Source of the DNA: Eledone cirrhosa
Lineage: Eukaryota
Direction of reading: 5' to 3'
Assembly (NCBI GenBank): GCA_964016885.1
Contig: CAXHJY010000960.1
Coordinates: forward strand, 1-62,882
Length of the DNA stretch: 62,882 nt
Shown: in pieces, positions 1 through 62,882 of the stretch
How positions within the stretch are numbered: the stretch's first letter is position 1
How the letters are laid out: each line of letters starts with the position of its first letter
The notes under the pieces: model-generated
The model's database searches: none
What the model was told of the DNA's origin: nothing
What the model saw: the letters and a program-made list of their open reading frames with translations, nothing else
Translations under genes and position numbers: made by a program

Positions 1-139
1 CTCAATACTTAGAGTAGTAGAGCGGGTAGTAGGAAAAGAGTCAGGACCCCGACGGCTGAGCTCCGGCCGTTTCGACAGCTAGGTCCGGATCTAGCTGTCG
101 AAATGGCCAGAGCTCAGCCGTCGGGGTCCTGACTCTTTT

Positions 140-143
<4 letters not shown>
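1..143. mobile_element. Family A PLE-like palindromic element (arms 30-143); carries only the hammerhead 3' half
   Basis: taggaaaagagtcaggacccc...gtttcgacagctag/gtccggat/ctagctgtcgaaa...ggggtcctgactcttttccta, then (TA)n. Other copies: 519-627, 1848-2000, 2015-2209, 2226-2298, 5618-5813, 7074-7228, 21864-21978, 23111-23300. Confidence 0.75.
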
Positions 144-199
<56 letters not shown>

Positions 200-221
200 T
201 GAACAACACAAAATATAACTA

Positions 222-285
222 CTCCATTACCAAAGGTTTCTGGATCACAGACAATATTAATATACGTCTGGATCGGTCATCAGAC

Positions 286-289
<4 letters not shown>
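222..289 (-). ncRNA. Type I hammerhead ribozyme motif
   Basis: Minus: ctctgt CTGATGA ccgatccagac...gtctgtgatcca GAAA cc-ttt-gg T A atggag. Confidence 0.7.
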
Positions 290-333
<44 letters not shown>

Positions 334-463
334 AACTTTTATTTAAATTGTTGGGTTAACAACGAGTAAATATTTATAACTGATATAAAAGCACTCAACA
401 AGTATTTGGAGTATAATGAAATAAATATGGTTTTATAAATATAGTTTCCATTTATTTAATATC

Positions 464-520
<57 letters not shown>

Positions 521-684
521 GGAACGAGTAGGTCCTACTCGTTCCTATTACCCACTCTACTACCCTAAGTATTGAGTACTTTGGTGCGTTATGGTCCACT
601 TGGTTCCTTACCACATTTCCTTCGTTATATATATATATATATATATGAATATATATATATAACGAAGGAAATGTGTGTGGGTGG

Positions 685-715
<31 letters not shown>

Positions 716-795
716 GGTATAATGTGTGTATATATATATATATATATAAAGAATTAAAAAGAACAGAAAGATGCAGTAAAAGAGATTTATTCGGT

Positions 796-910
796 TCTTA
801 CGTACGTTTCAATAGACATCTATTTGCCTAGATCTCGCTACATCTATAATATTATATATTTAGTAGAGCATTCGATATCCAATGCACAATCGATCCCATA
901 TCATCAGAGA
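796..910 (-). ncRNA. Type I hammerhead motif, long stem II, palindromic stem III ACGTACGT
   Basis: Minus: tct CTGATGA tatggga...tctatt GAAA cgtacg T A aga; stem I only 3 bp. Confidence 0.55.
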
Positions 911-912
911 TT

Positions 913-957
<45 letters not shown>

Positions 958-1228
958 GTTTGACACATTTTTTGATATTTTGTTCCTTCAACACCTTGTC
1001 CCTTCTACTATTTTATCAATTTTTAAGCTAACTCCAACAATGACAACACTAATAACTGACCAATGAGAGGAGAAGGGGACCTGTGACACGAAAATTCGTT
1101 TGTTTGAATTCATATGACTCCAGTTCCCCAGAGAATTAACAACCCAGCAAGGAACTGGGCATATCAGAGTATTGACAATATCATACACCTAAACAACATA
1201 TGTACTTGTCTATACCATACTAATTCAA

Positions 1229-1283
1229 ACTGCCTGAAGAGGTCACAGCCAAAGATGGCTGTCACTGAAATATATATAGCAGT
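1229..1283 (+). ncRNA. Type I hammerhead motif
   Basis: actgc CTGAAGA ggtcacagcc-aaagat-ggctgtcact GAAA tatata T A gcagt; predicted cleavage after 1278. Confidence 0.82.
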
Positions 1284-1429
1284 AATAAACGAAGCTAAAT
1301 TTTAATCATTTGACTTTTATTTAACTTTATTTTACACTACTCCGGAGTAACCAAACCAACCTGCGCACTTCGTCGAGTGCTCCAGCCTGCATACTGAGGT
1401 GTTGGTATACAACCAACATAAACTCAAAA

Positions 1430-1513
<84 letters not shown>

Positions 1514-2014
1514 TATAATTTAGTTTATTGTAGCAGCGAAGCCGTAGCAGTGACTCGGAGAACAGGAGTTTCGTGTGTGATATATTTTTTCAAACGTATT
1601 TGAAAGAATGCATTTCATACGAAACATCTGACGGATCATAACTGGGGCTCCACGGCTCTAAGTAGATTATATATACACAATTACACGGGTTTCTCTCGTT
1701 TGCACAGCCGAACCTATATATCTATATATGTATATAATATAAATGCATGGACACACACATAAACACAGACACACACACTATATATATATATTTCCTTCGT
1801 TATATATATATACCAAGTTCTTTACTACTATATATATATATATATATAACAAAGAGAGTGTAGTAAGATACCAGGTCGACCATAACGCAGCAGAGTACTC
1901 AATACTTAGAGTAGTAGAGCGGGTAGTAGGAAAAGAGTTAGGACCCCGACGGCTGAGCTCCGGCCGTTTCGACAGCTAGGTCCGGATCTAGCTGTCGAAA
2001 TATATATATATATA

Positions 2015-2209
2015 TAGGAACAAGTAAGACCCCGACGGCTGAGCTCAAGCCGTTTCGACGGCTAATTCTGGGTCCAGAATTAGCCGTCGAAACGGCTTGA
2101 GCTCAGCCGTCGGGGTCCTACTCGTTCCTATTACCCACTCTACTACCCTAAGTATTGAGTACTTTGGTGCGTTATGGTCCACCTGGTTCCTTACCACATT
2201 TCTTCCGTT
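2015..2209 (+). mobile_element. Family A element: palindrome plus about 80 nt tail, in (TA)n
   Basis: Arms 2015-2130 around gt; GAAA-CGGCT..AGCCG-TC-GGGGTCC (stem III plus GUC site); tail ttacccactc...ccgtta. Confidence 0.78.
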
Positions 2210-2358
2210 ATATATATATATATATTTCGACAGCTAGATCCGGACCTATTGCCTCCTGGCAATATTACGCAAATATGACCCTCCCCAAGTATAACAATAT
2301 ATATATATATATATATATATAATATAAGATCAAAAGATGGTTAAAGGAGTTCAATATA

Positions 2359-2425
2359 TTTTATTATGCGCATTTCAAAAACAAACATCATCAAACAATA
2401 ATATTTGTGTTTTCATCAGATAAAA
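2359..2425 (-). ncRNA. Type I hammerhead motif (family B)
   Basis: Reverse complement of 2533-2599. Confidence 0.8.
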
Positions 2426-2532
2426 CAGGAGAACATGATATGAAGGCTAAAAAAACACTTGTTGATAGTGCAGTTTTAAATCAACTGCACTATCAACAAG
2501 TGTTTTTTTAGCCTTCATATCATGTTCTCCTG

Positions 2533-2599
2533 TTTTATCTGATGAAAACACAAATATTATTGTTTGATGATGTTTGTTTTTGAAATGCGCATAATAAAA
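2533..2599 (+). ncRNA. Type I hammerhead motif (family B), palindromic stem III ATGCGCAT
   Basis: ttttat CTGATGA aaacacaaatattat...tgatgtttgttttt GAAA tgcgca T A ataaaa; predicted cleavage after 2593. Confidence 0.82.
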
Positions 2600-2722
2600 T
2601 ATATTGAACTCCTTTAACCATCTTTTGATCTTATATTATGCATACTCCAGTCCCACAAACTGTAGAGTGCTTCTTATCCGATATCTGCATTGCTTTATTG
2701 TACTACAATAAAACTCACCTCC

Positions 2723-2783
<61 letters not shown>

Positions 2784-2820
2784 ATATAAGATCAAAAGAT
2801 GGTTAAAAGAGTTCCATGTA

Positions 2821-2887
2821 TTTTATTATGCGCATTTCAAAAACAAATATCATCATGAGATGACATTTGCGTTTTCGTCAGATAAAA
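2821..2887 (-). ncRNA. Type I hammerhead motif (family B variant, CUGACGA)
   Basis: Minus: ttttat CTGACGA aaacgcaaatgtcatc...gatgatatttgttttt GAAA tgcgca T A ataaaa. Confidence 0.8.
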
Positions 2888-2977
2888 TAGGAATACATGA
2901 TGTGAAGGTTAAAAAACACTTGTGAATAGTGAAGTTTTAAATCAACATATCTGCATTGCTTTATTGTACTGCAATAA

Positions 2978-3128
<151 letters not shown>

Positions 3129-3211
3129 TGTGTGTGTGTGTGTATACATTCATATAAGTATACAGTTTTTTAGACTAACAGATCATGCTTCCGGATATAT
3201 CTTGGAATATA

Positions 3212-3252
<41 letters not shown>

Positions 3253-4093
3253 TTTAAATACATTAAATGTGTGTGTATGTGTACGTGTGTGTATGTGTAT
3301 GTGTGTGTAAGTGTGTGTAATGTATTTATATACACACACACACTCCCTAATGCGTTATATACATATACGAGTATGTATATCCATCTGTAAATACTTAAAA
3401 CTTTACCTAGCTGATGTTAAAATCTTCTGACACACACACAACATATTCTTATTATACACAGAAATGTTGGCATCAGTTGTAAGAAGACTACACTTTTACT
3501 GTTCCCTCTACATTACATCTATTTCTGCTCCAACTGTTTATGTTGTTGTTGCAGTTGTGGTTGTTGTTGTTGCACTAGAACTTCTACTCTAACTCCTGAG
3601 AAAGTCGTACGGGGCCCATAGTGATTGATATACAGCGTTTCTAGGGCATCGTTTTAAACCCTGTCAAAACCATCTCCAGGTTTGAACCCAGCAGATTTCC
3701 TCCAGAGAAGGCTAGAAGAGAGAAAGAGGTATAGAGACAGAAGCGACACCAGTATTTGACTGGTACTTTTTTATCGACCGTATCTAGGATTATATTATCC
3801 AAATGTGTCAGCCTCCCATCGTTTTATTTAATGGTAGGCTTGCTGTTCAAGGTAAACCTGGCTGTTGTTTCTTATCAGTCTAGTGACCATACAGGCGCTC
3901 TCGTTGCTGTCTTTGCTGTGGTCTGTGTAGTTATTGTTGGTTGTGGTTGTTTAGCGACCGAACATGCCTTCCGATCAAAGGAGTTCCAGTGGCGACTATA
4001 CCGCCTATAGAATCTTCTGTCATAGTATATCTAGGAGTACAATATTTAATTTGTCTCTTTCACAGATGTGTGTGGTATCAAGATTTGGTTGCA

Positions 4094-4927
4094 GTAGTGT
4101 AGTGTATCGTGCTGTAATATAGTGTAGTGTAGTGTAGTATTGTGTAATGCATCGTACTGTAGTGTAGTGCTGTATAATGTAGTGTAGTGTTGTATAATGT
4201 AGTGTAGTGTAATGTGGTGTAGTGTATTGTACTGTAATATAGTGTAGTGTAGTATAGTGTAGTGTAGTATAGTGTAGTGTAGTGTAGTGTAGTGTAGTAT
4301 AGTGTAGTGTAGTGTAGTATAGTGTAGTGTAGTGTTGTGTAATGTAGTGTAATGTAGTGCAATGTAGTGTAGTGTAATGTAGTGTATCGTGCTGTAGCGT
4401 AGTGTAGTGTAGTGTAGTGTAGTGTAGTGTAGTGTAGTGTAGTGTAATGTAGTGTAGTGTAATGTAGTGTAATGTAGTGTAGTGTAGTGTAATGTAGTGT
4501 AGTGTAATGTAGTGTAGTGCAGTGTAGTATAGTGTAGTGTTGTGTGGTGTAATGTAATGTATCGTGCTGTAGCGTAGTGTAGTGTAGTGTAGTGTAGTGT
4601 AGTGTAGTGTAGTGTAGTGTAGTGTAGTGTAGTGTAGTGTTGTGTAGTGTAGTGTTGTGTAGTGTAGTGTAGTGTAGTGTAGTGTAGTGTAGTGTAGTGT
4701 AGTGTAGTGTAGTGTAGTGTTGTGTAGTGTAGTGTTGTGTAGTGTAGTGTTGTGTAGTGTAGTGTAGTGTAGTGTAGTGTAGTGTAGTGTAGTGTAGTGT
4801 AGTGTAGTGTAGTGTAGTGTAGTGTAGTGTAGCGTAGTGTAGTGTTGTGTTGTGTAGTGTAGTGTTGTGTAGTGTAGTGTAGTGTAGTGTAGTGTAGTGT
4901 AGTGTAGTGTAGTATAGTGTTGTGTAG
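4094..4927. repeat. (GTAGT)n pentanucleotide satellite
   Basis: Direct reading; explains the HYTTL ORFs. Confidence 0.95.
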
Positions 4928-5115
4928 TACCTCCAACCTACGATGGTAATATTGTCACTGTTGATGATGATGATCGTTGTCATAACATGTAACACTACGT
5001 ACATCCACGCTGCTAGAGACAGTCTATCCTACTGCACATAACACATCTGTTTGGAATTTACAGAAACAGCAGCAGCAACAACAACAACAACAACAGCAGC
5101 AGCAGCAACGGAGGC

Positions 5116-5155
<40 letters not shown>

Positions 5156-5219
5156 ATAGTTGAGGTGGTAAAGGGTGTAGAGAACGCTTGTGCGTGCGTG
5201 TATGTGTAAACAAACACAG

Positions 5220-5350
<131 letters not shown>

Positions 5351-5442
5351 CGCGCGTGTGTGTGAGTGCATGCACACTCACACGCAGACAATTATATGTA
5401 TATATATACATACATACGTATATATATATATATATATATATA

Positions 5443-5501
<59 letters not shown>

Positions 5502-5566
5502 TAAAATCCCGACCTCGGCACCAAGCCATATCTCTGCACCTACTCTACATCTCCCATGATTGAGGA

Positions 5567-5617
<51 letters not shown>

Positions 5618-5618
<1 letters not shown>

Positions 5619-5813
5619 GAAACGATTCAGAACCCCGACGGCTGAGCTCCGGCCGTTTCAACAGCTGGATCCGAACTAAGGATCTCGCTGTTGAAACGGC
5701 CGGAGCTCAGCCGTCGGGGTTCTGAATCTTTTCATATTGCTCACTCTACAAACCTAAGTATCGAGTACTCTGGTGGGTTATGGTCCACCTGGTATATTAC
5801 CTCACCATATCTG
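5618..5813 (+). mobile_element. Family A subfamily palindrome plus tail, in (TA)n
   Basis: atgaaacgattcagaaccccgacggc...gccgtcggggttctgaatcttttcat, then tail to ctcaccatatctga. Confidence 0.72.
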
Positions 5814-5856
<43 letters not shown>

Positions 5857-5979
5857 GAAGGTGAGTTTTATTGTAGTACAATAAAGCAATGCAGATATCG
5901 GATAAGAAGCACTCTACAGTTTGTGGGACTGGAGTATGCATAATATAAGATCAAAAGATGGTTAAAGGAGTTCCATATA

Positions 5980-6046
5980 TTTTATTATGCGCATTTCAAA
6001 AACAAACATCATCAAGCAATAATATTTGTGTTTTCATCAGATAAAA
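5980..6046 (-). ncRNA. Type I hammerhead motif (family B)
   Basis: Same core and stems as 2533-2599. Confidence 0.8.
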
Positions 6047-6174
6047 CAGGAGAACATGATATGAAGGCTAAAAAAACACTTGTTGATAGTGCAGTTTTTA
6101 ATCAACATATATATGTTGATTAAAAACTGCACTATCAACAAGTGTTTTTTTAGCCTTCATATCATGTTCTCCTG

Positions 6175-6241
6175 TTTTATCTGATGAAAACACAAATATT
6201 ATTGCTTGATGATGTTTGTTTTTGAAATGCGCATAATAAAA
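6175..6241 (+). ncRNA. Type I hammerhead motif (family B)
   Basis: ttttat CTGATGA aaacac...gttttt GAAA tgcgca T A ataaaa. Confidence 0.8.
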
Positions 6242-6273
6242 TATATGGAACTCCTTTAACCATCTTTTGATCT

Positions 6274-6339
<66 letters not shown>

Positions 6340-6407
6340 ATAACAGTGACATATACAAGTGCTTAAGTGCCGTTGGTTTATATATGTGTGTGCATGTATA
6401 CACTCAC

Positions 6408-6462
<55 letters not shown>

Positions 6463-6466
6463 GGGG

Positions 6467-6511
<45 letters not shown>

Positions 6512-6805
6512 CAAAAATGAGGAGCACTCTATCTCAAAATTATTTTTGAAAAGCATTAGAAATGCGCAACCGGTAAAAACTTAAAACTAAAACTGAATTC
6601 CCGCCGAGGTTAACTTTGCCTTTCATCCTTACGGGGTCGATAAAATAAAGTACCAGTAATGCACTGGGTAATTGCTGGCCTTGTGCCTAACAGAAACAAT
6701 TACTAATTTATACTTATTCCTAATTAAACTATTGGTAGCATATACTGCCAATACAGGAATTGAAATATCAAGACCGTAGCGGTATGCCATATATCAAATC
6801 ATATA

Positions 6806-6870
6806 TTTTATCTGACGAGAACGTACTGAAAAAAACAACACAGTACCTTCGAAATATATATAATAAAGCA
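6806..6870 (+). ncRNA. Type I hammerhead motif
   Basis: ttttat CTGACGA gaacgtactg...cagtaccttc GAAA tatatata T A ataaag. Confidence 0.8.
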
Positions 6871-7022
6871 TATATTTTGATTATGTAAATATCTTCATTT
6901 GTTAATATTTAGAATAATATTAAAAACTCCAGGAGAATTTTATTTTATTCACTGTTGAGTGCTTTTAATCTATTGTAAAACTGTATTCATTGAGTAATCA
7001 ATGAACCATATTAATTTTGGTT

Positions 7023-7065
<43 letters not shown>

Positions 7066-7228
7066 TATATATATAGGAACGAGTAGGACCCCGACGGCTG
7101 AGCTCAAGCCGTTTCGACGGCTAATTCTGGACTAAATACTCGTTCCTATTACCCACTCTACTACCCGAAGTATTGAGTACTTTTGTGCGTTATGGTCCAC
7201 CTGGTTCCTTACCACATTTCCTTCGTTA

Positions 7229-7315
<87 letters not shown>

Positions 7316-7770
7316 TTCACTGTACCTGCAAAGTTTGACCTGCAGCGAAGTCTCTATGTGAGTGCATGCACATGTGTGTATATATGTATATGTGTTTACG
7401 TATATATATGTGAGACTAAGTGTGTATATGTGTGGGTATATCTATGTGTGAATATGTGTCTGTAACCGCCCGTGAATATATGTGTGAATGTGTGTGTATA
7501 TCTATGTATATACGTGTGAGTAGTATAGCATGTGTGTATAAATATGCTCGCGGTATGCTCTATGTATGTGTATGCATGTGTGTGTATGCATATATGTAAT
7601 TACACCTATAAGAGTATTGTGTCTGTGTGTCTGTCTGTGGACTGTGTGTATATGTATGTTTATATATGTGCGCTTGTCAATGTGTATGTGCGAATGTATG
7701 TGCGAGTCTGTGTGTGCGTATGCCTGAGTATATGAATATGCCAGTGTCTCTATGTGTAAGTTTACGTACG

Positions 7771-7801
<31 letters not shown>

Positions 7802-8494
7802 GTGCGTGTGTGTATGTGTGTGTGTATATGTGGGTGTGTGTGTATATATATATATGTGTGTGTGTGTGTCTGTAGGTGTCGTCTTTTCTCCTGCACAAAA
7901 GTTTTTTTTTCTGCTTCCATTCAGCTTTCTGTTAAACATATACACACACACACACACATACACACACATACACACATACACACACATACACACACACGCA
8001 CACACACTCAAACACACACACATACACACACACACACACACTCACATGCATACACACACACTCACGCACACACACTCACACACACACACACATACTCACA
8101 CACACACACACACACAGACACACACATGCACACACACATGCACACACACACACACATGCACACACACACATGCACACACACTAACACAAACACACTCATA
8201 TATATATATATACATTATACATACATACATCCTCACTAGCAGTTAAACAGAAGAGCTTATATATATACATACGTACGTGTGTACGTGCATGTGTATGTGT
8301 TTGAATGTGTATCTGTGTGTTTGTGTATCAGTGTGTATGTTTTTGTCTGTGTGTGAGTGTGTGTGTGTATATACGTGAGTGTGTGTGTATGTGTGTGTGT
8401 GTGTACTGTCACATGACCAGTCGAATTTCGCGTGTATAAAAATGCATCATTTAAGTTTATCCTAAAAATCTCTATATTATACATACACACATCT

Positions 8495-9280
8495 ATGTAT
8501 GTGTATATATGTATGTGTATATATGTATGTGTATATATGTATGTGTATATATGTATGTGTATGTATGTATGTGTATATATGTATGTGTATATATGTATGT
8601 GTATATATGTATGTGTATATATGTATGTGTATATATGTATGCGTATGTATGTATGTGTATATATGTATGTGTATATATGTATGTGTATGTATGTATGTGT
8701 ATATATGTATGTGTATATATGTATGTGTATATATGTATGTGTATGTATGTATGTGTATATATGTATGTGTATATATGTATGTGTATATATGTATGTGTAT
8801 GTATGTATGTGTATATATGTATGTGTATATATGTATGTGTATGTATGTATGTGTATATATGTATGTGTATCTATGTATGTGTATATATGTATGTGTATAT
8901 ATGTATGTGTATATATGTATGTGTATATATGTATGTGTATATATGTATGCGTATGTATGTATGTGTATATATGTATGTGTATATATGTATGTGTATGTAT
9001 GTATGTGTATATATGTATGTGTATATATGTATGTGTATATATGTATGTGTATGTATGTATGTGTATATATGTATGTGTATATATGTATGTGTATATATGT
9101 ATGTGTATGTATGTATGTGTATATATGTATGTGTATATATGTATGTGTATGTATGTATGTGTATATATGTATGTGTATATATGTATGTGTATATATGTAT
9201 GTGTATGTATGTATGTGTATATATGTATGTGTATATATGTATGTGTATATATGTATGTGTATATATGTATGTGTATATAT
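8495..9280. repeat. 12-bp minisatellite (ATATGTATGTGT)n
   Basis: Direct reading. Confidence 0.92.
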
Positions 9281-9409
9281 GCACGTGTGTATATATGTAC
9301 GTGTGTATATGTATGTTTATGCGTATATATATATGCATATATATATGTATTATAGCCATAAGTTGCATGTTTAAAGGGACTTTTGAAACTTTTAGAGATC
9401 CCTCCTCAC

Positions 9410-9462
<53 letters not shown>

Positions 9463-9465
9463 ATA

Positions 9466-9508
<43 letters not shown>

Positions 9509-9624
9509 TATCACAAATACAATGTATATGTATAATGGGGCGGAACCACGCCTTTCTTAACAGGGTGTGGTGTTGTGAGTGTGTAGTGGGGGTGTTGATG
9601 GTGGTTGTGGTAAAGTTATATAAC

Positions 9625-10260
9625 AGACCACCTGATCAGCCAGCCAACCACCTAACCAGCCAGCTAGCCATCCCACTAATTAACCAACAAACCAGCCAAC
9701 CAATCAACCAACCAACAAACCAGCCAACCACCTAAACAGCTGCCAGCCACCCAACTAACTAGCCAACAAACAAACCAGCCAGCCAACCAGCAAACCAACC
9801 AGCAAACTACCCAGCCAGCCAGCCAACCAACCAGCCAACCAGCCAGCCAGCCACCCAACTAACTAATAACTAACCAACGAACCAACCTGCCAGCCAACCA
9901 CCCAACCCACCAACCAGCCAACCAGCCAACCAGCCAACAAACCAACCACCTAACCAGCAAACCAGCCAACCAACCTACCTGCCTACTAATAAACCAGCCA
10001 GCCAGCCAGCCAGCCAATTGAAAGCACGCCCTCTCCACAGAACCTACCGACAAGCCAGGCAACTGTCGAAAACCACCGTCAAACCAACCTGCCAGCCAAC
10101 CAAACAACCAGCCAGCCAGCCAGCCAGTCATCCAGCCAGCCAGCCAGATAGACAGACAGACAGACAGCCAGCCAGCCAGCCAGCCAGCCAGCCATCCATT
10201 CACCCATCCAGCCATCCAGACAGACAGCCAGCCAGCCAGACACAGCCAGCCAGCCAGCAC
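9625..10260. repeat. Degenerate (CCAG/CCAA)n tetranucleotide repeat
   Basis: Direct reading. Confidence 0.85.
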
Positions 10261-10409
10261 ACCTTGTCTTACTGCCGCTGCTGTTTCTGCTGTTGCTGTT
10301 GCTGCTGTTACTGCTGCTGCTGCTGCTGCTACTAAGAGTTACTTCCTCCATCTCAGTGTTACACGCTTCTTCTACGGCAGAGAGAGATACAGAGAGACAC
10401 AAACCATTC

Positions 10410-10785
10410 ACCAAAAAACAACAACAACAATAACAACAGCTAGAGCCACAACTACACCCAAAGCAACAACAACAACGACTACTACAACATCAACAACTAC
10501 CACCACCACTACTACTACTACTACAACAGCCACTACTACTATAGCCACTACTACTACTACTATTATTACAACGGTGGCTATTACTACTACGACTTCTACT
10601 ACTACTACTACTGCTACTGCTGCTGCTGCTGCTGCTGCTGGTACTACTACTACTACTACTACTACTACTACAATGACCAACCAGAACAGCTGTGACAACG
10701 TAACCATCATCATCATCAATAACAACAACTAGAACCACAACGGTTACACCCACAGAACCAACACCTACCACTACCACCACTACTA

Positions 10786-10817
<32 letters not shown>

Positions 10818-11024
10818 ACTACTACTACTACTACTACTACTACTGTAATGACCAACCAGAGCAGCTGTGACAACAACAACAACAACAGCAACAACAATAT
10901 CAGTGAACTTTAATAAACAATACCGCCACCTCCACCGCCATCATCCATCCGACACCATCGCCGCCGTCAACTTCACCGTAAACCACAACTTGTTTCTTAA
11001 ACATCATCAACGCCACTACATCTC

Positions 11025-11074
<50 letters not shown>

Positions 11075-11815
11075 GCTACCAATATCACTGCTATCACGGC
11101 CACCTGAAGCACCACCCATAAATACTGCTGCCACAACTACCACCACCATTACCACTACAACAACAACATCAACAAGTTGTTACTACTACTACTACTACTA
11201 CTACTGCTGCTGCTGCTACTGCTACTACTACTACTACTACTACGATTCTTTTTGCGACGGATACTTCAGTGATAAAAAAAAGTATATATATTTACCTTAT
11301 TTAAATATTACCACACCCACTACTAACACCTATACTATCATTAATACCACCACCACCAACAACAACAACAACAACACCACCACCAACACCACTAATACCA
11401 CCAATAACAACAACAACATCACTACCACCACCACCACCACTACTAATACCACCACCAACAACAACAACAACATTACCATCACCAACAACACCACCACCAA
11501 CACCACTAATACCACCAACAACAACAACAACAACACCACCACCACCAACAACACTAATACCACCACCAACAACAACAACAACATTACCATCACCACCAAC
11601 AACAACAACACCACCACCAACAACAACAACAACACCACCACCACCACCACCAACACCACTAATACCACCACCAACAACAGCAACAACAACAACATCTTTA
11701 ATAACAACAACAATAACAAGTATTGCAACTGTCACAACCCATATTTAATGCAACAACAACAGCAACAACAACAACACCATTAGCAGTAGCAGCAGCAGCA
11801 GCAGTAGTCGTAGTA
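10410..11815. repeat. Compound trinucleotide repeats (TAC/AAC/CAC/TGC)
   Basis: Direct reading. Confidence 0.85.
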
Positions 11816-12775
11816 CAAACATCATCTATACTACACACACATGCACACACACAATTCCATATATACATAGGTATACACACACGCACACACACAATTCCAT
11901 ATATACATAGGTATACACACACGCACACACACATGCACACACACAGTACCATATATACATAGGTATACACACACGCACACACTCACACACACACACGCAC
12001 ACGCACACACACAGTACCATATATACATAGGGATACGCACACGCACAGACACGCACACACGCACACACACATACACACACACACATTTCCATGCACGCAC
12101 ACACATGCACGTCTCCACTCTCATGCGGACCCATACATTTACATTGAGTTTAGATATATATATATACACATAGATATATAATATAGAGTATATAGATATA
12201 TATACATAGATATATAGATATATACATAGATATATAATATAGAGTATAAGTATATACATAGATATATAGATATATAAATAGATATACTATATCCATAGAT
12301 ATATACATATATATATAGATATATAGATATATAGATATAGATATATAGATATACAATATACATGGATATATACATATATATATAGATATATACATATATA
12401 TATATATACATATATACATAGATATACAATATATATATAGATATATACATAGATACATAGACGTATAGATCTATACATAGATATAGAATATATATAGATA
12501 TATACATATATATAGAGATATATACACAGATATATAATATATACATAGATATACAATATACATATATATACATATATATATATACATATATATACATATA
12601 TATACATATATATATACATATATATATATATAGTTAGTTAACTAGAGAGAGAGAGGGAAAAAAGAGAGAGAGCGAAATAGTAAACAGAACATTCACAATA
12701 TAATCACCACTACTACTACTATTACTACTACTGGTACTTCTTCTTCTACTAATACTACTACTACTACTACTACTT

Positions 12776-12820
<45 letters not shown>

Positions 12821-13721
12821 GAAACCAGCTGCTAATTGTGGCGAAGAATAAAAAAAAAAGGTAAATCTACGAATTCTATATCACAACTGGAATATAACCG
12901 AAACAACAGCAGCAGCAGCAGTAGCAACAACAACAACAACAATAACAACTGCAATAACAACAGCAGCAGCAACAGTAGCAGCAGTAGTAGCAGCAGTAGC
13001 AGCTACATTAACAATTAACATTAACAACAACAACAACAACTATAACTACTACAACTACTACAACTACAATAAGTATTCCAGGAAGGAGACCAAGTAAGAG
13101 AAGCACAGTTCTTATCATAACAGACGCCGGTTGCGGTGTGTCTGTTAACACATCGCTTCATTTCCTACCAACTTTGACAAAACATTGGAACTAACCACAC
13201 TTTCTCTCACTTTACAGAAGAAGAAAAAAACAATAATAATAATTAAGAATAATAATTATTATTATTTAAAACAACAGCGGACAGAATCACGAAAGACCAC
13301 ACAAAAAAAATATATATATTTATTGATATTTAATTTTAAAGAAAAAAAAACTGCTAAAAGAGAATATTTAATTCCATTCTTTGGAAAGAAAAAATATATT
13401 AACAGCAGTTAGAATCACCAAAGGAAAGAAATATTTATTGAAATATCATTTTTTAAAAAAAACAAATTTTTGAAAAGAATATTTAATTTCATTCTTTGGA
13501 GAAAAAAAAATATTGGATATATATTTTTATTTTATTTGTAATAATTTTTATTTTGTTACCAAACGAAAGCGGGTGGCGGTGAGGGAGAGTTTTACCAGGA
13601 AACAAATATTTATAATAATAATAATTAATAATAAACGGATAGAAGGAAAGAAGAAAGCAACTTCAAGTTGAGTTGTAAAAAGAACTGTGGCGACGGTGGA
13701 GCTAGACTCTGAAATTACGTC

Positions 13722-13752
<31 letters not shown>

Positions 13753-13815
13753 AACAATAACAATCATAGCTCAGTTGATATTTTGAACGGTGCGGGCCAG
13801 CAATGCCCGGTCGCC

Positions 13816-15057
13816 ATGGATGTGGTAGCGGCCAAGATAATCGCCTTGGTTGTCCTAACAGCATTGACCATGGTGGCTGGCCTACTACCGGTGAAACTGG
13901 CGAAATTCGTCGGCAAGACTTTGATTAAGATGGACGGAACAATACAGTATATTTTAAATGGATCGCGTTGTTTCTCCGGTGGTGTCTTCCTGGCCACATG
14001 TTTTCTACATCTTATACCCGAAACTCGTGATAAAGTGAAAGAAGTAATGAAATACCTTGGTTCCACCTCCCAGTACCCGGTAGCTGAACTACTCACCATG
14101 TCCGGCTTTTATGCTGTTTTGTTTGTCGAACAAATTATTCAGTTAGTCTACAGAAAAATCCGGAGCCAGTCGCGGAAGATGGTCGGTGGTGAAAATACTA
14201 ACCCACACACGCTACATAACCACCATCCAGGGGGCAGTCTTAATATGAATACCCCGATGGGAAACCTCAGTTCGACCCCTCTTGGAGGTTTTAGTGTCAG
14301 CGGAGGTCTGATGGGCAGTAGTGGCATGGGTAGTGGACTTTCAAGTATTCCTAACAACGGAACCAGTACCTGTGGTATCAGCGGAGGAGTGTTACCCCGA
14401 GAGATCTTACCCACCACTGAGGAACTCAGCTTAAATTCACTGTCCAACGAGGAATATGCAACAGGAACTGTGATAGAAGCCAACGTCGAAATACAAGATG
14501 GTGTGGCCGCCGAAGGGGAGTCTATTGATTCAATATCGATGCAGGAGTTTGAGTTAAAACGTGTTGTTGACGAACTGAAAAACCCCGATGCCGACCGACA
14601 TGTTTACATTCGTTCCATTATATTTATTATAGCTCTGTCTTTCCACGGAATTTTCGAGGGAATGACCCTCGGTTTGCAAAGTTTACAAAGTAATGTATGG
14701 ACCCTATGTTTTGCTATAGCTGTGCACAGATGTGTACTGGCATTTGGCATGGGATACCAGCTGACCAAAGAGAACGAAGGGCAAGGTATGGCATGTTTCT
14801 GTGTTGGTTGTTTTACTCTCATTCTTGGAATTGGTATAATCACAGGAATTTCTATATCATCAAGCACAAAACTATACAGCCACGTGAACGTACCCGATGC
14901 CATTCTGCAAAGTGTGGCGACTGGGACAATATTTTACATCATATTCTTTGATATACTTTTTAAAGACTTACAGGGCCATGACGACTTAAGAAGGGTCTCT
15001 TGCACATTTGTCGGTTTCTGTATGATGGCTGTTATATTCGCCATATCACGGTCATGA
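13816..15057 (+). CDS. ZIP-family (SLC39A subfamily II, ZIP1/2/3-like) zinc/metal transporter, single coding exon, about 413 aa
   Basis: Frame open 13687-15057; first in-frame ATG at 13816 in GCCATGG context. ZIP motifs: CFSGGVFLATCFLHLIPE (TM2), YPVAELLTMSGFYAVLFVEQ (TM3), His-containing loop (HTLHNHH), ALSFHGIFEGMTLG (TM4), AIAVHRCVLAF (TM5), LQSVATGTIFYIIFFDIL. An upstream exon cannot be excluded. Confidence 0.92.
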   Translation: MDVVAAKIIALVVLTALTMVAGLLPVKLAKFVGKTLIKMDGTIQYILNGSRCFSGGVFLATCFLHLIPETRDKVKEVMKYLGSTSQYPVAELLTMSGFYAVLFVEQIIQLVYRKIRSQSRKMVGGENTNPHTLHNHHPGGSLNMNTPMGNLSSTPLGGFSVSGGLMGSSGMGSGLSSIPNNGTSTCGISGGVLPREILPTTEELSLNSLSNEEYATGTVIEANVEIQDGVAAEGESIDSISMQEFELKRVVDELKNPDADRHVYIRSIIFIIALSFHGIFEGMTLGLQSLQSNVWTLCFAIAVHRCVLAFGMGYQLTKENEGQGMACFCVGCFTLILGIGIITGISISSSTKLYSHVNVPDAILQSVATGTIFYIIFFDILFKDLQGHDDLRRVSCTFVGFCMMAVIFAISRS

Positions 15058-15554
15058 AAAAGGGTTTAACAGGACTCACTCTTTGCGTGTGTGTGTGTAT
15101 ATATATGTATATGTATATATAAGTGACCGTATGTGTGATTGTGCATGTGTGTATATTTATGTATGTGTGTATGTATGTATGTGTGTATGTATGTGTGTAT
15201 GTATGTATGTGTGTATATGCATGTATGTATGTATGTGTGTATGTATGACCATATGCAACTACAAATTGAACAGGTGAAATAACATTAAAGGGACAAAAAC
15301 AAAACTAAGACTAAGCGATGTATATCCCTTTCAAATGAGAGAAAACTGTTCCTTTTAAACAAGGCTGTTATGTAAATAGAATTATTACAATTATCATTAT
15401 TATCATTATTAATTTTATTATATTATGTTAATTATAATTATTGCATTTATTATTATTAATATTAATATTTTTTATCATTATTTTTTTTTCCTTTTTGTTA
15501 ATATTCATACATAAGAATTCTATTCTATAAATTCAAAAAAAACATACATACCTA

Positions 15555-15586
<32 letters not shown>

Positions 15587-15594
15587 CATACATA

Positions 15595-15654
<60 letters not shown>

Positions 15655-15774
15655 TTGTCGGAATAATAAAAGAAAAAAAATTCATTCCAATATATCAAAA
15701 TCTTATAGACTTTATTTTTTATTAAATATTATTTAGATGTGTGTGTATGTATTTCTGTGTGTGTGTGTCTCTGT

Positions 15775-15845
<71 letters not shown>

Positions 15846-16127
15846 TACAGACCAATCATGATATTGGTCACTTTGTATTGATTCTTATAAGATATTTATC
15901 TACATGTAATAATGTCGTGGCTTACTTTTATTAATTTATACGAGAGATATATGACTGAAATGTTGAATTCCGTTACTTCCCAAGGAAACAACACGTGTGT
16001 CTTTTCTCTTTCAGGCCTACTTTTAATATTCGTATTGCTTCTATTATTCTCACCATATAATCTGATTATATACATTGCTTTCATTGTTATTGTTATAATT
16101 ATTATGATTATTATTACTTTGATATCC

Positions 16128-16250
16128 TTTTACGATCTGAGTTCAAATCCCGCCGAGGTTGACTTTGCCTTTCATCCTTACGGGGGTCGATAAAATAAAG
16201 TACCAGTAATGTACTGAGTAATTGCTGGCCTTGTGCCTAAAGTAGAAACA
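16128..16250 (+). mobile_element. Same SINE, 5'-truncated
   Basis: TSD attattactttgatatcc at 16110-16127 and 16251-16268. Confidence 0.85.
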
Positions 16251-16578
16251 ATTATTACTTTGATATCCGAGTCATTGTTGTTATTTAACCGGAAAATGTG
16301 CCCTAATGAACATCAAGCCACTACCTGCAGCCTCAGATATTCAGGACGTATCGGAGGGTCCTTGCTGTTCCCAGCAAGCATGCCTTCTGGAGCGTTCCAA
16401 AAAAAGGAGGCTGGGCTAATGATCTTTAAAAAGCCTTGGAAGCCCTCTTCGAGATAGTACCTAGAGACCCTATAACCATGGAGACGGCCTTGATCTCACG
16501 ACAACCCCCAAATCATTCTCTGTTCCCACTTTAAATCCTGGCATCGGTTAATTTTCTCCTCCTTTTCTTCCACACATG

Positions 16579-16620
<42 letters not shown>

Positions 16621-16631
16621 GATATTATTGA

Positions 16632-16716
<85 letters not shown>

Positions 16717-16987
16717 CAGTAGTACTATATTTATTGATTGCTGTCATTGCATTGGTGAGCGCAGTTACGTGTGCCTTGGATGTGTGCAGTGTTTTGCTTG
16801 GGGGGGGGGGATTTGTTCGTGTATTGACAATACTCCACATAATATACGTGCAATTCCTAGTATTGTTATTTTCTGTATGGTGTGTATATATCTGTAAGTT
16901 CTGTGGTGTTCTACACACGTGTACAGTGGCTAATAGTTCCACTTTCTGCATGTTATGCTTATATCTGTAAATCTTGTGGTTCTCTCT

Positions 16988-17024
<37 letters not shown>

Positions 17025-17025
17025 T

Positions 17026-17126
<101 letters not shown>

Positions 17127-17156
17127 TATATTAATTATATATATATATATATATTG

Positions 17157-17760
17157 TGGCTGCCAACTCGTTTTCGAGTACGGCCACTACTTTATATCCA
17201 TGTAGGAGAACCCTTACCGATGCGCTAAAACAAGTGTGACTTTTTAGTCCAGCCAGAGACTTGAAAACTCTGGTACAAACACTACACCTTTGACAATTAT
17301 TGACACATAGTGCTGGGCCCATGGTACCATGTGACGACAAGTGCAGAGAGATCTCCAGATATAAAGCAATGCCTGTGCCGTGAAGCTTTTATAGTGAGCA
17401 AAGGCACTGCACAAAGCCAGTCCCACTCTCTTAACCAAGATGATATTTACCAAAAAGAAGAACATGTCAACATCATTGGATACCATCAGGGTTGCAGGTG
17501 TTATATCAGAGTTTTCCTTCTCCTAGAATTCTGCCTTGAGAAAGGCTAAGGGGTCATCTCTCCCGGTGATTTTGGATGGCCATTGACTCTTAAGAGCTCC
17601 TTTGCCCTTTGACAGGTTTTGTTTTTAGTCCTGTAGGATGTCCAAAGTCACCCTCCTCACCAAGAAACCTTGGTGGGGTTGTCAGTTTAGTCGCCAACGA
17701 CCCGACCATGAGATTGGTTGTACTGGGATACATGTTACCAGTAGCACCAACTGGTGACGA
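17157..17760 (-). mobile_element. Second copy of the non-autonomous RTE-derived element
   Basis: Reverse complement of 28190-28765 with a few substitutions; extra 5' hairpin gtcaccagt-tggtgct-actggtaac next to (CATA)n. Confidence 0.8.
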
Positions 17761-17762
17761 CA

Positions 17763-17888
<126 letters not shown>

Positions 17889-17897
17889 CATACATAT

Positions 17898-17950
<53 letters not shown>

Positions 17951-17955
17951 CATAT

Positions 17956-18258
<303 letters not shown>

Positions 18259-18274
18259 TAATTATATATATACA

Positions 18275-18341
<67 letters not shown>

Positions 18342-18362
18342 TACATATATATATATATAAAG

Positions 18363-18414
<52 letters not shown>

Positions 18415-18934
18415 TGCATGGAAAGACCAATTAAAATATTGTTTCCTATGTCTGATTTGACGAGTTCCACCCCTACACTTTAAACTCAGGTCTGGGATCC
18501 TCTTCATCGATTCCGCTGCCCCTACAACTCCCCCGGGAGGTACAGGACCATGGGAACATACATACATTTGTCTGTATATTGTGACTATATTGGTTCTTCT
18601 ATATTTTACCAGTGCTGCTCAACGGGTTAAGGCCATGCTAGGGCACCCGTTTATGGCTTTAAGCTCCACTTTCTGGTTACCCCTATTTTCAGATCTTCAC
18701 ACTTTGATAATCCCCACCACACCCATTCATTCAGAGATACATAATTGTCTGACAGGGGACTGATATTTCGATCAGGGTCATTCACTTTGTCGATGGCCCT
18801 CGACAGTATCGTCGTTTACTAAAGTGACATACCAGTTATGTACTAAGGAGTGTACAATCGACAAAAACCCCGTTCCCCATACAGTTGTGGTTCTCTGTCG
18901 ATGTAGGATCAATTACCACCACAACCATCAACAT

Positions 18935-18966
<32 letters not shown>

Positions 18967-19199
18967 CCACCACCATCATCACCACCATCATCATCATCAG
19001 CAGCAGCAGCAGCTGTAACAACGCCGTCCCTTTAAATTCTGTTTTCAAATATCATTGAGGTTCATGTCCCCCTTTCATCTCCCACCCGAAGGTCGATAAA
19101 ACAGGTTCCAGTCAACTTCTCGAAATCAATAAAATCGATTGTATCCTTTTCTTTCGGCGCAAATACAACAAATATTTGTCACTTTGTGGTTATGAAAGA

Positions 19200-19558
19200 A
19201 ATCATCACCGCCATCACCACCATCACCACCATCACCACCATCATCACCATCATCACCACCATCATCACCATCATCACCATCATCACCACCATCATCACCA
19301 TCATCACCATCATCACCACCATCATCACCACCACCACCATCATCACCACCATCATCACCATCATCACCACCATCATCACCATCATCACCATCATCACCGC
19401 CATCACCACCATCATCACCATCATCACCACCATCATCACCATCATCACCATCATCACCACCATCATCATCATCAACGTCGTCGTCACTACCACCACCATC
19501 ATCATCATCATCATTTGTCGTCGTCATCACCATCATCATCACTACCACCACCACCATT

Positions 19559-19594
<36 letters not shown>

Positions 19595-19626
19595 GTCGTT
19601 GCCGTCGTCGTCGTCGTCGTCGTCGT
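19200..19626. repeat. (CAT/CAC)n compound trinucleotide repeat
   Basis: Direct reading. Confidence 0.92.
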
Positions 19627-19794
19627 CAATTCTTTTTTTTTTATTTTTTGACAGCTGAGTGGACTGGAGCAATGTGAAATAAAGCGTAGTTGCTGAAAGA
19701 CACAAAGCGTCACCCGGTCCGGGAATCGAACTCATGATATTAGCAGACATTACAAACCAAATTACATCTTTGCACATCAGTATGCAGAAGTGTA

Positions 19795-20230
19795 TTCTGA
19801 TGTCTAACATTGTGACACTTTAAGCCATCCATAGAACTATAAGTATTCTTACATGTCTTGAATCTTACGCAATCTTTTGTCACGAACTTTCTATAGTCAC
19901 GGTAGCCAACCTATTGTCTGACCTCATGACTTCGTTTGTGACTAATAAAACCAGCTTTGAAAACACATATACAAGCAGAAGTCTTGCAGATCAAGACAAC
20001 CTTATTTTCTACATAAATTATGCCATGTTCTGCAGCTCAATTAAATTCTCTATCAAAAATGCGTGACTTTTAAAAAACATTCTCGCCGTTCATTATCCAA
20101 TGTTTTCATTAGTGGCGATCAAACCCATGTCGTTCGCAGTTGACCTCACTTATTTCAAATGATTTCAAAGGGGACTTCACACAAGCGTAACTCTCGTGGT
20201 TAGTGCTGGGGGCACTTTTCTCATATAGCC
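19795..20230 (-). pseudogene. Highly decayed RTE-like 3' fragment
   Basis: Minus-strand pieces read ...CVFKAGFISHKRSH and TCKNTYSSMDGLKCHNVRH (degenerate C2H2 fingers), with stops and frameshifts. Confidence 0.35.
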
Positions 20231-20454
20231 TTCCATTAACCCCTAGTACATCTGTAGTCATGTGAGAATATCTATTTAAGAACTTCTTTCTATCATCTTA
20301 ATATATATATATGTATTTATATATATGTATATATATATATATAAATATGAGAAAAATGGAGCGCTGCGTGGTTGCACATGGGTTACATATGAATAAAATT
20401 AGTCCTTCATCAGTGATCTTCCAATTTTCATTGGTATTTCATCGCTTTCATATT

Positions 20455-20556
<102 letters not shown>

Positions 20557-20573
20557 TAGGATGATTCTTAACA

Positions 20574-21489
20574 GGATGATTCTTAACAGGATCCATCCTG
20601 AGATGGAGAAGAAGCTCAGGGACAACCAGAACGGCTTCAGAGAGGATAGATCAACCACCAGTCACATCCTGATGCTGAGGAGGATATTAGAGGGAGCTAG
20701 AGCAAAGTGCCTTCCTGCGGTCATGGTTTTCATTGACTTTAGGAAGGCCTTTGATTCTGTGGACCGTTACTGCCTGATGAAGATCTTACAGGCTTATGGA
20801 ATCCCCAAGAGGATAGTGGACCTGATATCACTGCTCTACACCAACACCAAAGCCCAAGTCATTACACCTGATGGGATGACAGAGTTCTTTGAGATACTGG
20901 CTGGAGTGCTCCAGGGAGATACATTGGCTCCCTACCTTTTTATCATCGTAGTGGACTATTGTATGTGGTTGAGAGGAAGAGCAAGGCCTGGGCGGCGTGC
21001 CACAGCTTGAGATCGGTGTGGAAGTCGGACCTTCGTAGAGACCTGAAAGTCCGCTTCTTCATTGCTGTAGTGGAGTCTGTGCTGCTGTATGGGTCTGAGA
21101 CTTGGACACTGACCAAGAAACTCACTCAGATGGTGGATGGGTGCTACACGAGAATGCTGAGGATGGCTCTGAACATTAATCAGTATACACTGAGGATGAA
21201 AAACTCAGAGCTGTATGGGAGCATCCCAAAGGTCAGCTCAAAAGTGACACAGAGGAGACTGAGGTTGGCTGGACATGCTCACCGGCATCCAGAGTTGACA
21301 TTGCACTCAGTGCTCCTTTGGGAGCCCCTACATGGACACACTAGAAGAGGAAGACCAAGGTTAACATATGTTGATGCCCTAAGGACAGACACTGGTCTGT
21401 TGGAGATGCAGGATATGGCAGCGATAATGAGGGACAGAGACCGCTGGAGAGAACTCGTCCATGGATCTCGGGAATTTTACCCGCCTTAG
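20574..21489 (+). mobile_element. RTE-clade LINE fragment, 5'-truncated and internally deleted
   Basis: QNGFR..RST, FIDFRKAFDSV, GVLQGDTLAPYLF (RT), then a jump at about 20966 to VESVLLYGSETWTLT...RLRLAGH...RRGRP...DRDRWR (RTE C-terminus); YADD region missing. Confidence 0.9.
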
Positions 21490-21520
21490 ATAGATATATA
21501 TATATATATATATATATATT

Positions 21521-21804
21521 GAAAATTAGAATTGATGCTCTGAAATAGCGATATATATATGAATGTATATATAGTGCATTTTGCAATACACTGTATGCTT
21601 AATTAAAAGCATTTCGAAGACCTTACGCTATTGTTTTAGAGTAGTGACAGTCCTCACTTACTTTAAATTTTCAGCAAACAGTGTTTGCTGAAAATTTAAA
21701 GTAAGTGAGACTATCACTACTCTAAAACAATAGCGTAATGTCTACGAAATGCTTTTAATTAAGCAAGCATACAGTGTATTGCAAAATACACTATATATAC
21801 ATTC

Positions 21805-21810
<6 letters not shown>
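21521..21810. mobile_element. Family I palindromic element (arms about 21551-21810) with hammerhead 3' half
   Basis: Centre cagcaaac-agt-gtttgctg; GAAA-TGCTT..AAGCA-TA-CAGTG; no CUGANGA seen; (TA)n flanks. Confidence 0.65.
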
Positions 21811-21867
<57 letters not shown>

Positions 21868-21977
21868 AAAAGAGTGAGGGCCCCAACGGCTGAGCTGGGT
21901 CCGTTTTGACAGCTAGATCCGAAACTGATCTGAGTACTCTGGGGCGTTATGGTCCGCCTCGTTCCTTACCACACTTT

Positions 21978-22223
21978 CTGAAGTAATTTCTATTTGAGCG
22001 TGAAAGAGGTGGAGTTCCTCTTGAGGTCCCAGACATAGACGGCGAGTGTTGTTTGGTTGGATTTGTCCGGTCTTCTGAACGAGTGGGTATGGGCGTATCA
22101 CCAGGTCTTAAATGTGTTAGATGTCATTCTGATATATGTTTTGTTGTTGTTGTCATTAATGCCTGAGACGACATCACATTTATATACGATGTCCTTCATC
22201 AGGGATTTATTTTCCAGTGGACA
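21978..22223 (-). pseudogene. Penelope-like element GIY-YIG endonuclease fragment
   Basis: Manual translation: CPLENKSLMKDIVYKCDVVSGINDNNNKTYIRMTSNTFKTW*YAHTHSFRRPDKSNQTTLAVYVWDLKRNSTSFTLK*KLL. Fits the CPL..CL / IVY / YIG / FK.R...H..SF / YVW.LK pattern; two stops, so absent from the ORF track. Confidence 0.8.
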
Positions 22224-22520
22224 CAAGGCTCCCGTCCATCACAAAGTTAACCCCCACCTACAGCTGGTATTCATTTCTTACAACGCAAGATTACATGTTT
22301 TGTTCAAGAACATAATGTAAAGTTACGACAGGGTTCAAGAATCGAACCCACTTTAAACACATCATCTCTTAATGATCAGACCACGTGCTTCTCACACATT
22401 GTTGTGATAGAGTGCATATATCGATTTCTACTGTTTTGTAGTGTAATATTGAGGAAACATCTCTTTCTCACTCTCTCGCACCCACACTCTCTCTCTCTCT
22501 CTGTCCCTTTCTCACCCTCC

Positions 22521-22560
<40 letters not shown>

Positions 22561-22771
22561 ACCATGACTATTGTGTCTAAAGATAGTCTCGTCCTTATCT
22601 TTCCACCATATAAACACACTGTAGCCCACTGAGGTACAATGTAAGCCTTAATACATCTGTATTCATGTGTGAGAATATATGTATATATAAAATATGATAT
22701 ATGTGGGTATATATACATATGTATTAATATATGCATAAATACGTATCTATTTATATGCGTATATATATATG

Positions 22772-22805
<34 letters not shown>

Positions 22806-22807
22806 TG

Positions 22808-22963
<156 letters not shown>

Positions 22964-23110
22964 TATATATATACATATATATATATGTGAGCATGCATCT
23001 AGCGATTGGTCTATCTATCTGTCTAATTATAAATAAATAAATATATATATGCCGTTTCGACAACTAGATCCGAACTAACCTTTAAATATATATATATATA
23101 TATATATATA

Positions 23111-23296
23111 GCGAGGGAAAAGTGGTAAGGAACCAGGTGGACCATAACGCACCAAAGTACTCAATACTTAGGGTAGTAGAGTGGGTAATAGGAAAAAAGT
23201 ATAACCCCGACGGCAGAGCTCAAGCCGTTTCGACAGCTATTTCTGGAAATAACCGTCGAAACGGCTTGAGCTCTGCCGTCGAGGTTATACTTTTTC

Positions 23297-23300
<4 letters not shown>
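23111..23300 (-). mobile_element. Family A element: tail plus palindrome (23188-23300), in (TA)n
   Basis: Same layout as 2015-2209 on the opposite strand. Confidence 0.75.
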
Positions 23301-23358
<58 letters not shown>

Positions 23359-23664
23359 CATATATTTCTCTATGTTTCAATTTACGTTGTTGCAATATTG
23401 CCTTTTGTCCTCGAGGAGTTAATGAATAGAATAGAGTTTTATTTTATCGATTAGCATCAATATGCAAGGGTGGTTTGTCTAGTGAAACCAAATTAAGTCT
23501 ATTTTGTCACATAGAAAAGTTTTTTTTACTCTTTGGCGTCGACGGAAAAATATGTCAATGTATTGATAATTTTAATTGATATGAGAAATATGTCATTGAT
23601 TTTGATTTTTATTTCGTTGTTATCGTGTTTGGCTGCTAGTCTTCATGTCGACCTTCACCGACCA

Positions 23665-23679
23665 TATATATACACATAT

Positions 23680-23713
<34 letters not shown>

Positions 23714-23919
23714 TTGTATCTCTCTCCCTCCCTCTCTCTCTCTCTCCATCTCTCTCTTTATATATATATATATATATATATGTATACATATATATATACA
23801 CATACGCCCACACATTTATATATCCGTATATATATATATATATATATACGCACAAATATACATATATACATATATATTATATCTATCTATCTATCTATCT
23901 AGGGCGGGTAAATATTATA

Positions 23920-23971
<52 letters not shown>

Positions 23972-24012
23972 ATCTCTCTCCCTCCCCCTCTCTCTCTCTC
24001 CATCTCTCTCTT

Positions 24013-24043
<31 letters not shown>

Positions 24044-24175
24044 ACATATATATATACACATACGCCCACACATTTATATATCCGTATATATATATATATA
24101 TATACGCACAAATATACATATATACATATATATTATATCTATCTATCTATCTATCTAGGGCGGGTAAATATTATA

Positions 24176-24215
<40 letters not shown>

Positions 24216-24310
24216 ATCTCTCTCCCTCCCCCTCTCTCCATCTCTCTCTTTATATATATATATATGTATACATATATATACACATACGCCCACACATATA
24301 TATATATCCG

Positions 24311-24340
<30 letters not shown>
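23665..24340. repeat. Tandem duplication of a compound-microsatellite block (about 2.5 copies of about 260 bp)
   Basis: tttgtatctctctcc and catacgcccacaca each recur three times, ctagggcgggtaaatatt twice. Confidence 0.75.
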
Positions 24341-24344
<4 letters not shown>

Positions 24345-24749
24345 CACTGCACGTACGCGCCTTGTACATACAAACAACCGTGTTTTTTTCTCTTATCAAA
24401 TCACAATCTCCTATTAGTCTTTGTTTATCCAATTAGTTAGTTCATATTCTTGCAATATTTGCATCCGATCTAGTGCCCAGTCAATATATACACACCTAGC
24501 AAGTTTATCTGGTAAATATATTCAACATATAATTACTCCAGACAATATTCCTTCACACATTATTTATCGACACTATGGGAACTCCAACACGTTGTAAAGA
24601 GTTACTCAATAATTCTTAATTGGTCTTTCGTCGTATATATAGTCTCTATATTGTCTGTATATACTGTCTGTATATATTATGTATATAGTCTGTATATAGT
24701 CTGTATATTGGCTGTCTATAGTATATATAGAGTCTCTCCATATTTCTTT

Positions 24750-25211
24750 TCAATGGCTGACAATACCTTACCGGCGCCACTCGAATAAGGTAGTTATTTA
24801 ACCCATAAATGGAGCCCTAACAGGTACTACTGCTCCAGGCCAGGGCAGACCTGGGAGTTATGACGACTAAGGGGTAACTCCACATTCCCCACAGCTCCTG
24901 AACTCCCGAACTGGAGCCTTGCCACTGGATCTAGTTTAATGTCATACCCAAAAGTCAGCTCAAAAGTGACACAGAGGAGAATGGGGTTAGCTGGACATGC
25001 TCACCGACATCCAGAGTTGACATTACACCCAGTGGTCCTGTGGGAGCCCCTATATGGACACACTGGAAGAGGAAGACCAAGGTTAACGTATGTTCATGCC
25101 CTAAGGACAGACACTGGTCTGTTGGAGGCGCAGGACATGGCAGCGATAATGAGGGACAGAGACCGCTGGAGAGAACTCGTCCATGGATCTCAGGAATTTT
25201 ACCCGCCCTAG
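24750..25211. mobile_element. RTE 3' end (24945-25211, +) joined to an apparently inverted RTE-like 5' region (about 24750-24948, -)
   Basis: 24945-25211 is near-identical to 21225-21489. The upstream part read on minus (gggtatgacattaaac...gtagtacctgttagggctccatttatggg) resembles RTE 5' UTR sequences as recalled, not searched. Confidence 0.65.
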
Positions 25212-26835
25212 AAAATAGTCTATATATAGTCTATATATATAGTCTATATATATAGTCTATATATAGTCTATATATATATAGTCTATATATATAGTCTATA
25301 TATACTCTGAGTATACTCTGTATATATTGTTTGTATACACTGTCTGTTTATATTATGTATATAACCTGTATATAGTCTGTATATTAGCTGTCTATAGTCT
25401 ACATATATATATGTAGTCTATATATATATACTATATATATACTATATATATATAGTCTATATATAGTCTATATATACTCTGTGTATATTTTGTATATATA
25501 TTGTCTATATATATACTGTCTTTTTATATTATGTATATACTCTCTATATATCCTCTATATTGGCTGCCTATAGTCAATATATAGTCTGTGTATATTGTCT
25601 ATATATAGTCTGTGTATATAGTCTATATACAGTCTGTATATACTCTGTATATAGTCTATATACAGTCTGTATATACTCTGTGTATAATCTGTATATACTC
25701 TGTATATAGTCTATATACAGTCTGTATATACTCTGTGTATAGTCTATATACAGTCTGTATATACTCTGTGTATAATCTGTATATACTCTGTATATAGTCT
25801 ATATACAGTCAATATATACTGTGTATATACCTTGTATATATGTTTTACTAAGTTGCTATTTACACTTCCGTCAGATTCTGAAGACCAGTTTTCCAGTTGT
25901 TTGATCAATGGAAGAGCCTAGCGTGTGAGTGTCTGAGCATTCCATACAGACACGTGCACCAATAACGTAATCCTCGTGCAGGTTCAGCGTGACACAATGT
26001 TTGTGTTTGTGACATGGCTAGCCCTTTGCAATGAGAGGTATAGTCCATCTGAGGGGCTTCCAAACAAGTTTCTTCTAACCAACTCCACTCACAGGATATT
26101 ACTGGTAAGAGTGTTGGTCTGACGATCATAATGTTGTGGGTTCGATCCCTGGGGTAAATTGTGTGTTGTGTTCTTCATTTCACGTTGCTGCAGTATACTA
26201 AGCTAAAAATGTGTACCAGCAATAGCTGAGGGTTTAAACTTGTGATGGATTGATGTCCTATCCAATGGGGAGCCTTGTACTCTCTGTCGCCTCACGCCAC
26301 GGAAACGGGATAAGCAACGGCCTGGTGAGCCTCCGGGCTCAAGAGACTTTAGACTTTTTAGACATGGGGATCAACTCCCGCTATTGTAAATGACACTTGG
26401 TCAAGATGCCACGCGGTTTGAATCTAACCGGGGACCTAATTTACTGCGAAGCAAACTTCTTAATTTAACCATACTGCATTCAATCATAGATAGTCTAACC
26501 ATAAATCTACTCACGGGGTGGTTTTTAACCACTATTACAAATTATATCTTTTACGTTGACATTTTATAACCGGCGTCCATTAAGTTTGCTTTTAAATGCA
26601 CAATTTCTCTGGTCTGGTCGATATATAAACACATATATTTTCAGCAGACGACAGACATGTACAATTTGGATTAATCTAATTCACTGGAAAGATAATGATA
26701 TTTGCCAAACTGCTCAATTGTCGAATTTCTGTCCTTCCCATCTAAAATTTACAATTACAATATGTTTATAGCTGACATATTGAATGTGTGTCTTCACATT
26801 TACATGCTTCATCTGTATTTTCCGATATTTCATAT

Positions 26836-26903
<68 letters not shown>

Positions 26904-26941
26904 TCATGTATGTATAAGGTGCGTATGCATGTATATATATT

Positions 26942-27025
<84 letters not shown>

Positions 27026-27317
27026 TCTATATATATATATGTTATATATATGCATATATATAACAGACATACACATACGTATATATATATATATATATAT
27101 AGTGCAAATTTATACGGGAACAAAACAGAGAGGCAGACAAATAAATATATATATATACGTATGTCTGTTAGCATGTAGATATATTCATCTATGGACAAAC
27201 TAAATGTTGATTTCCCATTTAGATGTCCTCCAAATCACAAGATCCTTTAGCTCTTCAAACAGAATTGATAAAGGTACTCTCCACCGAGATTATTCCCTCA
27301 CATGTATCTTTTTTTGT

Positions 27318-27431
<114 letters not shown>

Positions 27432-27477
27432 CGTAAAATAAGAAAATTATAAAATTAACTTACTTACTAAAATATCA

Positions 27478-27557
27478 CTTCCAACTAATTAGTTTCTGGA
27501 ATGGAATAAATATATTTTCTGAAGAAAACATAGAGAATCATTCCGTCGTCAGGGAAG
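27478..27557 (-). ncRNA. Type I hammerhead motif, palindromic stem III ACTAATTAGT
   Basis: Minus: cttcc CTGACGA cggaatg...cattcca GAAA ctaattag T T ggaag. Confidence 0.78.
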
Positions 27558-27636
27558 ACTATACTAAGACAAAACCTATATATTTGCTAGCATTGATATG
27601 CATCTGTATGTATATATATGTTACTAGATATTAATT

Positions 27637-27701
<65 letters not shown>

Positions 27702-27869
27702 TCTAAATCAGCAAACTTCCAGATCTCATTCGTTTATTATCATCTGAAAGTCTGCCTGTTGCTGTATCGAGAAAATGTTATTTCGATACAATATATTTTA
27801 AACAAGTTTCTCGGTTATCAAAAATGTGTGTCTCTCAATGTTTGTATGTATGTATGTATGTATGTATGT

Positions 27870-28110
27870 TTTCTCTTTCTCTTAATTTCGAGTATATTTT
27901 TTTTGACCGGCCACCTTCCTGGTGGCAAGGTTGTAAAAGAAAAGAAATTGTCATCCCTTGAATCGCAAGAATGTTTTGCAAATTTTGAAGGTGCCAGCTA
28001 TCGCAGCCATTTGTAGACTATGAATTAGGGAGCTGCACTTTTTGTCCGCAAATCCAAGTTCAGTCATACTTTGGTCCAAGCGGGTTGGTATATAACCCGT
28101 AGCACCAATA
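27870..28110 (-). mobile_element. 3' fragment of an R4/Dong-like (restriction-like endonuclease) non-LTR element flanked by (CATA)n
   Basis: [21 protein letters not shown]...LIHSLQMAAIAGTFKICKTFL resembles the RLE C-terminus (IGALG.IP...LG...LQ..A..GT..I); (TATG)n at 27843-27868 and 28111-28190. Confidence 0.65.
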
Positions 28111-28189
28111 ATGTATGTATGTATGTATGTATGTATGTATGTATGTATGTATGTATGTATGTATGTATGTATGTATGTATGTATGTATG

Positions 28190-28765
28190 TATCCCAGTAC
28201 AACCTGTCTCATGGTCGGGTCGTTGGCGACTAAACTGGCAACCCCACCAAGGTTTCTTGGTGAGGAGGGTGACTTTGGACATCCTGCAGGACTAAAAACA
28301 AAACCTGCCAAAGGGCAAAGGAGCTCTTAAGAGTCAATGGCCATCCAAAATCACCGGGAGAGATGACCCCTTAGCCTTTATCAAGGCAGAATTCTAGGAG
28401 AAGGAAAACTCTGATATAACACCTGCAACTCTGATGGTATCCAATGATGTTGACATGTTCTTCTTTTTGGTAAATATCATCTTGGTTAAGAGAGTGGGAC
28501 TGGCTTTGTGCAGTGCCTTTGCTCACTATAAAAGCTTCACGGCTTAGGCATTGCTTTATATCTGGAGATCTCTCTGCACTTGTCGTCACATGGTGCCATG
28601 GGCCCAGCACTATGTGTCAATAATTGTCACAAGTGTAGTGTTTGTACCAGAGTTTTCAAGTCCCTGGCTGGACTAAAAAGTCACACTCGTTCAGCTCATC
28701 GGTAAGGGTTCTCCTACATGGATATAAAGTAGTGTCCGTACTCGAAAACGAGTTGGCAGCCACCA
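28190..28765 (+). mobile_element. Non-autonomous bipartite RTE-derived element (about 580 bp) in (TATG)n
   Basis: RTE-type 5' UTR motif ctaggagaaggaaaactctga; 3' part encodes a C2H2 finger HKCSVCTRVFKSLAGLKSHTRSAHR*; near-identical copies at 17157 and 62502. Confidence 0.75.
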
Positions 28766-29148
28766 TGTATGTATGTATGTATGTATGTATGTTCTTCTGG
28801 TTTTATAATTTCACAAATGTTTACCAATAGAGAGAGAGTCGGTTTCTAACATAGACACAAGATTCTCTCATTGGAATTTATACAACATCAACTAGGGTAG
28901 ATTATGTATGCATGGTTGCATGAATGCATGTGTAGATATGGATGTTATTGTATGTGTGGTTGTGTATGTTTTGAGTTGTATGTGTGCATGTGTATATGCT
29001 TTGTATCTGTATATGTATATATGCAGTTATTAGATGCAACATTTTTGGAATGTTTTACATATGTCTGTATGTGTGTATGGGCGTTCGTGTACATACGCAA
29101 TTATGTGTGTATATGTGTCTATTTCTTTTAATGCCTATGTGTTTCCCA

Positions 29149-29208
<60 letters not shown>

Positions 29209-29279
29209 TCATATATGTTGGGAAAAACCTAGGCATTAAAAGAAATAGACACCTATACGCATATAATTGCGTATGTACG

Positions 29280-29332
<53 letters not shown>

Positions 29333-29333
29333 C

Positions 29334-29400
<67 letters not shown>

Positions 29401-29850
29401 CCGCCAACAAGCCGCCAGTATTTCCCGCCTTCCTTATTAAAGTCTATTTCTTGTTAGTTTTTCCGTTTTCACCTCCACCTTCTCCCCCTCCTCCTCTGCC
29501 TCCTCTTCCGCCTCCTCCTCCCATTCATATTTCTCCTCTAGCCCCCCATATCACAAACACCGCCATCTTTGATGACTTCCTATATAATATTTCTCCTCTA
29601 TTCCATTTGATTGTTTCATTGTTTACCTAACATCATCGCCTTCCTTATTCTCTAGCCCCCTCCCCCCCCCACTCCCCACCACCTAACTAACACCTCCTCT
29701 TACTCCTCCTCCTTCTCCTCCACTGCTCCTTCTTCTCTTCCCTTAAACAGACCTTCCTTCCTTCTTTCCTTCAGATATTTTTATCTATTATTATTGTTGA
29801 CTTTGGTGTTTTTTACGTTTGATACTATTTCTATTATTTAAACAACTTTA

Positions 29851-29977
29851 CGAGGTTAACTTTGCCTTTCATCCTTACGGGGTCGATAAAATAAAGTACC
29901 AGTAATGTACTGGGGGATCGATTTAATTGACTTTCCCTTCCCCCCAAATTGCTGGCCTTGTGCCTATATAAGAAACC
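29851..29977 (+). mobile_element. Same SINE, longer subfamily, 5'-truncated
   Basis: TSD attatttaaacaacttta at 29833-29850 and 29978-29995. Confidence 0.85.
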
Positions 29978-30114
29978 ATTATTTAAACAACTTTATTATA
30001 TATTTTCTGTGTTGTTTGTATTGTTTTATTTTGCTGTTTGTTTTGTTTTTTTTGTATTTTCTTTTATTTTTATTTCTTATTTTCTATTTTTTAATTTTCA
30101 TTATCCATTTTTCC

Positions 30115-30157
<43 letters not shown>

Positions 30158-30389
30158 GGACCTTTATCAGCACCAATAATTTCCAAAAGTCCTTAGACTG
30201 GTAGTTCTTCAATAGAACTGTACCTGTTCAGTATAGACTCTACTGGCATGGCTGTGATGGAGCAATCAACAATCGTACTTATCCGAGATGTGTATAGGGT
30301 AACGAAACTGTCCGGCATACACTCGTCCGGTGTTCGAGTATCGCTGTTGCTTTGTGGGTTCATGTCTAACAACAGTTATTACATACTGG

Positions 30390-30656
30390 GAGTATCGGTA
30401 GAGGGTCTGACATACTGGGAGTATCGGTAGAGGGTCTGACATACTGGGAGTATCGGTAGAGGTCGGAGGTAGATTCGGTAGAGATTGGCAGTATCGGTAG
30501 AGGGTTGGACGCCATGCTTTCCAGCATAGTTACGTCCCTTTACAATCTGAGTTCAAATCCCGCCGAGGTTGACTTTGCCTTTCATCCTTACGGGGTCGAT
30601 AAAATAAAGTACCAGAAATGCACTGGGATAATTGCTGGCCTTGTGCCTAAAGTAGA
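30390..30656 (+). mobile_element. SINE with stuttered 5' head
   Basis: TSD aacagttattacatactgg at 30371-30389 and 30657-30675. Confidence 0.8.
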
Positions 30657-30795
30657 AACAGTTATTACATACTGGACAGTTTAGGTTGTCAGTCGTCGTT
30701 TAATGTTTCGGTATCGCTGCTTTTGTGAAGATTGAACCAATATTACTCTTCTTCGGCCTATGTTAGAAAACAAATATCATTGTGATGTGTGCTAG

Positions 30796-31368
30796 GTGGA
30801 TTGACAGTATTGGTAGAGGGTCTGACGCCATGCTAGTGTGGTGGATTGACAGTATCGGTAGAGGGTCTGACGCCATGCTAGTGTGGTGGATTGACAGTAT
30901 TGGTAAAGGGTCTGACGCCATGCTAGTGTGGTGGATTGACAGTATTGGTAGAGGGTCTGACGCCATGCTAGTGTGGTGGATTGACAGTATTGGTAGAGGG
31001 TCTGACGCCATGCTAGTGTGGTGGATTGACAGTATTGGTAGAGGGTCTGACGCCATGCTAGTGTGGTGGATTGACAGTATCGGTAGAGGGTCTGACGCCA
31101 TGCTAGTGTGGTGGATTGACAGTATTGGTAAAGGGTCTGACGCCATGCTAGTGTGGTGGATTGACAGTATTGGTAGAGGGTCTGACGCCATGCTAGTGTG
31201 GTGGATTGACAGTATTGGTAGAGGGTCTGACGCCATGCTTTGCAGCAAAGAATTACGGCCCTTCATGGTCTGAGTTCAAATCCCACCGAGGTTAACTTTC
31301 CCTTTCATCCTTACGGGATCGATAAAATAAAGTACCAGTAATACACTGGGATAATTGCTGTAGAAACA
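30796..31368 (+). mobile_element. SINE whose 45-bp head is tandemly amplified 10 times (30796-31240)
   Basis: Unit gtggattgacagtattggtagagggtctgacgccatgctagtgtg; TSD att(g/a)tgatgtgtgctagg at 30779-30796 and 31369-31386. Confidence 0.85.
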
Positions 31369-31387
31369 ATTATGATGTGTGCTAGGG

Positions 31388-31601
31388 CAAAGATGTCAAA
31401 CATGCGGCCCGCTCAGAGGTTTTTACAGCGCAAGCATGTTTTATCTTCATAATATAAATAGTTGTAATAAAAATAGTTGTAATGTGCGCAATTAGTTGTC
31501 GTACGTGGCCCTCAGACAACACATATGTGACTCATGTGGCCCTCAGACAACACATATGTGATCCATCTGGCCCTCGGTGAACCCTCAGTCTGACATGCTT
31601 G
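31388..31601. mobile_element. hAT-type MITE, older
   Basis: Imperfect TIRs caaagatgtcaaac / gtctgacatgcttg; 8-bp TSD tgctaggg/tgttaggg; internal gtggccctcagacaacacatatgtga x2. Confidence 0.7.
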
Positions 31602-32088
31602 TGTTAGGGGATGTCGATTAGCAAAATTGGTAGAGCGTCAGATAAAATATTTTGCGGCATTTCTACCTGCTCTTTACATTCTGAGTTCCAATGCCACTGA
31701 CATTGCCTTTAAATCCGCCCGGGGTCGATAAAGTAAAGAAAACTTTGTGCAACGAGGTCGATATAATGTACATCCCCTTCCCCATAAATTGTTAACCTTG
31801 TGCCTAAATTAGAAACCATTATTATGATGCATAATGTTACTATATATACGATATTACTCAATATCCCAATACTCTTATCTTTCACTATTACTCATTCTCT
31901 ATCCCCCTCTCTCTCTCTCTCTCAGTCTCACCCTCTCACTTACTCTCTCTCTCTCATACATACTCCCACTTTCACTCGAGATTTCTTTGTTTAGTTACAC
32001 CCAAACACATGCGGGCATAAAGATAAACATTTTGCACGTAATTCATAAGAAGAGCGGTACACAAATCTATGGGTATAGATTAAATGTA

Positions 32089-32134
<46 letters not shown>

Positions 32135-32187
32135 TATATATATATATATATATATATAGATAGATATATATACAGATATATATATAC

Positions 32188-32260
<73 letters not shown>

Positions 32261-32271
32261 TATATATATAC

Positions 32272-32348
<77 letters not shown>

Positions 32349-32407
32349 TACAGATATATATATATAGAGAGAGAGAGAGATATATATATATACAGATATA
32401 TATATAC

Positions 32408-32533
<126 letters not shown>

Positions 32534-32732
32534 TCAAATACACCCTATACACTCGTCGATAAATCATCAGAGTTCCTTTCGTCGCAACGTCTTATCATTT
32601 CTACACACATGTGCTAGCTTACCCAACACAGATACTCACTCATACACACACACACACCACACATGTGCTAGCTTGCCCAACACAGATACTCACTCATACA
32701 CACACACACACAGACACACACACACATAGACA

Positions 32733-32766
<34 letters not shown>

Positions 32767-32882
32767 ACACACGTGTGCTAGCTTACCCAACACACACACA
32801 CACGCACACACACCAGACACACACACATACACACCACACATACACCACACACGTGTACTAGCTTACCCAACACACACACTCA

Positions 32883-32916
<34 letters not shown>

Positions 32917-33283
32917 ACACACACACCACACACGTGTGTGCTTATTCTCCTGACTACCATGTCCATTAAACGTCTGATTCCATTGATAGTCAAAGGTCAA
33001 GTAATTACATGTAACGCTGTATGTAGATATTTACACACACATATGTATATATATATATATACTGTATGTATGTGTACGTATGTGTATGTATGTGTATGAT
33101 TGTGTGTTCGTATGTGTATGATTGTGTGTTCGTATGTGTATGATTGTGTGTTCGTATGTGCCCATATGTTTCTGCATATTTCTGTGCGTTTTTGTGTATG
33201 CATGTTGAGTGCAAATATTGTTGCACATGTAATACATATATAGATGTGTGTGTGTGTGTCTGTATGTGTGTATGTAGGTGTAT

Positions 33284-33316
<33 letters not shown>

Positions 33317-33515
33317 TGGGTGTGTGTGTGTTTGTGTGACTACATGCGTCGAAATAAGTAACTATTTTTCATTTCCGTGAAAGAAATCAACATAAACACA
33401 CATAAAGATCAGTATTATACGCATACATCCACACATATATACATATATGTATATGTATGTGTATGTGTATGTGTATGTCTGTATATATAAGCAAAGAAAA
33501 GCGGACTTAATATGA

Positions 33516-33568
<53 letters not shown>

Positions 33569-33650
33569 ATATTTTTACATATATATGTATATACATATAT
33601 TTATATATTATATATATTTATGCATATATATATTTATATAAATATGTATG

Positions 33651-33726
<76 letters not shown>

Positions 33727-33727
33727 C

Positions 33728-33758
<31 letters not shown>

Positions 33759-33759
33759 C

Positions 33760-33826
<67 letters not shown>

Positions 33827-34341
33827 CGTATATGAATACGTACGCATACACACATACATACACACACACATACACACATACATACATACATACATACACA
33901 CATACATACATACATACACATACACACACATACATACATACATACATACATACATACATACATACATACATACATCTATAAGAGTCGGTCGTGTCCTAAC
34001 CCCTAACTACACCCCTCCATATGTTGCTGTCTCACATCATAATACAAAGTCAAGACAAACATCTTTTATCGTATAAAAGCAACAGAAATTTCATTAGTTA
34101 ATGCTATTTCCTTCTATTACCATTTACGATTTCATTGGAAATTCCTTTACATAGTAAAACAACAGAGTTCTGTCGTATCTGTATTTATATATACAACTGA
34201 ACATGGAGATTATAGACAATTGGAGGGGAGAAGACACAATACAAAAGGCTTCTTACTCTCTCTCACTCTCTCTCACAATCTCTTTCTCTTTCTCATTCTC
34301 TGTCTCTCAGACGCTCTCTCTCTCACTCTCTCACATTCTCT

Positions 34342-34502
<161 letters not shown>

Positions 34503-34505
34503 GTG

Positions 34506-34640
<135 letters not shown>

Positions 34641-34707
34641 TACTCTCTTATTCTCTTAATAGGTCTCACTCTCTTTTTGTCTCTTTCTCTCTCTCTCTCA
34701 GATTCTC

Positions 34708-34738
<31 letters not shown>

Positions 34739-35454
34739 ATCTATATATATATATATATATATATATCCCTCTCTCTCTCTTACTCTTTCATCTCTCTTTC
34801 TATCTCGCTCTTTCTAGCTCTCCCCACCTCTCTTTCTCAAGAAGATTTCTAATCAGCCATGTATCATTTTAATGTAATAATACATGATATGTGATTCATG
34901 ACCACACGTTGCCAATATAAAGCTGCCCGGCCATCATTTCTATTAAACATTCTTTTACCAATTCTTAATTCCTAAACTCTTTCCATTCTCTTCTATTGTA
35001 TTTATTGTATTTATTGATTGTGACGGTCTTCCAATACGCACGTACTAACGTATACACATATACACATGCTCATTCACACACGCAGACTCATGTGCATGCA
35101 TATGCACACATGCACATTCACATACATACACACACTTGATCCCATACTCACATGCATACACACACATGCACATGCACACATGAACATATATTTCTCTAAA
35201 TTCGTAAGATTCATTCATTTGAGAAAAAAACAGAGAACTTTTCCTGTATCATTATGTTGAGTGGATTGGCAGACTCGGTAGAGAGTCGGACGCCATGCTT
35301 TGACGCATAGAGTTACGGCCCTTGCCATTCTGAGTTCAAATCCCGCCGAGGTTGACTTTGCCTTTCATCCTTACGGGATCGATAAAATAAAGTACTAGTA
35401 ATACACTGAGTAATTGCTGGCCTTGTGCCAAAAGTAGAAACAATTCTGTTAGAG

Positions 35455-35636
35455 CAGTGGTTCTCAACCTTTATTGCCAACGGTACACCTTGGAACACAT
35501 GAAAACATAGCTGCACACCTGGCTAAATATATATATGAAAAATATTTGAATTTTATAAAATAAAAACATAGCGAAAATAAAATTTCGCGGCACACTTAGA
35601 AAGATCTCGCGGTACACCAGTGGTTGAGAATCACTG
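35455..35636. mobile_element. hAT-type MITE
   Basis: TIRs cagtggttctcaacc / ggttgagaatcactg; perfect 8-bp TSD tgttagag. Confidence 0.88.
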
Positions 35637-35794
35637 TGTTAGAGAATTGCGGGTTTTTTCTGGTTCTTTATGATCTGAGTTCAAGCCCTGCCAAGGCCAT
35701 GAAATAATGTACCAGTCGAGTACAGCGACTGATTCTATCGAGTAATCCTACTCTGAAAATGTTGTGGTAAAGTTATTGGACGAATTTACGATCA

Positions 35795-36010
35795 TAATGT
35801 CGTGGGTTCGATTCCTGGACTGGGTTGTGTGTTGTGTTCTTGAGCAAAACACTTCATTTCACGTTGCTCCAGTGTAGTCAACTGAAAATGAATACCAGCA
35901 ATACGATGGACTACCGTCCTGTCCAGGGGCTTAACCCAACTCTCAGTCGCTTCACGCCATTGAAAACAGATTAAGGACCGACCTGATGAGCTTCCGTGCT
36001 CGAGACATAG
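35795..36010 (+). mobile_element. Second tRNA-derived SINE family (V/Meta-domain-like core)
   Basis: B-box gggttcgattcc, then ttgtgttcttgagcaaaacacttcatttcacgttgctccag; relatives at 26130-26350 (+) and 19650-19740 (-). Confidence 0.65.
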
Positions 36011-36595
36011 TTTAGACATTTTTTCAACCTCACAGCGAAATAACACAACAGATGGCGAATTGGCAGTGAATTAACACGATCGGTAGAGCGTCAAATAAAA
36101 TATGGTGTGCTATTTATTCCCGCTTTTTAATATTAATTTCAGGAATAAGCTGTTCTATTGATAAAACAGCAAATGAAACACCCACCGTCGAAACCGACGA
36201 AGGCCCATTCAATTGAATTCCAATTGACCACATAGAAACTCATATGGTTGGCTTGGATATATTTAATATTCAAATAATGGCTAGAGAAAATATATCAAAA
36301 TAAACGATAAAATAGTCTTCTTCGTGATTAATATGGTCAGTGTTTGAAGCAAATTTGATTTCATTTGCTCTTAAAGACCTGTTCACAATGATGGGTTCCA
36401 GAACACCTATTCCGTTATTACCTTATTCCATTATTCTATTCATTGTTCTATTAATCTTTTATTCGGTCGTCTATCATATATTTTGAATCGTTTAGTAACG
36501 GCTGAGAGATTCTGTGTGGCATTTAATGCCTATTGTCTATTGAGATTAAATCTCAGTCTGTACCGCCATACCATTATCGATATGTATTTATTGAA

Positions 36596-36646
<51 letters not shown>

Positions 36647-36746
36647 TGTGTGCGTGTGTGTGCGTGTGTGTGTGGGGGGTGTATCTATGCGTGTGTACGT
36701 GGTTGTATAGCTGGCCAACTTTTTAACAAGTCATACACATATGCAC

Positions 36747-36940
<194 letters not shown>

Positions 36941-37935
36941 GAAGTGGAATGACCCGATATTTTATGCCAATTTCCTCGAACGTTTCAACCATCTGCCATA
37001 CCACATCCCCTACCTACCCACCACACAGAGGAAGACAATCCGCTCTTCTATCCTTTCAACCAACTCTACCATACCATGCCCTCCACCACACCACTCCCTC
37101 CACAAATGACAATAAGACAGCCCGTTCTGTGTCGAGGTAAAGCATTATTAGTTCAATCTTCACATTTGACTATGACTGGTAACCGGAACTGGCCAGCACG
37201 TGATATCAGGTGCTCGACATAAACCCACAAAGCAACAGCGATACTCGGACATGGACTAAACGAGAGCCTATCGGACAGTTTCGTGACCCTGGGCTCATCA
37301 CAGACAGGTTCGGTTGCTGCTGATTGCTGCTTCCCAGCCATGCCTGTAGAATTTATCGCGGAAAGGCAGAGCCACTCAGAAGAACTACTAGTCTAGGGAC
37401 TTTCGGAAATTATCCGCAGAGTCACGAATAAAGAGGTCCTTGGCCCACACCTAGAAACCCGGCCTCGATTCACGCTCTGACAGTCTCTTCCATATGGGTC
37501 GTCACGATCATAATGAACACAGCTCTATGAATACGGACCGGAACAACACTGTCCACGGGAGGTCTGCGGTTTTTTCTAAGAAACTTCTACTATATGCACG
37601 GACACACACATATAGACCTACATACATGCATACTCATACACACAGACAAACACACACATACACTCGTATATGCCCTGGAGAGAAACAAGTATACAAACTA
37701 TCATAAACATGTGTACATACATGCACGAGAAGTTAAAGATACTGCAACTCTGTCCATTTCTCTATCTGCCTTTATATGTGTGTATACATTTGTGAGTATG
37801 CGTGTATAGAAAGATAGATAGGTAGGTAGAAATATATATATATATTTATATTTATATATATATATAAATATATATAAATATATATAATAAGGAAAAGCGA
37901 AGTAGTTTCAGATGTTCAAGTCCTTTAATAATAAT

Positions 37936-38115
37936 TGTTTCTACTTTAGGCACACGGCCAGCAATTACCCAGTGCATTACTGGTACTTTATTTTATCGAC
38001 CCCGAAAGGATGAAAGGCAAAGTTAACCTCGGCAGGGATTTGAACTCAGTCCATAAAGAGACGTAACTATGCTGCAAAGCATGGCGTCCGACCCTCTACC
38101 GAAACTGCCAATCCA
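37936..38115 (-). mobile_element. SINE inserted into a hammerhead element
   Basis: TSD aagtcctttaataataat at 37918-37935 and 38116-38133. Confidence 0.85.
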
Positions 38116-38133
38116 AAGTCCTTTAATAATAAT

Positions 38134-38207
38134 GCTGTGATATATATTTCAGTGACGACACTGGCCACACTGTTCTGTGTGCGAGTGTCGTGTCATCATC
38201 AGACAGC
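38134..38207 (-). ncRNA. Type I hammerhead motif
   Basis: Minus: gctgt CTGATGA tgacacgacact...agtgtcgtcact GAAA tatata T C acagc. Confidence 0.78.
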
Positions 38208-38396
38208 TTGTTACATAATAAGGTTATGTTTCCGAGGCAATCCAAATTGGATCGACATGGGAACGGATGAATTGCGTGTTTTGGGGTTTTTAATCCGCTC
38301 CCTTTCATCCGCTTTTCCTTATTCGATATTTACTCCGTCACTCCTATGTGGAAAAAGTACGTTGAGTGCTTGAATTGAATTGCATCAATGTTTACC

Positions 38397-38498
<102 letters not shown>

Positions 38499-38621
38499 GG
38501 AGGTGAGTTTTATTGTAGTACAATAAAGCAATGCAGATATCGGATAAGAAGCACTCTACAGTTTGTAGGACTGGAGTATGCATAATATAAGATCAAAAGA
38601 TGGTTAAAGGAGTTCCATATA

Positions 38622-38688
38622 TTTTATTATGCGCATTTCAAAAACAAACATCATCATGCAATAAAATTTGTGTTTTCATCAGATAAAA
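38622..38688 (-). ncRNA. Type I hammerhead motif (family B)
   Basis: Same core and stems as other family B copies. Confidence 0.78.
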
Positions 38689-38829
38689 CAGGAGAACATG
38701 ATATGAAGGCTAAAAAACACTTGTGGATAGTGCAGTTTTAAATCAACATATGAAAAGTGGTTTTAGATTGATGTGTGATATTGGGAAAAATATTTTATTT
38801 AGAGAGGGGGGGTGGAAAGGATGAAAAGG

Positions 38830-38943
<114 letters not shown>

Positions 38944-38990
38944 ATACAATAATATTAAATAAATGGAAACTATATTTATAAAACCATATT

Positions 38991-39053
38991 TATTTTATTA
39001 TATATATTTCAAGGGTACCAAAACACTTTCGTACGCTTTCTTCAGATAAAATA
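38991..39053 (-). ncRNA. Type I hammerhead motif (family D)
   Basis: Minus: tattttat CTGAAGA aagcgtac...gtaccctt GAAA tatata T A ataaaata. Confidence 0.8.
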
Positions 39054-39244
39054 CAAAGTTTGTTTTATAAATAGAGACATACCCAGGAAAATCATACCTT
39101 ATCGGTTGGATATTCTCTGGGTGCTCTAAATCAGTTATAAACATTTATATCTATATTTGCGGATCCCCAACAAATTAAATATCCCTTCTACTTATATATA
39201 TATATGTGTGTGTGTGTGTGTATATATGTGTGTGTGTGTGTGTG

Positions 39245-39276
<32 letters not shown>

Positions 39277-39322
39277 AATATATGAGTGAAGTAATTCCGT
39301 CGGAATATATATATATATATAC

Positions 39323-39371
<49 letters not shown>

Positions 39372-39381
39372 TAGACAGACC

Positions 39382-39412
<31 letters not shown>

Positions 39413-39437
39413 GGATAGATAGATAGATAGATAGATA

Positions 39438-39732
39438 TGTTTCTTTTATTTGCCACCAGGGCATCAAAAGTGGGACAAGTACAATGGGGGGAGTTTACAA
39501 AACAAGGCGTCCTCAATAAGGAGGAGGCAATAACAATATATAAAAATAAAATAAAATATAACAAAAAATAAAATTTATAACAAAGTCCTCAATAGAGAGG
39601 AGGCGCCTTGGGGGGTCGCACACACCCCCGAAAAAAGTGTGCAACCCTTCTCCTCAGGAGCACAGAGAAGGGGTGCTCCCTTGGTCTTTCATCTTCCTCA
39701 CCTATAGTCTGATGTAGAGTGAAGGCCCATTC
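39438..39732 (-). mobile_element. 5'-truncated 3' end of the same Tx1-like LINE, in (GATA)n
   Basis: Closely similar to 55065-55360 (gtttcttttatttgccac...gaaggcccattca); (GATA)n on both sides. Confidence 0.88.
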
Positions 39733-39884
<152 letters not shown>

Positions 39885-40784
39885 CCATTATGCATTAATG
39901 ATAAATGTGGTTGAACAATGAATAATTCGTTGTGAAGTCACCACACGGATCAATACACATTAATAGAACTTAAAATACACTTAAATTACCATTGATTTAT
40001 TTACCGGCATATATACACATACATATACACATATATACACAAATACATACATGCACACATACATATATACACATATACATACATACATACTTACATACAC
40101 ACATACATGCATACATATATGTGTGTGTGCGTGCGAAAAATATGGAAGTGGGCTGGAAATTTCATAGGCTAACTATGAAGGAGTGATGCTAGAGCTATGA
40201 AATCTTGCATGCATTAATTTCAACAGTATTCAACAGTATTAGTGGTTTCTGAATCACTTTGCTTAAAACCAAAGCCACTAGGTTAAATTCTGCATTCACC
40301 CATGAGGTTACCTATAAAGCAGATAGCAGTCATACACTAGGGACATTTCTAGCCAAACACACGCAGTCTCACAAATACGAGTTGAAAAACTTCGATGATT
40401 AACTGATACTATTGATATATTAGAAAGAAAGGACTCCCAGTAGAGATGCATAAAATGTTTTAAAACGTCAAGCACGGGAGATAACTCAACTAATACCAGC
40501 TGATTTAAATTTGTCAGTGTATGTTTGTGTGCGTTGTGTGTGTATATGTGAAATGTCTAACACCTATGTGTACGTATGTTAAATATACTTGTATATCGGT
40601 GTAATACTGTTACAAAGCTTGAACAAGAAGTGAAACCTCTTATATATATATATTTATATAAATTAAATTAAATTATATTATATATTTATATATATAGATA
40701 TATATAGATATATATTAATATTTATATATATATATATATGTATATATGTGTGTGTATATATATTTGTATATATATATTTATATT

Positions 40785-40827
<43 letters not shown>

Positions 40828-40920
40828 ATATATATATATTTATATTTATATATATATATATCGAGTCGTCTTCGAATTTTGGTCTTTGTATTTACTATTA
40901 CTATATATATGTGTGTGTGT

Positions 40921-41023
<103 letters not shown>

Positions 41024-41057
41024 TGTCTGTCTGTGTGTGTGTGTGTGTGTATGTGTG

Positions 41058-41210
<153 letters not shown>

Positions 41211-41424
41211 GTACTGACAATAACTAAAGCCATTCAGACACAGGTGGGCTTTCTGGAACAACCAACTGATGCAAATCTGAACGACTTACATTCTGATAAA
41301 CACCTGTGCAACGACAAATCAATATTAAGATATCAATACATACACACACACACGCACACACACACATCATACACAACCCACACACAGACGTGTATATATA
41401 TATATATATATATATATACATAAC

Positions 41425-41508
<84 letters not shown>

Positions 41509-41662
41509 TATACCTATATATATATATATATTTATGTATATATATACGTGTGTGTGTGTGTTGTGTATGTATATATATATATATATATATATATACATGC
41601 ATGTGTGTGTAGGAATGTAAATAGATATATAGTTATTTAGGTATGAATTGTGTGCATATGTA

Positions 41663-41751
<89 letters not shown>

Positions 41752-41754
41752 ATT

Positions 41755-41856
<102 letters not shown>

Positions 41857-42442
41857 ATATGTATATATATATATACATACATGTAGGTATCTATAGAATT
41901 GTATACGTACATGGAATCATAATTCTTGTCTGTGTTACAAAACTTCACTTAAGGTTTGCTATTTACTCTCTTATATATATTAATTGTAGATAATCGACAT
42001 ACATACTTAGTTGACAAGAATATAAAACTAAAACAAGCACCATGTGTTGTGTTGCCACATGTGACAAGTAGTGACAAGTAGTGAAAAGTAGTGAACCTGC
42101 TAGAAATAGCAACCAAATCACTCTTGAATAACGCCATGGTGCAATAAAGAAAAAAAAAAGCCATTAAAATACTTCAGTCGTAGAAAAGTATAAAAAAAGC
42201 AATCGCTGTTGAAATGCTTTTGATTTTGATCATAAGACTGCTCAACCGGGGCTGACCTGGGGCTAAACAAGAGCAACAACAACAACAACAACAACAACAG
42301 CAACAACAGTAACAACAACAACAACAGAATCGCCAATCCACGGCCATAGACGGGCACTATATTTTATCGGGTCTGAAAACTGACGATTTTTCCAGAGAAG
42401 GAAAGAGAGAGAGAGGGAGAGAGAGAGAGTAACACTGGGGAA

Positions 42443-42524
<82 letters not shown>

Positions 42525-42967
42525 TGACTAACACCAGTACTATGAAAGGTTAAAAGGTAAAATTGACCTCGGCGAGATTTGAACCTTCGATTACAGAAAG
42601 TAAAAAGACTAACACACGAATTCCTTCCATCGGACGTTCACACAACTCCAGCAATCCCCCCCCCCTTTCCTCCACCAAATCACCCGCCGCCATATTCCCT
42701 CCCAGGTTAGTTTCTCAATAGGTTGCTAGTAACTTTAGTTGCACTATAACATTTTTTCACGCTGTAACTGATACCAACATTCTTGACTAATTACTCTACA
42801 GATTAATTAAAAACACTCAAGTAATTCTGTCTTAAAACTACACGTGGATATTGTATAGCTAAATCACCTTACTATGTACTACATTCACTCACTATCTATT
42901 ACCCTTTCTCTCGCTCTCTCTCTCTCTATCTCTCTCTCTATCTATCTATCTATCTCCCTCTCCCCCG

Positions 42968-42998
<31 letters not shown>

Positions 42999-43058
42999 TC
43001 ATCTATTTTGATCTATATGCACTCTTTGCCTTCTTTATATACATTATATATCTATTAG

Positions 43059-43243
43059 GGGCGGTGGATTGGCAGTATCAGTAGAGGGTCGGACGCCATG
43101 CTTTCCAGCATAGTTACGTCCCTTTACGATCTGAGTTCAAATCCCGCCGAGGTTGACTTTGCCTTTCATCCTTACGGGGTCGATAAAATAAAGTACCAGT
43201 AATGCACTGGGTGATTGCTGGCCTTGTGCCTAAAGTAGAAACA
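43059..43243 (+). mobile_element. tRNA-head SINE with Deu/Nin-like core, full length
   Basis: A-box-like tggcagtatcagtagag, B-box gagttcaaatccc, core gcctttcatccttacggggtcgataaaataaagtacc, TSD attatatatct(a/g)ttag. Further copies near 6596, 31610, 35262, 42530, 47357, 52344, 52530, 61492, 61715, 61872. Confidence 0.85.
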
Positions 43244-43343
43244 ATTATATATCTGTTAGCATTCAGACAAAATCCATACACACACGTACACACACTCAGG
43301 CATACATATATATTCATATGCATACATAGACACATATATGTAA

Positions 43344-43411
<68 letters not shown>

Positions 43412-43431
43412 TGCGTGTATGTTTGTGTGTG

Positions 43432-43466
<35 letters not shown>

Positions 43467-43470
<4 letters not shown>

Positions 43471-43666
43471 TTAATATTGATGAGATTCTACAGGACTAGA
43501 ACTGTTTCATTCTTTAGAAATCATCAGGAATCTGATGATTTCTAAAGAATGAAACAGTCAGTTCTAGTCCTGTAGAATCTCATCTATATTAAAACTTTTA
43601 TACTCTGCAATGTATTGAGTACCTTACTTACTGTGGTTACCTCCGATTCAACCCGGAATAACGTAC
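43467..43666 (+). mobile_element. Family J palindrome (43467-43596) plus about 70 nt tail, in (TA)n
   Basis: agttttaatattgatgagattctacagg...tcatcag-gaat-ctgatga...cctgtagaatctcatctatattaaaact. Confidence 0.8.
43483..43533 (-). ncRNA. Type I hammerhead motif (family J)
   Basis: Minus: agattc CTGATGA tttctaaagaat GAAA cag-ttctagtc-ctg T A gaatct. Confidence 0.72.
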
Positions 43667-43667
43667 C

Positions 43668-43708
<41 letters not shown>

Positions 43709-43818
43709 ATTAACAATATTAATAAATGGAAAACATCTTTACAAAACCATATTCATTTTATTATACATAATTCAAGGGTACTAAAAGTTTAGTACGCTTT
43801 CGTCAGATGAAATATAAT

Positions 43819-44003
43819 TGTTTCTACTTTAGGCACAAGGCCAGCAATTACCCAGTACATTACTGGTACTTTATTTTATCGACCCCGTAAGGATGAAAAG
43901 CAAAGTTAACCTCGGCGAGATTTGAACTCAGACTGTAAAGGGACGTAACTCTGCTAGAAAGCATGGCGTCCAACCCTCTACCGATACTGCCAATTCACCG
44001 CCC
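43819..44003 (-). mobile_element. Full-length SINE inserted into a family D element
   Basis: TSD tcgtcagatgaaatataat at 43800-43818 and 44004-44022. Confidence 0.88.
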
Positions 44004-44150
44004 TCGTCAGATGAAATATAATATTTGGTGTTAAGATAGTGACATACCTTTGTGTGATCTTAATGGTATAAGCCCACTATATATATATACATGTATGTAT
44101 ATATATAATAGTAATAAACGAAAGATATATACTTTATATCATCTCTATTT

Positions 44151-44228
44151 ATTGTATTATATATATTTCGAAGATGTTAAGTTTTATGTATATAACATAA
44201 ACCAAAACATGTCCTCTTCGGACAAAAT
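44151..44228 (-). ncRNA. Hammerhead motif with a core substitution (CCGAAGA), probably inactive
   Basis: Minus: attttgt CCGAAGA ggacatgtt...aacatcttc GAAA tatata T A atacaat. Confidence 0.55.
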
Positions 44229-45053
44229 ACATATGAGGTATATAATTGTTTCATGATATGATGGTAGACAAACGAGGTGGACAGATCGGTGACCACCAAG
44301 CATATGACTAGAAAAAAACTCAACACATAGGAGGTTACGTGACTGCGAGAATAATTACAGTTGGTTTTATGCAGTATTCTTCTCCCCATATTTTTCATAT
44401 ATTTACCTAAACTGCGATTCTATGTTTCTCTCTTTCTCTCTTACTGCTCCCTCGTTCTCTCTGTTTCTCTTACTTTCTTTCGTCCCCTCTGTCATGTCAG
44501 TTAACACTTTCTCTCTACTGACCTCTTCCTCGCACTTCCACTCACTCACTCTCTGTTTCTCCCCTTCTCACTTCCTCCCGTTCGCTACGAATCCGATTTT
44601 CCTTCTTTCTCACATCAAATTCACAAGTGAAAGGTCTGTTTCTTACACGCTCATGAATTCACCCAGTTTATGCTGACCGAATAACCATGTTGCTTGTTTT
44701 TCTTTCCATCTTCGGTTAGCTTTCCCCTGTGTTGTTTACTTGTCTCACTCGCTTTACGCGTTTCACTTGTCCCAATAACTTATTTTAGTTATTGCTCGCA
44801 CCAACCTGAGGTATATGATTTTTAATGCGATGAAATACCAATGATCGTTGGCAAATCACTGATGAGGGACTAATTTTATAATATGTAATCCATGTGCAAC
44901 CATGCAGTATTCTTCTCCCCATATTTTTCATATATATATATAAACTAATATGTATGTGATGAAACACAGATACCAACACATCTGTATATATATTGCAAAG
45001 GGGGTATTTTCCTCCTTCGAGCTAATTCCATTGTAAAAGAATTCATTACCTTA

Positions 45054-45123
<70 letters not shown>

Positions 45124-45152
45124 CAAAAGATGGTTAAAAAAAGTTCCATGTA

Positions 45153-45212
45153 TTTTATTATGCGCATTTCAAAAACAAATATCATCAATATTTGCGTTCT
45201 CATCAGATAAAA
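45153..45212 (-). ncRNA. Type I hammerhead motif (family B variant)
   Basis: Minus: ttttat CTGATGA gaacgcaaatattgatgatatttgttttt GAAA tgcgca T A ataaaa. Confidence 0.78.
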
Positions 45213-45362
45213 TAAGGAGACATGATATGAAGCTTAAAAAACACTTGAGAGCAGTGAAGTGTTAAATCAACATATGAAAAATAAAATAAGATGGATATAC
45301 GAGATTGGGAAAAAAGTAGAGGTAGGGGGGAAGGAAAAGGTAAACATATATATATATATATG

Positions 45363-45459
<97 letters not shown>

Positions 45460-45461
45460 CC

Positions 45462-45530
45462 GATAAGGCAGCCCCTTATTACAACGACACTCTAGAAGTA
45501 AGTGGATTTAAGGAGAAGATCAGCTACAGC
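45462..45530 (+). pseudogene. Penelope-like RT thumb/linker fragment directly after (TA)n
   Basis: [22 protein letters not shown] resembles the PLE motif F..AAP.Y..AL..SG(Y/F)...L.Y. Confidence 0.55.
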
Positions 45531-45759
45531 CTAAGACCTACAGAACGCATACAGAGCGTATAATAAGGTGTAGTAAGTTTGAAATTTTAGATCATATTTC
45601 CTTTGTGCATATTAACTATAAGATAGTTGAATAAAATCGGAGTATCTAACCCTTTTGCAAAAAGCAAAACATTCTCTTAAACTCTTAAATTTTAATCTTA
45701 CTACATATTTTTTACATTCTAATAACATAGCTCAAATAAACATACGTATATATATATAT

Positions 45760-45808
<49 letters not shown>

Positions 45809-45825
45809 GAGAGAAAGAGAGGTAA

Positions 45826-45891
<66 letters not shown>

Positions 45892-46423
45892 TAGATAGAT
45901 ATGTGTCTGTACGTGACTGTTTTCCTACAACCATCAAAAATCTGCATTTAGCAGAACAAACATCTCCAAAAATTACGGAAGAACATGTATATATGTATAT
46001 ATATATGTATATATATATGTATGGGTGTATATATATATATATATATATATATAGTGGATGTTTTACGATGGAATCCATCGGAATTGATTGTAAGTAGTAC
46101 AATGCTACTAGACACACATTACCTATAGCTACTAAATAAGAAAATGCCAACCAAACTATTTTCTTATTGACCTGGTTTTTCTGTTTGACCTATATACATC
46201 CGCCTCTTCCGCTTTATCTCTTTACCCTTCCGCTTTCGTTTAAATATTTAAACGAAGTTCAACAGTGTGTGACTCCATATTCATTTACGTTCATTTACGA
46301 CTGCTTCTAGAAAATTACAACCTAACAAGCCGTGTCGTTGCTGATGTTTCTATCGTTGTTGTTGTTGGTGGTGGTGTTGTTTCTGTTAATGTTCTTGGTT
46401 GGGATGTTATTTCTGTTGTTGAT

Positions 46424-46455
<32 letters not shown>

Positions 46456-46544
46456 AGTTGTTTTCTTGTTGTTGTTACTTTTATTGTTATTAGTATAGTT
46501 CTTGGGCGGTTGTTTGGCAGAATCGGTAGAGCGTTGGACAGCGG

Positions 46545-46960
46545 TCTACTAAGCTAGTAAGTGGTTTATCCGGTATATCCTGGAGGAATCTATCCGGTGA
46601 AATTTGTCCAGTTTGAAATCTATGGAGTGATATTCTCCGTTGGTTTATTTTTGGTATATTCCTGTAGAAAACAGAACCAGTTTAGGTAGAATATTTCTGT
46701 TACAATATCTTGCGTGATGTAAGCTATATTTTTCTAGGGAAAACAAGAAATTGGCCCAAGCTTTAGGGGATTTTAACCTTGATGTTCACGTTGTTTAGTG
46801 AGTACAGGGCCTTGGTGTTATGGTCCCGTATCTTCTGGTGAAGACGTAGCGGCGCCATATTGATATACAGTGTTTTATGAGGGGGGGGGGGCTTTTAAGC
46901 CTGGAAGAACCCGCCCCTCTCTAGGGCCGTGTCCAACAGATTTCTTCCAGAAATTCCTCT
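46545..46960 (-). pseudogene. Decayed CR1/L2-like LINE 3' fragment
   Basis: Minus-strand frames give FKLDKF / FLQDIPDKPLTSL, similar to the FK..LD.FL..IPD.P terminus; many lesions. Confidence 0.4.
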
Positions 46961-47554
46961 CTTGGTGGGATTTAAACTCAGAGAGCCGGAACGAATACCA
47001 GAAACTACTCTATATGATGTTCTAACGACTCTGTCGATTCCCCGCCTTCACTGGCCGGTTATTTTCCTTACATTGCACATAACATAGGGAAGAATTAGAC
47101 TCAGAATTTTTTAAGACGATCCCAGTAATCAGAGCTTGCCATATTGTCATTAAATTCTTCCCTTTTTAATGGATTTTTTTTTTTTTTTTTCGTAAATGAC
47201 CTCTCGAGTATAATTTTCATAATAATTTCTGTGACATGAGGAAATCACAGAGGCGAACCGTATTCAAGATGAGACCAAGCCATAGCGGAGCATATAACGG
47301 GGACGATATCTTCGTTTCTGGATTAAAAAAGAACGAAGAACATATTTTTATTATTGGTGAATTGGCAGTATCGGTAGAGGATCGGACGCCATGATTTTCA
47401 GCAAAGAGTTACAGCCCTTTATGGTCTGAGTTCAAATCCTGCCGAGGTTAACTTTGCCTTTCATCCTTACGGGGTCGATAAAATAAAGTACCAGTAATAC
47501 ACTGGGATAATTGCTGGAATTGTGCCAAAAGTAGAAACAATTATTGATCTTAGC

Positions 47555-47720
47555 CAATCATGGGAAAACTGTGGCCCACGAGCCGCATGCGACCCGTTTG
47601 CCTTTCTGAATGATACGCCTAATTTCAAAATTGTCTTGACTTTTTTTATTAGTGCGGCCGGCCATTATGATGAGCCACATCCTATGCGGCCGATTACTTG
47701 ATAAAGGTTGACCATGCATG
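47555..47720. mobile_element. Decayed hAT-type MITE
   Basis: ggcccacgagccgcatgcgaccc subterminal motif; degenerate TSD atcttagc/gtctaagc. Confidence 0.45.
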
Positions 47721-48380
47721 GTCTAAGCACTCAAGCTTACGTTCTTCTCGATCGTAACACTTAAGTATGATATATGTGACAGCACAAAATATGTGAGTGT
47801 TTGTGCATATGTCTATGTATGTGCGTGTGTGCATGAGTGTGTATGTGTATGTGTGTGTGTGGGTGGGTGTGGGTGCGGATGGGTGTGGGTGTGGGTGGGT
47901 GTGCATGTGGGTGTGGGTGTGTGTGTGTGCATGCGACTGTGATGTACGTGTGTGTATACATATACATTTATATATGAATGTATGTATATTCGATGCTGAA
48001 GTTTCAATGGCGCCATACAAGTCATCAGTTACAATTCCTCCCTCACACACTTTCTCTCTTTCTCTCTCTCACACATACATACACATTCCCTTTCTCTCTC
48101 TCTCTCTTTCTCTCTCCCTTTCTCTCTCAGTCTCTCCCTCTCTCTCTCTCTCTCACACATTCCCTTTCGTTCTCTTTATATCTCTACTATCTCTCTCAAT
48201 ATTTATCCCTCTCTCTCGCTCTCTATCTATCTATCTATCCATCTATCTCGTAAAATCCCCGGCATGTGTCTTTGTATTGTCCCCTTTTCTTGTGCGCCCT
48301 TGTGGCAAATAAAGAAATATATCTATCTCTCAATCTATCTATCAATCTATTTATCTATTATCCATCTATTTATCCATTCT

Positions 48381-49250
48381 ATAGAGGATTAGTACTTTAC
48401 AAGTGCGACGACGTGCTCGGGGGAGACTCTAGGCGTCGAAGACGACGAGCTCACCAGTCTGTTCGTTAGGACTTTCCACCCGGGTCCTATCGACAACTTC
48501 CAGAGGTCCCTGGTCTGGCAGTGCTACCGAGGAGCTCTACCCGTTCGAGATAAGATCTACAGGCACGGACGCCCGGCAGGGATCCTTTCAAGAAGACGTG
48601 TCCAAGATGCGAGCAGGACATTGAAACCGTATTGCACAAAATTGTACACTGCCCGGGCGTAACCGACCTGTGGAACTATGCGGAACAACTGCTGTCGCGT
48701 ATGGGACAAATCCAGTTGACTGCATAGTCCATAGTAAGGATCAAACCGCCAGCCTCTTTCAAAAACGAAAGAGAGGCGGTTTTCCTCTGTACGGTGGCTA
48801 TGCTGAAAGAGGTTATATGGTGGACGAGATTGAGAGGACTTAGGACAGATGCCTTTCTCTCCGGACAACAATTGATTCCCTTCTTTAAGTATCACTTTAG
48901 AAGGAGAATCAGAGTGGAGAGAGAGGTACTGCACCCCAGTAAATTTACTGAAAGGTGGGTGAATGAAGCGAAAATGGCCCGAGTGATTGGGCCTACTCTG
49001 TATATAAACCTGTAGGTTAAAGAAGAGAGCAAAAGGAAGAAGGGAGCACTTGCACAACAGGCTCCTGAAGTTGAGGGTTGTTCTATCGACGGGGTATTAA
49101 ACAACCCATTTGTGGCGCCTCCCCCCTATTGGGGATTTCGATTGTTATAATTGTTTGTTTCAGATTTTTACACGATTGTATGTAAAATCCTCGACATGTG
49201 TCTTTATTTTGTCCCCTTTTCGTGTGCGCCCTTGTGGCTAATAAAGAAAT
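48381..49250 (+). mobile_element. Decayed 3' fragment of a related Tx1-like LINE in (TATC)n
   Basis: Translates MAMLKEVIWWTRLRGLRTDAFLSGQQL...GPTLYINL, matching the ORF2 C-terminus; ends ttgtggctaataaagaaat+(tatc)n. Confidence 0.85.
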
Positions 49251-49280
49251 ATATCTATTTATCTAGCTATCCATCTATTC

Positions 49281-49317
<37 letters not shown>

Positions 49318-49325
49318 GCTACCCA

Positions 49326-49710
49326 TCTGATTCTTTTTTTCAAATACCACTTTGGAAGAAGAATCAGGATGGAGAGAGAGGTGCTGTACCCCAGCAAGTT
49401 TTATGAAAGGTGGGTGAAAGTGGCGAGAATGGCCCGAGTGAATGGGCCTTCTCTCTATATCAGCCTGTAGGTTGAGGAAAAGGAGGAGGAGAGGAAAGGA
49501 GTACAAGCTCTTCGTACTCCTGGAGATGAGGGTTGCACATTTTTTTCGGGGGTATGTGTTACCCATATAAACTGTCTCCCTCTATTGGGGAAAATCGACT
49601 AACTTTTAAATTCCATCTGTGATAACATTTTACACGTTTTTATTGTATGTAAACTTCCCCCTTTGTATTTGTCCCCTTCTTTTGTGCCCCTGTGGCTAAT
49701 AAAGAAACAT
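49326..49710 (+). mobile_element. Further truncated Tx1-like 3' fragment in (TATC)n; small remnants also at 48251-48320 and 49792-49810
   Basis: Matches ORF2 end (gaatcaggatggagagagaggtgctg...gcccgagtgaatgggccttctct) and the 3' terminus tgtggc(t/a)aataaagaaa. Confidence 0.8.
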
Positions 49711-50335
49711 ATCTATCTAGCTACCCATCTATTCATCTATCTATCTATCTATCTATCTAGCTATCCATCTATTCATCTATCTATCTCTCTCTGTGGCAAA
49801 TAAAGAAAGATATCTACCCATCTATTTATCTACCTATCTATCTATCTATTTATCTACCTATCTACCCATCTATTTATCTACCTATCTACCCATCTATTTA
49901 TCTACCTATCTACCCATCTATTTATCTACCTATCTATCTATCTATTTATTATACTTATCTATCCATCTATTTATCTACCTATCTACCCATCTATTTATCT
50001 ACCTATCTATCCATCTATTTATCTACCTATCTACCCATCTATTTATCTACCTATCTATCTATCTATCTATTTATCTACTTATCTATCTATATCTCACTCT
50101 GCATTGATATTCTCGTCTCTGATATTGTCACAAGTCAATCAGATTGAACCAGTCACCTTTCCTATTTACTGATGCTGACGTCACATTACCAAGGCCCGGT
50201 AATTAGGATTAATGTCATGAATTATAAATGTGGCGTTGCATTTCTAAATACCGATTGCCGGGCACGTTTTATCGTTGGATTCATCTGATACATAGCAATA
50301 CACAACATATATATACATATATACATATATACATA

Positions 50336-50375
<40 letters not shown>

Positions 50376-50388
50376 ACACACACATATG

Positions 50389-50419
<31 letters not shown>

Positions 50420-50443
50420 ATGTATATATATTATATAAATATG

Positions 50444-50489
<46 letters not shown>

Positions 50490-50526
50490 CTATATATATA
50501 TTTATGTATATATCGATTTAAACCCT

Positions 50527-50559
<33 letters not shown>

Positions 50560-50771
50560 ATATATAGACAGATAGGTGAATAGATAGATAAATAAATAGA
50601 TATGTGTGTGTGTGTGTGTGTGTGCGTGTGTGTGTGTGTGTGCATACATATACACACATGCACACACACACACATAGTATAAAAGTATATACATATAAAT
50701 CTATACAAACATACATATATATATATATATGTGTGGGTGTATGTATATATATATATATCTATATATCTATA

Positions 50772-50806
<35 letters not shown>

Positions 50807-50869
50807 GTATGTATATATATATATATGTATGTATATATATACGCATATGTATGTGTGTGTATATATATA

Positions 50870-50911
<42 letters not shown>

Positions 50912-51249
50912 TATATAATTATGTATATATATACAGACACATATATATACATATACATATGTGTGTGTGTATATATACATATATATGTGTGTGTGTGTAT
51001 ATATACATACAATACATATATATGTCAGGAGAAGTTTAATTATATAAGCTATATTAATATAGACATACAACAGGAAATTAAGCAGTTGATGATGATATCT
51101 TCATTAAAACAACATAACATGATTCCTGCCCACCACAACACAACACTAACAGAAGATACTTCCAAGAGAACAAGCCTACGTCTGCCAACACACTACCACT
51201 CAACCTGCTAGAAATAGCAACCAAATTTCTCACGTATCGTATAGTTTGA

Positions 51250-51381
<132 letters not shown>

Positions 51382-51419
51382 AGTTTATGAAATGGAAATG
51401 CGGGTATACAGAATTTATT

Positions 51420-51536
51420 AGGTAACAATTGTTTCTATAGTGTATGGGTTACCTATACCTCGCTATTTGAATAATATAAAAATATTATCATAAACCGAAG
51501 GTACACTGTAAGTAAACACACCATGTCGTCAGACCT
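51420..51536 (-). ncRNA. Type I hammerhead motif (family M)
   Basis: Reverse complement of 51571-51687. Confidence 0.72.
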
Positions 51537-51570
51537 TTGTATTGGAATTTTGTATTTGATTCCAATACAA

Positions 51571-51687
51571 AGGTCTGACGACATGGTGTGTTTACTTACA
51601 GTGTACCTTCGGTTTATGATAATATTTTTATATTATTCAAATAGCGAGGTATAGGTAACCCATACACTATAGAAACAATTGTTACCT
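51571..51687 (+). ncRNA. Type I hammerhead motif with about 90 nt stem II domain, stem III ACAATTGT
   Basis: aggt CTGACGA catggtgtgt...catacactata GAAA caattg T T acct. Confidence 0.75.
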
Positions 51688-51841
51688 AATAAATTCTTTA
51701 TACCCGCATTTCTATTTCATAAACTTCTTCTCCATATTTTCTCCTGATTTTAAAACACACTTTATTATACGTTGAGCAATCTCTGACGTCGGTTGACTCC
51801 ATCCAATGCAACTACTTAGTAACATTGGAATACAAATTTAC

Positions 51842-51913
<72 letters not shown>

Positions 51914-52041
51914 AAAGTTCTATTTAAAATTGTTGGGATAGAACAAGTAAATATTTTTATAACTGATATAAAGCACTCGACAAGTATTTGGAGTAGATAT
52001 ACGATATTAATAAATGGAAACTATATTTATAAAACCATATC

Positions 52042-52106
52042 TATTTCATTATACATATTTCAGGGATACCAAATTAAATTATGGTATGCCTTCATCAGAC
52101 AAAATA
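52042..52106 (-). ncRNA. Type I hammerhead motif (family D)
   Basis: Reverse complement of 52211-52275. Confidence 0.78.
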
Positions 52107-52210
52107 CAATATATAACAGTTTTACAAATAAGCTTTGACGTACCCTTTTAAAATGCAACCATTATTTTTGGAAGCCATCTGGAAGCCATCTGTAAAACTG
52201 TTATATATTG

Positions 52211-52275
52211 TATTTTGTCTGATGAAGGCATACCATAATTTAATTTGGTATCCCTGAAATATGTATAATGAAATA
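52211..52275 (+). ncRNA. Type I hammerhead motif (family D)
   Basis: tattttgt CTGATGA aggcatacca...tggtatccct GAAA tatgta T A atgaaata; predicted cleavage after 52267. Confidence 0.8.
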
Positions 52276-53264
52276 GATATGGTTTTATAAATATAGTTTC
52301 CATTTATTAATATCGTATATATATATATATATAGTAATAATAATTGTTTCTACTTTTGGCACAAGACCAGCAATTATCCAGTACATTACTGGTACTTTAT
52401 TTCATCGACCCCGTAAGGATGAAAGGCAAAGTCAACCTCGGCGGGATTTGAACTCAGATCGTAAAGGGATGTAACTATGCTGGAAAGCATGTCTGACCCT
52501 CTACCGAAACTGCCAATTCACCAGTAATAATTGTTTCTACTTTTGGCACAAGGGCAGTAAAATACCCAGTGCATTACTGGTACTTTATTTTATCGACCCC
52601 GTAATGATGAAAGGCAAAGTTAACCTCGGCGGGATTTGACCAGGAATAATAATAAATGTGAAGACTAAAATCCGAAGAGGGCTTGATAGGGATAATATAT
52701 ATATATATATATGAGGGTGTTAAAGTTTGCTTGAAGCATTGTGAAATGTGTAAAATACGTAGTTTAGAAAGCCATAACAATGCAGATGGGAAATCTCGAG
52801 GTAGGAAGTGAATGATAGATAGGAGAAATAGGAGAAAGTGAAAATTGAGAGAGACAAAGATGAAAACAAAACAAAGGTAGAAGGGTTACCGTAGTGGAGA
52901 TTTAATCCCAATATTTCGGGCTCATGCCCATCAACGGGGGAAAGTTCCAAAAGGGGGGGAACAGGCTAAGCCGGAGAAAGTTGTGATGTCGTTAAAACAG
53001 GATATAGATCTGTTGAATATGCATGCCAATTCTAACACATATATATCCTAGAAACGATCGTTAAATAATGAACTTTTTTTGTTTAATATAAGGAACTGTT
53101 TCATTGTTTTATTCATTATTTTTTTAATATTTTATCTTGACTCTGTATTTCGTTTATCTTTCACCGAAAGTGATTTTTCATTGCATCTCTTCTTTCCATG
53201 ATATCCGGATTACATTGAGTTCTTCATACGGATTGGACACTACCGTAAACTCTTGGTAGATTTA

Positions 53265-53351
<87 letters not shown>

Positions 53352-53457
53352 TATGTATATATATATATATATATATCAAAATATATAAAACCAGAGAGCA
53401 AATATTTATTGAAATAACAGATTAAAGTTTAAGCAAAGGATCGCTGCTTTCACCCTA

Positions 53458-53564
53458 GTACTACTACTACTACAACAACTACAACTACTACAACAACTAC
53501 TACTACTACTACAACTACTACTACTACAACAACTACTACTACTACAACTGCTACTACTACAACA

Positions 53565-53596
<32 letters not shown>

Positions 53597-53653
53597 AACA
53601 ACTACTACAACTACTACTACTATTACTACTACAACTACTACTACTACTACTAC

Positions 53654-53686
<33 letters not shown>

Positions 53687-54005
53687 AACAACTACTACTA
53701 CAACTACTACTACTACAACTGCTACTACTACTAATACTACTTCTACTACTACTACAACTACTACTACTACTACAACAACTACTACTACAACTACTACTAC
53801 TACTACTACAACTACTACTACAACACCAACTACTACTACTACTACAACTACTACTACTACTACTACAACACCAACTACTACTACTACTACTACTACTACA
53901 ACTACTACTACTACTACAACTACTACAACAACAACTACAACAACTACTACTACAAAAACTACTACTACTACAACAACTACTAATACAACACCAACTACTA
54001 CTACA

Positions 54006-54037
<32 letters not shown>

Positions 54038-54077
54038 AACTACTACAACAACAACTACTACTACTACTACTACTACA

Positions 54078-54113
<36 letters not shown>

Positions 54114-54296
54114 GCTACTACTACTACAACAACAACTACTACTACAACTACTACTACAACAACTACTACAACAACAACTACTACTACTACTACTACAACT
54201 TCTACTACTACTACTACTACTACAACAACTACTACTACTACTACAACAACAACTACTTCTACTACTACTACTACTATTACTACTACTACTACAACA

Positions 54297-54330
<34 letters not shown>

Positions 54331-54385
54331 TTACTACTACTACTACAACAACTACTACTACAACAACTACTACTACTACTACTAT
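53458..54385. repeat. (TAC/AAC)n trinucleotide satellite
   Basis: Direct reading; explains the poly-V and poly-S ORFs. Confidence 0.95.
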
Positions 54386-54988
54386 AACGAAAGGAAGAAA
54401 GACTTCTTTTGAAGTCATTACGAAATTTAAAGAAGGCGACACACTTCCTCCTTACCTCCCCTTCCCACTTACCTACAACAACAACAACAACAACAACAAC
54501 AACCACAACAACAACAACAACGTGAAAGAGAAGAAGAAGAAGAAGAAGAAGAAGAAGAAGAAGAAGAAGAAGAAGAAGAAGAAGGTGCAGGAGGGGGAGC
54601 AGGAGGCGGAGGAGGGCGAGGGCTGGATGGATGAATGTTGGAAGAAGGAGGAGGAGGATGTAGACGGAGGAGGAGGAGGAGAGGAAGGGGGTTTAAATTG
54701 AATATTAAAAGTATTATTTAAAAAGTTATTTAAGCAAGGTGTCAGTCTAATTGAGTGTAAGAGTGAGAGCGTGATGTGATGTATTATATATCAGCTACTT
54801 ACCTTACATGGTGTAGTGTTGTTGTGGAAGGGAGACAGTGAGAGAGAGAGAACCGACGGATGAGAGAGAAGAGGGCTGGCGTACGTGAATGGCTGGGTGG
54901 GTGGGGTTAGTGAGAAGTTGAGTGGGACGGCAAGGTGAGGGGGGGGGGGTCATATACAGTATATCAAGACGGTACTAGATAGATAGAT

Positions 54989-55019
<31 letters not shown>

Positions 55020-55020
55020 G

Positions 55021-55065
<45 letters not shown>

Positions 55066-55328
55066 GTTTCTTTTATTTGCCACTAGGGCATCAAAAGTGG
55101 GACAAGTACAAAGGGGGGAGTTTACACAAAAAGGCGTCCTCAATAAGGAGGAGGCAATAACAAAATATAAAAATAAAATAAGATATAACAAAAAATAAAA
55201 TTTTTAACAAAATCCTCAATAGAGAGGAGGCGCCTTGGGGGGTCGCACACACCCCCGAAAAAAGTGTGCAACCCTTTTCCTCAGGAGCACAGAGAGGGGG
55301 TGCTCCCTCGTTCCTTCCTCTTTTCCAC

Positions 55329-58300
55329 CTACAGGCTTATGTAAAGAGAAGGCCCATTCACACGGGCCATTCTCGCCACTTTCACCCACCTTTCATAAAA
55401 ACGACTGGGGTGCAGCACCTCTCTCTCCATCCTGATCCTTCTTCCGAAATGATATCGGAAGAAACGGACCAGTTGTTGGCCAGAGAGAAAGGCGCCCGAC
55501 CTCAGTCCTTTCAGACGCGTCCACCATACAACCTCTTTCGCCATGGCTATTACGCACAGAAACACCGCCTCTGCTTCATCTTTGAAGGGGGGAGGCGGCT
55601 TGATCATTACAATAGACTCGGTGGTCAACCGGATCGGTCCCACCCTTGACAGCAGTTGTTCGACATAGCCCCACAGATCGGCTACGCCCGAGCAGTGTAC
55701 CAATGCGTGTGCAACGGTTTCCTCGTCGCACACGCATCTGGGACAGATCTTTTTGGCGGGGTCCCTACCCGGGCGCCCGTGTCTGTAGAGCCTTTCTCGA
55801 ACGGGTAAAGCCCCTCGGTAGCACTGCCAGGCCAGGGACTTCTGGAAGTTGTCCATAGGTCCCGGGCTGAATGTCCTACCGAACAGGCTGGCCAGTTCGT
55901 CCTCCTCCATGTCTAGGGCTTCTCCGAGGGCGTCGTCGCACCTGCTGCGTACCAGCCCTCTATAGAATGTTGCGGTGGAGTCTCCACTGATAACCGGATC
56001 CGCCTGCCAGAGGGCGGTGAGCGCCTGGGCACACTCAGTGTGCCAGGCGCCCAGTTTTCTCGGTCTCTGCTTGACCCAGGATTGTAGTTCGGTGAGTGAG
56101 ACGAGTCTGGGAAAGGTTCGTCTCACAAACGGGGCCCACACCGGTTGTCTGGTGAGGAATACGTAGAGGTGCCGTAGCCTTAATGCGTGTTTACGCATCA
56201 TTAGCCACGGCATCCCCAGCCCTCCTTTCGAAGGGTGTTGACAGCAGATGGATCTCCTCACCATAGGAGCCCGCCCCTTCCAAAGGAATTGGAAGAGCGC
56301 GCGCTCCATCTTGGTGAGGGTTTCCCTTGGGCAGGGCACTACGGTCAGGCGGTAGTAGATGACGGACGCTATATAAGTGTTCGCCACCTCCGCCCGACCT
56401 TTCAGGGATAGTTTGCAACTGGCCCACTTCTGGGTCAGTGCAAACACCCTGTTCGTAACCTCCGCCCAGTTTTTCTCCACCTGGAGGTCCGGTCCGAACC
56501 AGACCCCGAGCAACTTCACCGGGCCCTCCGTCCAGCGTCCGACGACGCCATCGGAGGGCATCGGTCTGCCCCTCCACGTGCCGAGTTGCAAACCGATCGA
56601 CTTGTCCCGGTTCAGCTTAGCCCCTGTGAACTTTTCGTACTCCTCCAGTAAGGTGCCGACCGCCTCGATTTCGGAGGCCGTCGACACCATTACTGTCACA
56701 TCATCGGCGTAGGCTGACACCGCTTTCCGCAATCCCGGTTCCAAAGGGATGCCCTGCAACAACTCCAACTTCCGCAGTAGTGGCTCGAGAGTCAACACAT
56801 ACAGAAGGGAGGAGAGAGGGCACCCTTGTCGGATGGACCGCGCGATTTTGAACGGCTCCGAGAGGTAGCCGTTCACCTTGACCCTAGAGCAGATGCGGCT
56901 GCTGTGCATAGCAGTGATCCAGCCCCTGAAAACGGGTCCGAAGCCTGCCGCCGCTAGCACCGCATCCAGGTAACCATGGTCGACCCTATCGAACGCCTTA
57001 GATTGATCCAAGTTGATCAGAGCCCCACCAAAGCCGGGTTCGTTCCCAACCCTCTCTATGATGTATCGCATGAGGTGGAGGTTGTCATGGATGGACCTGG
57101 ACGGGATAGCGCATGTCTGCGCATCTCCCACCAGGTTGCCCACGACAAGCGCCAACCTCTTTGCTAGCACCTTGGCCAAAATCTGTAACTCTGTATTTAG
57201 CAGAGTTATGGGCCTGAAGTTACTTATTTCGTCCCCCTTGTTCTCGTCCTTCCTCACTAGCGTGACTACGCCCTTGGTCACAGTACAGGGAATTCTCCCG
57301 TTCTGTTGCCAGTTGCAGTAGACCGCCTCGAGGAGATCGGGGAACAAGTCCGGCATAGCTAGATATAATTCGTAAGGAAGACCATCGAGACCCGGGGATT
57401 TGCGTTTGCCGCATTGGCCCAGCACGTCCTCTATCTCAGCGGCCGAAATCGGCTCCTCGCAAGACTTCGCCTCCCTGTCCGAGAGGCGCGGCAGGCCGTC
57501 GAGGTATGGACCGAAGTCCACGTTTCCAACCGGCTCCCCGCCCCTCCCGAACAGTCGGGCAAAGTGCCTTTGAAAGGCCTCACACATCTGCTTAGGCTCA
57601 AGAATCGCCCGTCCATCCAGGTCTCGCAAAGACCGGATGGTGGATTTAGTTCCACTGTTGGCCTCTGTCACGCGGGCCCAGCTAACAGCTTTGGCCCCCT
57701 CGTTCCCTAGAGCACGTATTTTACTTCGGACAACGCAGCCTTCGTGCTTCGCGTCGAAAAACTGGCTCAAAGCCGTTCTCGACGCTAGCACTCTGGCCAC
57801 GTCGCCGCTTCTAATTGCCTCTTCTACTCTATCTATTAGCTCCCTTTCCTTCCTATTCCTATCCGCAGCTAGAACCTTACTAAATTCAATCGAGACTACT
57901 CTAATCTCTCTCTTTAGAGATACCCACCACCTGCTGTTGACGATCGCTCCAGTCAACCGTTCCTTAACTAACGTACTAATCCGATTCCTGTAGGCTCTAC
58001 TTGCCGGCAAGGACAAGTTGAGCTTCCAGTAACCGGGGCCCTGTCTATGCGTTCTATCAAGGTTGACCATGCAGGTCACCAACTTGTGGTCTGAATAGCC
58101 AACCATGAGCATTTCTGGACAACTTAAAAAGTCCCTGTCCTTATTTCTAACTAAAAATCTATCTAGGTACGATCTAGATGATCCGCTGCGATTTGACCAA
58201 GACCAGGTTGGCACCGTCGGAAAATCTAGTCGAAATCTATCGGCCAGGTCAAATCGGCCGAGTAACCCCTTGAGGCTGTTGCACCCCTCTCTATCGGGAC

Positions 58301-58766
58301 ATGCCCCTGCATAGTCCCAACGTGCATCCAGGATACCATTCCAATCCCCCACTAAAAGCAGGGAACGGGACGTCCCTAGAAAAGACTCCAGACGCTGGAA
58401 AAAGTCGGGCCGCTCTGTCCCAAAAGGGGCATATGCGGCTATCAGCCTAAAGGCTCTACCTTCACCACTGCCAAGGTCCAGCACCACCAGTCGACCCCCT
58501 GGGTCCAAGTGAACTATCTGTGTTGCAAGGCCCATATGTTTTTGCAGCAGAACGACAACCCCACCCCCACCTCCGGGCTGACAGAGAGATGCGTGCATCT
58601 CAAAGTCGTCAAAGGTGGGGGCTAGCTGTCGCATGCTGCTGATCCGGGCCTCGCAGATAACCATCACATTTATAGATTGTGACCTGAGGTCATTTAGAAG
58701 CATTGCTTGCTTCCAAGACGAGCCCAGGCCACGCGCATTTAGACACCCTACTCTTAGCACAGCCAT
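55329..58766 (-). CDS. LINE ORF2: APE endonuclease + reverse transcriptase + C-terminal Cys/His motif
   Basis: LNARGL, GDWN, SYLDRF, SDHK (APE); KSPGLDG, FRPITLLN, DQSKAFDRVDH, RQGCPLS, YADD (RT); CPRC...ETVAHALVHC; uninterrupted. First ATG at 58766. Confidence 0.95.
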   Translation of the reverse strand: MAVLRVGCLNARGLGSSWKQAMLLNDLRSQSINVMVICEARISSMRQLAPTFDDFEMHASLCQPGGGGGVVVLLQKHMGLATQIVHLDPGGRLVVLDLGSGEGRAFRLIAAYAPFGTERPDFFQRLESFLGTSRSLLLVGDWNGILDARWDYAGACPDREGCNSLKGLLGRFDLADRFRLDFPTVPTWSWSNRSGSSRSYLDRFLVRNKDRDFLSCPEMLMVGYSDHKLVTCMVNLDRTHRQGPGYWKLNLSLPASRAYRNRISTLVKERLTGAIVNSRWWVSLKREIRVVSIEFSKVLAADRNRKERELIDRVEEAIRSGDVARVLASRTALSQFFDAKHEGCVVRSKIRALGNEGAKAVSWARVTEANSGTKSTIRSLRDLDGRAILEPKQMCEAFQRHFARLFGRGGEPVGNVDFGPYLDGLPRLSDREAKSCEEPISAAEIEDVLGQCGKRKSPGLDGLPYELYLAMPDLFPDLLEAVYCNWQQNGRIPCTVTKGVVTLVRKDENKGDEISNFRPITLLNTELQILAKVLAKRLALVVGNLVGDAQTCAIPSRSIHDNLHLMRYIIERVGNEPGFGGALINLDQSKAFDRVDHGYLDAVLAAAGFGPVFRGWITAMHSSRICSRVKVNGYLSEPFKIARSIRQGCPLSSLLYVLTLEPLLRKLELLQGIPLEPGLRKAVSAYADDVTVMVSTASEIEAVGTLLEEYEKFTGAKLNRDKSIGLQLGTWRGRPMPSDGVVGRWTEGPVKLLGVWFGPDLQVEKNWAEVTNRVFALTQKWASCKLSLKGRAEVANTYIASVIYYRLTVVPCPRETLTKMERALFQFLWKGRAPMVRRSICCQHPSKGGLGMPWLMMRKHALRLRHLYVFLTRQPVWAPFVRRTFPRLVSLTELQSWVKQRPRKLGAWHTECAQALTALWQADPVISGDSTATFYRGLVRSRCDDALGEALDMEEDELASLFGRTFSPGPMDNFQKSLAWQCYRGALPVRERLYRHGRPGRDPAKKICPRCVCDEETVAHALVHCSGVADLWGYVEQLLSRVGPIRLTTESIVMIKPPPPFKDEAEAVFLCVIAMAKEVVWWTRLKGLRSGAFLSGQQLVRFFRYHFGRRIRMEREVLHPSRFYERWVKVARMARVNGPSLYISL

Positions 58767-58790
58767 GTTGGTGGTAAAGAGAAAAGGCAC

Positions 58791-60433
58791 TTACCTCTCT
58801 GCGTCCCGGGAAACGGGCCGCTCAATTTCCATGCTGGTTGGGGATGGGTTGTTGGGTGGGGTTGTGGTTTGTGGAAGTGAAGGGGCATCGGTGTGTTGTG
58901 GGGTTGGGGTGTTTGTCGTTGAGTGGGTGTCTGGGTGAGGTGGGGGGGTGAAATTTTTTAGGAGGACGCGGTTGATTGGTTTGGCGCAGGGGGGGCCCAC
59001 GTCCTCCGTGAAATTTATTTTCAGTGTTTTGTACAAGTGCATTGGGACTTTTATCATTTTCAAATGAGGTAGTCCCACAGCAGTTATAAAGTTTGGCCCT
59101 TCGGTTTGGACCGAAGGGTTTGCTGAAATTGTTTTCCGTAATTCTTTGTTGTCTGTGTTCATGTATGTGTATTGTAATGTCTTTTTTTGTGTAGCAGTTA
59201 GTGTTGTGTGACAGGGAGGGGTGGTTTGTGTGTAGTTTGTGTTCTCTTGGGGGGGATTAAAGTTAACATGTGTGTCTGTGGTGCGTCTCCTCTTCTTTCT
59301 TTTTACTTGTTGGAAGGGATCTTTTTCGTCTTGCGACGAAAGAGGTTCGTCTTCCTTGTTGGGTGGGAGGGGTATGTTTTCTGGTAGTGTTTGCGGTGTG
59401 CGTGTTTTTGTATTTGTTTTGGGTGGGGAGGGATTGGGTGGGACAGTATTCTGTGTTATTTTTTCACGTGTTTGTTGTTGTTGTTGTTGTGGTGGTGGTG
59501 GTGGGGTTGTTGGTTTTTGTTGTTGTTGTGGTTGTTTTTGTTGTTGTAGTTGGGGTGGTGTTGGTGTTGGTAGCAGTGTTTTTTTCTGTGTGAGCTGGGG
59601 ACAGGCAGCCCTCAGGTGACCTCTATTGCCACAGAGGTAACAGGAGGGACGCCTACCCTCCACAATAATGTTGAGGTGGGTACGGTCATCCAGCATGACG
59701 CGCTCAGGGATTTGGGCGATGCGTTCTGGCCTTATTTGGGTCAGAACTTCGATGCTCGTTCCACTGAACGCGTCGCCGGATGCCTTCCCTATTGAGATGA
59801 GGTTGTCCTCGTCTAAATTGAGGAAACCGGTTAGTAACCACCAGTAGTTTATGTTTGGGGTGATGGTGGTTATCCATATCCTCTGGGTTTTTTTACCCAT
59901 GTAGGTAGGGAAGAAGGTGTAGTGTGTGGACCGAATTGGCGACACAGAGTATTTTTTTGCCGCCAATTCGTCTTTCATCAATATGGATAAACTCCCATAG
60001 AGTTTATCCTTTTGTATGAAAGTGATGTCTCTCATCGCGTCTTTCAAGACTAACTGAGTTTCCGCTTGAGATGGTTGCGCTGGTTTCTTTGTTTTATTTA
60101 AAATTGTTCGGAATACGACAGTTCGTAATTCCGTCTGTCTTTTTAGCTCCGGAGGTGAATGTATAGAAAACGATCCGTTTTCGCCAAAAGACACATATTT
60201 CTTGGCTTTTTCCAGCATTTCTTTTGCTTTTGAAATATCTTCCAGCACATAAGCGACTGATAATTTAGCCGTTTGTGCAAAAGATATTTTGTTTTCGTTT
60301 TGGATATTAGTATTGTTTTGTTTCTCGTCGTTTGAGTTGTTTTCATCTTTGTTGTTGTTGTTGTCTTTCTCGTTTCGTGTGTGGATACTTGTGACGTTTG
60401 TGTTGTTGTTGTTTTTGTTGTCTTTATTGTTGC

Positions 60434-60464
<31 letters not shown>

Positions 60465-60641
60465 GTTTTCAAATTCTTGTGTAGTTGTGGCTACATCTAG
60501 TGGTCGGTCAACAGGTGAAGACAATTCTTCCTCTCTCTGACCTCTGCCTTTGGCATCTGCTGCTGTGACAGTGGCAGGGGGAAGCTGTGAGTATGACTTC
60601 CCCTTTCCTTCTTTGATTGATGGTGAAGATGATTCAGCCAT
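58791..60641 (-). CDS. LINE ORF1, gag-like nucleic-acid-binding protein with CCHC zinc knuckle
   Basis: CYLCGNRGHLRAAC knuckle preceded by VEGRRPS; N-, Q- and P-rich low-complexity regions; basic KRKKRRR; first ATG at 60641. Confidence 0.85.
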
Positions 60642-60867
60642 TTTTCTCAAAATAGGGTTTTTCGAAGTTTTTCGAAAGATAAAATGTTCACAATACTATT
60701 TCGCCCAAAGGCGCAGAATATTTTGAGAGACCGACCAGATCAAAATTTGACCTGGCAGTCCCTCTACAAAATGATACAAAAATGAAAGTTTACAGTTTAC
60801 AATTTCCGTATGAATTTAAACAAAAACTTACCGAGCGAGCTCAGCACATGTGTCCATCAGATAGATG

Positions 60868-60900
<33 letters not shown>

Positions 60901-61032
60901 AGTGTGAGACAGAAAGGTGTACGGGACTTAGAATATTACAAAGATGGTTAGAAATACATAGAACCACACACACACACACACATATACACACACATGCTTA
61001 TATATATATATATAGATATTCAATATAGAAAT

Positions 61033-61083
61033 GGCTTCTACAAGACTAGAACTGTTTCATTCTGGAGAAATCATCAGGGAGCC
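61033..61083 (-). ncRNA. Type I hammerhead motif (family J relative)
   Basis: Minus: ggctcc CTGATGA tttctccagaat GAAA cag-ttctagtc-ttg T A gaagcc; stem I differs from the 43483 copy but still pairs, with one mismatch. Confidence 0.68.
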
Positions 61084-61234
61084 GATTGAACCCGGGATAA
61101 ACATTTGGTCAATTTAGTTGTAGCGATAAATATAACATGTACATAAATTGTAGCGCATATCCAAATAGATGTGTGTTTTGGTAGATTGGGGAGAAAATAT
61201 AATACATACATAGGTGTAGTTATCTGTTTATTTT

Positions 61235-61279
<45 letters not shown>

Positions 61280-62172
61280 CGGTTCTGATAATTTGGTAAA
61301 CAAGATTTTCTTTTGGCTAAATTTCAGTTTGTTGGTCAATGTAATTGGAATGCCAGTATTTCTCAAGATATCATTTATTACACTTCTGTGTAATAAATGA
61401 TATCTCTAAAATTATGACTCGTAGACAGCATATTGTCTCTGTTGTGGTTATACGTAGGTTTTTTTTCTTATTTTCTTATTTGATTTATTCAAGGCAGTAA
61501 TCGGTAAAGCCTTGGACAAAAGGCTTTGTGGCGTAGAGTTGCGGCCCTTTACCTCTGAGTTCAACTGCCGCCAAGGTTAACTTTGCCTTTCATCCATACG
61601 AGGTCGATAAAATAAAGTACCAGTCACGCACTGGGTCGATTTAGTCGACTTTCCCCTTTCTCCCAAAATTGCTGGCCTTGTGCCTAAATCAGAAACCATT
61701 ATTTGATTTCTTCAAGGCAGTAATCGGTAGAGTTTCGGGCAACATGCTTTGTGGTATATAGTTACGGCCCTTTATGATCTGAGTTCAAATCCCGCCGAGG
61801 TTAGCTTTGCCTTTCATCCTTACGGGGGTCTATTAATAAAAGCACCAAAATTGTTGGCCTTCTGTATAAATAATTGTTTCTACTTTTGGCATAAGGTCAG
61901 CAATTATTCCAGTGCATTACTGGTACTGTATTTTATCTACCCCGTATGGATGAAAGGCAAAGTTAACCTCGGCAGGATTTGAACTCAGGCCGTAAAGGGA
62001 CGTAACTCTATGCTGGAAAGCATGGCGTCAGACCCTCTACCGATACTGCCAATCCACCGCCCTCTTGTGTCTAAATAATAAAACATTATTTGATTTTTTC
62101 TTGTAGGGAAAGGACTGGTTTCTAACGAAGAAACAAAGTTCCATGATTGGTATTTGGTATTTCGAAATAAAA

Positions 62173-62440
62173 TTAGTGTCGAGTATCACGTGTACTTTTA
62201 AAACGTTTTGAAATGTTTAACTGTTCTTCTTGAACACTCCTATATGTACGGAGGTGACTTTTCAATCCTGCTACAGACTTACAAGGTTTTTGGCATAAGT
62301 AACAGATGTACGCCAATATATGTACTGGGTTTATTGGATCAGGATGTGAAATTTCATGTTGATGAACCTTCATATGGCGTTTTAACTCGGAGGTTGTCTT
62401 ACATATCTTGCTACAAATTAAATAAGTAGTCACGTGGAGA
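62173..62440 (-). pseudogene. Older RTE-like C-terminal fragment with two C2H2-like fingers
   Basis: ICSKICKTTSELKRHMKVH and CYLCQKPCKSVAGLKSHLRTY. Confidence 0.5.
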
Positions 62441-62501
62441 CTTGCAACATTATCTGCCTCTCCCTTCATCCATCCATCCATATAATACATACATACATAC
62501 A

Positions 62502-62882
62502 TGGTGGCTGCCAACTCGTTTTCGAGTACGGCCACTACTTTATATCCATGTCGGAGAACCCCTAGCGATGCGCTGAACAAGTGTGACTTTTTAGTCCAGC
62601 CAGCGACTTGAACACTCTGGTACAAACACTACACTTGTGACAATTATTGACACATAGTGCTGGGCCCATGGTACCATGTGACGACAAGTGCAGAGAGATC
62701 TCCAGATATAAAGCAATGCCTGTGCCGTGAAGCTTTTATAGTGAGCAAAGGCACTGCACAAAGCCAGTCCCACTCTCTTAACCAAGATGATATTTACCAA
62801 AAAGAAGAACAAGTCAACATCATTGGATACCATCAGGGTTGCAGGTGTTATATCAGAGTTTTCCTTCTCCTAGAATTCTGCC
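62502..62882 (-). mobile_element. Third copy of the RTE-derived element, cut by the window end
   Basis: Near-identical to 17157-17535; (CATA)n tail at 62486-62501. Confidence 0.8.

What the first reader, a model, noticed from the sequence alone, without database searches (positions are those of the whole stretch)
331..627. Two mini-insertions start almost exactly at the predicted ribozyme cleavage site
331-465 (family D) is the tail in minus orientation joined at 411-415 to atgaaata...atatcg in plus orientation. Position 416 corresponds to 52268, the first base after the predicted cut (gtata at 411-415 is ambiguous microhomology). 519-627 (family A) is a mini-palindrome centred on ggtcc, about 2 nt downstream of the predicted GUC/GGGGTCC cut. 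Inference: the retrotransposed template was the 3' cleavage product, a fossil of in vivo ribozyme activity.
Basis: partly seen in the sequence, partly recalled or inferred. Interest (0 to 1): 0.8.

Follow-up and report, generated by a model that had tools for sequence, protein, structure and literature searches.

The report
Jumping-gene copies fossilise ribozyme cuts
In this large animal genome, one family of jumping-gene fragments has a sharp excess of copies that begin exactly at the predicted cut of its self-cleaving RNA motif, likely because the cut RNA was itself copied into the genome, whereas the second family named in the finding shows no such excess.

Summary
Both minis are real, short head-to-head insertions of Penelope-like (PLE) pseudo-LTRs in (TA)n. 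Family A carries a U3-A8 hammerhead with a stable stem III. In 99 junctions, 21 of 54 microhomology-free ends between +9 and -12 lie exactly at +1, and 1 lies at -1 to -3 (p=2e-14). Many read CCCC-filler-GGGG, with both arms ending at the cut. Most A copies (58 of 90) instead start at -31 to -50; direct joins at -41 often carry an extra G, the cap signature, which direct joins at +1 lack. Mixed +1/-41 junctions are about 40-fold rarer than independent templates predict, suggesting both arms copy one RNA. Family D is flat (3 of 29 at +1), and the 331-465 join sits in TATA microhomology. Cleaved RNA is likely a real but minor template (a few percent at most). No RNA data or cleavage assay was available. 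An earlier scan note on another genome found only a weak, microhomology-explained peak. Ribozyme-defined 5' junctions are known for R2; I found no such report for PLEs.

The parts
291..330 (.). (TA)n target tract left of the family D mini-insertion
   Evidence: sequence
331..415 (-). Family D 'tail' arm (3' extension of the PLE pseudo-LTR); 412-415 TATA is shared with the other arm
   Evidence: 87% to 51914-51995; matches subfamily L032/L037/L043
412..465 (+). Family D inverted arm, from about the hammerhead cut (416 = +1, ambiguous back to -4) to the proximal end site ATATCG
   Evidence: 96% to 52263-52315
466..520 (.). (TA)n tract between the two insertions
   Evidence: sequence
521..532 (-). 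Family A inverted arm, +17 to +6 relative to the cut
   Evidence: sequence; same class as L254, L260, L281
531..625 (+). Family A main arm, +3 to the tail end (about +97); GG at 531-532 shared; central T533 is one of two mirror outcomes (GTAGG-T-CCTAC and GTAGG-A-CCTAC)
   Evidence: 97% to 2114-2208; mirror forms 7 and 7 of 100 rows, by eye
626..645 (.). (TA)n tract right of the family A mini-insertion
   Evidence: sequence
2072..2208 (+). Reference family A arm: 3' half of the hammerhead (GAAAC, stem III, GTC with C17 = 2111, +1 = 2112) and tail
   Evidence: 5' half of the core seen only in other loci
52211..52275 (+). Reference family D type I hammerhead: core 52219-52225, GAAA 52256-52259, H17 52267; weak self-complementary stem III

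Best explanation
Both minis are head-to-head Penelope-like insertions in TA repeats, and in family A a minority of such insertions, likely including 519-627, were likely reverse-transcribed from the 3' product of hammerhead self-cleavage. Shown: a sharp boundary of arm ends at +1, non-templated fillers between two +1 ends, an extra G at the main start site (-41) but not at +1, and a strong deficit of mixed +1/-41 junctions. Inferred: the PLE protein nicks both strands of (TA)n and primes cDNA at two sites on one RNA (tail end, about +97, and an internal site, about +17 to +20). Both cDNAs run off the RNA 5' end, which is either the capped start near -41 (major) or the uncapped ribozyme cut (minor). 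The two 3' ends are then joined end to end, with added bases or through short microhomology. In 519-627 the join would be GGACC/GGACC pairing with a central A-A mismatch. The cut must occur in longer transcripts that hold the whole ribozyme, or in trans, because the -41 RNA lacks the 5' half of the core. Family D has a dimer-type ribozyme that is predicted to cut poorly, and 331-465 is best read as an ordinary TATA microhomology join.
For:: of 99 junction loci, 33 are microhomology-free; of their 54 ends between +9 and -12, 21 are at +1, 5 at +2, 5 at +3, 0 at -1, 1 at -2, 0 at -3 (binomial p=2e-14). (all subfamilies, 394 matches, partly the same loci): first 30 loci by script are 14 both-arms-at-+1 with filler, 5 blunt, 5 microhomology, 6 other; by eye 32 of 100 rows are both-at-+1 with filler, 19 of them with fillers of 2 nt or more, against none with such fillers at -1/-1. 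CpG decay at this site is 2 of 62. (all 100 matches, one TA phase): 8 direct (TA)n-GGGG joins without microhomology, the commonest direct join, none with an extra G; at -42 the base is G in 12 of 30 loci (about 36 of 100 rows by eye) but in 0 of 23 read-through copies; an extra G marks capped RNA in L1 (PMC11702581, passage seen); with a -41 partner arm only about 9 of 100 rows end at +1, so the local hairpin or G-run alone does not make the peak; core U4, G5, A6, A8, A9 invariant in 30 of 30 with position 7 free; stem III is -7.1 kcal/mol in A against +4.7 in D. Families D and B, with weak stem III, show no peak.
Against: No cleavage assay and no RNA reads were available. 6 of 30 core-bearing copies have C3 opposite A8, a mismatch, and some belong to the subfamily of 519-627, which does show the peak. 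The constrained hammerhead fold is 2.4 kcal/mol above the minimum-energy fold. Rfam listed no hammerhead among the top 150 of 455 matches. Direct joins also show a shoulder at -1/-2 (5 of 100, plus 4 ambiguous TT-GGGG). The blunt CCCC|GGGG and CCCCG-W-CGGGG classes could come from ends at -1. The Anolis PLE did not need cleavage in vitro and no RNA-seq reads ended at its cut (PMC11167929). Most copies read through the cut. Several 100-row counts were made by eye.
Confidence: 0.77

Rival explanations
1. The +1 ends come from reverse-transcriptase stalling, or from nuclease trimming of cDNA, at the base of the stem III hairpin or after the G-run, on uncleaved RNA.
For: The peak is seen only in the family with a strong stem III. 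The junction classes CCCCG-W-CGGGG (5 of 30) and blunt CCCC|GGGG (5 of 30) are compatible with ends at -1.
Against: A stall before stem III predicts -1, and the predicted fold of the -41 RNA is paired continuously from -8 to +4. Long fillers occur at +1/+1 but not at -1/-1. Arms paired with a -41 partner carry the same hairpin yet show little +1 excess (about 9 of 100).
Confidence: 0.1
2. +1 is a second transcription start (C|G fits a pyrimidine-purine start) or the product of a protein nuclease or decay intermediate, not of the ribozyme.
For: The family clearly records one RNA start site in its junctions (-41), so a second one is conceivable. C3-A8 copies exist.
Against: The cap G is absent at +1 (G:A 0:8) but frequent at -41 (36:13; Fisher p=1e-4, by-eye counts). 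The position coincides to the nucleotide with the hammerhead scissile bond.
Confidence: 0.07
3. The minis are microhomology joins or later deletions of longer palindromes, with no special RNA end. This is the best reading for 331-465 taken alone and cannot be excluded for 519-627 taken alone.
For: 331-465 has 4 nt of TATA overlap, and family D ends are flat (3 of 29 at +1). Microhomology hot spots exist in family A (-7/-20 and -14/-14). 519-627 has a GG overlap. An earlier scan note reached this verdict in another genome (e1-9848786).
Against: The family A peak is measured on microhomology-free junctions and on direct (TA)n joins.
Confidence: 0.06

Closest known systems
Endonuclease-bearing Penelope-like elements with hammerheads in their pseudo-LTRs (Cervera and De la Pena 2014, PMC4209133; Craig et al. 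2021, PMC8557442; Arkhipova et al. 2013, PMC3846280)
   Same: Type I hammerhead in the pseudo-LTR, including a U3-A8 core variant (reported in Schistosoma PLEs); inverted 5'-truncated copy at the 5' end; tail on one arm only; (TA)n targeting; Inr-like sequence in the pseudo-LTR.
   Different: Family A has a long, monomer-competent stem III rather than the minimal dimer type usual in animals. Tails are about 80 nt, not 30-40. The 2014 paper states that in vivo evidence of cleavage was absent; the 2013 paper read junction palindromes as self-priming.
Poseidon of Anolis carolinensis (PAc; Frangieh et al. 2024, PMC11167929)
   Same: Two reverse-transcription start sites that bracket the tail; both target strands cut and extended; uncleaved RNA is the dominant template.
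   Different: No RNA ends were detected at the PAc cut and cleavage was dispensable in vitro; here a minority of genomic insertions end exactly at the cut.
R2 retrotransposon HDV-like ribozyme (Eickbush et al. 2013, PMC3774820)
   Same: Genomic 5' junctions track the ribozyme cut and carry non-templated bases and small deletions.
   Different: Different element class and ribozyme. In R2 the cut defines the 5' end of the full-length element; here it truncates the template and is a side route.
L1 twin priming and the cap-derived extra G (PMC11702581 for the extra G; twin priming recalled, only mentioned in passages seen)
   Same: Two primers on one RNA give an inversion; a capped 5' end leaves an extra G.
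   Different: In L1 the two cDNAs cover different parts of the RNA (recalled); here both arms usually overlap and end at the same RNA 5' end.

Membership tests
Penelope-like element, endonuclease-bearing | Single ORF with reverse transcriptase downstream of the pseudo-LTR | tested here: met
   Family D: a 518-aa frame with a YRDD motif starts about 50 nt after the tail in L446; Atlas first hit 0.95, neighbours with HTH_animal and RVT_1. No Pfam hit at 1e-3 and no PDB hit. Not seen for family A, where only the ORF's C-terminal end was recovered.
Penelope-like element, endonuclease-bearing | C-terminal GIY-YIG endonuclease | tested here: inconclusive
   A Cys-rich linker followed by VVY...YVG is present in L446, L029 and L054, and a similar C-terminal piece lies upstream of family A in L095, L100 and L119. 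The motif reading is recalled; Pfam gave no hit.
Penelope-like element, endonuclease-bearing | Inverted 5'-truncated pseudo-LTR and a tail on one end only | tested here: met
   Seen throughout both families; tails are about 80 nt, longer than the 30-40 bp in PMC8557442.
Penelope-like element, endonuclease-bearing | Insertion bias for (TA)n microsatellites | tested here: met
   Nearly all tail ends abut TA repeats in the 30-locus samples of each family.
Neptune or Nematis clade of PLEs | CX2-5CxxC linker and RT phylogeny | tested here: inconclusive
   A four-cysteine linker is present but its spacing does not match the published pattern exactly; no tree was built.
Type I hammerhead ribozyme (family A) | Core (C3-G8 or U3-A8, U4, G5, A6, A9, G12-A14, A15.1-U16.1, H17) | tested here: met
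   30 loci: U3 24, C3 6; U4, G5, A6, A8, A9 in 30 of 30; N7 variable. U3-A8 is a natural, active covariation (PMC3088659, passage seen). The C3-A8 copies do not meet it.
Type I hammerhead ribozyme (family A) | Three helices around the core | tested here: met
   Constrained fold of L484 forms stems I, II and III at -23.9 kcal/mol against a minimum of -26.3. No covariation analysis was run.
Type I hammerhead ribozyme (family D) | Canonical core with stable stem III as a monomer | tested here: inconclusive
   Core canonical; stem III +4.7 kcal/mol as a monomer, -2.2 as a dimer, as in dimer-type PLE hammerheads.
Type I hammerhead ribozyme (both families) | Self-cleavage after H17 | not testable with these tools
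   No assay; no raw RNA run was listed. Only the genomic footprint was measured.

The most novel reading that the evidence does not exclude
Penelope-like head-to-head junctions are a single-nucleotide fossil record of the RNA 5' ends used in the germline: a capped start inside hammerhead stem II and an uncapped ribozyme cut. Both arms of each insertion are copied from one RNA molecule and joined end to end. This would give in vivo evidence that a PLE hammerhead cleaves and that its product is mobilised, and would explain the inverted pseudo-LTR.
Probability: 0.55. Interest if true: 0.82.

Novelty: new variant of a known kind. Interest (0 to 1): 0.66.

Why it matters
Whether the hammerheads conserved in PLE pseudo-LTRs cut in vivo, and how the inverted pseudo-LTR forms, are stated open questions (PMC4209133, PMC8557442, PMC11167929). 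Junction histograms turn both into cheap genome-only tests. They report which RNA 5' ends were used, whether those ends were capped, and whether the two arms share a template. They also predict that cleavage tracks stem III stability across families, and give a specific natural ribozyme and RNA to take into the existing in vitro PLE system.

Tried and rejected
Rfam scan of the window: only microRNA-like hits to hairpins and simple repeats among the 150 of 455 matches shown; uninformative. BLAST-type genome search: returns only the best 40 of 746 candidates, so it is biased to long copies and was not used for histograms. Negated pattern for family D (075 matches): by design it misses copies joined directly to (TA)n and is diluted by small indels; not used for statistics. 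Pfam and PDB searches of the PLE frames: no significant hits. Splice-acceptor reading of the -41 hot spot: rejected because ends extend past the AG to -41 to -46 and carry an extra G. Natural snap-back at the stem II loop: rejected because none of 50 loci keeps the natural loop (by eye). Single-cDNA fold-back as the only route: rejected because both mirror joins occur. CpG decay as the source of single A/T spacers: rate 2 of 62 is too low, though it may explain 3 ATT spacers and some CCCT-GGGG and TT-GGGG joins. Family B (50 of 87 loci, by eye): no peak at the cut. Literature: searches found no report of PLE junctions mapping to the hammerhead cut; subscription journals and supplements were not covered.

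Full report
What is there. The window is contig C987 of a 3.0-Gb animal genome, rich in (TA)n; it looks cephalopod-like, which is my guess from recall and was not tested. Self-comparison shows several families of short head-to-head repeats in TA tracts. 331-465 is family D: the tail on the minus strand joined to a plus arm starting at about +1 of the hammerhead at 52211-52275 (H17 = 52267). 521-625 is family A: a 12-nt inverted arm (+17 to +6) joined through a shared GG to a main arm from +3 to the tail end. In the matching D subfamily the overlap is TATA, so the break lies anywhere from -4 to +1.

Both families are PLE pseudo-LTRs. In L446 the D hammerhead and tail are followed by a 518-aa reverse-transcriptase-like frame and a second frame with a Cys-rich, GIY-YIG-like region (motif reading recalled; Atlas first hit 0.95; no Pfam or PDB hit). 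Three long A copies carry a similar C-terminal piece upstream. A tail key matches 29,856 places for A and a +11 key 45,007 places for D. The inverted arm without tail plus main arm with tail, in (TA)n, is the published PLE layout (PMC8557442, passages seen; PMC3846280, passages seen). The two arm ends fit the two reverse-transcription start sites found for PAc (PMC11167929, parts 1 and 2 of 4 read).

The ribozymes. D has a canonical core but a stem III of +4.7 kcal/mol as a monomer and -2.2 as a dimer. No window copy holds the 5' half of A's ribozyme, but 2,889 genomic places do: stem I, then UUGANAA, a long stem II, GAAAC, a -7.1 kcal/mol stem III and GUC. In 30 loci U4, G5, A6, A8 and A9 are invariant, N7 varies, and position 3 is U in 24 and C in 6. 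U3-A8 is a known active covariation (PMC3088659, passage seen) and is reported in Schistosoma PLEs (PMC4209133, parts 1 and 2 of 4 read). The C3-A8 copies are a caveat. The hammerhead fold lies 2.4 kcal/mol above the minimum.

Histogram, family A. A pattern anchored in both arms gave 582 matches; I fetched the first 100 rows (99 loci) and mapped both arm ends. Of these, 33 junctions have no microhomology. Of their 66 ends, 54 fall between +9 and -12: 21 at +1, 5 at +2, 5 at +3, none at -1, 1 at -2 and none at -3 (p=2e-14 against uniform). Blunt CCCC|GGGG joins were scored as ambiguous and left out. Other subfamilies repeat this (442 loci, 50 listed). In one search (394 matches, partly the same loci), the first 30 loci are 14 both-at-+1 with filler, 5 blunt, 5 microhomology and 6 other. 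By eye over the 100 rows, 32 are both-at-+1 with filler, 19 of them with 2 nt or more, and none has such a filler at -1/-1. CpG decay at this site (2 of 62) cannot supply the 13 single A/T spacers. Among direct joins to (TA)n (all 100 matches, one phase, by eye), +1 is the mode with 8 and no microhomology; -1/-2 has 5, helped by a shared T, plus 4 ambiguous TT-GGGG joins.

How common. In 90 unselected A rows (two are the same locus), the main arm starts at -31 to -50 in 58, at +1 to +4 in 4, beyond -130 in 8, and elsewhere in 20. Both arms reach -41 at 4,166 loci. At direct joins there (338 matches), the base before AGTCC is G in 12 of 30 loci and about 36 of 100 rows, but G never occurs at that position in 23 read-through copies. 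An extra G is the mark of a capped template in L1 (PMC11702581, passage seen), and the site reads TCAGT or TTAGT, like an initiator (consensus recalled; PLE internal promoters in PMC2377424 and PMC3846280, passages seen). I infer a capped start inside stem II. At +1 the G:A ratio is 0:8 against 36:13 at -41 (p=1e-4, by-eye counts), as expected of an uncapped cleavage product.

One RNA or two. If the arms came from independent RNAs, mixed +1/-41 junctions should number about 2 x sqrt(126 x 4,166), roughly 1,450. One search found 396 candidates, of which about 9 of the 100 listed end at +1, or about 36 in all. This deficit suggests that both arms copy the same RNA, or at least the same RNA pool. 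It also argues against stalling, since these arms contain the same hairpin and G-run. The two mirror joins GTAGG-A-CCTAC and GTAGG-T-CCTAC occur 7 and 7 times in 100 rows (by eye), as expected if two cDNA ends pair through GGACC with an A-A mismatch repaired either way. The window's 519-627 is the T form. It needs only cDNAs reaching +3, so alone it is compatible with, but not proof of, a cleaved template.

Histogram, family D. 28 of 30 unselected arms continue upstream past the core, 3 of them with small internal deletions (by eye). Two-arm junctions near the cut number 199. In the 50 mapped, microhomology-free ends between +9 and -12 are flat: 3 of 29 at +1, 3 at -1, 3 at -5, 4 at +6 (A versus D p=0.01). 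Joins of the 331-465 type number 43 genome-wide, 2 with this exact junction and 4 with extra TA. The TA-rich stem III equals the target repeat and the commonest added bases, so a weak peak could be hidden. Family B, also with a weak stem III, shows no peak in 50 of 87 loci (by eye).

Mechanism. Shown: positions, fillers, the cap G contrast, the mixed-junction deficit and the family contrast. Inferred: two-strand nicking in (TA)n, priming at two sites on one RNA, run-off at the RNA 5' end, and end-to-end joining. The -41 RNA lacks half the core, so the +1 RNA would come from longer read-through or full-length transcripts, or from cleavage in trans. Cleavage is a side route used by a few percent of insertions at most, which agrees with the PAc result that unprocessed RNA is the main substrate.

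Novelty. PLE hammerheads, inverted pseudo-LTRs and tails are known, and R2 5' junctions are known to track an HDV-like ribozyme cut (PMC3774820, passages seen). [quoted passage not shown] My searches found no report of PLE junctions mapping to the cut. The 2026 retrozyme preprint (10.64898/2026.07.22.740005, part 1 of 5 read) does not treat it in the part I read. Supplements and subscription journals were not seen. An earlier scan note on another genome (e1-9848786) found only a minor, microhomology-explained hot spot; I did not test it, and it resembles family D here. Verdict: new variant of a known kind, interest 0.66.

Noticed in passing
Family A position -41; window 7133 (minus strand) and loci L568-L597: The dominant 5' end of family A lies inside hammerhead stem II at an initiator-like TCAGT/TTAGT, with a non-templated G in about a third of direct joins; likely a capped transcription start that leaves out half the ribozyme.
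   Followed up: yes
window 2322-2725, 2781-2977, 5854-6278, 38496-38790, 45122-45314: Family B: another PLE-like palindromic family with a canonical-core hammerhead and a GCGC palindromic stem III; no breakpoint peak at its cut.
   Followed up: partly
window 233-283 (minus strand): A single copy of a further type I hammerhead with a short stem III, also flanked by (TA)n.
   Followed up: no
window 43468-43595 and 61019-61086: Palindromic family with CTGATGA...GAAAC...GTC and apparent covariation between the two copies, but an atypical stem I spacing.
   Followed up: no
window 51379-51728 and 21559-21806: Long near-perfect palindromes (350 and 250 bp) without a hammerhead match in my scan; the first scores near the mir-2513 threshold, probably only as a hairpin.
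   Followed up: no
window 55329-60695 (minus strand): Apparently intact two-ORF LINE (634 aa and 1,153 aa with endonuclease and reverse transcriptase motifs, by eye).
   Followed up: no
window 13672-15057 (plus strand): Single-exon 461-aa frame resembling a ZIP zinc transporter (recalled motif, not searched).
   Followed up: no
window 6596-6713, 16124-16261, 30483-30668, 43059-43254, 52338-52639 and others: An abundant SINE-like family of about 190 bp with at least 12 copies in the window.
   Followed up: no
Family A core, loci L463-L492: About a fifth of core-bearing copies have C3 opposite A8 and still form expanded lineages, a natural test of whether ribozyme activity matters for spread.
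   Followed up: partly
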